DNA of 64,000 bases from a virus. Both the position numbers and the translations under genes were made by a program. Of the stretch, positions 1-64,000 are shown piece by piece; the stretch's first letter is position 1; each line of letters begins with the position of its first letter. The stretch is taken from positions 7,446 to 71,445 of the IMG/VR virus record IMGVR_UViG_3300046820_002141. One strand, 5' to 3'. The notes beneath the pieces are model-generated. The model was not told where the DNA came from, ran no database searches, and saw only the letters and a list, made by a program, of their open reading frames with translations.

Positions 1-183
1 ACCGCATATAAAGGAGAACAACCTTTACCTGGATGGAGGTTATTCAGAGTTGATAAAATTCTATCCTTTAAACCAACAAACGAAAAGTTTAATACTCCAA
101 GACCAAATTATAATACAAATGGAGATAAAAGTATGGTTAGGGTTATTGCTAATGCAAGATTCGATAACAGTGAATTTATATAG
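1..183 (+). CDS. partial CDS (C-terminus), WYL-like domain protein
   Basis: Frame 1 is open from the window edge to TAG at 181-183: ...PLPGWRLFRVDKILSF..., matching the WYL-type RxFRxDxI motif. Confidence 0.55.
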   Translation, partial: TAYKGEQPLPGWRLFRVDKILSFKPTNEKFNTPRPNYNTNGDKSMVRVIANARFDNSEFI

Positions 184-192
184 TAAATTAAT

Positions 193-777
193 ATGAATGA
201 AAATGATTTAATACAAAAGTTGATGGTTTCCAAAAAGATAATGGAAAAACACAACACAATGCCTCGTAGGTCAGACGCCATGCCTGATATTAATTCACCA
301 ATGGTGGAATCATACGAAGCACCTACCGCCAAATATAATTTACCACAAGATTTAGTACAAGAAAACAATTATCAATCAAAACCACAACAACCGGTTACCC
401 AAGATAAGATTTTATCATCTAAATTACCGGATGAAATTAAGAAATTAATGATTGAACATCCAATCGCGCAACCAAACAACATGAGCGGACCAACATTATC
501 CAATGATATTGTTGATAAAGCGGCTCGTCTAATGAGTTTGGGTTCAGATGGAAATGGATATCAAGGTAAAGGTTCAATTAAAGAGAATGTAAGTCAAAGA
601 CAAAATTTTAGTGATAACCAAAATCTTAGAAGTCTACTGAAAGAAGTTGTACAAGAAGTATTAACTGAAAATGGTATGATAACTGAATCTGTTTCAAAAA
701 CTAATGATGTATTTTCATTTAGAGTTGGGAAACATATATTCGAAGGAAAAGTCACGAAAGTGAAAAAAATACAGTAA
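193..777 (+). CDS. hypothetical protein
   Basis: 194-aa ORF; internal LRSLLKEVVQEVLTE amphipathic motif shared with other proteins in the window. Confidence 0.75.
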   Translation: MNENDLIQKLMVSKKIMEKHNTMPRRSDAMPDINSPMVESYEAPTAKYNLPQDLVQENNYQSKPQQPVTQDKILSSKLPDEIKKLMIEHPIAQPNNMSGPTLSNDIVDKAARLMSLGSDGNGYQGKGSIKENVSQRQNFSDNQNLRSLLKEVVQEVLTENGMITESVSKTNDVFSFRVGKHIFEGKVTKVKKIQ

Positions 778-782
778 TCTTT

Positions 783-810
783 AACCCTCACAAATGTGGG
801 GGTTTTTTAT
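783..810 (+). terminator. intrinsic terminator
   Basis: aaccctcac-aaat-gtgggggtt hairpin followed by a T-run. Confidence 0.75.
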
Positions 811-867
811 TCATCATAGTTGATAAAGTAAACTTTTGGTCGTATACTTTCATTATTATTTTTAATT

Positions 868-2088
868 ATGAAAGAAAAAATTAATGTTTTAGTTCTACCT
901 TCAGATAGAACAGGAGTTGGTAAATTTAGGTCTTTAGACCCCCACGTAATGTTACAAAATCTTTACCCTGATGATTTTCACGTAGATATTGATTATGAAC
1001 CAAGAGTAAATGATATTAATTATTGGAAAAAATACCAAATAGTTCACGCTCATAGAAGTATAGGTAATAACTACGATGTTGCACCTCAGTTAATCAGACA
1101 GATAAAATCATTGGGTATTATCGTAATAATCGATATTGATGATTATTGGTTACCAACAAAAGAACACCCCATACATCAACTTATACTTAATCATAAGTTA
1201 CATGAAAAGATAATTGCAAATTTGCGTGAAGCCGACTATGTGACAACAACAACTAAAATATTTGCAGATGAAATAAGTAAGGTTAATAAAAATGTTATTA
1301 TTTTTCCGAACGCTATAGACCCAACTGAACCTCAATTTAAACAACCAACATTAGAATCTGAAAGAATTAGAGTTGGCTGGTTAGGTGGGTCATCTCACCT
1401 TCACGATTTATTATTACTTGATGGTATGGTTGAAAGGAATGGAAAAGAAATTAATGACAAAGTTCAATACGTAATTTGTGGATTCGATACTCGTGGAACT
1501 ATGACAGAAATTAATCCAAAAACAGGTGAAGAAAAAAAGAGAGATATTTTACCTCACGAGACGGTATGGGTTAAATATGAAGAAATTTTTACAAATAAGT
1601 ATTCTATTGTCGGTGAAGAATATAAAAAATTCTTAATGGAGTTTAAAGATATTGAGTTCCCAAATGAGACTACTTTACCTTACCGTAGAGTTTGGACAAA
1701 ACCTGTAACTACATACGCTACTAACTATTCTAAATTGGATATTTCTTTAGCACCAATCAAAAACCATATCTTTAATAGAATGAAGTCTCAACTTAAGGTT
1801 ATTGAAGCAGGTTTTTATAAAAAGGCACTTATCGCTTCTGAGATTGGTCCATACACTATTGATTTAAAACATAGTTTAAAAAATGGTAATTTTGTTGACG
1901 GTAACGCCTTACTTGTTGACGAAAATAGAAATCACAGTGATTGGTCAAAGTACATTAAAAAACTCATTCAAAATCCAAATATGATTACTGATATGGGTGA
2001 ACGACTATATGAAACTGTAAAAGACACTTATGATTTGAGAAATGTTACAAAAAATAGAGCCGAGTGGTATAAAACTATTATAAAATAA
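868..2088 (+). CDS. GT-B fold glycosyltransferase (GT4-like)
   Basis: IDIDDYW, RVGWLGGSSHLHDL and DISLAP...FNRMKSQLKVIEAG motifs typical of phage GT-B enzymes. Confidence 0.8.
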   Translation: MKEKINVLVLPSDRTGVGKFRSLDPHVMLQNLYPDDFHVDIDYEPRVNDINYWKKYQIVHAHRSIGNNYDVAPQLIRQIKSLGIIVIIDIDDYWLPTKEHPIHQLILNHKLHEKIIANLREADYVTTTTKIFADEISKVNKNVIIFPNAIDPTEPQFKQPTLESERIRVGWLGGSSHLHDLLLLDGMVERNGKEINDKVQYVICGFDTRGTMTEINPKTGEEKKRDILPHETVWVKYEEIFTNKYSIVGEEYKKFLMEFKDIEFPNETTLPYRRVWTKPVTTYATNYSKLDISLAPIKNHIFNRMKSQLKVIEAGFYKKALIASEIGPYTIDLKHSLKNGNFVDGNALLVDENRNHSDWSKYIKKLIQNPNMITDMGERLYETVKDTYDLRNVTKNRAEWYKTIIK

Positions 2089-2091
2089 TTT

Positions 2092-2538
2092 ATGTCTAAT
2101 AAAAAAACTATAGGATTTACTGCAGGTAACTTTGATTTAATACATCCAGGATACATTTATTGTTTTGAGGAATCAAAAAAACATTGTGATTATTTAATTG
2201 TTTTTTTACAAGAAGACTCTTCTATTGATAGACCGTCCAAATATAAACCAGTGGTCCCTTTATTCGAGAGGTATAAAGTTTTGATGTCGGTAAAATATGT
2301 TGATGAAGTAGTGACATATACAGATGAGAATGATTTAATAAGGTTAATAGAATTCTATAAGCCAGATGTTAGATTTTTAGGTGATGACTACATAGGTAAA
2401 AGATTTACAGGAGACCATTTACCAATTAAAGTGGTCTACACCACAAGGTCTCATGGATGGTCGACTACATTGTTAAAGAATAAAATCACTATACAAACAA
2501 TAGAACAAAACCCAATAATCTTAAAAGATTTCAAATGA
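2092..2538 (+). CDS. cytidylyltransferase (TagD/RfaE-like, HIGH family)
   Basis: GNFDLIHPGY HxGH-like motif, GDDY, C-terminal STT motif. Confidence 0.85.
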   Translation: MSNKKTIGFTAGNFDLIHPGYIYCFEESKKHCDYLIVFLQEDSSIDRPSKYKPVVPLFERYKVLMSVKYVDEVVTYTDENDLIRLIEFYKPDVRFLGDDYIGKRFTGDHLPIKVVYTTRSHGWSTTLLKNKITIQTIEQNPIILKDFK

Positions 2539-3263
2539 TAAAAATACCTATAACCAAAATATTATTTATTGATATTGAAACTGTTGGTGGTTGTCCTGAT
2601 TTCACGACATGTCAGGCATTAAACCCAAAAGTAGCGGCTCAATTTATAAATTATTACGATTGGTTTTTAAAAAGATTTCCTGAGGATGATACCGCAGTGA
2701 GTAATACACAACAGGAGGAAAAAAAACGAGATAAAATATTTGCAAAAAGAGCCGCGTTAGTTCCAGAATTTGCAAAGATTGTTTGTGTTAGTGTAGCATT
2801 TGTTACTGATAAAGGTGAAACAAAAATGCAAACATTTTCAGGTGACGATGAATTAGAGTTACTAAAGGATGTTCAAAAATTATTGGACAGATGTGGTAAA
2901 TTAGATTTCTTTCTATGTGGACACAATCTCAAAAATTTTGACATACCTATGCTTGCAAAACGTATGATTATCAATGGTCTAATGCCTCCATATATTTTAC
3001 CTTCATATGACACCAAACCATGGGATATTAAAGCAATTGATACTAAGGAGATATGGCAGTACGGTGCATATAGTTCAATAGGGTCGTTAGATTTACTTTG
3101 TTCTTGTATGGATATACCAACATCAAAAGAAGGTGAAATAACAGGGGATATGGTCCATAATTCATATTGGATTGATAGAAAATTAAAAGAAATTAGTGAG
3201 TATTGTGAAAGAGATGTGCAGGTTTTGATTGATATAATAAAAAAATTAAAAGAATTAAAATGA
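2535..3263 (+). CDS. 3'-5' exonuclease (DnaQ/PolB-exonuclease-like)
   Basis: ExoI FIDIET, ExoII GHNLKNFDIP, ExoIII YCERDV. Confidence 0.85.
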   Translation: MIKIPITKILFIDIETVGGCPDFTTCQALNPKVAAQFINYYDWFLKRFPEDDTAVSNTQQEEKKRDKIFAKRAALVPEFAKIVCVSVAFVTDKGETKMQTFSGDDELELLKDVQKLLDRCGKLDFFLCGHNLKNFDIPMLAKRMIINGLMPPYILPSYDTKPWDIKAIDTKEIWQYGAYSSIGSLDLLCSCMDIPTSKEGEITGDMVHNSYWIDRKLKEISEYCERDVQVLIDIIKKLKELK

Positions 3264-3856
3264 TAGAAAATCCTAACTCATCCTTTAGTGACCAGCTTAA
3301 AGAATTAGAACAATATCTTTCAGATAATATGGAGGACTTTGATTTCAATGAACTAATAAAAGAGCACGGTATTGACATTACTGAGTTAAATGAACATTTT
3401 ACAAATTATTCTCCTCAAATGGATTTAGGTTATACAAAACTTAGAGACGGAGTAACTGAACCAAAGTATAATTACCCATCAGATTCTGGTTTTGATTTAC
3501 ATTCAACCGAAGATTTAACAATACCCCCATTTGGTAGAATATTAGTTCCAACAGGTTTATCATTTGACATAAAAGATGGTTATGAAATTCAAGTTAGGTC
3601 AAAAAGTGGTTTAGCTATTAAACAAGGTTTAATGGTCCTTAACTCACCGGGTACTGTTGATAACGGTTATACAGGTGAAGTTCAAGTGATAGTTTTTAAT
3701 ACAAACAATCATGAGGTTCAAATACCAAAGGGTATGAAAGTAGGTCAAGCGGTATTATGTCCGGTTGTTAATGGTAAATGGGTTAATTTAATAAATAAAC
3801 AAATTGTTTCTCAAAAAGATAGGGGGGACAATGGATTTGGAAGTACAGGGATATAA
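3260..3856 (+). CDS. dut: dUTPase (trimeric)
   Basis: SGFDL, RSKSGLA, GTVDNGYTGE and RGDNGFGSTG motifs. Confidence 0.95.
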   Translation: MIENPNSSFSDQLKELEQYLSDNMEDFDFNELIKEHGIDITELNEHFTNYSPQMDLGYTKLRDGVTEPKYNYPSDSGFDLHSTEDLTIPPFGRILVPTGLSFDIKDGYEIQVRSKSGLAIKQGLMVLNSPGTVDNGYTGEVQVIVFNTNNHEVQIPKGMKVGQAVLCPVVNGKWVNLINKQIVSQKDRGDNGFGSTGI

Positions 3857-3857
3857 T

Positions 3858-4403
3858 ATGGAACATTTTTATGAAAAAATTAAAGGATGGTCAAGTGAAA
3901 CGGACCAAGGAGCTCTTCTTAAAAAAATTTTAGAAATATTAAATAAAGAAGAAATAGTAATTGCAGAGATAGGAGTTTATATGGGTCGTTGTACGGCCAT
4001 GTGGAATGTTGAATTAATTAATCAAAATATAAAATATAAGTACTACGCAATAGACCACTTTGAGGGTTCTTCTGAACATAATAAGAATATTGACTATTAT
4101 GGGGAGACTAAAAAAAATATAGAAATAATTAAGGAAAACGTTAATTTAATTAAGAATGATTCATTGTCTGAATCTAAAAATTACCCTGATGGATTTTTTG
4201 ACGTTGTTTACATAGACGCATCTCATGATTATGAAAGTGTTAAAAAAGATATAGAGACATGGTATTCTAAAGTTAAATCAGGTGGAATAATTTGTGGTGA
4301 TGATTATACTGACGGATGGCCTGGAGTTAAAAAGGCCGTAAATGAAGTTTTTAAAAATAAAATAACCATTGTAGGACGCCAACAGTGGATGATTAAAAAA
4401 TAA
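3858..4403 (+). CDS. class I SAM-dependent methyltransferase (Methyltransf_24-like)
   Basis: EIGVYMG, YIDASHDY, GGIICGDDY; ATG at 3858 preferred over the overlapping upstream start. Confidence 0.85.
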   Translation: MEHFYEKIKGWSSETDQGALLKKILEILNKEEIVIAEIGVYMGRCTAMWNVELINQNIKYKYYAIDHFEGSSEHNKNIDYYGETKKNIEIIKENVNLIKNDSLSESKNYPDGFFDVVYIDASHDYESVKKDIETWYSKVKSGGIICGDDYTDGWPGVKKAVNEVFKNKITIVGRQQWMIKK

Positions 4404-4408
4404 TTTTT

Positions 4409-5002
4409 ATGATACAAAAAATAATTGAGGTTAGTAATGATATTTTAAATTCTATTGATTTATCTGAATATAAAAATAGACGAAATGAAAATAAATTACC
4501 GGAACATTGGTTTTTTATGGAATCCGGCAAGGAACACTACCGACTCCTTTGTTATATTTCAACATTATATAATGATATAACGTTTATTGATATTGGAACA
4601 TGGGTTGGTAGTTCTGCATTGGCGTTAGGGTTTAATAAAAATAATAAAGTGATTTCTTTTGACATAGTTAGACAAAAAAGAGACACCCAAGGAATAATGG
4701 TGGATGTTGATGGTGTAATAAAAGATGACAATATAAAATTTGAAATAGGAAATGTTTTAGAATATAATAAAGAAATTATATTGAGTTCTCCATTTATGAT
4801 GTTAGACACAAAGCATGATGGTGTTTTTGAAAAGGAGTTCTATGATTTTTTAATTAGTGAAAAGTATAAAGGTATTGTACTATTTGATGATATTCATTTA
4901 AACACACATATGAAAAATTTTTGGTCGAACATAGAACTTGAAAAATACGACATAACAAATATTGGACACTGGTCTGGTACTGGCGTTGTTGTTTTTAAAT
5001 AA
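4409..5002 (+). CDS. putative class I SAM-dependent methyltransferase
   Basis: DIGTWVGSSA, LDTKHDG and LFDDIH motifs. Confidence 0.7.
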   Translation: MIQKIIEVSNDILNSIDLSEYKNRRNENKLPEHWFFMESGKEHYRLLCYISTLYNDITFIDIGTWVGSSALALGFNKNNKVISFDIVRQKRDTQGIMVDVDGVIKDDNIKFEIGNVLEYNKEIILSSPFMMLDTKHDGVFEKEFYDFLISEKYKGIVLFDDIHLNTHMKNFWSNIELEKYDITNIGHWSGTGVVVFK

Positions 5003-5008
5003 GAAATT

Positions 5009-5722
5009 ATGAAAGTCGCTTTAGTCTGTATTGCAAAAAATGAAGATAACTATATCCAAGAATGGATTGATTATAATTTAAAATTAGGTTTTGATAATAT
5101 TTTTATTTATCAAAATGATTGGAGAACCTCCATTGAGCATCCAAATGTCACTAAGTTTGAAGTTGACGGAATCAATAAACAAAGGGAGTGTTATAGACAT
5201 TTTATTCAAAATTATAATTCAGAGTATCATTGGGCGGCTTTTTTTGATGTGGATGAATTTTTAGTTCTTAAAAAACATAAAAACATTAAGGACTTTATTA
5301 ATGATTATAAAGATTACAAGGGTATAGGTGTAAATTGGGTATTATTTGGTAATAATGGTAAAACAAAAGTTGATGGCGAATACAGTTTAATTAAAAGATT
5401 CACTAAAAGACAATGGTCAATAAATGAACATGTTAAATCAATTGTAAAATTACTACCTAATTTAGTAATGGATATTCACAATCCTAATTTTGAAATTGTG
5501 GATACTAATAAAAAAGTTTTTAGAGGCCCGTTTAATCCAAATGGTTGGAATGATGTCGCACAAATAAACCATTATTTTTGCAAAACACAAGAAGAGTTTC
5601 AAGAAAAATGTGATAGGGGTAGAGCAGATTCACCAGTCTATAGAAGAACTATGGATGAATTTGAATCACATAATTTCAACGATATTGAAGACTTAACAGC
5701 ATACGATTTTTTATACAAATAA
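5009..5722 (+). CDS. glycosyltransferase GT-A (GT2/GT92-like)
   Basis: CIAKNEDNYIQEWIDY, FFDVDEF DxD motif, QINHYFCK. Confidence 0.85.
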   Translation: MKVALVCIAKNEDNYIQEWIDYNLKLGFDNIFIYQNDWRTSIEHPNVTKFEVDGINKQRECYRHFIQNYNSEYHWAAFFDVDEFLVLKKHKNIKDFINDYKDYKGIGVNWVLFGNNGKTKVDGEYSLIKRFTKRQWSINEHVKSIVKLLPNLVMDIHNPNFEIVDTNKKVFRGPFNPNGWNDVAQINHYFCKTQEEFQEKCDRGRADSPVYRRTMDEFESHNFNDIEDLTAYDFLYK

Positions 5723-5723
5723 T

Positions 5724-7232
5724 ATGATAACTATTATATATTCAACACATAAGGATTCTGATTATAATTCTAAATTTAAACAACATTTGTTACAAAATGT
5801 CGGATTAAATGATGTTCAAATATTGGAATACCAAAATAATAATGAATATTCACTTGCTCAAGTTTATAATAGTGGTATTACAGAATCCATTTATGATATC
5901 GTTGTTTGTTGTCATAACGATATAAAATTAGAAAAAGGTTGGGGTAAAAAACTTATTAAGGATTTTGAAGACAACCCTAACTATGGTATTATAGGTAAAG
6001 CAGGTTCTTGTTATTTTCCTGAGAGTGGAGTTTATTGGGAAAAATTACAACAAACAATGGTTGGTCAAGTTTACCACCATCCGAATGGTCAAAATAAATG
6101 GTTAAACACATATAGTCCTAAATTACCATTTTTAGTTCCTGTTGTTACTATTGATGGATTATTTATATCATTTGATAAAACAAAAATTAAACACACATTT
6201 GATGAGACTATTGGAAAATTTCACTTTTATGACCATCCATTTTGTTTAAGTAATTATTTGGATGGGGTTAAAATAGGAGTAACGTCATCTTTTGAAATAA
6301 CCCATCAATCTGTAGGAAAACCAAACCAAGAATTTTTTGAGTCTAAAGAAGTGTTTCTTAAAAAATATAAAGAGAATTTACCTTTAGATTTGAAACCCGA
6401 AAAAGTTTACGTACCTAATATACAATTAAAAAAAATTAAAAAACCGTATAAGGTTTCAATAGTTATACCCACTAAAAATAAATTTGAATTACTTAGAGAT
6501 TGTATAGAGTCTTTTTATGAATTTTGTGATAACTCTTTATTTGAAATAATAGTTGCTGACACCGGCTCTGATGAAAATGAAAAATTATTAATTAAAGAAT
6601 TTTTGTCAAAATACGATAACACTAAAATAGTTGAGTATAACTATTATAATTTTTCAAAAATAAATAATGATATTGTAAAAAATCATGTAGGTAAAGATGT
6701 TGATTTATTACTTTTTTGTAATAATGACATTAAAATTTTGAACAATGTTATTCATTATATGATTAATGTTTTTGAGGATATTCCGGTTACCGGTACTGTG
6801 GGAGCCAGACTACATTTTAAAGATAACACAATCCAACATGACGGTATTTTAAGTTATTACTTGGAAAGTAAAAATTATTTAGGAGTCACTCATATGAATT
6901 TAAATAACTATTACAATTACCAAATGGGGGTTAGAGAAGTTATTGGTAATACTGCGGCGTTAATGATGATTAGAAAAAATGTATTTATTAAGTGTGGAAT
7001 GTTTAATGAAAATTATACAGAATGTTTAGAAGATGTTGAACTTAATTTAAAATGTATTACATTAGGTTATAAGAATTATATATCAAATGCGGTATCCTAC
7101 CATTATGAATCTCAAACGAGAAATGAAGACCCTAAAAGGGTTGAGAGATTTAATAATGATTATAAAAATTTACTAGGTCCATTTATGATTAAAAATTTAC
7201 AAAAATTGACTAAGTATATAAGAACGGTTTAA
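5724..7232 (+). CDS. two-domain glycosyltransferase (GT2-like + GT2)
   Basis: N-half CCHND...IDGLF...FHFYD; C-half SIVIPTKN...VADTGS...FCNND...EDVELNL. Confidence 0.85.
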   Translation: MITIIYSTHKDSDYNSKFKQHLLQNVGLNDVQILEYQNNNEYSLAQVYNSGITESIYDIVVCCHNDIKLEKGWGKKLIKDFEDNPNYGIIGKAGSCYFPESGVYWEKLQQTMVGQVYHHPNGQNKWLNTYSPKLPFLVPVVTIDGLFISFDKTKIKHTFDETIGKFHFYDHPFCLSNYLDGVKIGVTSSFEITHQSVGKPNQEFFESKEVFLKKYKENLPLDLKPEKVYVPNIQLKKIKKPYKVSIVIPTKNKFELLRDCIESFYEFCDNSLFEIIVADTGSDENEKLLIKEFLSKYDNTKIVEYNYYNFSKINNDIVKNHVGKDVDLLLFCNNDIKILNNVIHYMINVFEDIPVTGTVGARLHFKDNTIQHDGILSYYLESKNYLGVTHMNLNNYYNYQMGVREVIGNTAALMMIRKNVFIKCGMFNENYTECLEDVELNLKCITLGYKNYISNAVSYHYESQTRNEDPKRVERFNNDYKNLLGPFMIKNLQKLTKYIRTV

Positions 7233-7245
7233 TTAAAATTAATAT

Positions 7246-7968
7246 ATGACAAGAAAGAAACCTATGTCTTCTCAGGAAGAACATAAAAAAAATGTAAGTA
7301 GAAAAGACCAAATTACAGAAATAATAAAGAAAAAATCAAAAGAGAAATTTTTATCTGATAATCAAAAAAAATATTACGATTTATTAGTTAACAATCAAAT
7401 AACTATCTGTTCAGGTCCGGCAGGTGTTGGTAAAAGTTACATAGCCATGAAAGCTGCTTTAGATTTATTATCAGACCCATTGACACCTTATGAAAAAATT
7501 ATAATTGTAAGACCGGCTGTTGAAGCGGAAGAAAAGTTAGGTTCTTTACCAGGTAATGTTGAGGAAAAATTAGACCCTTATATTTTTCCATCCTACTATT
7601 TGATGAATAAAATAATTGGTAAAGAAGCTCGTGAAAAATTAAAACAAATTGATGTTATAGAGGTGTTCGCACTGGCATACATGAGAGGAATGAATATTGA
7701 CAATTCAATTTTAATATTTGAAGAAGCCCAAAATTCTACTCCAAATCAAATGAAACTTTTATTGACAAGAATAGGATTCAACAGTAAATTCTTTATATCA
7801 GGAGATTTAGAACAAACTGATAGATACAAAGATAAAAGACATTCAGGTCTTTGGGATGCCATTGAGAAATTCAAAGACATTGATGATGTTGGTGTTTTTG
7901 AATTTGATAATAAGGACGTTGTTAGAAATCCACTTATTAGTAAAATACTTAAAAAGTACGAATCATGA
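7246..7968 (+). CDS. phoH: PhoH-family ATPase
   Basis: GPAGVGKS Walker A, LGSLPG, YMRG, EEAQN, GDLEQTD, VVRNPL. Confidence 0.95.
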   Translation: MTRKKPMSSQEEHKKNVSRKDQITEIIKKKSKEKFLSDNQKKYYDLLVNNQITICSGPAGVGKSYIAMKAALDLLSDPLTPYEKIIIVRPAVEAEEKLGSLPGNVEEKLDPYIFPSYYLMNKIIGKEAREKLKQIDVIEVFALAYMRGMNIDNSILIFEEAQNSTPNQMKLLLTRIGFNSKFFISGDLEQTDRYKDKRHSGLWDAIEKFKDIDDVGVFEFDNKDVVRNPLISKILKKYES

Positions 7969-8579
7969 GAATAGGAATTGAGGTTAATGGTGTTCTAAGA
8001 AATACTTTAGGTAAATTGGAACAAACTTATCAAAAATATTTAATTGATAAGACTGAGGGTATTGAGTACGAGGACAATTTTAAATATGAAATTACTCATC
8101 CCATTGAAAATATAGAAGTAAAAAAACATTTCTCATTTAGGGATGATAATGAAATGTATTCTTTTTTGTATGAAGAATTTCCTATGGAAATTTTCGGTCA
8201 CTCTCAGTCATCTGAGTATTCAACTTTCAATTATCTAAATGAGATTTACACTAATTTAAGAGATGAACACGAATTATTAATAGTGTCCGACGAAATTGGT
8301 AAATCAAAACCCGCAACCTTATTTTTCTTATCTAAATTTGGATGTTTAGTTGAAAAAATTAAATTTTACAGTAATATTACTATTAACTCAATGTGGGATG
8401 AAGTGGATATTTTACTTACCTCCAACCCATCCTTATTATTAGAGCATCCGTATGATAAAAAAATTATAAAATTCGAAACAGAATATAATAAAAATGTCGA
8501 ATCTTTTCATGTGATAAACACATTAAGAGATTTCGAAGAAAAATTAAAACAGATTGAAAATGTTAAAAGTATTGAATGA
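7965..8579 (+). CDS. degenerate HAD-like 5'(3')-nucleotidase family protein
   Basis: N-terminal RIGIEVNGVLRN resembles the HAD DxDGV motif with both Asp positions substituted. Confidence 0.5.
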   Translation: MRIGIEVNGVLRNTLGKLEQTYQKYLIDKTEGIEYEDNFKYEITHPIENIEVKKHFSFRDDNEMYSFLYEEFPMEIFGHSQSSEYSTFNYLNEIYTNLRDEHELLIVSDEIGKSKPATLFFLSKFGCLVEKIKFYSNITINSMWDEVDILLTSNPSLLLEHPYDKKIIKFETEYNKNVESFHVINTLRDFEEKLKQIENVKSIE

Positions 8580-8820
8580 AAACTATTATTTGGATTTGGA
8601 TGAAATAGACACCTATATCAGTATACCAAATACTACCGGAGTCACCGAAAACCATATCAGTGTGGTAAGATATGAAATGGTAAAATTAATGACTGAAATT
8701 TTACTTACTGAAAAAGATGAGGTTGATGAAACGTTAGGTCCAAAAAGTTCTGACTTATCAATACCTTTTAAATTGTCATTTAATACTTTATTGAATAAAA
8801 AATTATTAAACAAATATTAA
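8560..8820 (+). CDS. hypothetical protein
   Basis: ORF tightly packed between neighbours. Confidence 0.7.
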   Translation: MLKVLNENYYLDLDEIDTYISIPNTTGVTENHISVVRYEMVKLMTEILLTEKDEVDETLGPKSSDLSIPFKLSFNTLLNKKLLNKY

Positions 8821-8821
8821 T

Positions 8822-9883
8822 ATGAACCAAGAACAAATTTCCAAATTAGAAAATTCAATAAATAAATTAAAAGATAAAAAATCTAGAATTTATTTTATTG
8901 TTCAGGATACTAGAGGTAATGCCAAGGCCTCAGTTTCGTTTATTTACAAAATGGCAATGACTCTTTTGAACAATGGTTTTAATCCTATTATTCTTCACGA
9001 AAAAACAGACTACACTGGAGTTGGTAGTTGGATGGGAGTTGAATATGATGAAAAAATACCTCACAGGTCCATTGAGGGTCAAAACTTAGAGGTTTCTCCT
9101 GAGGATTTTATAGTGGTTCCAGAATTGTTCGGATTTGTAATGAGTCAGGTAACAAAATTACCGTGTGGTAAAATTGTACTTTGTCAAGCTTATGACCATA
9201 TTTTAGAAACATTACAACCCGGCGAGAACTGGAATCAACTTGGGTTTTTTAAGTGTATTACAACCTCTGAGACACAAAAAGAACATTTAGAAAGTATTAT
9301 GAGAAATATATCTTATGATATATTAACACCATATATTTCAGACATTTTTGAAAAACAAAAATATCCGCCAAAACCAATAATTGCAATACATGCGAGAGAC
9401 CAAAGAGATTCTATAAATTTAATTAAAAACTTTTATGTTAAGTTTCCTCAATATAGATGGGTTACATTTAAAGATATGAGAGGATTAAGTGAAAAAGAAT
9501 TTGCAAGTGCATTTAAGGATTGTTTTTTATCAGTTTGGATTGATGAAACAAGTGGTTATGGAACATTCCCATTAGAATCTATGAAATGTGGTATACCTGT
9601 TTTAGGTTTAACACCTAATTTAGTACCTAGTTGGATGAATTCAGATAACGGATTGTGGGTAAATAATAAAATACAATTAGTTGACTATGTTGCCGACTTT
9701 CTACAGAACTGGCTTGAGGATAATATTAACGATTCTTTAATTGAATTTATGGATAAGACAGTTAGTGAATTAAATAGTAAAGAATCATTTGAACAAAATG
9801 TAATTTCTTTATTCGATGGATATCTAAACACAAGATTAAATTCATTTGAAGAACAATTAAATAAATTAGAAACAATTGAATAA
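8822..9883 (+). CDS. GT-B fold glycosyltransferase-like protein
   Basis: DFIVVPE; C-terminal SGYGTFPLESMKCGIPVLG (GT4-type acceptor motif). Confidence 0.75.
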   Translation: MNQEQISKLENSINKLKDKKSRIYFIVQDTRGNAKASVSFIYKMAMTLLNNGFNPIILHEKTDYTGVGSWMGVEYDEKIPHRSIEGQNLEVSPEDFIVVPELFGFVMSQVTKLPCGKIVLCQAYDHILETLQPGENWNQLGFFKCITTSETQKEHLESIMRNISYDILTPYISDIFEKQKYPPKPIIAIHARDQRDSINLIKNFYVKFPQYRWVTFKDMRGLSEKEFASAFKDCFLSVWIDETSGYGTFPLESMKCGIPVLGLTPNLVPSWMNSDNGLWVNNKIQLVDYVADFLQNWLEDNINDSLIEFMDKTVSELNSKESFEQNVISLFDGYLNTRLNSFEEQLNKLETIE

Positions 9884-9887
9884 CAAA

Positions 9888-10706
9888 ATGGAAAATATTA
9901 CAAAAGAAAAATTTGACGTATCAATAATCTTACCTTTAAAGTCTTCTTCAGCCTTTTCTTTCGAAGAATATTTTAACAAATGTATTGAATCTATAAAAAA
10001 TCAAAAAGTGGGTGTCAATGAATTAATAATTGTACATACAAACCAAACCAGTTTGGTTGAGTTTTTAGACAAATATGATTTCTCAGGAATTAATGTTGTT
10101 AAGCATTCTTGGGATGGTGAGGGTAATTATGCTAGCCAAGTTAACGTTGGTGTAAGACTTGCAAAATCTAAATGGGTTTCATTGTTTGAATTTGATGATG
10201 AATACTCTTCTATTTGGTTAAAAAATGTAAAAAAATATACTGAGATATACGATTCGGTTGATGCTTTTCTACCTATAGTTGTCGATACCGATGACAAAGG
10301 ATTATTTGCCGGATTCACTAATGAGGCCACTTTCGCACTTAATATGTCGTCTGAAATTGGTTATTTAACTAATGAGACATTACAACAATTCCAAAATTTC
10401 CAAATTTCAGGAATGGTAATTAAAAAAGATTCATTTATAGATTATGGTTTGATTAAACCATCTTTTAAATTAACTTTTGGTTATGAATTTTTATTAAGAT
10501 TAACATATAATTCTGTAAAAATTATGACCATACCTAAAATAGGTTATAAACATACAAATTTGAGAACCGGTTCTATATTTTGGAATTACAAAAACGGTGA
10601 GGACAGATTAATTGATGATGAGGTTAGATTTTGGATAGAGTCCGCAAAAAAAGAATACTTTTTTATTAATGATAGAGCCATAAAATATGAACCAACTGAA
10701 CCTTGA
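9888..10706 (+). CDS. GT2-like glycosyltransferase
   Basis: VSIILP, CIESIKNQ, N.GV..AKSKWV.LFEFDD. Confidence 0.75.
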   Translation: MENITKEKFDVSIILPLKSSSAFSFEEYFNKCIESIKNQKVGVNELIIVHTNQTSLVEFLDKYDFSGINVVKHSWDGEGNYASQVNVGVRLAKSKWVSLFEFDDEYSSIWLKNVKKYTEIYDSVDAFLPIVVDTDDKGLFAGFTNEATFALNMSSEIGYLTNETLQQFQNFQISGMVIKKDSFIDYGLIKPSFKLTFGYEFLLRLTYNSVKIMTIPKIGYKHTNLRTGSIFWNYKNGEDRLIDDEVRFWIESAKKEYFFINDRAIKYEPTEP

Positions 10707-11455
10707 TGGAAGAAAACTTCAATATAAGTGGAAACACAGAAATTGAGTTAAAAAAGAAAGGTAGAAAACCAAAACAAGCTAACTATTTTGATGTAAGAGA
10801 AGAAATTGCGGTAATTAAATTTTTATCCGCAAACACTTTTGAAGAAAAAAATCAAATTTACAACGATTACCTAAGAAAACCTTTGGACAAAATGATATCT
10901 TCTATAATAAGAAGATATAAATTATACAGAAAAGACATGGATTTCATAGAAATTCATGTGGATACTCACTCGTTCTTAATGACCAAAATAGATAAGTTTA
11001 AGCCTTCTAAAGAAAAGAAGGCTTATTCTTACTTTGGGACCATATGTAAAAATTATCTGATGGGTCAAATTATAAAGGACCAAAAAGATATGAACAGAAA
11101 AATTTCATATGAGGACATTTCAACAGACTTGGAAAACAACCCTGATTATTCTTATAGTATTGATGGTGATTTTTTAGATTCAGAATTAATAATAAAAAAC
11201 TTTTTATTTGAGATTGATTCTCTACTACAAGGTGAAACCTTAAATGATAACGAGATTAAATTAGGTCAAGCCTTATATGATATTTTTGAAAATTATGAGG
11301 ATATTTTTGTAGGTACTTCCAATAATAAATTCAATAAAAATATAATTTTATTGTCTCTTAGAGAGATGACTAATCTAAGTACTAAGGAAATACGAAGTTC
11401 TATGAAAAAATATAAAGTTATATACCAAGGGTTGGTTCAAAATATGTTAAAATAA
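10706..11455 (+). CDS. phage late sigma factor-like protein (T4 gp55-like)
   Basis: KIDKFKPSKEKKAYSYFGTICKNYL resembles sigma region 2 of gp55-type factors. Confidence 0.6.
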   Translation: MEENFNISGNTEIELKKKGRKPKQANYFDVREEIAVIKFLSANTFEEKNQIYNDYLRKPLDKMISSIIRRYKLYRKDMDFIEIHVDTHSFLMTKIDKFKPSKEKKAYSYFGTICKNYLMGQIIKDQKDMNRKISYEDISTDLENNPDYSYSIDGDFLDSELIIKNFLFEIDSLLQGETLNDNEIKLGQALYDIFENYEDIFVGTSNNKFNKNIILLSLREMTNLSTKEIRSSMKKYKVIYQGLVQNMLK

Positions 11456-11481
11456 AATGAACAGAAAAACTATTTATTTAC

Positions 11482-11856
11482 ATGGCCAGACCTCAAAAAA
11501 AAGAAATTAATTTAACACAAGAATCAATCTTGGCTCTTATGCAAGAAATCTACAATGAATTAGTAGAACAAAGAAATACCGCCATAAGAATACAAAACAA
11601 AATGTTGTCTTTAATGAAAGAAACCGAGGACATGACGGTGTTAGGTCCCATTATTAAAGAACAACAAAAAATTATAAATGATTGTGTAGAAAAAAAATTA
11701 AGTCTATCTAAACTACAATCCGGCATTTGGGAAAAGACTAACTCCTCTAAAGAATCGTTTACATTATCTGATTTAGATGTTGACGACGACGTAATCCAAA
11801 GCTTGATGGAAAAGGATTTATCTAAAATGGATGAATCCTATAAAATGAAAAAATAA
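11482..11856 (+). CDS. hypothetical coiled-coil protein
   Basis: 124-aa ORF preceded by a TATTTAT motif. Confidence 0.7.
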   Translation: MARPQKKEINLTQESILALMQEIYNELVEQRNTAIRIQNKMLSLMKETEDMTVLGPIIKEQQKIINDCVEKKLSLSKLQSGIWEKTNSSKESFTLSDLDVDDDVIQSLMEKDLSKMDESYKMKK

Positions 11857-11861
11857 TAACC

Positions 11862-13772
11862 ATGCCATCAGTTGATTTAAGTGTTGATTACAAAAAAGTA
11901 CAGGACAAGATTACCGCTAACAAAACTTATACAGGTTTAAAATCTGATTACAACAAATTACAAAGAAAGGCCGGTGATACTTTTGAGGACCTTAAATCTG
12001 ATGTAACCTCAAGTATCGATAAAGTAAAAAATGATGTTAATAGGTATCAAAAACAAATAAAAGACCAATTAAGTCAATTATTAGATATTAACAATTTATC
12101 CTCCCCTCACGGTTCAAACACTATAAGATATCTAAAAAGAACATTATTAGTCGCTATAAAAAACATAGAGCCTAAAATTGCGGAAATTATTTTAGAGGAA
12201 TCTATTAATATTGTTGGTTGTGACCAACAACAAACCTTTACTCCCGGCCCAATTTTTATAAGAGTTAGCGCAGTTGATTTTGCAGGATTATTAAAATATG
12301 ACCCAAATGAAAAACCTGGTCTACTTCTATTTGAAAAATTACCTCCGAACCAACCGCAAGTCTACCCATTCTCAATGAATAGAGAATTATGGAATAGAAT
12401 TCAAAGTACATCGTCTTATTTTACTGATTATGGTACTTATTACAAAGGACAATCGGGTCAAGATTTATTCGATATACAATATGTGGAAACAGACTTAGCC
12501 GGCGTGACCGGTCCTTGGTTTAGGATTGATTTACAACCTAGAACTGGTGGTATAAATAAAGTTGGTGAATTTTTAGCAGATTACTACAAAACAATTAGAA
12601 TTGTTGATTTTAAAGTAACCATCGCATCAATAATGGAGGCGTTATCAGGAGCGATTTCAATTAAAGCAAATATAGGTTTGGTTGAAGTTGAGGACCAAAA
12701 AAAATTCGAAGCTATAGTCCAAAGAATTTTAGGATTATGTTTTGATAATAGAAAAGAAATAGATGTAAGTGGGATTTCTAAATTAGGTGAGCTAGATAAC
12801 ATCGACGAAAGTTTTTTTGAATTTACAGATATTCAGTTAAGACAAATAGAACAAGAAGTTTCAAATATAAAAAATGGTGTTGTTGAATTTTTAGATTGTA
12901 CTGATGTTAAATTACCGGTTAATTCAAATGATATTATTGACGGATTGGGTCAAATGAATTTTGTACCAGATGACGATGAGATTACTATTGCAAATAATAT
13001 TACTGACTCTTTAATTAATAACCCTGAATGGGTTAAATTAGGTATCAGGGGTAATATAGAAGCATCAGTTAACTTTAGATTTGTTAAACTGATGGTTCAA
13101 GGACTGATATCAGGTTTGCTTTTGCCAAAAGTGTTATTACCCATCTTTACAATGTTAAAGGCTCTCGGACAATTTATAGATGAACAAATCCAAAGTTACA
13201 TGGATTTTTTACGACTACTCAAAACAAAAGTTATAAATTTAATTTCAAGGATTGGGGGGTTATTAATACAAGAGATTTTTAACATAATTAAAAAAGATAT
13301 AAAAAATTTAATTCAACAAATTATCTCTGATGTTATTAAAGAAAAAGTAGATAAGAGAATTATTATGATTTTAAAACTAATCCAGTTATTAATTGTTGTT
13401 GCGCAATTTATAAAAGATTGGAGAGAGTGTAAAAGTGTGGTCGATGAACTTTTATGGTTATTAAGAATTGCAACTAATGGGTGGGGTGGTGAAATACCAT
13501 TACCTCTACTATTTGCATCTAGACTATTAGATGGTTTCTCAAGTACTAGGGCCTTTATCGGTACTATAGAGGAATTACAGAAAATAGGAATCCCGACCGG
13601 ACCAATGCCTGACGGTAGCCCTAATTTGACTGTATTGAGTATGTTTAGTCAAATGAAAGCATCATCGGCTGAAGAGGCTGAAAATGGAAAAGTACAAATA
13701 GCAATAGGTCCTTTGGCTATAACACCAGCGGGGTTAACAATCCCACAAAGTGCTTTCGGTAAAAAAATATAA
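11862..13772 (+). CDS. hypothetical protein, probably virion-associated
   Basis: 636-aa ORF in an operon with a gp5-like gene. Confidence 0.7.
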   Translation: MPSVDLSVDYKKVQDKITANKTYTGLKSDYNKLQRKAGDTFEDLKSDVTSSIDKVKNDVNRYQKQIKDQLSQLLDINNLSSPHGSNTIRYLKRTLLVAIKNIEPKIAEIILEESINIVGCDQQQTFTPGPIFIRVSAVDFAGLLKYDPNEKPGLLLFEKLPPNQPQVYPFSMNRELWNRIQSTSSYFTDYGTYYKGQSGQDLFDIQYVETDLAGVTGPWFRIDLQPRTGGINKVGEFLADYYKTIRIVDFKVTIASIMEALSGAISIKANIGLVEVEDQKKFEAIVQRILGLCFDNRKEIDVSGISKLGELDNIDESFFEFTDIQLRQIEQEVSNIKNGVVEFLDCTDVKLPVNSNDIIDGLGQMNFVPDDDEITIANNITDSLINNPEWVKLGIRGNIEASVNFRFVKLMVQGLISGLLLPKVLLPIFTMLKALGQFIDEQIQSYMDFLRLLKTKVINLISRIGGLLIQEIFNIIKKDIKNLIQQIISDVIKEKVDKRIIMILKLIQLLIVVAQFIKDWRECKSVVDELLWLLRIATNGWGGEIPLPLLFASRLLDGFSSTRAFIGTIEELQKIGIPTGPMPDGSPNLTVLSMFSQMKASSAEEAENGKVQIAIGPLAITPAGLTIPQSAFGKKI

Positions 13773-13774
13773 AA

Positions 13775-13987
13775 ATGATAGACAAAGATAATATTCAGAA
13801 AGTATCTAACATAATATCGGACTATAAATCACAGTCTAATAAAGATTTAATGTTCGCCATGGACTTTATTCAAACAGATTTTAATTTTACTAAAGATAAA
13901 ATTGTTGAATTAACTAATCATTTAGATAAATTAGAAGTTGCTTATAAAAAACTTTTAGACGAATATAAAAATAGAACTAACACATAA
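13775..13987 (+). CDS. hypothetical protein
   Basis: 70-aa ORF translationally coupled to the next gene (TAATG). Confidence 0.7.
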   Translation: MIDKDNIQKVSNIISDYKSQSNKDLMFAMDFIQTDFNFTKDKIVELTNHLDKLEVAYKKLLDEYKNRTNT

Positions 13988-15594
13988 TGAATATAACGAA
14001 AGAAAACGAGCATCAAATAATATTTGTTGGCGAAGTTATGGCTAGAAATGACCCAAAAATGTTAGGTAGGGTTAGAGCTAAACCATTATATAGTGAAAAT
14101 TTTAATGATATTATCGAGTCTATTGAATCCACGTATTTAAGAAGTGATAGAAAAGATTTAAAACAAGAATATTGGTGGACCGAAAAAGATAAATTTGTTT
14201 TTTTACCTCTACTACCTTTTTACATTAGCCAAGTTCCAGAAAAGGATGAGTATGTTCATTTAATTTATCAGAACAAAAAATTCCTTTTTGACAACCAGTT
14301 CTATATTCAGGGGCCGTTTTCATCACCAATGAATTCCAAATTTGAATATCAAAAATCATCTGAGTCTATTTTGGCTTCGGGAGATAGATACAAACTTGGT
14401 ATTAATTTGAAAAATAACGATGGTTCTCCTATGGAGGGTTCTACCAAAGGTATATTTCCAGACCCTGGTGACAATGCTTTATTAGGTCGCGGTAGTGCCG
14501 ATGTTATTGTAAAATCAGAAGAGGTTTTAATTAGGGCAGGAAAAACAAAAACAAGTGATTTAAATCCTAATAATTTTCCGAAAGCTTTAAATAATCGTGG
14601 ATTTTTACAAATATCTAATTTTTTATCCACTCAAGTTGAGGGCCCAAATCAAACTAAATTCTCAATGAGAAAAGTAGTTCAAAAAATAAAAAAAATCATT
14701 ATTTGGAATATAACAGATTTAGGTAATACGGCAAATGTTTTTAACGGTAGTATAAATCTATATAAAATGTTAGATGGGACAACCGCAACTACCGAAAATC
14801 TAAAATTAGAATCCGCTGAAAAATTATCGGTAGGTACCGACTACGGGGCTTTATTAGAAAGTATTCCAATAGTAAACAAAACTTTTGATGAAACTATTTT
14901 TATATTCAATCAGTTTATTGATAGTTTGTTTGAAGGTAGTAACAAAATACAAAATTATCAAATAAATTCTGATTTAAATTTTTCAGGTCCGAATAGATTT
15001 CCGTTTGTTGTGATACCTTCAAAAATCACATACCAAACCGCATTTAGATTTAGGTCTCCAAATAACGATAATGAAATTATTGAACAAAATAACTTTGCAA
15101 AATTTTTCGATAATATTAAAGTAAAAAATTCAGACTACGACAAAGGATTTTTTATTGTTTCTGCAAATAACGATAATCTGCCCACGTTTAATTCTTTAAG
15201 TAAACCAATATCTCAGGATGTTACAGTAACTGACGTATTAGACTCACCTATAACTTACTCTATTATGGGTGGACAAAGAATTTATTTACTTTCTCACGAT
15301 TCACAAGGTCCTAAAGGTAGAATAGATATTCCAGAGACAATATACGGTATTCAACAGAATGATTTTGTAAAAGATGGAGGCATATACGATAAAAGTTACC
15401 CAACTGTAAGAGGTGATGAATTAATTGTGGTATTAAGAAAAATATTCGAATTTGTTAAAGGTCATGTTCATCCAATTGCAACAGTCGCTCCAATTCCAGT
15501 TTCTTCAGGTAATGGTCAAACAACTCTGGAGATTGACCAGTTGCTCGCCAACGCCGAAAACACCATTCTGAATCAACAAATAAGAATTAATTGA
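13987..15594 (+). CDS. baseplate hub/spike-like protein (gp5/GpV OB-fold N-terminus)
   Basis: GEVMARNDPKMLGRVRAK N-terminus; C-terminal VRGDEL...GHVHP (HxH spike-like motif). Confidence 0.6.
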   Translation: MNITKENEHQIIFVGEVMARNDPKMLGRVRAKPLYSENFNDIIESIESTYLRSDRKDLKQEYWWTEKDKFVFLPLLPFYISQVPEKDEYVHLIYQNKKFLFDNQFYIQGPFSSPMNSKFEYQKSSESILASGDRYKLGINLKNNDGSPMEGSTKGIFPDPGDNALLGRGSADVIVKSEEVLIRAGKTKTSDLNPNNFPKALNNRGFLQISNFLSTQVEGPNQTKFSMRKVVQKIKKIIIWNITDLGNTANVFNGSINLYKMLDGTTATTENLKLESAEKLSVGTDYGALLESIPIVNKTFDETIFIFNQFIDSLFEGSNKIQNYQINSDLNFSGPNRFPFVVIPSKITYQTAFRFRSPNNDNEIIEQNNFAKFFDNIKVKNSDYDKGFFIVSANNDNLPTFNSLSKPISQDVTVTDVLDSPITYSIMGGQRIYLLSHDSQGPKGRIDIPETIYGIQQNDFVKDGGIYDKSYPTVRGDELIVVLRKIFEFVKGHVHPIATVAPIPVSSGNGQTTLEIDQLLANAENTILNQQIRIN

Positions 15595-15616
15595 TATTTA
15601 TATTTAAATAATATCG

Positions 15617-17077
15617 ATGTCAATTCATAATTCCTATTTTAGTAAAAATAACACTATAATATCTAACAGTTACGTAAACACGGGTAGAAATCCCGTGACT
15701 GAATTATTTTATGGTTCAACTATAGTATTACAATATCCTCAAGGATTTAGTCGATTTATTTTCAATCTCGATTTAGAATTACTACAAAGTAAAGTTAATG
15801 ATGGTACTATAAGTATTGATTGTTCTAATAGTATGAAACATACTCTTAGAATGACTAATACTTCTACTTTTGATAAAGAATTATTAAATACTATTACCTC
15901 TCAGGGAAGAATGAGAGCCACGTCATTTGATTTAATATTATTTAGAATACCTCAGAACCAATATTGGGATGAAGGTGTCGGATACGACTTTGGGGACTTG
16001 GTTTATGAATTTAGTGAAAATGATAAAAATTATTCAACTCGTCCGTCCAACTGGTATCAAACAACAACAATAGGTGAGTGGTCTGAACCAGGTATCTATA
16101 ATAATAGAAATCAAGGTGTGGTAAACTATAGCGGATTGACTATTGTTGATACTCAACATTTCCAATTTGGAGATGAGAATATATCATTTGATATGACAAG
16201 TGAAATTAATTCTATTTTAAGTGGTAGTCTTACAGGTGTTACAGGATGGGGAATTGCCTTTAAACCTGAGGTTGAGGATTTGGCCGACTTAACTGAAACA
16301 TACGAAGTTCAGTTTTTTACAAGACATACTCAGACATTCTATGAACCATTTTTGGAAACAAATTATAATGATTTAATAGAGGACGATAGAAATGATTTTA
16401 TATTAGGTAAACAAAACAAACTATACCTTTACATTTTTGACGATGGAAATCCTATTAATTTAGATTCCAATCCAACTGTTACATTATCTGACCAGACAGG
16501 TTCCCCGATATTTGGGTTAACAGGGTTAACATCATGTAGAAGAACCAAAGGGGTTTATGAAGTGACAATACCACCACTTGCGTCTTACAAAACACCATGT
16601 ACTTTTAATGACAAATGGACTGGACTATTATTAAACGGATTCCCTCTTCCTGATGTGAATAATACATTTATTTTATACCCACTAAAAAAATCAATACAGA
16701 TTGGTCCCAAATCATACGACCCTAAACTTTATGGATTTGATTTTTATGGCATAAAACAAGACGAAAAAATATATAATAGTGACATTAGAAAAGTTGGTGT
16801 TATAATAAAACAGGCCTACACAACTAATAAACAATTACCTAATGTGGATTGTTTTTATAGAGTTTATGTTAGAGAGGGTCAAACCGAAGTTCAAGTACAG
16901 GACTGGACTCAAATTAATAGAACGCCTAATGAATATTACTTTATATTTGATACGAGAGACAAAATTCCAAATGAGTATTACGTTGATATTAAAGTAGAAA
17001 GTAGCGGGGAAATAAACACATATAAAAGAACTTTGAAATTTCAAATAGTTAATTTGAAATATTTTGAAAACTTATAA
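15617..17077 (+). CDS. putative virion structural protein
   Basis: 486-aa beta-rich ORF with WDEGVGYD; preceded by TATTTATA. Confidence 0.6.
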   Translation: MSIHNSYFSKNNTIISNSYVNTGRNPVTELFYGSTIVLQYPQGFSRFIFNLDLELLQSKVNDGTISIDCSNSMKHTLRMTNTSTFDKELLNTITSQGRMRATSFDLILFRIPQNQYWDEGVGYDFGDLVYEFSENDKNYSTRPSNWYQTTTIGEWSEPGIYNNRNQGVVNYSGLTIVDTQHFQFGDENISFDMTSEINSILSGSLTGVTGWGIAFKPEVEDLADLTETYEVQFFTRHTQTFYEPFLETNYNDLIEDDRNDFILGKQNKLYLYIFDDGNPINLDSNPTVTLSDQTGSPIFGLTGLTSCRRTKGVYEVTIPPLASYKTPCTFNDKWTGLLLNGFPLPDVNNTFILYPLKKSIQIGPKSYDPKLYGFDFYGIKQDEKIYNSDIRKVGVIIKQAYTTNKQLPNVDCFYRVYVREGQTEVQVQDWTQINRTPNEYYFIFDTRDKIPNEYYVDIKVESSGEINTYKRTLKFQIVNLKYFENL

Positions 17078-17097
17078 TATTTATAAAAAAAAACACT

Positions 17098-17673
17098 ATG
17101 AAAAAATCATTGAGTATAAGTAACGAAGAAAGAAATCGAATCTCCAAGCTTCATGAATCTGCCATTAAACGTGAAATAATTTCCGAACAGCCGTATATTG
17201 CCGATATGGGTAAATGGGAAAAATTTCCTTGTGTAATGCAACATAAAGACGCTAAAAGAGCTAAATTATCCGACGGAACTTTCGCATTCTTTATTGGTAA
17301 AGACGTTTACTATAACAATGGTAGAAAAAAATTAGCAGATGGGACCATGGCTAATTATTCGTGTAATGACGAGATTTTCAAGTCATCAGCTCCTGTTGAG
17401 GTATCTCCTGAAACACCAGCCGAAGTATCTCCCGAAACTACGTCCACTACAACAAAACAACCATTATCTTACTATGTTAAAGAGGCTCAAAAGTTGATTG
17501 GTATGCCAGAATCAGAACAAGATGGTAAATTTGGACCTAAAACATTAGAGGCGTTACAGAACTTTTTATCTAAAATTAATTCTGCAGAAAAAACAAGCAC
17601 TGAAGACGCGTCAGAACCTAGTACATCTAAACCAAATTCATTCAAAGATTTTACAAATCCTTTGGTTGCTTAG
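17098..17673 (+). CDS. protein with peptidoglycan-binding-like module
   Basis: YVKEAQKLIG...DGKFGPKTLEAL (PG_binding_1-like DGxFGxxT). Confidence 0.6.
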   Translation: MKKSLSISNEERNRISKLHESAIKREIISEQPYIADMGKWEKFPCVMQHKDAKRAKLSDGTFAFFIGKDVYYNNGRKKLADGTMANYSCNDEIFKSSAPVEVSPETPAEVSPETTSTTTKQPLSYYVKEAQKLIGMPESEQDGKFGPKTLEALQNFLSKINSAEKTSTEDASEPSTSKPNSFKDFTNPLVA

Positions 17674-17896
17674 TATCTAAATTTAACTTAGATATAACTC
17701 TTATAGATTTTGATATAACCTCAGATTCACCCATTGAGTATGTGTTAAGATGGTATGCGTGTTTTACAGCCTGTACCAAAAGATACAATGCATCTTTTTC
17801 AGACATAGTTGATAAAATTAAATCTAAATGTTCTTCACTTAATAATGTCACGGTGTTGAATAACTTTCCAAACTCTTTATTTTCATAATTTTCCAT
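17651..17896 (-). CDS. hypothetical protein
   Basis: 81-aa ORF filling the gap between two + strand genes. Confidence 0.65.
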   Translation of the reverse strand: MENYENKEFGKLFNTVTLLSEEHLDLILSTMSEKDALYLLVQAVKHAYHLNTYSMGESEVISKSIRVISKLNLDTKQPKDL

Positions 17897-17942
17897 TTTA
17901 ATTAGTATTAGATATTTATAAGTATAGTAAACAAGAAAGACT

Positions 17943-18668
17943 TTGTTAATGGATTTAAAAAATAAAATTATACAATATTTAAAAGAAGCAACTACTGAAA
18001 ATGGTAGTCGTGGGTCTTACAGTTTACCTATTCAACCAGGATTTAGAAAATTTAAAAAAACTCAGTTAGGACCATTTACAGACCAAGTATCTAAATATAA
18101 TAATGCAGAACTAAACTATGATAGTTTAGACGGACACATGGATGAACCTAAAAAAAAGATTAAAAAAATGGAAAAAAAATCCAATAAAATATCTAACTAT
18201 AAAAAAAATCATCCAACTATTAATGACGATGACGGAGATATAATTAATCCAACACCTGGTAAACTTAATGAATGGATTGAGATTACTGAAAGTACTGTAT
18301 TAGAAGATTTAGGGGTATGGTTTGGTACTAAAAAGAAACCCAAAGGTAGTAAACAACCTAAAGGTCCGTGGGTTAATATATGTAGAAAAAAAGAAGGTGG
18401 AGGACATCCTCCTTGTGGTAGACCTGAAGCAGATTCAAAAGGTTATCCCAAGTGTAGAGCGGCGGGAGTCGCTTCCAAAATGACAGACGCTCAAAAAAGA
18501 GCCGCCTGTCAACAAAAAAGAAGAGCCGAAAAAAGTAACCCAAAATCAGGAACTGGTAATTCGCCAACTATGGTTTCATACAAACCAAAGAAACAAAACG
18601 AACAAATTAAACTGACTGAGAGTCAAATGAAGAGACTTATAAACACTGTTTTAAACAACGGTCTCTGA
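17943..18668 (+). CDS. basic Cys-containing hypothetical protein
   Basis: DLGVWFG...WVNIC...CGR...YPKC domain; C-terminal IKLTESQMKRLI motif. Confidence 0.7.
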   Translation: MLMDLKNKIIQYLKEATTENGSRGSYSLPIQPGFRKFKKTQLGPFTDQVSKYNNAELNYDSLDGHMDEPKKKIKKMEKKSNKISNYKKNHPTINDDDGDIINPTPGKLNEWIEITESTVLEDLGVWFGTKKKPKGSKQPKGPWVNICRKKEGGGHPPCGRPEADSKGYPKCRAAGVASKMTDAQKRAACQQKRRAEKSNPKSGTGNSPTMVSYKPKKQNEQIKLTESQMKRLINTVLNNGL

Positions 18669-19073
18669 TTCGTATGAACTTATGGTTGTGAATATCTTAT
18701 CTAAAGAGTGTTTAATTTGACCCTCTAGTTCACGTTCCATAATCTTAGCCCTAATCTCCATTTCTTTAAAAAAGAAATTATTTAACTTTTCAGATTGATT
18801 TGGGCTGAGTTTAATGAAATAACTATACGTATGGTTAGTGATTGTTACTTCATGTCCGTCTTTAGTTATGAATATACCTAATTCTTGGTTTTTAATGTAC
18901 ATCTTTTCAGAGATTGGTGCTATCAACAATTCTGAATTTTTGTCATGGATTAATTTACGACAAATAAAGGTACATTGACTTGTGTTAACTTTTGATAACT
19001 CAGATTCCATAGATGTAAATCTATTTATTTTTCTGAGAAATAACTTGTAGCGGATTATTAACTTTTTTAACAT
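18651..19073 (-). CDS. hypothetical protein
   Basis: ATG at 19073, just downstream of a Bacteroidota-type promoter. Confidence 0.7.
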   Translation of the reverse strand: MLKKLIIRYKLFLRKINRFTSMESELSKVNTSQCTFICRKLIHDKNSELLIAPISEKMYIKNQELGIFITKDGHEVTITNHTYSYFIKLSPNQSEKLNNFFFKEMEIRAKIMERELEGQIKHSLDKIFTTISSYESETVV

Positions 19074-19091
19074 ATTAGGTGTTTTGTGGTA

Positions 19092-19122
19092 CAAATATAC
19101 GACAAAACTCCAATCCCACAAA
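19092..19122 (-). promoter_or_regulatory. Bacteroidota sigma-A type promoter
   Basis: Minus strand TTTG-N19-TATATTTG. Confidence 0.7.
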
Positions 19123-19124
19123 AA

Positions 19125-19652
19125 TTATTTATTCTTTTTAGGTGTTAAAATATATCCCAATTCGACTACGGCACCAACTGCTAAGGCAGGTAACCATACC
19201 CCTGTAACGACAGCCGCAACCGCTCCAACTGCGACAATACTAGTACCAACAGTTGCTCTTTTCCACCTCATTTTCTTTTTCTGTTCTTGTGATATTTTTT
19301 CTTGGGCCTGTTCTAATTGACTCTCTAAATTCTGATTTTTTAATGCAGAATTCATGGCCTCTTCTTCCAAATCTTTATAATTATCAAATAAACCAAAAAA
19401 CGCTTCTCTTGATAATAAGAGAGCGTCTGTACAATCACTTGAGTATTTAAAAATTGAGTCTATCTCACTTTTGTAAGAATCCCTCAACGCTAATCTCTTT
19501 AATACTTCTCCCTCCTGTCTTTTGGTTAAGAATATTCCAGTGTCCCCTCGGTACACTATCCTCTTTGGACGTATAGTCTGACCAAAGTTTGTCCCTATCA
19601 CGGTCAACATAAGTACCAATAGAAGGAGTGAGTTTTGTAATATTTGTCTCAT
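19125..19652 (-). CDS. membrane protein with signal peptide, coiled coil and C-terminal TM (spanin-like candidate)
   Basis: Hydrophobic N-terminus LLLLVLMLTVIG, coiled coil, hydrophobic C-terminus; overlaps the upstream gene. Confidence 0.55.
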   Translation of the reverse strand: MRQILQNSLLLLVLMLTVIGTNFGQTIRPKRIVYRGDTGIFLTKRQEGEVLKRLALRDSYKSEIDSIFKYSSDCTDALLLSREAFFGLFDNYKDLEEEAMNSALKNQNLESQLEQAQEKISQEQKKKMRWKRATVGTSIVAVGAVAAVVTGVWLPALAVGAVVELGYILTPKKNK

Positions 19653-19893
19653 AATTTATTATAGTTTCATCTTGATAATCACGTTCTCTTTGTAGGAAAG
19701 ACAACAATAGTTCTTTGTTTGATAACTTTAGTGACTTAATTGAATCTCTTAATTGTTCTACTTGACGCGATGACGTGACTACCTTTGGTTGTTCTTCCTC
19801 ATACTTAAAATTATTCTTTAAAAGAAAGATGTAAGCCAAAAGTATTATAATGGCAAAAATAAAGATATAATCCTTTAATTTACTCTTGTTCAT
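19465..19893 (-). CDS. N-terminal TM coiled-coil protein (i-spanin-like candidate)
   Basis: YIFIFAIIILLAYIFLL TM segment followed by coiled coil. Confidence 0.55.
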   Translation of the reverse strand: MNKSKLKDYIFIFAIIILLAYIFLLKNNFKYEEEQPKVVTSSRQVEQLRDSIKSLKLSNKELLLSFLQRERDYQDETIINYETNITKLTPSIGTYVDRDRDKLWSDYTSKEDSVPRGHWNILNQKTGGRSIKEISVEGFLQK

Positions 19894-20401
19894 TATCTAA
19901 TAATAAGGATAATTTGTTAAAATTCAAGAGACTGATAAATTCAATCCAAGTTTCTAAATCATTTTCATTTCTACCTATGTTTGCTGAGTAACAACAAAGA
20001 ACTACGTTATCTTTTGTATAGCCTTTATTTCTATCTAATCTATCTATTGATGGTTGTTGGGGGTGTTTAGACTTACTTGAGGGGATTAATGGTATTTTAA
20101 ACCAATAGCAAAGTCCTTTTTGATTTTCAAACATTTCATTTATATCGGCAACAGTTAATGTATTTTCAATATTTCTATGTTTTGAATCGTGTATTAAAGT
20201 ATTTTGCCAAAGTCTGACTCTTCTTTCCTTTTGTTTTTTACCTTCAAGTTTTCTAAATTCTAAATTTTTTCTTTTTTCTCTTTTATATTCTCTGGTCACA
20301 TTTAATATACATAATTTACATTTTTTCCCCCTTTGTGATTTGTAAAAATCATCTACAGGTTTTGCTTCACCGCAAATATTACAAGTTTTATGTGTTTCCA
20401 T
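19880..20401 (-). CDS. HNH-type (homing) endonuclease
   Basis: N-terminal CxxC...CxxC; SIDRLDRNKGYTKDNVVLCCYSAN; likely start ATG 20401. Confidence 0.75.
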   Translation of the reverse strand: METHKTCNICGEAKPVDDFYKSQRGKKCKLCILNVTREYKREKRKNLEFRKLEGKKQKERRVRLWQNTLIHDSKHRNIENTLTVADINEMFENQKGLCYWFKIPLIPSSKSKHPQQPSIDRLDRNKGYTKDNVVLCCYSANIGRNENDLETWIEFISLLNFNKLSLLLDNEQE

Positions 20402-20447
20402 ATATATAAATATACGGATATACTTAAAAATACAAAAAAAAGAAGAA

Positions 20448-20927
20448 TTACTTCTTCTTTTTTGAACCACAATATGGTGGAGAACATCTTTTTTTACCAT
20501 CTAATCCAGGCATCCTTCCTTTACATACTTGAACTCCGTAACCTGAGCTATATGCGGAAGGAAATACTTTAAACTTCGCCTTTGCGGCAGCGTAACCTCT
20601 TGAACACAATTTCGTACCGGCCTTTTTACGACCTTCCATCATAACCATTTCTTCTTCATCTGATTGGTCATCTAAATCACTTTCATCAGAAGTTTCATTC
20701 ATTAAAAAATCAAACACTTGGTCCATATTATTCTTCGCTTCGGCAATATGGTCCTGTGCCCAATCGTGACCGTTGTCCAAAATAGAATCTATCTCATCTC
20801 TATTTTTACTTAACAATATATCACATTGTCTTCTCATTTGTTCTAAATTGGAAAAGAACATGTATCTGTCAGAAGTTTGTTCTTCTAATACTTTTTTAAT
20901 TAGATTTTGTAGTTTGTTGTTTTTCAT
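20448..20927 (-). CDS. hypothetical protein
   Basis: N-terminal LQNLIKKVLEE; C-terminal basic Cys domain with FPSAY. Confidence 0.75.
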   Translation of the reverse strand: MKNNKLQNLIKKVLEEQTSDRYMFFSNLEQMRRQCDILLSKNRDEIDSILDNGHDWAQDHIAEAKNNMDQVFDFLMNETSDESDLDDQSDEEEMVMMEGRKKAGTKLCSRGYAAAKAKFKVFPSAYSSGYGVQVCKGRMPGLDGKKRCSPPYCGSKKKK

Positions 20928-20928
20928 T

Positions 20929-21432
20929 TTAAACCGCTTCGTTTCCTTTTATTTCTTCACATACGTTATCTAAAAAATTCTCCACTTCATGCTCTAAACC
21001 TTCGTATTTTTCAAATAAATTTATACCATCGGCATCCTCAAAATTACAGGTTGAGTATGTTCCATTAGGTTCACAATAAATTTCACCATAGAACTCATCA
21101 TTATTAATTTCCAAATAACCACTGTGAATCATTTCATCAGGAGTATCTTCAGTTGACTCGTATTTAAATGTCATATCAACTCCACCTATATTATCTGAAA
21201 ACCTATGTTCATAATCAAATGATTGAGACCTTGTTACAAGTTCCTCATCATCTTTATATTCTCCTGTTTCAGAATAATGTCTGAGATACGATTGTTCTTT
21301 TGGAGTTAGTCCATCAAAACCAACACGGTTTATCTTATCCAAAATTGAATCAATTTCAGACTGACCTTCTTTTATAATACGTTTAATAACGTTAATTAAT
21401 TCTGATTCTGTTAATCTTACTACTTTCTTCAT
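20929..21432 (-). CDS. hypothetical protein with N-terminal LTESEL motif
   Basis: MKKVVRLTESELINVIKRIIKE; IDSILDKI..VG...LT..E motif. Confidence 0.75.
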   Translation of the reverse strand: MKKVVRLTESELINVIKRIIKEGQSEIDSILDKINRVGFDGLTPKEQSYLRHYSETGEYKDDEELVTRSQSFDYEHRFSDNIGGVDMTFKYESTEDTPDEMIHSGYLEINNDEFYGEIYCEPNGTYSTCNFEDADGINLFEKYEGLEHEVENFLDNVCEEIKGNEAV

Positions 21433-21438
21433 AATTAA

Positions 21439-21654
21439 TTATCCGTTTAAACCAAATGGTCCCCCTAAAACTACCGAGTCAAGTAATACAACTGTTTTAC
21501 CTCCTAAGGTACTCCATACGGGATGCGGAGGAGCTATCGTAGTGACAACTTCTCCGCATAGTTCTTGACAAATTTCATTTGGTGTTCCCGCCGATAATGG
21601 TGCAAACGCTCCCGCGATGTCACCATAATAATATACCGGATTTATATCTGCCAT
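21439..21654 (-). CDS. small hypothetical (probably virion) protein
   Basis: 71-aa ORF preceded by TATTTATA. Confidence 0.65.
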   Translation of the reverse strand: MADINPVYYYGDIAGAFAPLSAGTPNEICQELCGEVVTTIAPPHPVWSTLGGKTVVLLDSVVLGGPFGLNG

Positions 21655-21692
21655 TGTTTTGTTTTTATTATATAAATATCATTTATTTTTTA

Positions 21693-24600
21693 TTATACAC
21701 CAGAGTCTCCCACAAAACTCCAAGAATAATTTGAGATTATGGAACTTCTAGCCGTTCCGCCCGCACCTGCAGATGTATATGTTAAACCATACGCTCCAAA
21801 ATACCTTCCAGTTTGTAATGTTAAATTAGCCCATCCTACCAAAGTATTATCATAATTCGCAGTTGATATTCCACAGTAGGCCATAAAGTCACTAAAACCA
21901 GATACATTAGAAATATCCCAACTACCTAAATTTTGATTAAATGAAGTTGCACTATATAACATGTTAGATACTGAAATTACATTAGAAACATCCCAAGTAC
22001 TAATATCATCATTAAAATTAATACATCCATTAAACATATTACCAAGATTAGTTACGCCAGAAACATTCCAACTTGATATATTGTTTATTGTCGTTATTGA
22101 AGTACAACCTGGGAACATATTTAGAGTATTAGTAACACCATTAAAGTCATAGGTATCCGTAACGCCTGTTAATACCAAGTTACTACATCCACTAAATGAT
22201 GCCGCTTGGCCAAATACATTTTTAACATTATTCCATTGTTTTATTTCTAATAATTTATTATTTTCAGTTGGAGCATTAGACGATGCCCATCCCGTGATAG
22301 TTCCGGTAATGGTGATAGTCCATGTACCACTACCTGAATACGTATGTGTTCTATTTGCAAAAGTATTTGCAGATACAGAACCATCACCCCAATCAATTGT
22401 TCCTGAGTAAGTACCAATTCCATTGTAAGGTAATGTAACTGATGAACCTGACCATACACTTATAAATGCCTTTTCAGGTTGAGTTGGTGTTGGAGTAATA
22501 GTTGGTGTTAAAGTGTTGGATGGTGTAGGTGTTGGAGTTCCAGGACATCTACCATCAGAACAAGGTCCATTATTGGTTTGAACTACAGATGGGTCTGTGC
22601 TAATCACTGATGTACAACAGAATCTTGTACTACTACCCGCTTGTAACTTAATGTAAATCTCATAACTTTCACAACTCATTAACGTGATTTCAACTTCAGT
22701 TGTTCCGGTATTTTCAAAACTTAAACATAAACAACTTTGAGTTGGTGTTACTGTTTTTGTAATGGTAGGACTTTGAGTTGTTGTTTCAGTAACACTTGGA
22801 GTGTAGGTTATAGTTGCTGTTATTGTTTTAGTTACTGTTGGAGTCGGAGTTGATGTTTGAGTTGGTTCTATAGTGGTAGTTATAGTTGGAGTTATAGTTT
22901 TTGTAACTGTTGCCGTTTTAGTTACAGTTGGTGTTTTAGTTACTGAAGGAGTTGGTGTTGGCGGTACTTCTGTAACGTTATCTGAACCTAACCAAAAATC
23001 AAGTATTTCATAAATTTCAGGTCCTCCTGTTGAGAATATTGGTCCATCGGTCAAAACTTTATCAATTTGACTCTCAGTCATAGTTCTGTTGATTACGTAA
23101 TCCGATTTTCCGGCCTCTCTAACCAAAAGTTTAACTTGATAAATTTCATTACATTCAGAACATGATGTGTAGTAAGTGTTACCTTCTGAATAGAAAATAT
23201 TAGTATCACCTGAGACAACAATACTACCTACATATCCACAAATCACAGTACTTTGGTTCACTCTTGCTTTAACAACATTATTTGTTGGAGCGGTTGGTAA
23301 GTAAACAAATCCTAAAGTACCGTTACATCCTGTAAATTCGTAAAGTTGATATCTACCTCCAGCGTAAATCTTAACTAATCTATCGTATGGAGTTTCAAAT
23401 TCGCCTCCGACGTATAATTCTAAAGTATTTGGTTTAATAAATGTTTTAGATATTGGTCCGTCAAATGCTGATAAATCAGGGAATGTATCGTCAATAAGTC
23501 CATTACTATTAAGTCTTGTTAAACCTGATAATCCACAAGTAGAACCATTAACATCTTCGTAACAATCAAAATAACCTCCAATAATTAGTTTTCCATCAAA
23601 TTGTTCAGATACCGATAAAACGTATCCATCAAAACCTGTCGTTGATGAGAATGTTTGGTCAACATAACCATTAGATTTCAATTTAACAATGTTTGTAGGT
23701 GTATTAACTCCTTGGAATGTTGTAAGCCAAGAATTTGAATCCGAATCTCCTCCCACGACTAATATAGTACCGTTATAGAATGCTACTACATCCGATACAT
23801 TTGGAGTGTAACTTGAAGAAACATTAAATCCTCCCTTATAATTAGTTAATAATGAACCATCACTATTTAATCTAACTAAACCTCTAGCGGTACCTCCTTG
23901 ATATTGTGTGAATTTACCTCCAACAACTATTGTTTTATCACTTAAACTCTTAACAACGTTTACAGGTCCGTTAAATCCGTTACCTACTTTGAATGTGGTA
24001 TCTAAATTTCCATTTTTGGTTAATTTAACTAAATTTGTGTATGATGAGGTCATTCCTGTAACAGTAAAATCTCCTCCCACAATGATACTTCCGTCAGTAT
24101 TAACAAATGTTGAGTTAACGATGCCACTTATAGAATTTTGTATAAATGTTGAATCAAAAGTACCGTCATTATTCAATTTAATTAAGTTGTTAACCGAAGT
24201 TTCATTGTACATTGTAAACTCACCACCAACTAAAATCTTATTATCATTTAAAACTGTTAATGACTTAACTTGTGCGGTATCTCCATCACCATTATTAGTC
24301 ACACCATTACCAATTAACAATGGAGTTTTAGTACTAAATTGTGGTAAATTTAATTGTCCTCCGTTAGAGTTAAATCTATAAGCCTTTAATGATGAACCAT
24401 CAAAAATTTGTTGATATCTATCAGAACCGTTACTAATACCACTATTTGGATTAACTAAACCTTTTGTTTTATTACTGTTTATTATAACATCAAATACTCC
24501 AGGATTATTAGAATAGAATTTATAGATAATATCAGTAAATCCAAGATTGGCTTCGTCAGCACATTGGAATGTAGCACTTACTGAACCTCCGCAAGGTATA

Positions 24601-27600
24601 CTAATTGTTACGACATTTGTACCGGGACCAAACGCATATCCCTGATAATTCCAAGTACCGGCTGCATTAAACACAGGACTATTAGAAATTCCGCTTCCCT
24701 GCAGATTATCATCTACTGAAATTGATATAGTACTTCCGGCAGATGGTGTAACTGAGAAATAGTAATCAAAGTATCCTGGACCTCCATTTAGTTGGTCACC
24801 AATGTTAATAGTAATAGTTTGACATTGTCCTGCTGGTATTGAGTAAACAATTGGCGCTGGCGGGAATGCGTATGGAGTACAATTCACGTTATAAACCTGA
24901 GTAGTACAAGGTCCGCATAAATTGTCTTTAGTTCTTGTAACAGTTGGAGTACTAGTTTTTGTAATAGTTGGGGTTATTGTTGTTGTTACTGTTGGGGTAT
25001 TAGTAACGGTACTAGTAACAGTCAATGTTGGTGTAACTGTAACCGTTTTAGTTAATGTTGGTGTTTGAGTTACTGTTTGTGTAGTTGTAACAGTTTGAGT
25101 TTGAGTTACTGTTGATGTTTTTGTGACTGTTGGAGTAACAGTTACAGTTTGAGTTTGAGTTGATGTAATTGTAGGTGTTATAGTAGACGTTGGAGTGGCG
25201 GTTAAAGTTTTAGTCACAGTTGGAGTGGCAGTAACTGTACTTGTTTGTGTTGGAGTTGGGCTAGGTGCAAAACATGAATAGTTATTATTTACAAGATAAC
25301 ATTCGTCTGAAATAGTTGCAGTTACATTTTCATTGTTAATAGTAAATGCACCATTGTAAACACAAACCGAAGCCGTATTATTAACTCCGGCAAATACCGT
25401 AACTTGGTCATCCTCGAAGAAACAGTTAATGAAAGGAATAATAACACTAGTGTTATTATTATTATTTGTAAATGTGAAGCAATAACAACCTTGAGGTGTA
25501 CGAGTACGAGTAACTGTTGATGTTTGTGTTAATGTTGCTGTTATTGTTTGTGTTAGAGTTGGTGTCTGTGTTACAGTTGGTGTTACTGTAGATGTTTTTG
25601 TTACTGTTTGTGTAACTGTAGGACTAACTGTTAATGATGATGTAATTGTTTGAGAAATAGTAACTGTTGGAGTTATAGTTGGGGTTACTGTTGGTGTTTG
25701 AGTTATAGTTTTTGTTGGTGTGGGTGATTCATTAGGGGAAATGTTACAATCATTATTTCCACAACACTGTTGACCTTGAGTAATGATTATTAAATCTTGG
25801 ATTTCGCTTAAGTTTAATAAAGGAAGAGGACTACAAATATTGACAGAACCTAAAGCAAATATAGTTTCAGTATCAACATTTAACCCTCCATCACAAAGTA
25901 CATACTCTATGGTGACAGATTGATTATCGGTTATATTAAATATATTATAACAATAACAAGGTATTTGATTACCATAACCACAATCAATTAATTTTGTTGG
26001 TGTAATAGTAGGTGTAATTGTAGTTGTTTTTGTAATAGTTGGTGTTAAAGTTTTTGTTGGTGTTGGAGTAGGGCTATTAGGGACCGGAAGGCAGGTTATC
26101 GCGAACTCCATTATCCCCCCACAAGGTCTATCAAAAGTTAAAGTCGCGATAGGGTTAGGGGTATTATTAGAAGGAATATACAGAATTGGTAAATCTCCCA
26201 TATTAGTACCTGGCGGGAATATTTCATTTACAAGAATATTACCATTATGGTCTGTTACTGTAACGGTTACATTGGACCATGGGGGACTATTAATATCCCA
26301 CATATTAAGTCGCAGGTCTCCGACAAATAAATTAGGAGAATTTAATTCAACTACAAAAGTCCTACATTCTGTACCTAATCCCGCTCCTAAAGTCACTGGA
26401 GAGGTCGGACAATCATATGAAAGATAGACAGTTTCACAAGTTCCGCATGGATTAGTTGGAGTAACCGTTGGGGTTCTAGTGATTGTTTTAGTAATTGTTG
26501 GTGTTGGTGTTGGGGACTCATTTTTTGTAGGAGTTACTGTAGATGTATTAGTAATTGTTGGTGTTATTGTAATCGTATGTGTTATTGTTGGAGTTATGGT
26601 TAAAGTTTTTGTTACGGTAGGTGTTACGGTAGGTGTTTTGGTACTGGTAGGTGTTTGAGTTTTAGTTCCGGTAACTGTAGGCGTCACAGTTGGAGTTTTG
26701 GTGTTTGTTGGTGTTGGTGTTGGACTTACAGGTTGACAAGAATCAAAATTACATAAAATTCCAGGTTGAGCGGTTACATCCCCAACAGTTGCTATAGGTT
26801 GAATACCTTGCGGTTGACCTAGTTGAACACACACATAGAATTCTGTACCTTCGGACGGCATTAATACGGTCGTTGGTTCCGCAGGATGGAATACCCCACA
26901 TGGGAAATATCTAAATCCACCAGCATTAGGTCCTATATATGTAACCACATGACATACACAAGGAGGTGGAGTTTCACAATCTAAATCAGAATTACATTGA
27001 GTATCCACACTTACTATTTCATATTTTGAACCTTGTAAAGGATATTCAGTACAAAAAGTTTGGAATGGTTGGTTATTATTTAAAGGTAATGTAATCTGAG
27101 AATTTGGTTGGTCACATGGTCTATAAGTAACAAAACCAGAAGCGTTAGGAACACCCCATAACGTAAATTGAACTGTTGTACATCTACAAACTCTTCCTGT
27201 TTGAGTAACAGTATTGGTTTGTGTTATTGTTTTGGTAATTGTTTTAGTTACAGTTGGTGTATTAGTTCTTGTAGGTGTTTTTGTTGGTGTTACTGTGCTT
27301 GTTGCTGTTGGAGTAGGTGTTATTGCCTGACAATCATTAGGAGAATATGTACAAACTTGTCCAACTTCAACGGCAATTACCGAAGAAACGAATGATATTT
27401 TAGCAACACAATCAGTTATTGTTAATACAAAATTGACATTGTCAGGACCAAAAACATAATTATTGGTACCGCCTTCACAATCTTCATAACTTAGTCTACC
27501 AAGTACTGGATTCCCGATACTATTGTAGGTTGGAATCCAAGTAAATGTTGTACATCTACAAGTAGGGTCAGATATACAACCTGCTATAGAGTTACAAGAT

Positions 27601-30600
27601 ACAGTATCATCTATCAATTGTATATTTGGGTCATATGTTGGTACATCACTTGAACATATACTAATAACCGCAAAATCATAAGTTAAAGTTACCGTGGTTT
27701 GTGATGTTGATGTACATGGTGTATATGTTATTTGACCAAAATCAAAAAATCCTTCGTCCAACATAAAAGTATAACAAAAACAATCTTGTAAAGTTGGAGT
27801 AGGTGTTGAGGTTAATGTTTGAGTTACTGTTTTTGTTGGTGTTATAGTTCTTGTTGGTGTATTAGTAATAGTTCTTGTTGGTGTTTTGGTTGGTGTTGGT
27901 GTTGGTGTTTCAGTTAATTGTACACAATTTTGTCCTTCCTCGCATAAATCACCGATTTCGACTAGTTGAGCATATGTTAATGCCGGCACTGTTCCTGATT
28001 GTACGCAAATTGTTAAAGTTGAACCATTAATTGTGTTAGGACCAATTGGTGTAACAATTGTTTGACTAATTCCGTTTGTTCCACATGGGTTGTATTTTAC
28101 GTTACCATCAATTGGAGTTCCATTAGGACTAAATGCCGGTGTCCATACGTAAGTAACACATCTACAATAAGGAGGGTTAGGGCAGTCACCTACTGGTCCA
28201 ATTGAAAACTGGTCACAAACATCGGTAATTTCCTCTAATTCAACTAAAGAAGGGTTTGAAATTGTAAAGTCATAAACGCATATATTCCAGTAAGGTCTGG
28301 CGGTACTCGCGTTTGATGAAAATAAATTTCCAAACCCTAGAGTAAAATCAGTAGTATTTGCAAATCCACATCTTCTTACTGTTATTGTACTATTAGGGTC
28401 AGTTGGACCTCCAATATATACAAATCTATGACAACGACAAATTGGGTCTTTAGTGGAAGTAACTGTTCTTGTAGGTGTTTTTGTTACAGTTGGTGTTACC
28501 GTTTTTGTGACAGTTCTTGTTGGTGTTTTTGTTGGTGTTTTTGTTAGTGTTGCGGTTACAGTAGGTGTTGGTGTTATTGATGGAGGTAATTCAACGGTAG
28601 AACATCTGAAATTAGATGACGCTCCAACTATTTGTCTAACATTACCGTAATTTTGGAATGGTTGTCCTTGTATAAATGGTGTTAATGTTCCATTAATAGT
28701 ATTAAGAACAAAAAGTCTTGTATCCGATAATGTATTGTTAGTTTGATTAAATATAAAAATATTATCACAGTTTACTATAATACCGTTAAGTCTAACTGGC
28801 TCAATTGCCGAACTAAAACTATTATAAGGAATTATTATTCCTGATTCTAAAACTCCGGTTGAAATATTCCACTGATAAATTCTGTTTTGATTAGTACCTC
28901 CATCAATCCAAACATTAGAATATCCTGCAAAAATTATTTTACTAGGATTATCGTTACTATCTCTCGTAACTATAAAATCACCACCAGCAATAGGATTAGC
29001 TGTTGAAATTGGATTTGTATTGACATTACATGGAATTATTATATTTGGTACTAATGGTGTTGGTACTGCCGTGAATGAACCACCACCAACACTGTAATCA
29101 ACTAAAGCTAGTCTTTGTCCTTGTGATGTAGTAAAATATTGAGAAATTAATAAGTATTGGCTATCATAAACTGTTAATGAGTCTCCTAAAATACTTCCAG
29201 CAAAGAAATTTATATTTCTTGCAAAATTCCATTGAAGTGTACTATTAATAGAATATTCAAGTATTCTGTTTTGTGTAATACCATTTGTCAGCCTTCTTTT
29301 TTGTAAAATCCAACCTCTACCTGTGCTAGTGATTGGGTCCCATGTGTGTGCGATATCTGTCCATCTAGCATCAGTAGTCACTTGAGATGTTAGAGATACT
29401 CCCCATACATTTGTTGTTGGGTTAAAGCTACGTACCTCCCATCCAAACGTATTATTTTGAGCAATAACCGAAGTTCTAATAAGAACAAAGTTTATTTGGG
29501 TGAAGCAACATTCCTCAATATCACAAGGTGAATCTTCTAACCCACAAAGTCCTGCAATATCAATGTCAGTATTAATCGCTTGGGCTTCTAGTTGGGCTAA
29601 TGACATATTGGAACAAAAACTTCCCGCAGTTGCCGGACTTCCTGGAGTTATTGATTGTATTGGTGCAAATGTTATAGGGTTACCATTACAATCAGTGAAT
29701 GAAATAGACCCAGGAATTGTTGTACTTCCATTAGGCCATTTGTACGTATAACATAAACACGGTAATAATTCGTGAGGATTACAAATTACATTAGAACTAG
29801 CACCCTTAAACGATGAGAAAGTTCCTGCCGAGTTAAACGGAGCAATTAAATTGTTATTAAGAGTCCAAGAATTAGGGAATTGAGCAACATTTGCGATATA
29901 TAAATCGGCTGAGGTATTATTTAAATTTTTAATAATATTAATGAAACCATTTGCATCTTGGTATAAACCTGATTCTCCATTTGTAACCAAGTCTGAAGTT
30001 GGTATATTTGGTAATTCTTCTATCGTTTCTAATGCAAATGTTGTGTAATTGTATTGGTAAAGTCTATTAACAAACGGTGAATTTACACTTCTTGTGTTGA
30101 ATATTAATTTATTAGTGGATGTTAACATAATGTCTCCTTGGACAATGACATCAGGTAACAAGTTAAACAATTGCTGACTAGTTACAACTCCTGAGTTTAA
30201 AGTCAATCTTATAACTCTATTAGGAGATACCGCAGTATTTGTTACTAATACTCTGTTAAAATCAACACCAGTCATTGCATTTCCAGGTTCCCAAGGGTCT
30301 GAAGCTGAATTCGATAAACTAAGAGTATAAACCGTTGGTTGGGTTGTGAATGTAAGAGTATAAGGTTGAGATTCCCATTCAAAAATTCTACTTTCGTAAA
30401 AACCTTGTGTAGACCTTAATTGTCTTGTTAATACCCATATTTTAGTTATACCGGTACCAACATTATATGAATGAGCAATGTCTTTCAATATGTTTGAACA
30501 ATCACCATTAAATCCTATTTGAGTTTGGCAAAAACCAAATCTTAATACAGAATTATTTGATATTGGTAATCCTATTTGAGTTTGCGTTGCGGTACCTAAT

Positions 30601-33600
30601 AATCTAACCACTTGAATTAAAACTGTACCGAATAAACCTGTTGGTCTTTCCCATAATAAAAATACATCACATTGTGGTAGTGGTGTATTTGTTGGGGTTT
30701 TAGTTAAAGTCCTAGTAACTGTAGGTGTCATTGTTTTTGTAGGGGTTGGAGTTGGCGTTTCTGGTAGTACGCAGTCTCCTTGATTGGTACAAGTACTTAT
30801 AAAATCCACAATTGTGACATTAATAGTGTTCACTACCGTAGAAACACAAAATGGACCATACGAAGTGTTATCTATGGGGAAATTTACAAGTCCAGTTAAC
30901 ACAACCGGACTACCTTGGCAATCAAGATAACTTATTGTTGTTTGGTTTGAAGGAGCTTCTGTACCAAATTTAACAAAGAAACTAACACAGGCGCATGGAG
31001 GATTGGGTGGGTCACAATCACCATCATTAGTACACGACCCAAGTTCGTTAATTATAATATTGTCAGATGTGATTGGACTTGTGTTAGAAACACAAAATGG
31101 ACCATAAGTGAAGTCGTCAATTAAGAAAAAGGTACTATCTAGTGTTACAAGTTGATTTTGGCAGTTTCTATATGTTACAAACCTTATTTCTGTTGTAAAA
31201 CCTCCGGTTGTAAATGTGTGACAACTACAATCAGGTGGTATTACAACACATATATTTTCATCACAATTGTTAGTATTTAACTTATTATCCGCCCCTGAAA
31301 TTATTACTCCCGCAGGACCATTAGTTATGAAAGTAACATTATTTGCCGGATTAGTCCATGGACCTGTAAGATTTACTCTATAAATACCATTACCAAAACC
31401 TTTTCTAACAATATAAACATTATCTTCCCATACAAAAATACCATCACTTGAGAACGGCATTTGGATTTGTACATCTTGAGTCCACACTCCATTAGCATCA
31501 CTTGACCATTGTTCAAAACGATAAACAGGAGGACCACTATTAGTATCTACTGTTGTAACGAATATAGTTGGTATATTATTACAAAAAACACCTTTGATAT
31601 CACCATCTACTAATGTTCTATCACCTAAATTGAAAAGAACGGTTGTTGTTCCTGCGTTGATTCCTGCAGTAAATATACTAACTACTGAGTGGGATGTGTT
31701 AGCAATCCACCCAATTTGAGCCGCTAATACAGATTCTGTTGTGGTAAATGGATTTCTAGAAAGACCTGGTCCTAAACTAATATTAAATGGTGGTGGTAAT
31801 AGTGGAGGTATGGTTGTTACTACAATATTTGTAATATTTTGCACACCATCTGGAAAACAAGTGGTATTACTACCAATTGTCGCTCTTCGTATAATGTTAT
31901 TTGTATTTTGTGGTAACGTGAACATTGTTGATGTACCAAATGCAACGTCTATTGCGGAATTTAACCCTGGAATACTAAATTGTGTAAATGTACCCGCATT
32001 AAAGTTGTAACTATAAAATAAACCTGGATTGGTTGCTGTTGATAATATTATATAACAACCGCTTAAACATAAATCAGGAGTTGATGTGATAGTTTGTGTG
32101 ATTGTTGGTGTTAATGTTTTTGTAACAGTTGCTGTAGGTGTTGGGGTTTCAGGTACGCAATCTCCATCATTTACACACAATGTATTAGTAATGGTAACAC
32201 TTATTAATTGGCCAGGTACATACGTACCGTCAGAGGGATAACACACGCTAGCAGTTGGGTTATCGGCGGTTACATAAATATAAGCGATTGGCAATCCTGG
32301 TGGAAAATAAATAAATGTTCCGGTTCCATTAGGAAAATCAGGGTTTGGTACGTATTGTATAAACCAACAAACTTTGTCAGCGTCTCTGGTTCTTGTAACG
32401 GTTCTTGTTACAGTTTTAGTCGGAGTAATTGTTGGAGTATTAGTGGTTGTTGGAGTTGTAGTTGGAGTTACCGGAGGTGGTGGACAAACGTAAGGTGTTG
32501 CCCCATTAGGTTGGACCTCGACTTGACATATACCATTATTCTGATTGATTACAGTCATAAAAGCCCAAGCCGAGGTCGGATTAGTAATAAATGGTCCATA
32601 GTTAAATCCTGAAGCATTTACGATTGGCTCCTCCCAAGCACAAAAAGGAGAAGATGTTTCACCTGGTAACATAGTAAATAAGGTTACCGGTGCATTTGTG
32701 AATGACGTAGTACAAGGTCTACCTATTATACTTATTGAGGTTGCGTTAGATGGTAGATTATAATTACTTGATATAGTAACCATATAACATCTACAAAAGG
32801 CGTTTAAAGAAGATTTTAAACCTCCTTGTACTCTAACAACAAATGACTCACCGTTGTCGGTAAATCCTGTAGATATTCTACTTATAAATGATGAATTATC
32901 AGAAAAAACATTATCATATGAAGATAAAAATAATCCAGATGACCCCACTTCTGATGGTATCTGTTCAGGTAAAACTAAACTACCCGCACCTGAACCCTGG
33001 TCAAATGTGATATAATTATTAGAATCTAAGTAAATAGTATCATATTCTTTACCAAATAAATCTAGTTTGTAATTGTCAGGTAAGTTTAACGTATAAAAAG
33101 AATTATCAATTTTACCGCTAAAAACATCCTTAAATGTACTAGTTGGTATTGGGGTGTAAGTAATTGGTGTTATTGCCGGTACCGATAATATAAAACTACT
33201 AGAATTATTACTTTCATCCACTAAAAATGAACTTTCAGATTTGAAATTCATTAATAGTTGAACATCATCAGAAATAATTGAATTAATATTACCGTAACTT
33301 GATTGATTTAAAGTTAAAGGTGTTCTTTTAGGTTCAAACTCCCCAGAATAAACTGAACTATTTGTGATTCGTATATTAGTAATATTAGCGTCAATATATG
33401 ATGTTTTATCCCAATTTGTGCCAATATAAAATGTGGTTCCTGTAGTTGCCTTTAAAGTATCTGTAACCGTATTACCTGAATTAACATCTAAAGCTCCGTT
33501 AATATATAAATCAATGACATCATTTTCTCTAACTAATGCAACATGATACCAATTATTAGGTGATAAAGTAGTACCAAAGTTTAATTGTGTTCCCGAATAT

Positions 33601-34736
33601 TCAAATTCAATTTCACCTGAATCAAAAATATGAAGTTCCCATCCTGTATAACCCGTTTCAACGTAAGAAATTAAAGTGGATTTTGCGATTGGAAGGTCAA
33701 TATAATTTAACCAAAATTCTATTGTAAAGTCTCCATCAAAAATTATTTCATTATTTAGAAAACTATAAGTATAATTGTCTTGACTTAACAATAAACTACC
33801 TTGATTAACAGAATTAAATGTATCGTCTATAGTACCATCGGCATTAAATCTTACAATATTATTTATATAATTTAAAGTACCATCATCGATTACCGTAAAA
33901 TCACCTCCTGCTATTATTTTACCATCTGATTGTGTCGCAATTGAATTTACAATAGTTGTGCCTGTGTTTCCAGTGCCTCCTGTAAATGTTGCATTTTGGA
34001 AATTACCATCAACACCTCCAGCCGCAAAGGTATCTAAACATGTTTTACAATCATTAAAAACTAAAGAACTTTCTAAAATTGGTGTGCCGCCTGAAACATC
34101 TGACCAATCACCCATGTACATACTTGACACTACTGTTTTACAACTTGAGTCTCCATAAGGTAAATTAACCACAGAACCTTTATCATAGAAAGGTTGGTGA
34201 CTTAATATGATGCTTTGAGTTCCTCCTGAACAATCTTCTACCAAATAATATATACCATTTGATTCAATAGCTTGATTACAAGTATTGTAAGGTACGTAAT
34301 TTATTAATTTTGGAATATAACTTTCATATGTAAAAGGTAATATATTCGTTATAATCGCCGGAGTTCTTAAAAATTCAATTCCTGAGTCTTCGTAAACAAC
34401 ATCAAGAAAAACTATGTCATTTTTTTTAAATCTTTTATCAACTAATAAGGTCAATCCTATTGTATCGACACATCCCGAAACTGTAACTACCTTTGTATTT
34501 GAGCTTAAACATGACTCACAATCACCGTATTCTGTTATATAAGAATGGGTAGAAGCCGTTGATGTAGAAGCCGAATAAAATGTGGCACACACTATTTCAT
34601 ATGGGTTATTAATACTTTGTAAATTAAATGTACCACCAGTAACAGATATATTACTACCCACCACGTAAGTTATAGGTGTTCCTGTTATTGGTTGTACACA
34701 ATCTTGGAAATCATAGTAAAAATTGAAAGCACTCAT
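21693..34736 (-). CDS. giant Thr/Pro-rich multidomain adhesin/fibre-like protein (delta-60 propeller repeats, LamG, Cys-rich modules, PKD-like and DUF285/BspA-like C-terminus)
   Basis: 4347-aa ORF; DGKIIAGGDF/RFNADGTIDDTF repeats; DFTIEFW...WYHVALVR LamG; many TPTPT tracts; IDWGDG and WNVSGVTNL..MF repeats. Confidence 0.85.
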   Translation of the reverse strand: MSAFNFYYDFQDCVQPITGTPITYVVGSNISVTGGTFNLQSINNPYEIVCATFYSASTSTASTHSYITEYGDCESCLSSNTKVVTVSGCVDTIGLTLLVDKRFKKNDIVFLDVVYEDSGIEFLRTPAIITNILPFTYESYIPKLINYVPYNTCNQAIESNGIYYLVEDCSGGTQSIILSHQPFYDKGSVVNLPYGDSSCKTVVSSMYMGDWSDVSGGTPILESSLVFNDCKTCLDTFAAGGVDGNFQNATFTGGTGNTGTTIVNSIATQSDGKIIAGGDFTVIDDGTLNYINNIVRFNADGTIDDTFNSVNQGSLLLSQDNYTYSFLNNEIIFDGDFTIEFWLNYIDLPIAKSTLISYVETGYTGWELHIFDSGEIEFEYSGTQLNFGTTLSPNNWYHVALVRENDVIDLYINGALDVNSGNTVTDTLKATTGTTFYIGTNWDKTSYIDANITNIRITNSSVYSGEFEPKRTPLTLNQSSYGNINSIISDDVQLLMNFKSESSFLVDESNNSSSFILSVPAITPITYTPIPTSTFKDVFSGKIDNSFYTLNLPDNYKLDLFGKEYDTIYLDSNNYITFDQGSGAGSLVLPEQIPSEVGSSGLFLSSYDNVFSDNSSFISRISTGFTDNGESFVVRVQGGLKSSLNAFCRCYMVTISSNYNLPSNATSISIIGRPCTTSFTNAPVTLFTMLPGETSSPFCAWEEPIVNASGFNYGPFITNPTSAWAFMTVINQNNGICQVEVQPNGATPYVCPPPPVTPTTTPTTTNTPTITPTKTVTRTVTRTRDADKVCWFIQYVPNPDFPNGTGTFIYFPPGLPIAYIYVTADNPTASVCYPSDGTYVPGQLISVTITNTLCVNDGDCVPETPTPTATVTKTLTPTITQTITSTPDLCLSGCYIILSTATNPGLFYSYNFNAGTFTQFSIPGLNSAIDVAFGTSTMFTLPQNTNNIIRRATIGSNTTCFPDGVQNITNIVVTTIPPLLPPPFNISLGPGLSRNPFTTTESVLAAQIGWIANTSHSVVSIFTAGINAGTTTVLFNLGDRTLVDGDIKGVFCNNIPTIFVTTVDTNSGPPVYRFEQWSSDANGVWTQDVQIQMPFSSDGIFVWEDNVYIVRKGFGNGIYRVNLTGPWTNPANNVTFITNGPAGVIISGADNKLNTNNCDENICVVIPPDCSCHTFTTGGFTTEIRFVTYRNCQNQLVTLDSTFFLIDDFTYGPFCVSNTSPITSDNIIINELGSCTNDGDCDPPNPPCACVSFFVKFGTEAPSNQTTISYLDCQGSPVVLTGLVNFPIDNTSYGPFCVSTVVNTINVTIVDFISTCTNQGDCVLPETPTPTPTKTMTPTVTRTLTKTPTNTPLPQCDVFLLWERPTGLFGTVLIQVVRLLGTATQTQIGLPISNNSVLRFGFCQTQIGFNGDCSNILKDIAHSYNVGTGITKIWVLTRQLRSTQGFYESRIFEWESQPYTLTFTTQPTVYTLSLSNSASDPWEPGNAMTGVDFNRVLVTNTAVSPNRVIRLTLNSGVVTSQQLFNLLPDVIVQGDIMLTSTNKLIFNTRSVNSPFVNRLYQYNYTTFALETIEELPNIPTSDLVTNGESGLYQDANGFINIIKNLNNTSADLYIANVAQFPNSWTLNNNLIAPFNSAGTFSSFKGASSNVICNPHELLPCLCYTYKWPNGSTTIPGSISFTDCNGNPITFAPIQSITPGSPATAGSFCSNMSLAQLEAQAINTDIDIAGLCGLEDSPCDIEECCFTQINFVLIRTSVIAQNNTFGWEVRSFNPTTNVWGVSLTSQVTTDARWTDIAHTWDPITSTGRGWILQKRRLTNGITQNRILEYSINSTLQWNFARNINFFAGSILGDSLTVYDSQYLLISQYFTTSQGQRLALVDYSVGGGSFTAVPTPLVPNIIIPCNVNTNPISTANPIAGGDFIVTRDSNDNPSKIIFAGYSNVWIDGGTNQNRIYQWNISTGVLESGIIIPYNSFSSAIEPVRLNGIIVNCDNIFIFNQTNNTLSDTRLFVLNTINGTLTPFIQGQPFQNYGNVRQIVGASSNFRCSTVELPPSITPTPTVTATLTKTPTKTPTRTVTKTVTPTVTKTPTRTVTSTKDPICRCHRFVYIGGPTDPNSTITVRRCGFANTTDFTLGFGNLFSSNASTARPYWNICVYDFTISNPSLVELEEITDVCDQFSIGPVGDCPNPPYCRCVTYVWTPAFSPNGTPIDGNVKYNPCGTNGISQTIVTPIGPNTINGSTLTICVQSGTVPALTYAQLVEIGDLCEEGQNCVQLTETPTPTPTKTPTRTITNTPTRTITPTKTVTQTLTSTPTPTLQDCFCYTFMLDEGFFDFGQITYTPCTSTSQTTVTLTYDFAVISICSSDVPTYDPNIQLIDDTVSCNSIAGCISDPTCRCTTFTWIPTYNSIGNPVLGRLSYEDCEGGTNNYVFGPDNVNFVLTITDCVAKISFVSSVIAVEVGQVCTYSPNDCQAITPTPTATSTVTPTKTPTRTNTPTVTKTITKTITQTNTVTQTGRVCRCTTVQFTLWGVPNASGFVTYRPCDQPNSQITLPLNNNQPFQTFCTEYPLQGSKYEIVSVDTQCNSDLDCETPPPCVCHVVTYIGPNAGGFRYFPCGVFHPAEPTTVLMPSEGTEFYVCVQLGQPQGIQPIATVGDVTAQPGILCNFDSCQPVSPTPTPTNTKTPTVTPTVTGTKTQTPTSTKTPTVTPTVTKTLTITPTITHTITITPTITNTSTVTPTKNESPTPTPTITKTITRTPTVTPTNPCGTCETVYLSYDCPTSPVTLGAGLGTECRTFVVELNSPNLFVGDLRLNMWDINSPPWSNVTVTVTDHNGNILVNEIFPPGTNMGDLPILYIPSNNTPNPIATLTFDRPCGGIMEFAITCLPVPNSPTPTPTKTLTPTITKTTTITPTITPTKLIDCGYGNQIPCYCYNIFNITDNQSVTIEYVLCDGGLNVDTETIFALGSVNICSPLPLLNLSEIQDLIIITQGQQCCGNNDCNISPNESPTPTKTITQTPTVTPTITPTVTISQTITSSLTVSPTVTQTVTKTSTVTPTVTQTPTLTQTITATLTQTSTVTRTRTPQGCYCFTFTNNNNNTSVIIPFINCFFEDDQVTVFAGVNNTASVCVYNGAFTINNENVTATISDECYLVNNNYSCFAPSPTPTQTSTVTATPTVTKTLTATPTSTITPTITSTQTQTVTVTPTVTKTSTVTQTQTVTTTQTVTQTPTLTKTVTVTPTLTVTSTVTNTPTVTTTITPTITKTSTPTVTRTKDNLCGPCTTQVYNVNCTPYAFPPAPIVYSIPAGQCQTITINIGDQLNGGPGYFDYYFSVTPSAGSTISISVDDNLQGSGISNSPVFNAAGTWNYQGYAFGPGTNVVTISIPCGGSVSATFQCADEANLGFTDIIYKFYSNNPGVFDVIINSNKTKGLVNPNSGISNGSDRYQQIFDGSSLKAYRFNSNGGQLNLPQFSTKTPLLIGNGVTNNGDGDTAQVKSLTVLNDNKILVGGEFTMYNETSVNNLIKLNNDGTFDSTFIQNSISGIVNSTFVNTDGSIIVGGDFTVTGMTSSYTNLVKLTKNGNLDTTFKVGNGFNGPVNVVKSLSDKTIVVGGKFTQYQGGTARGLVRLNSDGSLLTNYKGGFNVSSSYTPNVSDVVAFYNGTILVVGGDSDSNSWLTTFQGVNTPTNIVKLKSNGYVDQTFSSTTGFDGYVLSVSEQFDGKLIIGGYFDCYEDVNGSTCGLSGLTRLNSNGLIDDTFPDLSAFDGPISKTFIKPNTLELYVGGEFETPYDRLVKIYAGGRYQLYEFTGCNGTLGFVYLPTAPTNNVVKARVNQSTVICGYVGSIVVSGDTNIFYSEGNTYYTSCSECNEIYQVKLLVREAGKSDYVINRTMTESQIDKVLTDGPIFSTGGPEIYEILDFWLGSDNVTEVPPTPTPSVTKTPTVTKTATVTKTITPTITTTIEPTQTSTPTPTVTKTITATITYTPSVTETTTQSPTITKTVTPTQSCLCLSFENTGTTEVEITLMSCESYEIYIKLQAGSSTRFCCTSVISTDPSVVQTNNGPCSDGRCPGTPTPTPSNTLTPTITPTPTQPEKAFISVWSGSSVTLPYNGIGTYSGTIDWGDGSVSANTFANRTHTYSGSGTWTITITGTITGWASSNAPTENNKLLEIKQWNNVKNVFGQAASFSGCSNLVLTGVTDTYDFNGVTNTLNMFPGCTSITTINNISSWNVSGVTNLGNMFNGCINFNDDISTWDVSNVISVSNMLYSATSFNQNLGSWDISNVSGFSDFMAYCGISTANYDNTLVGWANLTLQTGRYFGAYGLTYTSAGAGGTARSSIISNYSWSFVGDSGV

Positions 34737-34770
34737 TGTTGAATTTTCTTTATAAATATTATAAAAAATA

Positions 34771-34797
34771 AAAAGGAGGTATAAAACCTCCCTTTTT
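34771..34797. terminator. intrinsic terminator (bidirectional type)
   Basis: aaaa-ggaggt-ataaa-acctcc-ctttt. Confidence 0.7.
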
Positions 34798-34818
34798 ATA
34801 AATTATATTTTAGTTATT

Positions 34819-37152
34819 TTAATTAACTGAAATCTTTCTTATTTCGACTGTTCCATCGGAGTAGTGAATGTGAATTATATTAAGTCCTTTTTCAAGTATT
34901 GCCTCATCAATACTACCGTATCTAATTGGTTTTTCATACAAGTTACTAAATTGTCTAACTTCAACAAATTTAACTTCAGGTGTGTCAGTAACATCTCCGT
35001 TGTTAACCGCAGTTGCAAGTCTTGTTACCACACAATCAACTTGATTATTTGCAAGGTTACTATCACCTGTTCCTCCGTTTACAGTAAGAATTGTAACTCT
35101 CATTGTATTAGAACCACCAGGTTGAATTGCACAAGCCGTTGGGCTAAAGCATACCGCAGATGAGTTCCAAGAAATTGCAATAGGATTTGTTAAAGTTCCT
35201 CCATTCGGTAATAATATATATTGGCCAGGTAATAATGGTCCTTGCCAAGAAGTTGATGTTGGCCAAGTTAATGTTGTTCCACAAGGACTAAATGGACTTG
35301 TAAATCCTGAACAGTCAACCCAAGTTCTTCTCCAAGTAAATGATGTAATTGGAACTGAACCGGTATTTGTAACTTTCCATTGTAGTGATACTGCTGCCTG
35401 AGAAGCGGGAATTGTTATACTTCCTGATAATGGGGAAGTAAGTACAACTGATAAATCCCCTCCTGTAACAATAGGTTGAGTGACTGTGAAACTCGATTGT
35501 CTTGTATTATCATTTGAATTAGTCTCTGAAACAGTGCCCATATAATTAGCTCTGCTAATAATATATCTAACCCCTGTAACATTACCAACATTATAAGTTA
35601 TTGTTTCAACATCTGTTGCAACTCCTCCACCTAATGTACCACTTGTAACACCTATGATAACATCATCAGCGTCTCCCCAAGTTGTGTTAGTTGATAATCT
35701 ATGTTGAGTCATTACTTCAACTGCTGGATAAGTTGGGTTCTGTGTTGCAATTGTTGCTGAAATTGTAATATTAGAACCGACTGTAACAGTCGCAGGACTT
35801 ACAGTTAAAGTATTAATTACAAAGTTGTGAACCAATGTTGGTGGTGGAGGTGGTGGAACAATTCCTCCAGGATTTGGTGTTGCGTTAATTGCGTCTTTTA
35901 GATTAATTCTACCATAACCAAGTTCATTACTTCTTGTTGATAATGGCCAAGTTGCATTATTTGAGTAAACATATCCACCAACTTTTTCAGCCGTTGTTGC
36001 AAGTATTTGTAAAACTTGGTCATCAGTTAATTCCCAATTCTTATAAAATACAAAGGCAGCAGCTGCTGCCGTGATAGGACAAGAGAATGATGTTCCATTA
36101 ATGGAAGTGTAATCACCCGTACTATATCCCGCAGCACCTGGTCTATCAACAGTTCTGATAGATACTCCTGGTGCTGATATATCACATATTTGACCAAAGT
36201 TAGAAAAACTTGCTCTTGTATCGGTTGTTGTTGTAGCACCAATACCCCAAACTCCACTGTAATTTGCAGGATATTGTGCCGCAGTTCCTGAATAACCGTT
36301 ACCTGATGACGCAACTACGACCATACCTTTACCACCTCTTGCCGTTGTTCTTGCCGCTTGGAAAGCTGCGTCAAGTGCCGATGAATAAGATGAACCACCA
36401 TAAGACATTGCAATTGCAACACAAGTTGGATTAGCCATAGCTGCATTAACACCATTAATCTGAATAACATCTGAAGTAGAGAAACTACCTCCAGCAAAAA
36501 CCTGAGACATGATATTAACAGGCATTACCTTTACTTTGTTGTTACCAACACTACTAACTCCGATACTGTTGTTTGTAACCGCCGCTATAGTTCCAGAACA
36601 TGTTGTTCCATGTTTATCTTCAGCATTTACATAAGGAATGTTTGTAGTACTGTTAACAGCGTTAAATGGGTTAGTTGTATTACCAACCAAGTCAGGAATT
36701 GTTAAATCAAGTCCGCCATCAAACATCGCAACACTTACAGTTGGGTTATTTGCCGGAACTAAATCCCAAGCTTCATCAGCATCAATGTCTTTATCACTTG
36801 TTTGTTTTAAATGCCAACACTGAGAAAATTCCACATCATTTGGAATATAATCGAGCGTCATTTCTACTTTTTGGTCTTTATAGACCTCTTTAATAAATGG
36901 AAGGTCTTTAGATGACCTAACGAATGAATCTTGAGTTAAGTTCTCAGGTAGTAATACAACATACCATCCGAGCTGCTCAAAATTTACAACAATCTGTGCG
37001 TTACTCCTTTGGATAAACGCTTGAGTTTGTGATTCCATTCCTTTTTGTGGAACCACCATTACTTGTCTGTCTATATTTTTGGATAGGTCATACTGACTAT
37101 ACCCGAAAATAAAGGAGAGACAAAGGGTTAATAATAAAACGACTTTTTTCAT
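34819..37152 (-). CDS. secreted S8 subtilisin-like serine protease with CARDB/Ig-like domains
   Basis: Signal peptide; catalytic triad FDGG / HGTTCSG / GTSFSCP; oxyanion SSGN. Confidence 0.9.
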   Translation of the reverse strand: MKKVVLLLTLCLSFIFGYSQYDLSKNIDRQVMVVPQKGMESQTQAFIQRSNAQIVVNFEQLGWYVVLLPENLTQDSFVRSSKDLPFIKEVYKDQKVEMTLDYIPNDVEFSQCWHLKQTSDKDIDADEAWDLVPANNPTVSVAMFDGGLDLTIPDLVGNTTNPFNAVNSTTNIPYVNAEDKHGTTCSGTIAAVTNNSIGVSSVGNNKVKVMPVNIMSQVFAGGSFSTSDVIQINGVNAAMANPTCVAIAMSYGGSSYSSALDAAFQAARTTARGGKGMVVVASSGNGYSGTAAQYPANYSGVWGIGATTTTDTRASFSNFGQICDISAPGVSIRTVDRPGAAGYSTGDYTSINGTSFSCPITAAAAAFVFYKNWELTDDQVLQILATTAEKVGGYVYSNNATWPLSTRSNELGYGRINLKDAINATPNPGGIVPPPPPPTLVHNFVINTLTVSPATVTVGSNITISATIATQNPTYPAVEVMTQHRLSTNTTWGDADDVIIGVTSGTLGGGVATDVETITYNVGNVTGVRYIISRANYMGTVSETNSNDNTRQSSFTVTQPIVTGGDLSVVLTSPLSGSITIPASQAAVSLQWKVTNTGSVPITSFTWRRTWVDCSGFTSPFSPCGTTLTWPTSTSWQGPLLPGQYILLPNGGTLTNPIAISWNSSAVCFSPTACAIQPGGSNTMRVTILTVNGGTGDSNLANNQVDCVVTRLATAVNNGDVTDTPEVKFVEVRQFSNLYEKPIRYGSIDEAILEKGLNIIHIHYSDGTVEIRKISVN

Positions 37153-37179
37153 TTTTTTTATTTATTTAATTGTTTATTA

Positions 37180-37755
37180 TCATTTGACCTTGTAATTGTT
37201 ATAGTCAGACGATTTTGGCTCTTCATTTTTGAAGAAATATTTTTCTTTTTTATTTCCGTAAGTTATAATTTTTGTAAAAGAATCAGGTACAGTTGCTCCT
37301 GTAGACAAAATTTTTGAATTTTTAGTATAATTCATCCTGATTTCAACTGAGACAGTGTTACTTTTTGCGAGTTCCCTTTCACGAACCTCAAGAAGTCTCC
37401 ATACTCCACGATTAAGTTTCTCATGTTGGAGTACACAATTAAGATATGAGAAACTTTGTTTTAAATTTTCTTTATTACAGTTAAAGTCTGCGGCTGGCGC
37501 CAAATGACCCTTATCGTATACATTATTTTCATAGTCTTCCTCACTTGAGGTAACAATTCCTTTCACAGGGTAAAAATCAAGACCTTTACGAGATATTGTA
37601 CCATCAGTACATAATACCTTATATTCTACCCATTTTGGTTGTTGCAACTTTTCAGAATATACTACATTAAAAATAGATGTGGTCACATAAACCGAATCTC
37701 TAAGTTGTGCATTTGTTAGTAATGGTAGAAAAAACAATAAAAATAAAAACCTCAT
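37180..37755 (-). CDS. DNA/RNA non-specific endonuclease (NucA/EndoG family) with signal peptide
   Basis: YDKGHLAPAADF, LNRGVWRLLE; hydrophobic N-terminus. Confidence 0.9.
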   Translation of the reverse strand: MRFLFLLFFLPLLTNAQLRDSVYVTTSIFNVVYSEKLQQPKWVEYKVLCTDGTISRKGLDFYPVKGIVTSSEEDYENNVYDKGHLAPAADFNCNKENLKQSFSYLNCVLQHEKLNRGVWRLLEVRERELAKSNTVSVEIRMNYTKNSKILSTGATVPDSFTKIITYGNKKEKYFFKNEEPKSSDYNNYKVK

Positions 37756-37846
37756 ATGTAAAAAACATTTACATATAAATATCGTTGTTTAAGTTTGGTG
37801 ACTCTTGTGTTAAACCACTTTATGTCGAATCATAATAAGGTTTCGT

Positions 37847-38257
37847 CTACTTTTCTATTACAACTTGGTTTTCACCCACTTTGAATCTATAAAGGTCTGA
37901 TTGTCTGAATACAGTTATTACTACAAGTTTCCAATAAGTACCTGTTTGTTTTTCAGGTGAAACCGCCATCGCAAGTTCCCACCTGTTAGATACTAGAACA
38001 AATGGCTCACTTTCTTCAATTTCACCATTTATGATTTTTTCAGCAATATCTCTTTTAAACATTCGTATGAATTCCACAATTTCTGAGTTAGATACCGGTC
38101 TCTGATTATAGTCCTCTAAGTCTCTTCCCCCGCCTCTGTAATTGGAATGTTTCGTAGTGATAATATCAAAACCAAAAACAATTTCAAAATTAGTTGATAT
38201 TTGACCTATCTTCTTTTCAAGAATTAGATGTTTTTTTATAGTCTCTCTAAGATTCAT
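37847..38257 (-). CDS. hypothetical protein
   Basis: 136-aa ORF, MNLRETIKKHLILE N-terminus, TATTTATA upstream. Confidence 0.7.
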   Translation of the reverse strand: MNLRETIKKHLILEKKIGQISTNFEIVFGFDIITTKHSNYRGGGRDLEDYNQRPVSNSEIVEFIRMFKRDIAEKIINGEIEESEPFVLVSNRWELAMAVSPEKQTGTYWKLVVITVFRQSDLYRFKVGENQVVIEK

Positions 38258-38290
38258 ATTATATAAATATTTTGTTAAATAAAAGATAAT

Positions 38291-38318
38291 AAAAAAGGGA
38301 CGATTTCTCGTCCCTTTT
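38291..38318 (-). terminator. intrinsic terminator after MCP
   Basis: aaaaaa-gggacga-tttc-tcgtccc-tttt. Confidence 0.8.
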
Positions 38319-38337
38319 AAATATACTATAGATAAGA

Positions 38338-40200
38338 TTATCTAAGTTCTTGTAAATCAAATGTACGTACACCATCAACTGTGATACGTCCGTAGAAACG
38401 GTTATTAACCATCTTCTTAGCATAACGTGTCATGATACCCTTAATAGGTGTAAAGTTGAATGGATTGTACATAGTTGGAGTTAATTGAAGTGGTACATAC
38501 GGTGCGTAAATGTAACCAGTGTCAAGTAACGATGTACCTTTGTGACCAATCAATACTTGGTTTGGTGGGAAGTATGGGTCACGATAAACCTGGTAACGAC
38601 CAGCTAAAGTACCCACTCTTTCAATACCCATGTTGTATTGGTCTTGCTCAGGTGATGCATTAGAAACGTGGAAGTATTCTAAGTCATCAAAGATTGCAGA
38701 AACCTCAGATGATACAACAATCCAGTTAGCTCCACCACGAAGTGTTGACTTGTGGATTTGAGCCGACAATTGGTTGATTGCCGTAATCAAAGTTTGGTTC
38801 CAATCTTTCTGAGTGTAAGATGTAGTTTGAGAAACTCTTCTCCAACCGTTGTAGTCCCAACGTAAGTTCCAAGCGGCACCCTTACGAAGGTCACGAAGAA
38901 TTTCACGGTCAATTTCTGCCGCTACTTGCTCTGACAATAAAGCCGTCAATTCAGCTTCCGCATCAATGTTGTGGAATGCCGCAACGTCTTGAGCGAGTTC
39001 TGGAGACCACTGAGCTCTTAATTTTCTTTCAGCAACTGAAACAGTTACAGACTCAAGGTCAAAAGAAACCTCACCGATTTGGTCTTCAAATTCTAAGTTC
39101 TTGTAACGTCTGAACACAGCACTAAAGTCATTTGGTCCTAAACCGTCAATAGTGGTACCAGTGTAACCATCTAATGATGTTGAATCACAATTAGCACATG
39201 CAGGACAAGAAAGGTCAACTTCAACATAAATGCAACCAGTTGGGTCACAGATATTGTTGTAATAACCATTGTTACCTTCAGAAGGCCATGCCGCTTGTGC
39301 ACGTGAAGAAAGACCTGATACGATACCTTGTCCGTATTGTTGAGTTACCACTCTGAACAATAAAGAATTAGGATTACCAAGTGCATCAAATGCGTTTTGG
39401 CAACCACCATCTTCCCATCCTGAAGTATTAGCAAATACTCTCAAATCAGACAAGAAAGTTTCTGAATCGTATTCATTACCGTCAGGTCCGATAAGTTTAC
39501 CGTTACCTACATTAGCAAAACCACAGAATTTAACGATAGCTTTTCTAACGTTAAGTGTGTCAAATTCATTAGTGTAGTCAACCAAAGTACCGGCAGACCA
39601 AATCTGAACTGTACCTGTTACTGTAACTGCAGACCACTGACCTTTTGAGTAGTCGAATAAACCTGGAGGGTCTAATTGACCTTCATTACCTTCGTAGAAT
39701 AAATCATAAAGATTCTTACCAAATTGGTTACCAACTGTATAACCAGCGTTAGGATTACCAGGGTAGTTACCAGGACCTCCTACAGGAGATAAGTGACTTC
39801 CTGATGCTCCATCATAATCCGCAGAACCTAACTGAGCAGTTTCGTAAGGATTACCACCACTGTAAGCTTGAATCTTTGGTACAAAGTAGAACAATTTACC
39901 GATAGGTAAGTTCATAGCTTGTACTGATACGATGTCATTAGCAAGTAATTTTGAGAATACACGTCTAACGATTGGGAATACAACAGTTTCAAATGAACCT
40001 GAAGAACCGTCAGAAGTTGCTTCGTTAATCAAATGTGACGCTTGGTTTTCATATAACTGCGCAACATTTTCTTTTAGGTGACCACGAAGGCCTTCAAGGA
40101 ACCCTAATTTGTCCCATTTGTTAATAGTATCTTCTTTGATAACTTTAAGGTGCTTAAGACCGATGTTACCAACAAGACCTGATTCTAATAATGCTCCCAT
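38338..40200 (-). CDS. major capsid protein (T4 gp23-like)
   Basis: VSVQAMNLP, RKLRAQWSPELAQD, AEIDREI, YAPYVPL, GIMTRYAK. Confidence 0.95.
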   Translation of the reverse strand: MGALLESGLVGNIGLKHLKVIKEDTINKWDKLGFLEGLRGHLKENVAQLYENQASHLINEATSDGSSGSFETVVFPIVRRVFSKLLANDIVSVQAMNLPIGKLFYFVPKIQAYSGGNPYETAQLGSADYDGASGSHLSPVGGPGNYPGNPNAGYTVGNQFGKNLYDLFYEGNEGQLDPPGLFDYSKGQWSAVTVTGTVQIWSAGTLVDYTNEFDTLNVRKAIVKFCGFANVGNGKLIGPDGNEYDSETFLSDLRVFANTSGWEDGGCQNAFDALGNPNSLLFRVVTQQYGQGIVSGLSSRAQAAWPSEGNNGYYNNICDPTGCIYVEVDLSCPACANCDSTSLDGYTGTTIDGLGPNDFSAVFRRYKNLEFEDQIGEVSFDLESVTVSVAERKLRAQWSPELAQDVAAFHNIDAEAELTALLSEQVAAEIDREILRDLRKGAAWNLRWDYNGWRRVSQTTSYTQKDWNQTLITAINQLSAQIHKSTLRGGANWIVVSSEVSAIFDDLEYFHVSNASPEQDQYNMGIERVGTLAGRYQVYRDPYFPPNQVLIGHKGTSLLDTGYIYAPYVPLQLTPTMYNPFNFTPIKGIMTRYAKKMVNNRFYGRITVDGVRTFDLQELR

Positions 40201-40226
40201 TGTTTTAATTTTTATTTATTTTAAGT

Positions 40227-41783
40227 TTATTTTAATTTTGCCATCAAGTCTTTCATTCTCAGGAATTGAGGATTTTCATAAGTTTTTGACTCAATTAAGT
40301 TAACCGCAGAACCTGTAGCTGGAGCTGATTCAATTTTACGCTCTATCGACTCGTTCATTGGTTGACCTTGTACCGTTGAAAGTTCATCCTTGATTGTTTT
40401 ATACAAATTTTTAGATTCTTTAATAGTTTCAACACCATCAAATCTTTTCAAGATATTAATTTTTTCTTGTTTAGATGTTGAGTGTTCAGTAAACAAACGT
40501 GTCGCGTAAGCTAAATTTGAATTAAATACGGCAACTTCGTTTAATTTATTTCTGAACACATTAAGTGCCTTTCTATACTCTTCGTTTTTCTCTCTAAGAA
40601 TTTGTAATTCTGAAGAATCTACAGACTCAACTTTTAAGTGACGTGGTGCGGCTTTAGGTTTGTTCAAACCTTTTCTACCCCATCTCTTACCACTACCAAG
40701 TGTTCTTGAAGCTTCATTTGCTTCCACTTTCTTAGGCTTGTGTTTAAATTCACCATCAAGAGTTTCCTTATCTTTGTATACATTAACTTTTTTAGCATTA
40801 CCTGTACCCATAGTTTTGTCGGCACTCTTTTTAACTACTTTAAACCCTTGGCCTTGATTTGGATTTTTATTATATGAGAATTTTGGTTTACCCATACCCT
40901 TACCTTTGGCGTTAAATCCTTTTTTAGACTCTTCTAAAGATTCATTGTATTCTTCATACTCTTCTTCTCCTTCTTCGCCTTCTTCTTCAGACATTTCGAT
41001 TTCATACATTACCTCGTCTTCTTCAGACATTGGTTCAATGTCATCATCTGTAGGTTCAGACATTTCGATTTCGTACATAATTTCTTCACCTTCAGATTCT
41101 TCTTCATAAGACTCTTCATCTTCGTCTTCTTCATCTTCAGGATAGTCCATATACACTTCGCCTTTGTCATATTTATCGCCAAATTTTTCTCTAGCTCTAG
41201 AAGCGATATTATCCCAAGGATTTTCTTCCTCTTCATCTTCAGAATCTTCGTCATCCCACATCTTACCAACGATATCGTCGATTGATTCATCGGTTGACCA
41301 TGATTCTTCCATTTCTTGGGGAAGTTCTTCTTCATAGAACTCTTCTTCCATATCAGATTCACCTACAATCATGTATTCGTTTTCATCATCTTTAAGGTTG
41401 ATGTTACCAGCATCGTCTTTTGTAACAATGATGTTATCATCAGGTCCCATAAGTTGGAATACACGAAGTACTTCTTCGTCTGATTTGTCGGTAAGGTCGA
41501 TAGGTTCTTCCATATCTTCCTCTTCATCATCAGTATCCATGTCCATACCCATTTCCATGTCATCAGAGTCCATTTCGTCATCTGTTTCCATTTCAGGTTC
41601 TTCCATGTCTACGTCAGTCATTTCAATCTCATCTTCTTGTTCAGATAGAGATTCTTTTACTAATTCTTTGATTTCTTCCTTCATAGTAGAAGCAAGTATT
41701 CCTTTTGCATTTTCAGCAACCGCTTCTTCCAAATTTTTCATTTGGATGATTGCTTCCTCAACAATTGATTTTTCTTTTGCCAT
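40227..41783 (-). CDS. prohead core/scaffold protein (gp22-like)
   Basis: Very acidic, coiled-coil C-terminus, between the prohead protease and MCP. Confidence 0.75.
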   Translation of the reverse strand: MAKEKSIVEEAIIQMKNLEEAVAENAKGILASTMKEEIKELVKESLSEQEDEIEMTDVDMEEPEMETDDEMDSDDMEMGMDMDTDDEEEDMEEPIDLTDKSDEEVLRVFQLMGPDDNIIVTKDDAGNINLKDDENEYMIVGESDMEEEFYEEELPQEMEESWSTDESIDDIVGKMWDDEDSEDEEEENPWDNIASRAREKFGDKYDKGEVYMDYPEDEEDEDEESYEEESEGEEIMYEIEMSEPTDDDIEPMSEEDEVMYEIEMSEEEGEEGEEEYEEYNESLEESKKGFNAKGKGMGKPKFSYNKNPNQGQGFKVVKKSADKTMGTGNAKKVNVYKDKETLDGEFKHKPKKVEANEASRTLGSGKRWGRKGLNKPKAAPRHLKVESVDSSELQILREKNEEYRKALNVFRNKLNEVAVFNSNLAYATRLFTEHSTSKQEKINILKRFDGVETIKESKNLYKTIKDELSTVQGQPMNESIERKIESAPATGSAVNLIESKTYENPQFLRMKDLMAKLK

Positions 41784-41864
41784 TTTTTGGTTTTAATTTT
41801 TATATAAATATTGTACAAATTCAAAAAAATTATCTATAATTGATATTTTGAATTAAATAAAATA

Positions 41865-41892
41865 AAAAAAGGAGGGATAAACCCTCCTTTTC
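41865..41892 (-). terminator. intrinsic terminator
   Basis: aaaaa-ggaggg-ataaa-ccctcc-tttt. Confidence 0.75.
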
Positions 41893-41913
41893 TTTCTTAT
41901 TGTTATACTAAGA

Positions 41914-42129
41914 TTATTCTATCACTTCATCAATCTTACTTTCATCAATTGCGGTTATTCTCCAATCTTCAGAATAATTTTCAAAAACTTTAGTCACTTT
42001 TGCTTCTACATCTGTTGGTGAATAACCTTTAACTAATTTTTCTTGTCTTAGTTTTTTAATTTTACCTGTCTCTGGGTCAGGCATGTCTGTCGTAATTTTT
42101 GCTACAAAATATTTTTCGTCCATATTCAT
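41914..42129 (-). CDS. DUF4494-like small protein
   Basis: YFVAKI...GKIKKLRQEKLVKGYSPTDVEAKV resembles the Bacteroidota DUF4494 family. Confidence 0.55.
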   Translation of the reverse strand: MNMDEKYFVAKITTDMPDPETGKIKKLRQEKLVKGYSPTDVEAKVTKVFENYSEDWRITAIDESKIDEVIE

Positions 42130-42134
42130 TGTTT

Positions 42135-42860
42135 TTAATATTTCAAATAATCGTTTAATTTTTTCATTAAGTCAAGTGACTTGTTTGAACTTTCTCCAGA
42201 AGTTCTTTCGGATTTCATTTTTTTTTCATCATCTAAATTTTCCTCAAAATTAAATCTATCATTTGGCTCCAAGAATAAATAAGCACCAGGTGTAGATGGT
42301 GACCATACAAGGTCAAAACAGATTAATTCAAAATCATCCTGAACTTCATTTTGTTCTCCCACTTTTTTTAATGACCCAACACCACGAGATGATATACCTA
42401 AAGTAACTCCTTGTCTTAATAGATTTGCCGCTTGGTCTCCCTTAGTTGAGACAATTCCTCTTTCGTGAAATCCTGGTGAAGTTAACAATTTTAATTTCCC
42501 CATCAAAACAGGACCTTCCCACCAGATTTCAGTTATCGCATGCGAAACCCTATCTAAGTCAACAAGTGAAGACTCAGGATGGTTAAGCTCAGATAAAGCA
42601 ATACCCTTATCAATCATTTTTGTATAATTGTTAGCTTCTCTTTTTAATATTTTTTCAGGATATATTCTACCGTTTCTATTCGGAGTATTATACTTTTGTA
42701 AAACCGCATAAAACTCGAATGGTTTTGAGTGGTCTAACATTCCTTTAGATTCACGTATTAAATTAGCATTACGCTCATCTGTTGGTGATATGTACCCAGC
42801 ATCGTATTCAACAAGTATCCCTTTTCCAACTTGACCTGGCTGTATGATTTGATGATTCAT
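42135..42860 (-). CDS. prohead core protease (T4 gp21-like)
   Basis: NRNGRIYP, ELNHP, GISSRGVGS, FDLVWSPSTPGAY. Confidence 0.95.
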   Translation of the reverse strand: MNHQIIQPGQVGKGILVEYDAGYISPTDERNANLIRESKGMLDHSKPFEFYAVLQKYNTPNRNGRIYPEKILKREANNYTKMIDKGIALSELNHPESSLVDLDRVSHAITEIWWEGPVLMGKLKLLTSPGFHERGIVSTKGDQAANLLRQGVTLGISSRGVGSLKKVGEQNEVQDDFELICFDLVWSPSTPGAYLFLEPNDRFNFEENLDDEKKMKSERTSGESSNKSLDLMKKLNDYLKY

Positions 42861-42882
42861 CTTTAATTTTTCTTTATAAATA

Positions 42883-43356
42883 TTAAAGATTATCGGTTTC
42901 TGTTTTATCTACCTTAGTTTTTTTAGTTTTAGTTAGATGAAATTTAAAATATTCGTTGTTTGTAAAATTATCTTGAAACACCTGTTTACATACTTTCTTT
43001 AAAGCGTCCTTAATTCTTTTTGATTTAAAATCTGTTTCTGAACCTGATAAATAAAAATTAACTTCTAAGTTTAAAAATGATTTTTTACCTTTTTGTAGTC
43101 CGCTGGACCTTAAATCCAAATCAACAATAAATTTGTTGTCAAATAAAATTTTATCTAATGATTCTAAAACTGAATGTTTTATAGACCTGCTTAAATTTAA
43201 AACTATCCTATTCCAATTTTCTGAGTTTATTTTGGGGTCAACCCATGTTTGAATGTTGAGGTATAGTGATTTTAAATTAACCGAATCAACTGTGCCATAG
43301 ATTACCTTGGCAGTTTTGAACCCCTGAATTTGCGAGGTCTTCCCCTTTTTCATCAA
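42883..43356 (-). CDS. hypothetical protein
   Basis: 157-aa ORF in the head module. Confidence 0.7.
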   Translation of the reverse strand: MMKKGKTSQIQGFKTAKVIYGTVDSVNLKSLYLNIQTWVDPKINSENWNRIVLNLSRSIKHSVLESLDKILFDNKFIVDLDLRSSGLQKGKKSFLNLEVNFYLSGSETDFKSKRIKDALKKVCKQVFQDNFTNNEYFKFHLTKTKKTKVDKTETDNL

Positions 43357-43446
43357 CTTTTCATATTATACAAGTTTATTTTTAAAAAAAATAAGTATAT
43401 TTGTATCGATAGTCAAAAAAAATTTATTTATAGATATTTCTAATAT

Positions 43447-43638
43447 ATGATAATAGTTAAGTTAGATAAAAATACAAACATTGAGAGGGCACTTAAAATT
43501 CTCAAGAGCAAGGTTATTAGAACAAAACAAACTGCTGAGTTGGTTAATAGAAAAGAATATACCAAAAAATCTGTTAAAAAGAGAGATATTCTTAAAAAAG
43601 CCAAATACGTTCAAAAAAAGAAAGATTCCGAAAATTAA
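43447..43638 (+). CDS. rpsU: ribosomal protein bS21 (phage-encoded)
   Basis: MIIVKL...NIERALK.LK.K......EL..RKEY.K.SVKKR....KAKY; opposite strand to the head genes. Confidence 0.9.
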   Translation: MIIVKLDKNTNIERALKILKSKVIRTKQTAELVNRKEYTKKSVKKRDILKKAKYVQKKKDSEN

Positions 43639-44357
43639 AGGCTTTCGTTTAATCCCTTTAATTTGAAGAATGACAATTTGTTATACGTCTCAGAATCAAC
43701 TTTTGTTATTGTTTCCTCGACTCTATTTAAAGTGTCAGTATCTGTCGTGCTTTCTTTTAATGAAGTTAATTTTGATTTAACCTCATCTTTGATTGATTCA
43801 AATTGTGGCTCTAATTCAGAATCCTCAGTTTTCAAAAATTTAATTAATTCCTGTCTATCTGATTCGTTTAAATTTTCCACATAGTTTGAAAATGTTTTAT
43901 TTGCAATATTAACCATTGTTGATATTGGTAACTTAACAGTTTCTTTATTTTTAGTTACGGGTGACCTAGATAAATTTTCAGAAATTATTTTTTTACTTTT
44001 TAAACGAGATTCAATTGTTAGAACGTCAGTTGAAAATAAATTATCAATATTCTCGTATTTATTTTCACACTTAACAGTTGAGACCCACGACTTTAATTTA
44101 GATATTGTTGATTCATCAATTTTGTTTATAGTGTTTTCATAAATTGTAATACACTCATAAATGTAATCATTAACCAAAGATTCACTTAAACCTTTATTAG
44201 AACTCATCTCATCATATAGATAAAACAATTTACTAATATTTTTATTACCTAAAACTAAAGATTTAAAATTCTTCATTTCAGATTTAAAAGTATTATTAGA
44301 ATAAGATTCAAGTAACTTTTCTTCAATCTTTGATTTAATATTTCCGAACTTAATCAT
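43635..44357 (-). CDS. hypothetical head-module protein
   Basis: 240-aa helical ORF directly after the portal. Confidence 0.75.
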   Translation of the reverse strand: MIKFGNIKSKIEEKLLESYSNNTFKSEMKNFKSLVLGNKNISKLFYLYDEMSSNKGLSESLVNDYIYECITIYENTINKIDESTISKLKSWVSTVKCENKYENIDNLFSTDVLTIESRLKSKKIISENLSRSPVTKNKETVKLPISTMVNIANKTFSNYVENLNESDRQELIKFLKTEDSELEPQFESIKDEVKSKLTSLKESTTDTDTLNRVEETITKVDSETYNKLSFFKLKGLNESL

Positions 44358-44378
44358 TTTCTTTTTTTATTATAAATA

Positions 44379-46178
44379 TCAATCTCTTAGAAGTTTTTCT
44401 AACTGAGATTCCATTTGACCCAATGAATTTCTAGCCTTGGATAAATCTATATAAGATTCTTCGTCAATAAGGGAATCACTTTCTAATAGAATATTTAAAT
44501 TATCCCTATTAAATGATTCCGGTGTCACTCCTCCTTCCACAGGTGCCGGTGGTGGGGGTAATTCAGCTCCTCCGGCCTCACCACCAGGAGGTGGAGGAGG
44601 AGTTGCGGCTGATGAAGCGGTCGCTCCTGAACCAGGACCACCGTATAATTTATCAACATTATCAAATACTCCAGTGTGAGCAATTATTGTTGCAGTGTTT
44701 GTTAATTCAGCACCAACTGCCTTTTCAATTCGCTGTTGTTGTAAATCAAGTTTAATTTCTTCATCAGAGAAACCTAAAATATGTTTCTTAGCCCAAGAAA
44801 CCGATACCGGAGCTATACCTTCAATAGCGGTAACCGCATCTTTGTATAATAACATTTTTTCTTTCCAAACATCGATTTTGAGTAAGTCAGCTTGGGTAGA
44901 TGGATTAGTTAATCCTAAAGTAAAATTGTTTAACTCATCCTCAAAACCTAATAGAAATAAGTGAATAATAGCAACCTTATTTAACTCCGCAATCATACAC
45001 TTTTGAATTCTATTAATAGTACGAGCGAAACGAATGTCCTGTAATGATAAGTTTTTACCTTCTCCTACGACTTCTTCAAAACCTAAAAACGCTTTTGGTA
45101 CACGAAGCGCAGTTAATAGTTTCTTTTGAATATATTCAATATCTGCAATTTCAGATAAATTTTGAGCACCTGCTAAAGTTTCGATTGGAGATGCTTGTGC
45201 TGGGTCACGAACTGGAATAAAATAATCCTGGTCAACCGCCATTTGGTTAAATCTCAAATCAACATTACCCGTTTGACTGTCAACGACTTGACTTCTCTTA
45301 AATTTGTTGGCAACACGTTGTACATACGCCTCAACATCTTTATCGTCCATATTACCAACAAACACTTTAAACACTCTTCTTTCAGGTGCCCTTGATGTTC
45401 TGTATATCAACATAGCATCTTCAGATAACAATAATTGTTTCCAAATACGACGAGCCTTTTCAAGCATAGAAGTTCCATATGGAAGTTTTCTATCGTCACC
45501 CATTAATCTAAAGTGAGCTATTTCCCATGAATTAAACTCCATGTCCTTAGCCTTCCATTTAAATCTTAAACCTCTGTTTTCTTTGGGTTCCTCAACGTTC
45601 TGAGATTTTGCCGGCATACCTCTTTCCAAACGTTCAATTTCAATATTTGGAAGTTGCATACATCCAACAACTCCTTTATCAGAATCTAATTTTAAATAAA
45701 CAAAATTATCACCATATTTACATGTGTTTCTTGTCCACATTGGTAAATTGGTATTAACATCAAGTACATTATTAAACAAATCCGCCAAAATCCCTTTTAT
45801 TCTTTTTGATTCAGAATAAATCTGTAACATAAAACCATTTTGGTCTACAGTTGTTGATTCTTCCCCATAAATGTCCAAAGCGGCAGAAATTTCTGGTGTA
45901 TATTCCATTGATTCGTAATCATAAAACGACGCCAATCTTGTTGGCTCGTAATATACCGCTTGGGTATAAAGATTACTTTCTATTTTTGTCCACTGGTTTG
46001 CAAGATAATATGTTTGTTGAGCTTGTAATAACTCTTTTTCGTACTCTTGCTTAGATGTGGTTTTTAATAACTCTTGTTTGTCAAACTTATATGTTGGGTA
46101 ATCTTGATTAAGTAACGCATTTGGTCCAAACGCTCTTGTTAATCTTTGCCATACCGTTAACTGCTTATTATTTTCCAT
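44379..46178 (-). CDS. portal protein (T4 gp20-like)
   Basis: EDAMLIYRTSRAPERRVFKVFVGN, DYFIPVR, IETLAG, DIEYIQKKL..AL.VP. Confidence 0.95.
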   Translation of the reverse strand: MENNKQLTVWQRLTRAFGPNALLNQDYPTYKFDKQELLKTTSKQEYEKELLQAQQTYYLANQWTKIESNLYTQAVYYEPTRLASFYDYESMEYTPEISAALDIYGEESTTVDQNGFMLQIYSESKRIKGILADLFNNVLDVNTNLPMWTRNTCKYGDNFVYLKLDSDKGVVGCMQLPNIEIERLERGMPAKSQNVEEPKENRGLRFKWKAKDMEFNSWEIAHFRLMGDDRKLPYGTSMLEKARRIWKQLLLSEDAMLIYRTSRAPERRVFKVFVGNMDDKDVEAYVQRVANKFKRSQVVDSQTGNVDLRFNQMAVDQDYFIPVRDPAQASPIETLAGAQNLSEIADIEYIQKKLLTALRVPKAFLGFEEVVGEGKNLSLQDIRFARTINRIQKCMIAELNKVAIIHLFLLGFEDELNNFTLGLTNPSTQADLLKIDVWKEKMLLYKDAVTAIEGIAPVSVSWAKKHILGFSDEEIKLDLQQQRIEKAVGAELTNTATIIAHTGVFDNVDKLYGGPGSGATASSAATPPPPPGGEAGGAELPPPPAPVEGGVTPESFNRDNLNILLESDSLIDEESYIDLSKARNSLGQMESQLEKLLRD

Positions 46179-46214
46179 TAAGTTAATTTAAACACTTTAT
46201 CAATAATATAAATA

Positions 46215-47975
46215 CTATCTACCTCCGAATAACCATCCATATTTCATATAATCGTCTTTAGTCACGTTTTGTTGGTTATGTTGATTCATCCTTTCATTGA
46301 AATTAGGGATAACAGGATTAAACGCCAATTGATTGGTAACATTTTCATTATTACTAACAGACCACGATTCAATCATGGCTTTAGTTTGTTCTGTAACTTT
46401 TGTTAATTGACTGAATGATGATTCCGCAACGTATGTTGCCATGGCTATGGACATAATTAAGTCATCGTGGTGTCCTTTTTGGTGGTCAGGTCTTCCGTTA
46501 ATGTAAACAAAAGTGTTCATTTCATTGAACAATCTATTACTGTAAATTTTAAAGTCGTGTCTCATAACTTCCTCAAATGAGGCAATAATTTGAACTCTTT
46601 TGTTATTAAAATTAATTCCGGGTATTTTTTCAGCGGCTTTGGGGTCCCATTTCCATTTGTTTGCAATATCAACACCATCAACATATAGATTTTTAAATCC
46701 CATTTCTTGCATTTTTCTTGCGGTTGATACACCCATCCCTCCTGTGATATCTATAACAACAAAACAAGAATACATATTGGCCCACTTATAACAAACCTCA
46801 GCCATTGTATCGGGAGGTAATTTACCCACGTACTCAGCAACTTGCTCTCTCTCATCAAAATCTATAATTTGAAATGAACTAAAGTCCTCACTATCTCCCC
46901 TACTAACGTCTACACCCATAACATATTTGTGACCAACAACAGGTTCTTTCCAAATCCAAAGAGCATTACCCATCATTTTATTTTGCGGTTCTCTTATATA
47001 ATTTTCCCTAACTTTCTGTAATAAATTAGAATCAAATACGTTGTCACCAGAGCCCAAAAAGTTACATTCCAACTCTTGAGAAACTTTACGTTTGTCGTAT
47101 TTTAATTTCTTAACCATACCCTCAAACCAATTTGAACATGGTTTGTACCCCGTATCCATAATAAGTTTAAGCTCTTCATAGTTTCTATCATCAAACGGAA
47201 TACTTTCCCAACTGATAATATCATCCTGTTTATATTCTTCTTTATTCAACAAGTAATGAATAATATCTTTTGTTTTAACCAAATATAAATCTCTAGTATA
47301 TCTTGGGTCTCTAAACCAATACATTTCAGAAATTTTGAAATCGTTCATATTTCTTAATGCTTGGTCATAAATTTCATAATAGATTGGGTCATATCCGTTA
47401 GGTGTTGAAACAACAATTACTTTACCTCCCGTAGATAGGGATGCCATACAAGCCGCCCAAAAGTCAGAATCGGCATCGATAAACGCCGCCTCGTCAAATA
47501 TTAATATTGTTGGTGTGAATCCACGAAGTGCGTCCTTAGATGTTGCAACCGCTTTTACTTCACAACCATTATTTAATTTATAATGTTTTTGAGAATCTTT
47601 TTCCGCAGAAAATCCAACTCCAACCCAATCAGGCCATTGTGTTATAAAAGCCCTTATTTTATTCGCCATTTCTTGGGAAGTATCAAGTTTGTTGGCGATA
47701 ATTAGAATTTTTTCAGGTTTGTTTTTCTTTGCGAAAGCTAACTTCTTAGATACCCAAGCGGCCGTAACCGTCGAAACTCCCGCCTGTCTATATTTTAACG
47801 CAATATTTTCGTTAAAGTTCTCATAGTCATTAAGTAATGAAATTTGGTCAGGAAATAATTCCAGCGGGACGTATTTTGAAACCGTGTTATCGTATGTCTG
47901 CAAATAAGTACGGAGAGCATATGGAGTATCCTTCATACATTTCACATACTCTAACATTAATTGTTCTTTTGTCAT
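46215..47975 (-). CDS. terminase large subunit
   Basis: RQAGVST Walker A variant, IFDEAAF Walker B, STPNG coupling motif, MGVDVSRG and HDDLIM nuclease motifs. Confidence 0.95.
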   Translation of the reverse strand: MTKEQLMLEYVKCMKDTPYALRTYLQTYDNTVSKYVPLELFPDQISLLNDYENFNENIALKYRQAGVSTVTAAWVSKKLAFAKKNKPEKILIIANKLDTSQEMANKIRAFITQWPDWVGVGFSAEKDSQKHYKLNNGCEVKAVATSKDALRGFTPTILIFDEAAFIDADSDFWAACMASLSTGGKVIVVSTPNGYDPIYYEIYDQALRNMNDFKISEMYWFRDPRYTRDLYLVKTKDIIHYLLNKEEYKQDDIISWESIPFDDRNYEELKLIMDTGYKPCSNWFEGMVKKLKYDKRKVSQELECNFLGSGDNVFDSNLLQKVRENYIREPQNKMMGNALWIWKEPVVGHKYVMGVDVSRGDSEDFSSFQIIDFDEREQVAEYVGKLPPDTMAEVCYKWANMYSCFVVIDITGGMGVSTARKMQEMGFKNLYVDGVDIANKWKWDPKAAEKIPGINFNNKRVQIIASFEEVMRHDFKIYSNRLFNEMNTFVYINGRPDHQKGHHDDLIMSIAMATYVAESSFSQLTKVTEQTKAMIESWSVSNNENVTNQLAFNPVIPNFNERMNQHNQQNVTKDDYMKYGWLFGGR

Positions 47976-48000
47976 AAGACTGTATTTGTATATAAATATT

Positions 48001-48026
48001 AAACCCCCAACTAAGTGGGGGTTTTT
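48001..48026 (-). terminator. intrinsic terminator
   Basis: aaaccccca-ctaag-tgggggttt hairpin. Confidence 0.7.
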
Positions 48027-48027
48027 A

Positions 48028-49353
48028 TTATAGACCTAAACTTGAAAGGTCAACATCATCGATATCATCGTCCTCCCATTTGGAGGATTCTTGTTCATAT
48101 TCTTGTTTCTTTAAATCTGAAACAATCTCATCAACCATTCTTTGCATGGCCTTTGTTCCTGATGGGTCTCCGTTTAATACTGCCTTAGCAAATTTGAAGA
48201 ATTCTTCTGCCGGTAATTTAGAAAATCTCATGAACAAATAATGTTGAATATGTTTCTTATCTTCATCGAATAATTCGATTGGATAGGCCTCGGTGAATTT
48301 TTCCCAAAATACAGGTCCTAATCTCATATCCCATATTTCTGCAGGTAGGGTATCTTCAGCTCCCATAACCATTTCGGCTTGACGTGGGTCATCCGGTAAA
48401 CCGTGAGTACCAAATATTTCATAAATACCCTTAATCAATTCGTGAATAAGAAGTGGGAATGTTGCGGCTCTCGCTTTTACAGTTGGTGGGTCGGTTTCAG
48501 GGTCAACACTTGTTTGCCCCATCTGACCTTCACCACTTGCCGCCATACCTTCCATATCAGGCATTACCCAATAAAGGTGGTCCATAAGTGATTGATTAAC
48601 ACCATATAGATTTACTAAATTAGGGTCAAGACGACTTAATTCATCTCTAACCAATTCAAACATATAGTGACCTTTCTTAGAGGCTCCTTGAATTAATGAA
48701 TTAATAAACCTTCTTTTTGCTTTTTCTAAATTAAATTTTTCAAACTCGTCGGCAAAATCTTCCAATTCTTCTTGATGTTTAAAAGCTTGTTTAACATCTT
48801 CTTTACTTGGTTTTTGTGGTTCGCTCCTCATACCTTCAGCGGATGACAAAGGTCCCTGGACCAATTTTGCATCAAATTGCATCGCTCCGTCAGGAATACC
48901 CATTTCTTTTTTAACCAAATCAACCGCCAATCTCTCGAGATATTCTTTATTTTGAAATTCAATCCTCATCACTTGTTGTAGAGACTGCATGGCCATACCC
49001 ATAAGTTGCATGAGTGGATTACCACCCTGTAAAGGTGCTGTAGTACCCAAATATCGTCTTACAGTATCAACGGAATCTTTGAATCTTTTTGAAGAAACTA
49101 ACTCAACAAAGTCTCTATCACCCTTAGGTAAAGCCGGATTTTCAGAATATGGAGTTTCTTTACTAGTTATTTTTCTCTCGATGTCACGACCCATTCTTTC
49201 AGGACCTTCGTAATCAATCGGAGCCTCGTTCAACTTTGATTTAAGTTTTTTCAATGTTTGTTTTTCTTTTGTCGTTAGACCTTCAGAAACCAATTTTTTT
49301 TCTAAATTGTTCCTTTCTGTAATAACTTTTTTCATATTAGGATTGAAACTCAT
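48028..49353 (-). CDS. hypothetical protein
   Basis: 441-aa ORF with LLIHELIKG motif. Confidence 0.75.
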   Translation of the reverse strand: MSFNPNMKKVITERNNLEKKLVSEGLTTKEKQTLKKLKSKLNEAPIDYEGPERMGRDIERKITSKETPYSENPALPKGDRDFVELVSSKRFKDSVDTVRRYLGTTAPLQGGNPLMQLMGMAMQSLQQVMRIEFQNKEYLERLAVDLVKKEMGIPDGAMQFDAKLVQGPLSSAEGMRSEPQKPSKEDVKQAFKHQEELEDFADEFEKFNLEKAKRRFINSLIQGASKKGHYMFELVRDELSRLDPNLVNLYGVNQSLMDHLYWVMPDMEGMAASGEGQMGQTSVDPETDPPTVKARAATFPLLIHELIKGIYEIFGTHGLPDDPRQAEMVMGAEDTLPAEIWDMRLGPVFWEKFTEAYPIELFDEDKKHIQHYLFMRFSKLPAEEFFKFAKAVLNGDPSGTKAMQRMVDEIVSDLKKQEYEQESSKWEDDDIDDVDLSSLGL

Positions 49354-49354
49354 T

Positions 49355-50281
49355 TTATTTCAAATTAATACCAATAGAACCGAAAGTTAACCATTGTGGT
49401 ATATCCTCGGCTTTTGGAGCTGGTTTATGTTTTGGTTGATATGGAGTTTGAGGTATTTGTCTTTCAGGTTTAACGTCAGGTTTGACAGGGGTTTCTACTT
49501 CTTTTTCGCCGGCTTTTGGAGCTGGTTTATGTTTTGGTTGATATGGAGTCTGAGGTCTTGGTCTTTCGGGTTTAATATCGGGTTTAACCGGTGTCTCAAC
49601 TTCTTTTTCAGCCTCGATTATGATATTCATTAAGTCTCTTTTGTTCATTTTTGGTGGTAAATGTTTTTCTACTAAATTACTAATTTTCTTTTCTAATTTA
49701 CTTTCCGCAAATTTAACAGAAGGTGTTATTTGTCCAATCTTATCACTCATATTTTTTTGAAAAACGTTAGCAACCAAATCTGTGTAATCTTCGTTAGTTT
49801 CTTTTTTCTTTTCTGGTAATTTACTAAAATTTTTTGTAGAATCTGAAAATTCTTTTGCCATCTTACACCATTTTTTCTGTTCTTTGGTTTTTCCTTCACC
49901 ACACTTGTACCAAAAATATTTTTGTTGTTTTTTTGATTCAAATTTTTCACTAACTTCTTGTGATTGTACAGCTAAAGCTAAATCAGTATCCGATTCTTCA
50001 GACATTTCTGATTCAGTTTGAGTCACTTTAAAAGTATTTGGGGAGTTAGGGTCTTTTGATAATGATAAAGTTTTTTTTGTTGGGTCTATCTTAATTTGAC
50101 CACCCTCAGGACCTATCCTTTGAACTTCTATCGTTTGTTTAGTAACCTGTTCTGTTGTTTCTTTCCTAGATTCTTCTAATCTTTGATATAAAGATTCAAC
50201 TTGTCTTTCATTTAGATTTGAAAGCAGAGAATCACTAAACCCGTGATTTAGTAACTCCATGATTTTTTTATTCGCTTTCAT
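49355..50281 (-). CDS. hypothetical protein with DUF3008-like motif and Pro-rich tandem duplication
   Basis: FESKKQQKYF...MAKEF...KLPEKK; 34-aa duplicated unit. Confidence 0.7.
   Translation of the reverse strand: MKANKKIMELLNHGFSDSLLSNLNERQVESLYQRLEESRKETTEQVTKQTIEVQRIGPEGGQIKIDPTKKTLSLSKDPNSPNTFKVTQTESEMSEESDTDLALAVQSQEVSEKFESKKQQKYFWYKCGEGKTKEQKKWCKMAKEFSDSTKNFSKLPEKKKETNEDYTDLVANVFQKNMSDKIGQITPSVKFAESKLEKKISNLVEKHLPPKMNKRDLMNIIIEAEKEVETPVKPDIKPERPRPQTPYQPKHKPAPKAGEKEVETPVKPDVKPERQIPQTPYQPKHKPAPKAEDIPQWLTFGSIGINLK
49409..49612. repeat. two-copy 102-bp tandem repeat within CDS
   Basis: ggcttttggagctggtttatgttttggttgatatggagt starts at 49409 and 49511. Confidence 0.85.
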
Positions 50282-50681
50282 ATTGTAATTTTTTTTCAAA
50301 TTCTAATACGATATCTCTTTCGTATAGTTTATTTTTAACAGTTTCTTCTGGTTCTCCGAACCTAAAAACTAATCGTTTGGTTCTTTCAAAATCAATCCCA
50401 TCAGTTTCATTTTCCCAACACAAAGCTATCACACCATCAATCGCATCAACCATTGAAAAATAATCAGAGTTTTGAACTACAGACATTGTTATCATGTCGT
50501 TTTTCAAAACTCCAACTTTTTTTATATGTTCTAAATCAGGTGGGAGGGGATATCCGTTTGATGGTTTTGATTCCCATGAATCTCCCCACACACCTTCCAA
50601 ATCGTCAGAAAAAATAAACTCGTATATGTTATCTCCCTTATAATTTGGTCCTAATTCATTTACAAATATCAAATAACTCAT
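50268..50681 (-). CDS. hypothetical protein
   Basis: 137-aa ORF overlapping both neighbours. Confidence 0.75.
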   Translation of the reverse strand: MSYLIFVNELGPNYKGDNIYEFIFSDDLEGVWGDSWESKPSNGYPLPPDLEHIKKVGVLKNDMITMSVVQNSDYFSMVDAIDGVIALCWENETDGIDFERTKRLVFRFGEPEETVKNKLYERDIVLEFEKKLQYESE

Positions 50682-52000
50682 ATAACATCACCCTTAGGAG
50701 TAATCTTAATTTTAGATTCGTTTACCTGAAAAACCAAATTTTTGTTTTTAGTTTTTCCTAACAATTTCGCATCAGGGTATTGAGTAATAAGTTTCTTTGA
50801 TTTCAAATACTGAGTTTCACTTTCAGAAACATATTGAACTCTCTTAACTAATTTTTTACGTTCAACTTCTTCCGAAACTACTTTTGGTTTTTTATTTTGA
50901 ACCTCTCTTTTTTCAGCCTCATCGATTTGGAAGTATTTTCTTAAAATTTTATCAATTTTAGATTCAGAAAAAATTCCCTCAATCATTTCTTCCATTTTAT
51001 ATGCGTGGTCATCCTTTATACGTCTATCTTTAATTTTTCTATGTCTTGGTTGTGATGGGTAGTCCTCATCATCCATTGATTGACCTTCTGCAAAAATATC
51101 CTCAACATCAGACATAGTCAAACCATCACCATCTTCAGAAAAGTCAAAATCTTCGGCCATCTCACCTTCAGGTGATGGAGGTGCCGGTTCTTCCGTTGGC
51201 ATCTCACTTCCCATATCTTCCATACCCATATCTTCCATACCCATATCTTCCATACCTTCTTCAGGTTCAAATTTAGACATAATTTCTTCTAAATCCTCAG
51301 GTTCTAATTGATTTAAATCAAATGCCGAAAGAACTGAATTTATAACATATTTCATATCTTTAGATGACATCGGATTTTCTTCGTCTGAAGCTAATGTACG
51401 AATTTTTTGGGCTAACTTACCTGTAAGTTTTTGAATGGTTTTAAAAGTAACCATCTCATCATCAGGAGTATCTTCCATAGGAGCCTCCATCCCCATATCA
51501 TCTGCAGGCATCGCTTCTGCATCTACAGGTGCGGGGGCATCAACAGGTGCCGGTGCTGGTTCAGGAGCGGGGGCAGGAGCGGGGGCAGGAGCGGGGGCCG
51601 CTTGCTCGTTTGTAGAAAATTTTAAGTAATATTTTTTGTCAGAATCCTCACTCTCGTTAAATAATGAAATATTTTTATCATATCCCTCAAGTAAATTTAC
51701 TTCTTTTGCAATTAAGTTTAGTCTCTTAAATGCTGCCGAATATGATGAATAATATTTCCTATTTTTCATTGGTTCCACGTAATCCAAAGATTCATTTAAA
51801 CCTTTTTTGATTACATAACCATTTTTTTCTTTAACTATTTCATAGTTATATCCATCGGCTAATGTTATTTTATATTCATTTGAAGAATCTTCATTTATTG
51901 GTTGTGGGATATGTTCTTTGTATTTGGCAATTTCCATAATACGACTAATTTTATCCATACCCTCTAATTTTTCACTACCAACTGGTTTTAACTTTCCCAT
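50678..52000 (-). CDS. acidic hypothetical protein (possible head core/internal protein)
   Basis: 440 aa; AP and EDMGM low-complexity repeats; TATTTATA upstream. Confidence 0.7.
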   Translation of the reverse strand: MGKLKPVGSEKLEGMDKISRIMEIAKYKEHIPQPINEDSSNEYKITLADGYNYEIVKEKNGYVIKKGLNESLDYVEPMKNRKYYSSYSAAFKRLNLIAKEVNLLEGYDKNISLFNESEDSDKKYYLKFSTNEQAAPAPAPAPAPAPEPAPAPVDAPAPVDAEAMPADDMGMEAPMEDTPDDEMVTFKTIQKLTGKLAQKIRTLASDEENPMSSKDMKYVINSVLSAFDLNQLEPEDLEEIMSKFEPEEGMEDMGMEDMGMEDMGSEMPTEEPAPPSPEGEMAEDFDFSEDGDGLTMSDVEDIFAEGQSMDDEDYPSQPRHRKIKDRRIKDDHAYKMEEMIEGIFSESKIDKILRKYFQIDEAEKREVQNKKPKVVSEEVERKKLVKRVQYVSESETQYLKSKKLITQYPDAKLLGKTKNKNLVFQVNESKIKITPKGDVI

Positions 52001-52062
52001 TTTTTGTTTTTTTTAAAAAATTAATTTTATATATAAATATACAGTTATTGTGAAAATTTAAA

Positions 52063-53103
52063 TTACATCTTACCTCCATACTGGTCGTAAAAAGATTTTA
52101 ATATTCCAAAATTCATGTGGGTTCCTCCTTTATTGAAGCAAACCACTTTTCCACTATATTCATTTTTATGTTCACAATACCATTCTAATCTACGTCTTGT
52201 TTGCCCATAAAATCCACTAGTTCCCCAATTTTTTGGGTCACAATATAAAATAGTATTAGCACCAAACGATACTCCTGTTTCATATGTTGATGGGTCAATT
52301 AACCCGACTAAACTTAGAGAACTATTACCTGCGTGTTCCCATGTTTCTTTACCCCCTTGTGAAAATCCAGCGATTGATGTTACCACACCACCAAATTTTT
52401 CCTTAACATAAGCTCTTACATTACCCAAACTATTCATATGATGGGTGATTACTATGATAATATTATTAGCATATGGTGTCATTACATTGACGTATTTTTT
52501 AATCGCATCAGGTCTTGCACTATTTTTTGAATACCCTGAGGTATGTGACCCACCAAATAAAACATGTACTCTGTTTCCTGTATAACCTTGTGGTTTTATG
52601 ATTGCATATTCTTTATCTGAAGTAAAACTAAATTCATTATTTGATTTTTGTGGTTTTGATTCTTTTGGTTTCGATTCTTTTGGTTTTGATTCTTTTGATT
52701 TTGATGACATTTTATTTCTTAAAACGTCAGATATTTTTGTAAGAGTTAGTTCACCGGCAATTCCGTCATCTTCCAAATCATTTTTAGACTGAAACGATGT
52801 CAATGCCCTTTCAGTCTCTCCACCAAATTTACCATCAGAACCATAATTAGGAAGTTCGTACCCAAGCATAATTAAAGCTTTTTGTAATGTTTCTGAATCT
52901 TTATCATACATGTTATTTTTTTTCAAAACTTTACCTTTAGACAATATGTTGTCAATCTCATCGGCAATTTTAATTTTTTCATCTATTCTACCTAATTTTA
53001 ATATAGAATCACCAAATGATGGTTGGTAATTTTTTTGTTCGGAGATAACTCGTTTTACTATTCTCTCCAAATCTAATTCTGTCAATTTAATAATTTTTTT
53101 CAT
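52063..53103 (-). CDS. peptidoglycan-binding domain plus alpha/beta-hydrolase-like protein
   Basis: LQKALIMLGY...DGKFGGETERAL..FQ...DGIAG (PG_binding_1); GFSQGG nucleophile elbow. Confidence 0.75.
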   Translation of the reverse strand: MKKIIKLTELDLERIVKRVISEQKNYQPSFGDSILKLGRIDEKIKIADEIDNILSKGKVLKKNNMYDKDSETLQKALIMLGYELPNYGSDGKFGGETERALTSFQSKNDLEDDGIAGELTLTKISDVLRNKMSSKSKESKPKESKPKESKPQKSNNEFSFTSDKEYAIIKPQGYTGNRVHVLFGGSHTSGYSKNSARPDAIKKYVNVMTPYANNIIIVITHHMNSLGNVRAYVKEKFGGVVTSIAGFSQGGKETWEHAGNSSLSLVGLIDPSTYETGVSFGANTILYCDPKNWGTSGFYGQTRRRLEWYCEHKNEYSGKVVCFNKGGTHMNFGILKSFYDQYGGKM

Positions 53104-53833
53104 ATTCTTTCAATGATAACATTTTATCAACATGATTGGATTCGAAATCATATAGTTTTTCAATATAACCGTTTCTTCTTAGTACCTTGAATACTAAATT
53201 TTCATCCGAATATTCACCATCTTTTTCCAAACCGCAAGTACGGTATTTTTTAAGTTTATCTTTGTACTTTTTGAGTAATTTTTTTGCGTTCTCAATCGGT
53301 TCGTCAGATGCATTTTCAATTACACTATCAATAATATCCATCCATTGTTGTGATTTAACTTTAATAAGTTCTTTATCAACTTTAACGGATTCTTTTTTAG
53401 GTTCGTTACTCCATTCATCAAATAATACGGAATAAACACCACTACTAAAATGGATTTCAGTTTCATTTTGGACATATAATTCAACATCATAACCAAAAAT
53501 CTTTATATTGTGTTTTTCATTATATAAAGTTTTTTTCAGTTTGAACAATTCTTCATATAGTGGTAATTGTTCTTTAGAAAATTGAGAAAAATTTGCAACT
53601 ACGTGTAAATCTATGTCTGAAAATTTAGACCAGTTGTAGTTGGCTAATGAGCCGGTCATTATCACATCTGTAACAATGACATCTACCCCCAAAAATTCCA
53701 TGAAATTATTGGTTATCTCCAACAACCTTTCACGGACTTTTGGATTCATTTTTTGACCATCTTTGGACCAAATTTTTGGATTCAGTTCATCTTGTAAATG
53801 GAAACTTGAAAGAATATCTTTTAAACTACTCAT
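53087..53833 (-). CDS. nucleotidyltransferase (pol-beta superfamily)
   Basis: TGSLANY...SDIDLH and DVELY catalytic signature. Confidence 0.8.
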   Translation of the reverse strand: MSSLKDILSSFHLQDELNPKIWSKDGQKMNPKVRERLLEITNNFMEFLGVDVIVTDVIMTGSLANYNWSKFSDIDLHVVANFSQFSKEQLPLYEELFKLKKTLYNEKHNIKIFGYDVELYVQNETEIHFSSGVYSVLFDEWSNEPKKESVKVDKELIKVKSQQWMDIIDSVIENASDEPIENAKKLLKKYKDKLKKYRTCGLEKDGEYSDENLVFKVLRRNGYIEKLYDFESNHVDKMLSLKEYEKNY

Positions 53834-53863
53834 CAGAAATAAATATTTGAGTAGTCTTAATTG

Positions 53864-54106
53864 TTAAATTTTTCTATATTTATATGTTTTAGAAATTTTT
53901 GAATTAAAGAATTTTCCTTGGGATTCCGAAAGTCTAAATTGGGTATAAACTTGATGGGGGACCTCAATGTATTCATATTTAGCCCCGCTATTAAATTCAA
54001 CCAACATTTTTTTGGTTTCAGTATCATATTCAGTTTTTTTAAGATTACTTGACTGAATTTCATTAATAATTTTTGTTCCGATAATTTCTTCTTTGATTAT
54101 TCCCAT
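53864..54106 (-). CDS. KTSC domain protein
   Basis: SSNL...YD....L.VEF.SG..Y.Y..VP..VY..F..SES.GKFFN. Confidence 0.9.
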   Translation of the reverse strand: MGIIKEEIIGTKIINEIQSSNLKKTEYDTETKKMLVEFNSGAKYEYIEVPHQVYTQFRLSESQGKFFNSKISKTYKYRKI

Positions 54107-54153
54107 AACTTTTTTTTTAAAAAATAATTGTTATTATTAAAAAAAAAATAGTT

Positions 54154-56199
54154 ATGACCGAACCAATGGATAATGACGGAAAGAGCAAAAGCAAATCAAA
54201 AGGAGATTCGTCAACTCCAGTCCTTGATAATTTCAGTAGAGATTTGATAAAACTAGCCGAGGAAGGTAAACTAGACCCTGTTATTGGTAGAGAAAGAGAG
54301 ATAACAAGAATCGCTCAGATTTTAGCAAGGAGAAAAAAGAATAATCCAATCATCATTGGTGAACCAGGTTGTGGTAAAACCGCCATTGTTGAGGGGCTAG
54401 CCATTAAAATTTTCAATGGTGATTGTCCAAGAAATCTTATGGACAAAAGAATTGTATCTTTAGATATGACATCGATTGTTGCAGGAACTAAGTATCGCGG
54501 TCAGTTTGAAGAAAGAATGAAGGTTATCATCGAAGAACTACAATCTTCACCAAATATCATCGTATTCATTGATGAAATTCATACTATAGTTGGAGCAGGA
54601 AATTCATCTGGTTCATTAGACGCTTCCAACATATTCAAACCAGCACTTGCCCGTGGGGAAATTCAATGCGTCGGAGCTACAACGTTGGATGAATATAGAA
54701 AGAATTTTGAGAAAGATGGGGCATTAGAAAGGAGATTCCAAAAAGTTATTGTTGATTCCGCAACAAAACACGAAACATTTCTTATTTTAAAAAATATTAA
54801 GGATAAGTATGAAAATTATCACAAAGTTAAATATTCTGACGAAATTTTAACCCTATGCGTTGATTTGGCCGAGCGATATATTACAGATAGAGAATTCCCT
54901 GATAAGGCTTTCGATATTATCGACGAAGTTGGGGCCAGAAGTCAAGTTGAGATTAAAGTACCTGAAGTAATTGACCAACTAAAACAACAAGCAGCCGAAA
55001 TAAAACAACAAAAAATAGAAGTTGTTAAGAAACAAAACTATGAAGAAGCCGCAAACCTTAGGGATAAGGAAAAGAAAATTTTGGGTAAACTTGAGGATGA
55101 GAAAAAGAAATTTGATGAGGATTTGATATTACAAAAAAAGGAAATAACCACTGATTTAGTTTATGAAACGGTATCAAATATGACCAAAATACCTATCTCT
55201 AAATTAAATTCAGATGAAACCAAAAAATTGGCATCATTAGAGGAGGAACTTTCAGGAAAGGTTATTGGTCAGGATTCCGCAGTATCTAAAATCGCCAAAT
55301 CAATTAGAAGAAATAGATTAGGTATTAAGGACCCAAACAAACCAATTGGTTCATTTATATTCTTAGGTTCCACAGGTATTGGAAAAACATTGTTAGCAAA
55401 AGAACTTGCAAAACAAATATTTGGAAGTGAGGATAATCTAATTAGAATTGATATGTCAGAATTTCAAGAAAAACATACAATATCTCGTTTGATTGGTGCT
55501 CCTCCCGGTTATGTTGGATATGATGAAGGAGGACAGTTGACAGAACAAGTTAAAAATAAACCATATTCGGTTATTTTATTTGATGAAATTGAAAAGGCCA
55601 ATAAGGATATTTTCTCAACTCTACTTCAGGTGTTGGATGATGGTCACGTAACCGATGGATTGGGAAGAAAAATCAACTTTAAAAATTGTGTCATTATTAT
55701 GACCTCTAATATTGGGGCCAAAAAATTACAAGAATTCGGCGCCGGAATTGGATTTAAAAGTGTTAACTCTTATATTGAGGAGGAATATAAAAGAGATGTT
55801 CTTAAAAAAGAACTTCAAAAGTTTTTTGCTCCTGAATTTTTAAATCGTATTGATGAGGTTATTGTATTTAACAATTTGAAAAAAGAAGACATACAACAAA
55901 TTGTTAAACTTGAACTTGATAAACTTTGTAAGCGTTTAGTAAATTTAAAATACAATATTTCTTACGAAGAGAATGTTGTTGAACTAATATCAGAGGTTGG
56001 TTTTGACGAGCAGTTCGGTGCCAGACCTCTTAAGAGAGCCATTCAAGATAAAATTGAAGACTATATTTCTGAAGAAGTTCTAAAGGGTAATATCATCGAA
56101 AATGGAGAATATCGACTATCCGTAGACAATAAAGAAATAAAGATTATTGAAAATAAACCTATTACGGTTAAAAAACCAAGAAAGAAAAAAGGGGAATAA
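54154..56199 (+). CDS. clpC: ClpC/ClpB-family AAA+ ATPase lacking the N-domain
   Basis: GEPGCGKT and GSTGIGKT Walker A motifs, KYRGQFEER, PPGYVGY; UVR-like middle; GIGF ClpP-docking loop. Confidence 0.9.
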   Translation: MTEPMDNDGKSKSKSKGDSSTPVLDNFSRDLIKLAEEGKLDPVIGREREITRIAQILARRKKNNPIIIGEPGCGKTAIVEGLAIKIFNGDCPRNLMDKRIVSLDMTSIVAGTKYRGQFEERMKVIIEELQSSPNIIVFIDEIHTIVGAGNSSGSLDASNIFKPALARGEIQCVGATTLDEYRKNFEKDGALERRFQKVIVDSATKHETFLILKNIKDKYENYHKVKYSDEILTLCVDLAERYITDREFPDKAFDIIDEVGARSQVEIKVPEVIDQLKQQAAEIKQQKIEVVKKQNYEEAANLRDKEKKILGKLEDEKKKFDEDLILQKKEITTDLVYETVSNMTKIPISKLNSDETKKLASLEEELSGKVIGQDSAVSKIAKSIRRNRLGIKDPNKPIGSFIFLGSTGIGKTLLAKELAKQIFGSEDNLIRIDMSEFQEKHTISRLIGAPPGYVGYDEGGQLTEQVKNKPYSVILFDEIEKANKDIFSTLLQVLDDGHVTDGLGRKINFKNCVIIMTSNIGAKKLQEFGAGIGFKSVNSYIEEEYKRDVLKKELQKFFAPEFLNRIDEVIVFNNLKKEDIQQIVKLELDKLCKRLVNLKYNISYEENVVELISEVGFDEQFGARPLKRAIQDKIEDYISEEVLKGNIIENGEYRLSVDNKEIKIIENKPITVKKPRKKKGE

Positions 56200-56211
56200 A
56201 TCCCCTTTTTT
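56185..56211. terminator. bidirectional intrinsic terminator
   Basis: aaaaaagggga-ataaa-tcccctttttt between convergent genes. Confidence 0.8.
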
Positions 56212-56588
56212 TATGCTAATTTTTGTGTTGATAACTGCTCAATTTTATTAATTAAAGTTGAATACGATTTAAAGTGGTCCATAGCGGCGTCGATAGTATT
56301 AAGTAAATTACTTTTTTTATCCGTTGGCATTTTAGATGTATCCACTTTAGTCCTGAGTTGATATAAATCACCCATGACTCTAACATTAGGTTCATCTAAT
56401 TTTTTTAATTTACGAGTAATACCTCTTAAAGAACTTAAATATTTAAAATAGTCATAACCTTCTCCTCTCCAAAAACCCTTCAAACCTTGGTATATATCAC
56501 CTAAACCTTCTTGGGTTTCTTGTTCCTCAATTACTTTTTGTACTATTTTTTCTAAATCGGATTCTGACAATCTTATAACTTTTCCCAT
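56211..56588 (-). CDS. hypothetical protein with N-terminal LSESDL motif
   Basis: MGKVIRLSESDLEKIVQKVIEEQ. Confidence 0.75.
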   Translation of the reverse strand: MGKVIRLSESDLEKIVQKVIEEQETQEGLGDIYQGLKGFWRGEGYDYFKYLSSLRGITRKLKKLDEPNVRVMGDLYQLRTKVDTSKMPTDKKSNLLNTIDAAMDHFKSYSTLINKIEQLSTQKLA

Positions 56589-56611
56589 GATATTTTTTTT
56601 TTATAAATATC

Positions 56612-57439
56612 TTAGAAAAGTAAAAACTGAGAATCCTTACGAGGGGTCAAATAATATTTTTTATTACCTAACGATTCAATCATTTTTTTACCCGTGTCGA
56701 CACCATTGAAAGTATCCTCAATTACAACATATTCTTCTTCAGTGTGATAATTGTAATATCCAATTGAAATGTTTATACAAGAGAAATCAAACTTATTCTT
56801 TAGTGCGTAAACGTCGGTATAGGGGTGAGAACCATATTTTTGTTTACCTTTAAACGACTCACTCAAAATATTATCACATTTTTTGAAAAACTCGTCAGAC
56901 TTTTCAAATAATTTAACACCCATACAAAACTCAGTTACCATCCAATTAAATGGTGCGTCGAACTGAATCGCATATCCAACATCAGAAAAGAAATTAGGGT
57001 CAGCCTTTCTTGAACCATGGCATCCTGTTTCTTCTGAAACAAAAAATACGGCCTTTAAATGGTCAAGTTCTTTTAATAATTCCAAACAAGCAAAAACACC
57101 ACATTTGTTATCACCACCAATGCCGGTTGGTCTACCAAAATCGTTATAAGCTTTCAGGGATGGTTTTATTTCACCTTGATAGTTTTCAAGTTCTTCTTCT
57201 CTAATGTTAATAACATCGATATCATGTACGGTATCGGTGTGAGCAACCACACAAGGGTAATAAAAATTATCATTAGTTGGTTCACCCTTTGTTGCATAAA
57301 CATTCCAATGTTCATCAACCGAATATTCAATATTATTTTTTGTAAGCCAATCAATCAAAAACTCAATCATCAAATCTTCTTGATAAGTTTTTGTTGGTAC
57401 CGACAAAACTGATTTAAGTAAATTTAGGTCTCTTTGCAT
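56612..57439 (-). CDS. M20/M28/M42-type zinc peptidase
   Basis: AHTDTV, GGDNKCG, EETG, QFD and YHT metal ligands. Confidence 0.85.
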   Translation of the reverse strand: MQRDLNLLKSVLSVPTKTYQEDLMIEFLIDWLTKNNIEYSVDEHWNVYATKGEPTNDNFYYPCVVAHTDTVHDIDVINIREEELENYQGEIKPSLKAYNDFGRPTGIGGDNKCGVFACLELLKELDHLKAVFFVSEETGCHGSRKADPNFFSDVGYAIQFDAPFNWMVTEFCMGVKLFEKSDEFFKKCDNILSESFKGKQKYGSHPYTDVYALKNKFDFSCINISIGYYNYHTEEEYVVIEDTFNGVDTGKKMIESLGNKKYYLTPRKDSQFLLF

Positions 57440-57444
57440 ATTGA

Positions 57445-57452
57445 CAAAGATA
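57445..57452 (-). promoter_or_regulatory. Bacteroidota -7 promoter element
   Basis: TATCTTTG ending 5 nt before the ATG. Confidence 0.5.
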
Positions 57453-57481
57453 GGTCAAGTTTGTGAATAAATAAAATTTAT

Positions 57482-58546
57482 TTAAAATAATTCAGGATGG
57501 TATAAAAAATTATAAAAATCATCAACCTCTACGTACATTTTTTCAACACCGTAGTAATTGTTTTTGTCAGGTTTATGTAAGATTTTAATTTTTCCATCTT
57601 CAAACCCTTCAATTCTGAATATTTTATTTTCGTTTTTCTTTCCGAAAGTTTTTTGTACTGGAAAATTATACCATTGACCGGCTCCGTAGTTAAGTTTGTC
57701 CAATAACTTGTAAAATTTTTGCATTTTTTCAAGTTCTTCAGGGTCTGTATTCTCAACTAACCTATCATGTAACCTATCCAAAATTCTGTTAACCTCTCTA
57801 TTAAACCCAGCATCATTCCAATTTTCATTGTCCCAATACGCATGATAATCCTCATATAAATCTTCGTCAAACTCTAAATTATTTTGTTCAACGAAATTTT
57901 TAAACATATCTATCAAACTTGCATCGTGAGGAGTTTTTGTTTTGTCCCAAAAATAAATTAAACTACTAACAGTTGTAAGGTATACTTCTTTACACTCTTT
58001 TTCAATAATTCCAAAATTATCAAATTTACCACATAATTTTTTATTAACATATTCTAAACAACCCGCCTTTAACGTTTCGTCATAATAGTCAGCATAATAA
58101 GCACCAATTTCACTAGCCTCATTACTAAAATTCTGATAGAAAAATTCACCAACATCTTCATTATTACCAATTTCAAAATAAGCAAGTGGAGGATTAACCA
58201 ATTTTAAAATTTTTCTAAATAAAGTTAAATTTTCTTCATTAAAATAATGAAGTGGATAGCCACCTCTCATCTCATCATCACCCCAATACGTATCAACAAA
58301 TAAGTTACCTGAATATCTACTTTCACAAGCAGCAATTACCGAAGCATTGTTATTATATTCGTTTTCGTCATCTACGAATATATTCATATATTCTTCCTCA
58401 GTGAATCTTAATTCAACTAAAGACTTACCTCTATTTTTTTCATTTACTCTTATAACCTTTATAATTCTATCATCGTCCGCCTCACGAACAAAGAATGGTC
58501 CAAGATTAGAATCACTAAATTGTATAAGAGCCTGATATAATTCCAT
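57482..58546 (-). CDS. hypothetical protein
   Basis: ~354-aa acidic ORF preceded by TATTTATA. Confidence 0.75.
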   Translation of the reverse strand: MELYQALIQFSDSNLGPFFVREADDDRIIKVIRVNEKNRGKSLVELRFTEEEYMNIFVDDENEYNNNASVIAACESRYSGNLFVDTYWGDDEMRGGYPLHYFNEENLTLFRKILKLVNPPLAYFEIGNNEDVGEFFYQNFSNEASEIGAYYADYYDETLKAGCLEYVNKKLCGKFDNFGIIEKECKEVYLTTVSSLIYFWDKTKTPHDASLIDMFKNFVEQNNLEFDEDLYEDYHAYWDNENWNDAGFNREVNRILDRLHDRLVENTDPEELEKMQKFYKLLDKLNYGAGQWYNFPVQKTFGKKNENKIFRIEGFEDGKIKILHKPDKNNYYGVEKMYVEVDDFYNFLYHPELF

Positions 58547-58567
58547 CAAAAACTTTTTTTATAAATA

Positions 58568-58599
58568 CTTGGAAAACGAAATAGTTATCTATATCTTTG
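58568..58599 (+). promoter_or_regulatory. Bacteroidota-type promoter of tmRNA
   Basis: CTTG-N20-TATCTTTG, followed by boxA-like GTTATTTGAAA. Confidence 0.7.
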
Positions 58600-58619
58600 T
58601 ATCACGTTATTTGAAATAT

Positions 58620-58996
58620 GGGGGTAACTTGGAATTGACTAGCATAGTTAATTATTCGGAGCATGTCGAGGCTGAACTAACCTTGTAAAACTGGTTCACA
58701 TGATAAACGACAACGTTATCAACAAACTCTCTGCAGTTGGTCTTATCCGTACTGAAGAGAATATTTCAGTAGCCTAGTCTAGGATTAGCCTACAAAACGG
58801 GTCGGCAGACACACAACCTTGGAACAGAAGTCGTAGTTGCGGTGTGGTTTCTACCCTAAAAGAAACACAACTCGTTTGTGGTTTTAAGAGCTCAAAAACC
58901 AATATTTCGGAACATTGAGAATCGATGTTGACCTAAACATGTAGGGCTTAGTAGTTAAGATGAGTAGGAAGGGGTTCGACTCCCCATACCTCCACC
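58620..58996 (+). ncRNA. ssrA: tmRNA
   Basis: 5' GGGGGTA pairs with 3' TACCTCC-A (G3:U70), GGAATTGAC D-loop region, GGGG-TTCGACT-CCCC T-arm, internal tag ORF 58709-58777. Confidence 0.92.
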
Positions 58997-59002
58997 GTAA
59001 AC

Positions 59003-59034
59003 AAAAAACCCCTCTTCGGAGGGGTTTTCTTTTT
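59003..59034. terminator. bidirectional intrinsic terminator
   Basis: aaaacccctc-ttcg-gaggggtttt. Confidence 0.85.
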
Positions 59035-60053
59035 TAATAAAAATAGTTTGTCCAAACTCTTTCAGATTTAAAAGAATAATACCAAAGGCTTAATTTGTTT
59101 AAGAAATTAAGTTTGAATCTTGATGCTAATATCGCTCTTCTCATTTTTGAAACTATACTTGCAACTTTTGACGGATTAGCAAAATAGATTGGGTTAACCC
59201 ATTCCACTTCTTCTGATGTAACAACAGGGATGTTATTATTAACAAAGTCCGCCGATACAATATTAAAAGTCTCACTAAAAGACACTTGAAGTCCGATATC
59301 CATACTCTGTACCAAATCAATAAAGTCATCGTGAGATAACCACCCGTGCTCAACAAGTTCGTGTTTAGGATTGTTTTTGAATAACTCACGTAAATTCTTT
59401 AATACAGGTTCACCTCTACCTTCAATTCTTTGGGTATTGATATGGAACTTTAATTTTTTACCGTATGTGTCGGCGTAATCAATAGCTGCAACCGCTTGAA
59501 TTAACTGATTTTTTAGTGGTCTAACCGCCCCAAAACAACCAACATTGATTACTTTTCTAGTGTCAGGTTTTGGTTTGTTTCTGTTAAAAAACCCAACAGG
59601 GTAATAGTTTGGTAAATAAACAAATTGTTTATTTGTTAATAACTCAAAGTTAAAATTAGTTTCCCAGTCATTTGCAGATATCTTAACATTATCATATTTC
59701 AAATATTCATAAATCCACTCAATGGCAATTCCTTCATTTGCCAAAAATGAAATATCACTATGTAGTCTAATAATCCACTGTACTTTTGGGTGTAACTTTG
59801 TTAGTACTTCGAACTTCTGAGGTACAACCCATAGAGCCTCAATAATGACGTGGGTCGGTTTAAACTTGGTTACCTCTCTGTCTATACAATTATTGTCAGT
59901 TACCTCAACTAAGTGAGATTCAATCCCGTTTTTGTTCAACATATCCGAAACAAAACGAGCTGAATTAAGCAAACCTGACGATACTGAGGCGTATCCTGTA
60001 TGAGATGTTTGTCTTTTTTTGAGGATAAAGAGAACCTTTTTTTCCTTTTTCAT
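59034..60053 (-). CDS. GT-B fold glycosyltransferase
   Basis: GCFGAVRPLKNQ, MDIGLQVSFSETFNIVSAD; start 60053 or 60074. Confidence 0.75.
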   Translation of the reverse strand: MKKEKKVLFILKKRQTSHTGYASVSSGLLNSARFVSDMLNKNGIESHLVEVTDNNCIDREVTKFKPTHVIIEALWVVPQKFEVLTKLHPKVQWIIRLHSDISFLANEGIAIEWIYEYLKYDNVKISANDWETNFNFELLTNKQFVYLPNYYPVGFFNRNKPKPDTRKVINVGCFGAVRPLKNQLIQAVAAIDYADTYGKKLKFHINTQRIEGRGEPVLKNLRELFKNNPKHELVEHGWLSHDDFIDLVQSMDIGLQVSFSETFNIVSADFVNNNIPVVTSEEVEWVNPIYFANPSKVASIVSKMRRAILASRFKLNFLNKLSLWYYSFKSERVWTNYFY

Positions 60054-60164
60054 AAGTGAGTGGGTTATACTCATAAATAACTTAGAAACTCGGAATATTA
60101 ATTATTTTTTTGTAAATTTTTGAGTAAATTATATTATATGAGTATAAAATGTCAAACTAATGAA

Positions 60165-61049
60165 TTAACCCACATAATATAAATGCCATGGTTCTGCAAT
60201 TCTCAAAGGGCCTTGTTTCTTGTAGGTAACATCAAAACCATATTTAGAAGCATTTGTTGCTACCCAATCTTTAACATCCGAATTTTGATTCCACCAAGAT
60301 GTCTCAACACTAAAAATATCGAAAGCCTTTCCGGTATGGTGTTGGGAAAATCCAGGAACTGTATTTGCTCTTTGTGTATTATCAATACCTCTTTTTTGGG
60401 CTTTATTTCCAAAATTCTTAACTTGGTCGGAATAACTTCTATAACCTGAGATAATTCCTTTAGTATTTGCTAACTTAGGAAATTTGTTTTTAGCATCATT
60501 AACTAATTTATTTATCTGTGAATTGGCTTCACTATTAACACCTCCAGAATCCTCTCTATAGTTACCTTCTTGTTCAAATTCACGTTTGATATGTTCATCA
60601 GTTATTACTATACCATAAAGATTTTTAAGTTGTGTTATTGAATTTTGAATACTTTTAGGTAATTTATCAATTTCACTAGAACTTTGTTTACTTACAGGTG
60701 TCTGAGTATTTTTAGTTTCAGTATTTTTTTCTTGTTTTTTTGGTTCTGGGTTAGATGGTATAGTCACTGGAGTGTCCTCGACACTAGGTTTTACTACCTC
60801 GGGTTTAACAGATATATTTTTGGAGGCACTAATTAAAGCCTGTAAACTATCCTTTCCAAATTTCCCGTCTTGTTCTTCTTCAGGCATATTCAGTAACTTT
60901 TGCGCCTCTCTCATATAATAACTTAATGGTTTCATTGGTTCTGAATCCTCTGTCACTAAATTTTTTTTACCAATATTTGTCTCATTTAATGGTTGTAATC
61001 CCATCAAATTTCTATAATGATTTATTTCATTAATAAATTCTTTTTTCAT
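60165..61049 (-). CDS. M15 (VanY-like) D,D-carboxypeptidase/endolysin with PG-binding-like module
   Basis: SGYRSY..Q, PGFSQHHTGKAFD, EPWH. Confidence 0.9.
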   Translation of the reverse strand: MKKEFINEINHYRNLMGLQPLNETNIGKKNLVTEDSEPMKPLSYYMREAQKLLNMPEEEQDGKFGKDSLQALISASKNISVKPEVVKPSVEDTPVTIPSNPEPKKQEKNTETKNTQTPVSKQSSSEIDKLPKSIQNSITQLKNLYGIVITDEHIKREFEQEGNYREDSGGVNSEANSQINKLVNDAKNKFPKLANTKGIISGYRSYSDQVKNFGNKAQKRGIDNTQRANTVPGFSQHHTGKAFDIFSVETSWWNQNSDVKDWVATNASKYGFDVTYKKQGPLRIAEPWHLYYVG

Positions 61050-61188
61050 TATAATGTTTTTAACTATTTCTAGATATTAAGTCTTTCAAAGCTTTCAAAC
61101 TATCCTTTCCAAATTTTCCATCTTGTTCTTCTTCAGGCATGTTCAGTAACTTTTGTGCCTCTCTCATATAATAACTTAATGGTTTCAT
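60844..61188. repeat. 92-bp near-identical direct repeat (60844-60935 and 61097-61188)
   Basis: Encodes MKPLSYYMREAQKLLNMPEEEQDGKFGKDSL in both adjacent genes. Confidence 0.9.
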
Positions 61189-61804
61189 CGGTATAATTTC
61201 AGATGATGTTACTTTACTGGGTTCATTTGATACTTTTTTATTTGTTTTTGTTGTGTCCAAATTTTGGGTTGTTACTTTTACTGTACCGTCATAGTAAGGT
61301 CTTGGGTCAACTGTTTTTCCATTCTCATATACCTCAAAATGAATATGAGGTCCTGTTGACCCTCCTCTACCAGGGTCTCCTTTACCCCCTCCTGAAATTG
61401 CAATAACATCACCTTTTTTAACATTATCACCTATTTTTTTTAGTAATTTACTATTATGACAAAATCTTGTTTTAATTTTTTTTCCGTTAATATCACCGTG
61501 GTCAACCGCAATAGTTCCTCCACATTTATTATCCGCCATTTCACTTTGAATTACAACTCCATCGGCCATAGCTAAAACTTCCGTTCCGGTTGGGTGTGCT
61601 ATATCTAAACCATGATGAAATTTTTTACGTTTTGAAATGGGGTGAATTCTATAACCAAAACGAGATGTTATTCTTCCTTTTCCTGCATTCGCGATATAAG
61701 AAAAATCTTCAGATAATATTTTTTTATCACTACTTGTTTCATTTAATGGTTCTAAACCCATCAAATTTCTATAATGATTTATTTCATTAATAAATTCTTT
61801 TTTC
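60982..61804. repeat. 66-bp near-identical direct repeat (60982-61047 and 61739-61804)
   Basis: Encodes KKEFINEINHYRNLMGL(Q/E)PLNE at the 5' end of both genes. Confidence 0.9.
61060..61764 (-). CDS. M23 peptidase with PG-binding-like module
   Basis: HHGLDI (HxxxD), FCH, STGPHIHFEV (HxH); start uncertain. Confidence 0.9.
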   Translation of the reverse strand: MMGLEPLNETSSDKKILSEDFSYIANAGKGRITSRFGYRIHPISKRKKFHHGLDIAHPTGTEVLAMADGVVIQSEMADNKCGGTIAVDHGDINGKKIKTRFCHNSKLLKKIGDNVKKGDVIAISGGGKGDPGRGGSTGPHIHFEVYENGKTVDPRPYYDGTVKVTTQNLDTTKTNKKVSNEPSKVTSSEIIPMKPLSYYMREAQKLLNMPEEEQDGKFGKDSLKALKDLISRNS

Positions 61805-61839
61805 CTAATAATATTTTTATATAAATATTATGAAAAATA

Positions 61840-61867
61840 AAAAACCCCTCATAGAGGGGTTTATTTT
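61840..61867 (-). terminator. intrinsic terminator of the RNA operon
   Basis: Minus strand aacccctc-tat-gagggggtt followed by a T-run. Confidence 0.75.
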
Positions 61868-61971
61868 TAATAGTCCATAGTGTCCACATTAACCACTACG
61901 GAAGGTTACGACCAGTTAAGTTGTGATTCTTACTTTATGTTGCCTGCAACAGGTGAAACCTACTTCTATAG

Positions 61972-62044
61972 TTGCAGTGACAGGATTCGAACCTGTGATT
62001 TTGACCTTATGAGAGTCACGAGATGGCCTCTTCTCCACACTGCG
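61972..62044 (-). tRNA. tRNA-Met(CAU), initiator-like acceptor stem
   Basis: CGCAGTG..GAGA-AGAGGCCA-TCTC-G-TGACT-CTCATAA-GGTCA-AAATC-ACAGG-TTCGAAT-CCTGT-CACTGCA-A; CCA not encoded. Confidence 0.92.
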
Positions 62045-62060
62045 ATGTAAAAGTTAAACG

Positions 62061-62845
62061 AAGCCTGAGATTATAGCTTTGATTGAGAACCTTTTGAAGG
62101 ATTATTGTTTCCCTTCGTATCCACTTCATTTTGAGAAGTATTTCTCAGTCACGGTATTTTAGGTTTACCACTCCTTGAGGTTTAAGTTACTCTCTTATTA
62201 CTTGACTCTTTCCGAGGTTGCCACCCCAGTTCATCCTTGCGGGATTAAAGGTCTTTCGTAAAACTACAGTTAGACTTGGGGTCTTTCTGTGCCACGGACT
62301 ACCCGTGACTATGTAGTGACCTTTCACCTAAACCTGATGGACACTTTTCCTTGAATTATTGTTCATAATTTAAGATTGTGTCGTGGATGTGTCAGAGTAG
62401 TGGTCCACCGTAAGCTCCATCTCCTTTTGGGTGACGAAATACTAAACTACTCCGTGAGATATCCCTATCTCCATACTTTCAGATTACTTCATAAAGAGAC
62501 CTTGGTAGGCCATCTTTAGGGGTAGTAGCGACACCACTCGTTCTCTACCTTACCTTTCGGTTTTAAGTCCCCTTCGGTATTGGAATCCGCAATATTGTAG
62601 TTGGAAGCCACATTTCTTACTTGATTCCTATGGGTTATTCTTATTGTTCTTCCGAACTCAACTTGAGAATCCACATTCCCAAGTCACAATTCCACTTTCC
62701 CTACAGTGTTACCCTCGGTACTAAAGGTCTTGTGATACCCCACTTGTGTACTCGAGCTCCATTTCTGAAGCCGCAATCTCCTTAACACGGGGGAGACCAC
62801 TTTATCCTACTTTCGTAGTTTATTTTAAAGGACCATACACGGCCC
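62061..62845 (-). ncRNA. large (~785 nt) structured non-coding RNA, GOLLD-like
   Basis: No ORF, GC higher than flanks, many stems and GNRA loops (CUAC-GAAA-GUAG, ACC-GAAA-GGU, GCUUCA-GAAA-UGGAGC, ACUUGGGAAU-GUGG-AUUCUCAAGU); phage-encoded next to a tRNA; GOLLD assignment rests on size and context. Confidence 0.72.
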
Positions 62846-62852
62846 AAAAATC

Positions 62853-62880
62853 TTTCAAAGAACTTTTCGGTTATTTCCGA
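62853..62880 (-). promoter_or_regulatory. boxB-like hairpin plus boxA-like antitermination element
   Basis: TCGG-AAATAA-CCGA followed by GTTCTTTGAAA on the minus strand. Confidence 0.65.
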
Positions 62881-62889
62881 ATTGTTTTA

Positions 62890-63120
62890 CAAATTTAAGT
62901 CAAAATTTTCAATCTGTCAAATTTTTCTTAAACTTTTTTTAAGATTCGAGACTTGTATCTTAATCGTTGTCCGTCTCAAATCCTTTACAAATATATGGTG
63001 ACTTTTTCAATCTACCAAATTTATTTGTATTTTTTTTTAGATTTAACTTTCCGAGTATCTTTCATCACCTGTAGGTGTCAAATCCTATACAAATATAGGA
63101 ATAAATACTCACCAAACAAG
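62890..63120 (-). promoter_or_regulatory. three tandem Bacteroidota-type promoters
   Basis: TTTG-N20-TAAATTTG (62921-62890), TTTG-N20-TATATTTG (63019-62988), CTTG-N19-TATATTTG (63120-63090). Confidence 0.8.
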
Positions 63121-63136
63121 CAAAATCTTAAAAAAA

Positions 63137-63472
63137 TTAAGGTCTAGTTCTTAAAAGTTGATTTTCTGCTCTCAACTTTTCATTTTCTTTTCTTAAAAAA
63201 TCAACCTCAACTTCTAATCTTGAAAGTGAAGTTGTTAATAGGATGATGTTTTCTCTCATCTTATCTTTTTCCTTGGACGATTCATCGAGTAATGTTTCTA
63301 ATTTAACAATTCTTTCTCTTAAATCATCTCTATAAAGTTCTCCATCTTTGTGTTGATTCTCTTCTTGTCTTTGTTTCAACAACATCCGTTTTTCGTAAAA
63401 TCTCCACGCCGCGTTTGATGTTAATACCGTTAACAATGTAACGAGAATTGTAACCAAGTGTTGCTCCATCAT
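63137..63472 (-). CDS. membrane-anchored coiled-coil protein (holin-like candidate)
   Basis: N-terminal hydrophobic helix LVTILVTLLTVL, then coiled coil. Confidence 0.6.
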   Translation of the reverse strand: MMEQHLVTILVTLLTVLTSNAAWRFYEKRMLLKQRQEENQHKDGELYRDDLRERIVKLETLLDESSKEKDKMRENIILLTTSLSRLEVEVDFLRKENEKLRAENQLLRTRP

Positions 63473-63572
63473 CAGTTTTTGTTAAGTCAGTTATTATATT
63501 AAGATAAATATCAAAAACAAAAAAAAAGTATTACTTGATGTCATACTTTTTTATGCATATACGAATGTTTAA

Positions 63573-64000
63573 TTAAACCGTATGGTCAATATTAACCCTA
63601 ACACAAGTTTGAGGTTGATTTTCATTCATTAAAAAATTATTAACGTATCCCATAATATTTGCCGAACCGATTGGATTTGCCGAGTGAACTACAACCAAAG
63701 GAAATTTAATTTTGGTATTTCCTTTTTTTGAACGACTCATCTCAATCCTATCAGGATTCATTTCATAAAAATAATCAACAATCCATTTGGTACAATCATA
63801 ACCTGTTTTTTCGGTTATATTATTATAATCCAATTTGTAATTTGGGGAAACATTTGTGAAATACTCATTCATGGCTGTGTCACCCAAATCGTGGTCAAAT
63901 GAAATAGTTTCAATTTCACCAAGTCCAATCTCGGTTACTTTATTAACAAATTCATCATAACTTCTAACGACAATCCAGTCATTAGATAGGGGTGTACGAA
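63573..64000 (-). CDS. cyclic-phosphate-processing receiver-domain protein (5' partial)
   Basis: Frame open to the window edge: RTP...WIVVRSYDEF...ISFDHDLG...TGYDC..W...VHSANPIG. Confidence 0.75.
   Translation of the reverse strand, partial: RTPLSNDWIVVRSYDEFVNKVTEIGLGEIETISFDHDLGDTAMNEYFTNVSPNYKLDYNNITEKTGYDCTKWIVDYFYEMNPDRIEMSRSKKGNTKIKFPLVVVHSANPIGSANIMGYVNNFLMNENQPQTCVRVNIDHTV

What the first reader, a model, noticed from the sequence alone, without database searches (positions are those of the whole stretch)
61840..63120. Phage non-coding operon built like an rRNA operon: 3 tandem promoters, boxB/boxA, ~785-nt structured RNA, tRNA, terminator
Seen: 1.3 kb with no credible ORF. On the minus strand, three near-consensus TTTG-N19/20-TAnnTTTG promoters lie ~100 bp apart. 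They are followed by a TCGG-AAATAA-CCGA hairpin and GTTCTTTGAAA, then ~785 nt of GC-enriched sequence with over a dozen visible stems (several GNRA-capped, plus a long-range GAGUAGU/ACUACUC pairing), a tRNA(CAU) 16 nt later, and a terminator. Known: GOLLD RNAs are ~800-nt, often phage-encoded and tRNA-adjacent RNAs of unknown function that were recently reported to form protein-free multimeric cages; tandem promoters plus boxA drive rRNA-level expression. Inference: the phage makes a GOLLD-like giant RNA at ribosome-like abundance using host Nus antitermination, and RNase P cleavage at the tRNA could set its 3' end.
Basis: partly seen in the sequence, partly recalled or inferred. Interest (0 to 1): 0.92.

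Follow-up and report, generated by a model that had tools for sequence, protein, structure and literature searches.

The report
Phage GOLLD RNA with rRNA-style leader
This is a gene for GOLLD, a known giant cage-forming phage RNA, and it sits behind several promoters and a short signal identical to the one that Bacteroidota bacteria place in front of their ribosomal RNA.

Summary
Window 62062-62454 (-) matches Rfam GOLLD (RF02032) over the whole model at 318.7 bits against a cut-off of 150. The 392 nt upstream (to 62846) are the variable 5' domain. So this is a true GOLLD RNA, a known family, on a fragment of a freshwater jumbo phage.

A tRNA-Met(CAU) follows after 17 nt, then an intrinsic terminator.

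What I did not find in the literature I could search is the leader:
- Three ~100-bp repeat units each carry a Bacteroidota-type promoter.
- A small hairpin follows, then GTTCTTTGAAA.
- The motif is exact in 65 of 73 related phage loci.
- It matches the 16S leader motif of sampled Bacteroidota: exact in 7 of 26 leaders, one mismatch or fewer in 20 of 26.
- The same kind of motif precedes the phages' tmRNA genes at 24 of 25 sites.
- Contigs from four river RNA libraries cover the RNA and its leader.

Nus-dependent antitermination, rRNA-like abundance and RNase P 3'-end formation remain inferences. The one Lactobacillales GOLLD locus I examined has no such leader.

Verdict: a new member of a known family, with a leader worth testing.

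The parts
63090..63120 (-). Promoter-like site 1 (CTTG-N19-TATATTTG), in repeat unit 1
   Evidence: Read. It fits TTG-N17-21-TAnnTTTG (-7 box ending 243 nt before 62846) but not the strict TTTG form. Repeat family D2.
63040..63084 (-). Unit-1 hairpin with an 8-bp stem. Its loop motif AGGnnATGAAAGAtACTCG recurs in related loci.
   Evidence: Fold: -7.3 kcal/mol, z -1.55, which is weak on its own. The loop motif is seen in relatives. Function unknown.
62988..63019 (-). Promoter-like site 2 (TTTG-N20-TATATTTG), in repeat unit 2
62941..62984 (-). Unit-2 hairpin (12-bp stem)
   Evidence: -14.3 kcal/mol, z -5.0, 0 of 200 shuffles fold as well.
62890..62921 (-). Promoter-like site 3 (TTTG-N20-TAAATTTG), nearest to GOLLD
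   Evidence: Homologous promoter blocks are seen in relatives.
62866..62881 (-). Small leader hairpin, boxB-like by position
   Evidence: In relatives the stem changes while the hairpin is kept (TCGG/CCGA, CAGG/CCTG, CTTGG/CCAAG, TCTCA/TGAGA). A hairpin ends within 9 nt of the motif in 33 of 44 distinct leaders; shuffles give a mean of 4.4 and a maximum of 10.
62853..62863 (-). GTTCTTTGAAA, boxA-type motif
   Evidence: Only exact copy in the window. Exact in 65 of 73 related leaders. Matches the Bacteroidota 16S leader motif. 86 of 94 exact copies in 1.2 Mb of related phage DNA are GOLLD leaders.
62455..62846 (-). GOLLD 5' domain (variable half)
   Evidence: Full-length homology in 99 of 119 loci starts here. 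21 helices fall in this half, most with compensatory pairs. MFE z -2.73 when folded together with the leader.
62062..62454 (-). GOLLD 3' domain (conserved half)
   Evidence: Rfam RF02032, 318.7 bits, gathering score 150, E 2e-90, model 1-416 of 416.
61971..62044 (-). tRNA-Met (anticodon CAU) with a C1:A72 mismatch, 17 nt after GOLLD
   Evidence: ARAGORN. Rfam tRNA 56.4 bits, with the first acceptor pair marked non-standard.
61863..61970 (-). 108-nt spacer between tRNA and terminator. It holds an 18-nt near-repeat of the tRNA anticodon arm.
   Evidence: Repeat D5. No significant fold (z -0.79). In the closest relatives the terminator lies about 25 nt after the tRNA.
61842..61862 (-). Intrinsic terminator (9-bp stem, 5 G-C pairs, T-run)

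Best explanation
The region is one non-coding transcription unit of a freshwater jumbo phage whose host is probably a member of Bacteroidota.

**Layout.** Three tandem Bacteroidota-type promoters drive a short leader, a 785-nt GOLLD RNA, a tRNA-Met and an intrinsic terminator. GOLLD is the known giant ornate phage RNA that assembles without protein into a 14-subunit cage.

**The leader.** It mimics the host's rRNA operon leader: a small hairpin followed by the phylum's own boxA sequence.

**Most likely mechanism (inferred).**
- The nascent boxA recruits host NusB and S10 and converts RNA polymerase into the rRNA-type antitermination complex.
- This protects a long untranslated transcript from Rho.
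- It speeds elongation and may help the ornate RNA fold as it is made.
- The tRNA is then released by RNase P and the leader is trimmed off.

**Shown:** GOLLD membership; conservation and covariation of the RNA; identity of the motif with Bacteroidota rRNA leaders; its recurrence before the phages' tmRNA genes; presence of the RNA and its leader in RNA libraries.

**Inferred:** promoter use, Nus binding, antitermination, processing and abundance.

**My odds:** GOLLD 0.97; one transcription unit including the tRNA 0.8; the motif acts as a boxA on the transcript 0.55-0.6.
For: **GOLLD identity**
- Rfam RF02032 at 318.7 bits against a cut-off of 150, whole model.
- No other family reaches its cut-off in the region.

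**Family and structure**
- 99 of 119 IMG/VR loci fetched with a 3'-domain pattern hold a full-length homologue (70-95% identity), giving 73 distinct sequences.
- 123 of 218 consensus pairs show compensatory change, against 35-55 in slid controls.

**Leader**
- GTTCTTTGAAA is exact in 65 of 73 leaders and has one mismatch or fewer in 67.
- Five of the other six carry GTTCTTTAACA or GTTCTTTAAAT at the same place.
- A hairpin lies before the motif in 33 of 44 distinct leaders.
- Sense-strand promoter sites within 500 nt upstream: one or more in 72 of 72 loci, two or more in 62, three or more in 21. The antisense control gives one site in 5 of 72, and GOLLD bodies give none in 74.

**Host match**
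- In 16S loci from 81 sampled genomes of the phylum of a Chitinophagaceae MAG, the motif lies 82-312 nt before the 16S start. It is exact in 7 of 26 leaders and has one mismatch or fewer in 20 of 26.
- GTTCTTTGACA-like copies lie in 24 of 30 16S-23S spacers.
- 5 of 120 genome hits to a 14-mer version lie 128-180 nt before a 16S gene.
- Published boxA forms are close: B. subtilis AUGAUCUUUGAAA after a small hairpin, E. coli UGCUCUUUAACA (PMC13753749, passages), and GYTCTTTAANA (PMC5725501, passages).

**Not tied to GOLLD**
- 24 of 25 tmRNA-5'-like sites in these phages have a boxA-type motif 14-31 nt upstream. This includes the window's own tmRNA, with the motif at 58606-58616.
- 86 of 94 exact copies in 1.2 Mb are GOLLD leaders and 4 are tmRNA leaders.

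**RNA libraries**
- Contigs of four river RNA libraries cover 62083-62839.
- One contig (X19 record 31, 62798-62904) bridges the window's own leader-body junction.
- One contig reaches 63060 (X18 record 23).

**Phage context:** portal, large terminase and major head protein; the record is a virus fragment estimated at 24% complete.
Against: - No experiment or raw read shows a transcription start, Nus binding or antitermination.
- Contigs cannot give strand, ends or level.
- The motif never varies, so covariation cannot say whether it acts as RNA or as DNA.
- RNAalifold can pair it with an invariant UCAAGGAG in the 3' domain.
- The small hairpin is not significant alone (z -0.73).
- In host 16S leaders a hairpin before the motif is not clearly above chance: 12 of 18, shuffle mean 6.1, shuffle maximum 12.
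- The window's tmRNA copy of the motif has A at the fourth position. A change of that position (together with the sixth) abolishes function in E. coli (PMC5725501, passage). One-mismatch copies occur at chance level in the window: 5 found, 4.95 expected.
- The one Lactobacillales GOLLD locus found (1 of 151 genomes) has no such motif within 1500 nt. LR756502 has none with one mismatch or fewer, and L061 has lost it. GOLLD therefore does not need it.
- All related loci were fetched with a pattern taken from this window's own 3' domain, so they form one clade.
Confidence: 0.7

Rival explanations
1. The GTTCTTTGAAA motif is part of the folded GOLLD RNA. For example, it could pair with the invariant UCAAGGAG of the 3' domain to close the molecule, rather than act as a transcription signal.
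For: RNAalifold on 67 sequences predicts an 8-pair helix between 62856-62862 and 62171-62178, 99% paired. Both partners are invariant, so the pairing cannot be excluded by covariation.
Against: - There are no compensatory changes (0 of 8 pairs).
- The same motif family precedes unrelated tmRNA genes at 24 of 25 sites and host 16S genes.
- Its distance to the GOLLD body varies from 6 to about 109 nt.
- The AAGGAG-type element is also kept in a Lactobacillales GOLLD that has no such motif upstream.
Confidence: 0.08
2. The motif and the repeats act at the DNA level. They could be an operator or binding site for a phage or host transcription factor, or part of an extended promoter. The likeness to boxA would then reflect shared promoter-proximal regulation of stable-RNA genes, not Nus loading on RNA.
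For: The motif lies only about 20 nt after the predicted start of promoter 3 and directly after -7 boxes at tmRNA genes. Its invariance fits a protein-binding DNA site as well as an RNA site.
Against: In host genomes the same motif also lies in 24 of 30 16S-23S spacers, far from any promoter. That is the classic position of a boxA acting on the transcript. In LR745206 it lies between a tRNA and GOLLD with no promoter-like site between them.
Confidence: 0.15
3. The three promoter-like repeats are not all promoters. Units 1 and 2 may be duplicated remnants or leader RNA elements, with only the proximal promoter active.
For: - Site 1 lacks the TTTG -33 element at the usual spacing.
- Units 1 and 2 carry their own hairpins and no boxA.
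- Ten of 72 relatives have a single site.
Against: - 62 of 72 relatives keep two or more sense-strand sites, against a near-empty antisense control.
- RNA-library contigs extend upstream of promoter 3 to 63015, 63041 and 63060, which needs a start further upstream.
Confidence: 0.25
4. The window's copy is a decaying GOLLD gene, because it lacks the 50-100-nt stem-loop that all other aligned relatives carry between the motif and the body.
For: The window is the only one of 67 aligned sequences without this stem-loop.
Against: - The body is intact, with the full Rfam model at a score as high as its relatives.
- No helix of the consensus body is lost in the window (gaps only in the leader helices).
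- An RNA-library contig bridges exactly this short junction (X19 record 31).
Confidence: 0.05

Closest known systems
GOLLD RNA (Rfam RF02032). The env-38 example was solved by cryo-EM as a 14-mer cage (PMC12286853 / bioRxiv 10.1101/2024.12.08.627333, passages read).
   Same: - Full match to the family model.
- About 800 nt, with a conserved 3' half and a variable 5' half.
- Phage-borne, in an aquatic metagenome.
- Next to a tRNA-Met, as reported for env-38.
   Different: - 785 nt against 833 nt.
- It lacks the stem-loop that its own clade carries just before the body.
- Cage formation was not tested.
- The published passages I read do not mention promoters or a boxA leader.
rRNA operon leader of bacteria: tandem promoters, boxB hairpin, boxA, NusB-S10-NusA-NusG-SuhB antitermination complex (PMC10250234 abstract; PMC13753749 and PMC5725501 passages)
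   Same: - Several promoters in tandem.
- A small promoter-proximal hairpin directly followed by the phylum's boxA sequence.
- A long untranslated structured RNA followed by a tRNA.
   Different: - It is a phage gene and no rRNA is present.
- No leader-trailer helix and no boxC were identified.
- Factor binding is untested.
- The spacing to the mature RNA is only 6 nt here.
Lambda nut sites (boxA plus boxB, N protein) and boxA before CRISPR arrays and suhB (PMC2800207 abstract; PMC13753749 passage)
   Same: A phage or non-rRNA transcript uses a boxA to load Nus factors, so that a long or untranslated RNA escapes termination.
   Different: - The order here is hairpin then boxA, as in rrn. In lambda nut it is boxA then boxB (recalled).
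- No N-like protein was looked for.
- The host phylum is Bacteroidota, where this system has not been studied as far as my searches show.
ROOL RNA
   Same: Large ornate phage RNA near tRNAs that also forms a cage. It is reported to be as abundant as 16S rRNA in one strain (passage).
   Different: Unrelated sequence and fold. There was no Rfam ROOL match here.

Membership tests
GOLLD RNA (RF02032) | Score above the curated gathering threshold of the family covariance model over its full length | tested here: met
   318.7 bits against 150, model 1-416 of 416, E 2e-90.
GOLLD RNA (RF02032) | Conserved 3' domain whose helices are supported by covariation | tested here: met
   16 helices fall in 62061-62454. 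Most have compensatory pairs and 91-100% of cells paired in 67 relatives.
GOLLD RNA (RF02032) | Large, less conserved, highly structured 5' domain, giving a total near 800 nt | tested here: met
   392 nt with 21 helices, of which 19 have at least one compensatory pair. The total is 785 nt. The helices could not be mapped onto the published P1-P13 numbering, because no full-length reference sequence was on hand.
GOLLD RNA (RF02032) | Phage or prophage context, often beside tRNAs | tested here: met
   Portal, terminase and major head genes in the window. tRNA-Met lies 17 nt downstream and a tmRNA 3 kb away.
GOLLD RNA (RF02032) | Protein-free homo-oligomeric cage | not testable with these tools
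   Needs in-vitro transcription with cryo-EM or mass photometry.
rrn-type antitermination leader (boxB-boxA) | boxA sequence matching that of the host's rRNA operons | tested here: met
   The same 11-mer is exact in 7 of 26 sampled Bacteroidota 16S leaders and has one mismatch or fewer in 20 of 26. Near-copies lie in 24 of 30 spacers. It fits GYTCTTTAANA at 10 of 11 positions (PMC5725501).
rrn-type antitermination leader (boxB-boxA) | Located on the transcript between promoter and mature RNA, preceded by a hairpin | tested here: inconclusive
   The position fits the predicted promoters, and the hairpin is conserved (33 of 44). RNA-library contigs include it. No transcription start was mapped.
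rrn-type antitermination leader (boxB-boxA) | Binds NusB-S10 and makes RNA polymerase resistant to Rho | not testable with these tools
   Needs binding assays and terminator read-through reporters.
rrn-type antitermination leader (boxB-boxA) | boxC element and leader-trailer helix for RNase III | not tested
   I only noted by eye a 7-nt complementarity between the leader (AAAAGUU) and the trailer after GOLLD (AACUUUU). It was not examined in relatives.

The most novel reading that the evidence does not exclude
Freshwater Bacteroidota jumbo phages transcribe their stable RNAs (GOLLD, tmRNA and some tRNAs) from promoters followed by the host's own boxA. If so, they borrow the rRNA antitermination and RNA-chaperone complex to make and fold a cage-forming RNA. 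GOLLD would then be produced like an rRNA: strongly, resistant to Rho, and folded while it is transcribed. That would be the first clue to its biogenesis and a route to studying its function in vivo.
Probability: 0.5. Interest if true: 0.65.

Novelty: new member of a known kind. Interest (0 to 1): 0.5.

Why it matters
GOLLD has a solved cage structure but no known function and no described biogenesis.

A leader that copies the host rRNA leader is conserved in over a hundred phage loci and shared with the phages' tmRNA genes. It suggests that GOLLD is made as a stable RNA by Nus-modified polymerase.

This yields concrete tests: NusB-S10 binding, Rho dependence and folding yield. It also gives a natural expression cassette for work in Bacteroidota, and it extends boxA use by phages beyond the lambdoid phages. 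The RNA itself is an ordinary member of its family.

Tried and rejected
**Other RNA families.** An rRNA fragment, intron or RNase P RNA is rejected. Nothing but GOLLD, tRNA and tmRNA reaches a gathering score in the window. In the region at E up to 1, only three weak chance-level hits appear: rimP leader 25.8 bits against 47, Phe leader, and Plastid-ycf2.

**Cultured phages.** The phage collection gave only two uncultured huge phages (635 and 642 kb) and a tRNA match. Both huge phages carry GOLLD.

**Generality.** A search of 151 Lactobacillales genomes gave one GOLLD. It has a tRNA-Ser upstream and no boxA-like motif with two mismatches or fewer in 1500 nt. I therefore do not claim the leader for the whole family.

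**14-mer genome scan.** Only 5 of 120 hits lie before a 16S gene. This is a weak test by itself, so I followed it with direct 16S loci.

**Single-sequence folds.** The small hairpin, the unit-1 hairpin and the 108-nt spacer are not significant.

**RNA runs.**
- No contig was laid on 60500-61903 or on 63074-63541, and next to none on the tRNA.
- Summed word depths were about 10^3-10^4 on the body, 170-480 on 62840-62956 and 11-27 on 62957-63073. They mix relatives and are not a measure of level.
- The joint that skips 61970-62040 (one contig) probably reflects a relative with another tRNA sequence.
- Two contigs (62820-62911 in X15 and X16) have only 27 letters on the body side of the junction and were not counted as bridging.

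**Literature.**
- GOLLD with boxA: 0 papers.
- GOLLD with antitermination: 4 papers. I checked three by passages; the fourth is the preprint of one of them. None links the two.
- GOLLD with jumbo or huge phages: none among the 12 listed of 274.
- The original GOLLD paper (Nature 2009) is not held, and supplements are closed. A mention of the leader there, or in the alignment files of the cryo-EM paper, cannot be excluded.

**Rows left out.**
- 20 of 119 loci cut by a locus end.
- Duplicates collapsed to 73 bodies plus the window.
- L068, with 8 nt upstream, and L008, with 458 nt upstream.
- 4 of 30 16S loci with under 200 nt upstream.
- 7 representatives without a one-mismatch-or-better motif, or without upstream sequence, from alignment A2.
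Full report
**What is there.** On the minus strand the region reads as follows:
- three ~100-bp repeat units (63140-62842);
- a short leader;
- 785 nt of G+C-enriched sequence (62846-62062);
- a tRNA-Met(CAU) (62044-61971);
- a 108-nt spacer;
- an intrinsic terminator (61862-61842).

No ORF longer than 66 aa overlaps 61765-63136 on either strand. G+C is 0.40-0.45 inside against 0.26-0.33 outside. Searches confirm the tRNA and the terminator.

**Identity of the RNA.** A scan of the whole window against Rfam 15 gives three matches at or above the curated cut-offs:
- GOLLD (RF02032) at 62062-62454 (-), 318.7 bits against 150, E 2e-90, covering model positions 1-416 of 416;
- a tmRNA at 58620-58997 (+);
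- the tRNA.

The Rfam model covers only the conserved 3' half of GOLLD. The 392 nt upstream are therefore the variable 5' half. Published descriptions fit (passages of 10.1101/2024.12.08.627333 and PMC12286853; PMC12990946):
- GOLLD RNAs often exceed 800 nt.
- They are encoded in phages and prophages, often near tRNAs.
- The env-38 example is 833 nt, was found downstream of a Met-tRNA in an aquatic metagenome, and forms a closed 14-mer cage.

**Context.** The window is the last 64 kb of a 71,445-bp IMG/VR virus record that CheckV estimates at 24% complete. That implies a genome of roughly 300 kb. Portal, large terminase and major head protein are encoded in the window. The only matches in the GenBank phage collection are two uncultured phages of 635 and 642 kb, and both carry GOLLD. 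DNA runs that hold the stretch are labelled freshwater, lake or river.

- Of these, 99 hold a full-length homologue of 62061-62846 at 69-95% identity. That gives 73 distinct sequences. The other 20 are cut by locus ends.
- I aligned 67 sequences from the leader motif to the 3' end and folded the alignment with RNAalifold.
- This gave 37 helices of three or more pairs, 21 of them in the 5' half.
- 123 of 218 pairs show compensatory changes, and helices have 87-100% of cells paired.
- When the 3' partners are slid by 1-3 columns, 35-55 pairs appear compensatory and 38-44% of cells pair.
- The GAGUAGU/ACUACUC pairing is the outer helix of the first Rfam hairpin, not a long-range contact.

**The leader.**
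- *Promoters.* The strict Bacteroidota pattern TTTG-N17-21-TAnnTTTG hits 62890-62921 and 62988-63019. The third site, 63090-63120, has CTTG at a spacing of 19. With the looser TTG form, every one of 72 representatives with 500 nt of upstream sequence has at least one sense-strand site; 62 have two or more and 21 have three or more. On the antisense strand, 5 of 72 have one site. None of 74 GOLLD bodies has any.
- *Hairpin.* After the proximal promoter comes a conserved TAAAACAA, then a small hairpin. Its stem differs between loci (TCGG/CCGA, CAGG/CCTG, CTTGG/CCAAG, TCTCA/TGAGA). A hairpin ends within 9 nt of the motif in 33 of 44 distinct leaders, against a shuffle mean of 4.4 and a maximum of 10.
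- *Motif.* GTTCTTTGAAA is exact in 65 of 73 leaders and has one mismatch or fewer in 67. Five of the remaining six have GTTCTTTAACA or GTTCTTTAAAT at the same place, and one (L061) has lost it.
- *Where the motif occurs.* In 1.2 Mb of these loci there are 94 exact copies on both strands. Of these, 86 are GOLLD leaders.

**Is the motif a boxA?** Published boxA forms are UGCUCUUUAACA (E. coli rrn) and AUGAUCUUUGAAA (B. subtilis rrn, directly after a small hairpin and bound by NusB) (PMC13753749, passages). GYTCTTTAANA is the gamma-proteobacterial consensus (PMC5725501, passages).

I tested the host phylum directly. From a Chitinophagaceae MAG hit I obtained a genome handle and sampled 81 genomes of its phylum for 16S rRNA. 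Forty-two had a match, and 30 loci were returned. The results:
- Of 26 leaders with at least 200 nt, 7 carry the exact 11-mer and 20 carry it with one mismatch or fewer, 82-312 nt before the 16S start.
- Chance expectation for one mismatch or fewer in 400 nt is about 0.003 per leader (my arithmetic).
- 24 of 30 16S-23S spacers carry GTTCTTTGACA or a near-copy.
- In one leader (L251) the order is -7 box, hairpin, motif, exactly as before GOLLD.

The phage leader therefore copies the Bacteroidota rRNA leader signal. A hairpin before the motif in host leaders is not clearly above chance: 12 of 18, shuffle mean 6.1, shuffle maximum 12.

**Independent support from the tmRNA genes.**
- Four of the eight exact copies outside GOLLD leaders lie 3-19 nt before tmRNA genes. 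Rfam confirmed a tmRNA in all 6 loci tested.
- The window's own tmRNA has a TATCTTTG box, then GTTATTTGAAA at 58606-58616, then the tmRNA 3 nt later.
- Across all loci, 24 of 25 distinct tmRNA-5'-like sites have a motif of this family within 14-31 nt upstream. Three are exact, 13 have one mismatch or fewer, and 24 have two or fewer. The one without is probably a false site.
- The variants (GTTCTTTGATA, GTTCTTTAACA, GTTATTTGACA, GTTCATTGAAA) resemble those seen in host leaders and spacers.

A signal shared by two unrelated stable-RNA genes and by host rRNA operons is more simply a transcription signal than a part of the GOLLD fold. RNAalifold's pairing of the motif with an invariant UCAAGGAG in the 3' domain has no covariation. 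That element is also kept in a Lactobacillales GOLLD that has no such motif upstream.

**3' end.**
- A tRNA-Met(CAU) follows GOLLD at +9 to +23 nt in 14 of 74 representatives, including the window.
- It lies 158-284 nt upstream in 5.
- None was found within 400 nt downstream or 700 nt upstream in the other 55.
- Where no tRNA follows, a hairpin with a T-run is usually visible within about 100 nt. My strict detector called only some of them.

RNase P could trim the 3' side here, but it is not the general rule. The window's tRNA differs in sequence from that of its 92-95% relatives.

**A peculiarity of this copy.** In 66 of 67 aligned sequences a 50-100-nt stem-loop lies between the motif and the body. 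Its conserved flanks are ATTATCC..TTCAG and CTGATAAA.GATA. The window alone lacks it, so the motif ends 6 nt before the body. The short form is not an assembly error: an RNA-library contig (X19 record 31, 62798-62904) bridges it with 49 letters on each side.

**Expression.** Six river RNA libraries hold 28-37% of the sampled words. I laid four of them, from four studies, on 60500-64000.
- Contigs cover 62083-62839, and many are 99% or more alike (67-93 pieces per run).
- Contigs also cover the leader, and upstream parts to 63015, 63041 and 63060.
- Loose ends just upstream of 62846 spell the relatives' extra stem-loop joined to the body.

Contigs cannot show strand, ends or level, so this shows presence in RNA libraries only. 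It is compatible with starts upstream of promoter 3.

**Limits of generality.**
- Of 151 sampled Lactobacillales genomes, one has GOLLD. It follows a tRNA-Ser and has no boxA-like motif within 1500 nt.
- LR745206 has hairpin plus motif between a tRNA and GOLLD. LR756502 has no copy with one mismatch or fewer.

The leader belongs to this freshwater clade, not to GOLLD as such.

**Novelty.**
- The RNA family, its phage context and its tRNA-Met neighbour are known.
- In the held library no paper has both GOLLD and boxA.
- The four papers with GOLLD and antitermination do not connect them.
- I could not read the 2009 discovery paper or any supplement.

I file the locus as a new member of a known kind. 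The rRNA-type leader, shared with phage tmRNA genes, is the part worth an experiment.

**Verdict.**
- Observation: confirmed.
- Interpretation: partly supported.
- GOLLD identity: about 0.97.
- The motif functions as a boxA: about 0.55-0.6.
- Interest: 0.5.

Noticed in passing
window 58560-58997 (+): The phage tmRNA gene (Rfam 93.6 bits) has a TATCTTTG -7 box, then GTTATTTGAAA at 58606-58616, 3 nt before its 5' end. In related phage loci, 24 of 25 tmRNA-5'-like sites have a boxA-type motif 14-31 nt upstream.
   Followed up: yes
window 62847-62852, compared with L101, L008, L075 and 63 others: The window alone lacks the 50-100-nt stem-loop that lies between the leader motif and the GOLLD body in 66 of 67 aligned relatives. 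An RNA-library contig confirms the short form.
   Followed up: partly
window 63040-63084 (-) and many related loci: The hairpin of repeat unit 1 has a loop motif AGGnnATGAAAGAtACTCG that is kept in distant loci. In at least nine of the printed leaders it sits directly before the boxA motif in place of the small hairpin. It matches no Rfam family and its function is unknown.
   Followed up: partly
window 61863-62044 (-): The tRNA-Met(CAU) has a C1:A72 mismatch but an anticodon stem without three G-C pairs. Its sequence differs from the tRNA-Met of the 92-95% identical relatives. A 108-nt spacer that the closest relatives lack follows it, and the spacer holds an 18-nt near-repeat of the tRNA anticodon arm.
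   Followed up: partly
window 62171-62178 (-): An invariant UCAAGGAG, single-stranded in the Rfam consensus and Shine-Dalgarno-like, is complementary to the leader motif UUCUUUGA. It could be chance or a real contact. No covariation test is possible.
   Followed up: partly
L007 minus strand around 2102; L119, L069, L073 upstream of tRNA-Met; L002 1285: Further promoter plus boxA-type units precede a region of unknown content in L007. They also precede tRNA genes in several loci, where GTTCTTAAAAA or GTTCTTTGAAT lies just before a tRNA. This suggests that the signal serves several stable-RNA genes of these phages.
   Followed up: partly
window 61807-61896 (-): A sub-threshold Rfam hit to the gammaproteobacterial rimP leader (25.8 bits against 47, E 0.14) overlaps the terminator. 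I read it as chance.
   Followed up: no
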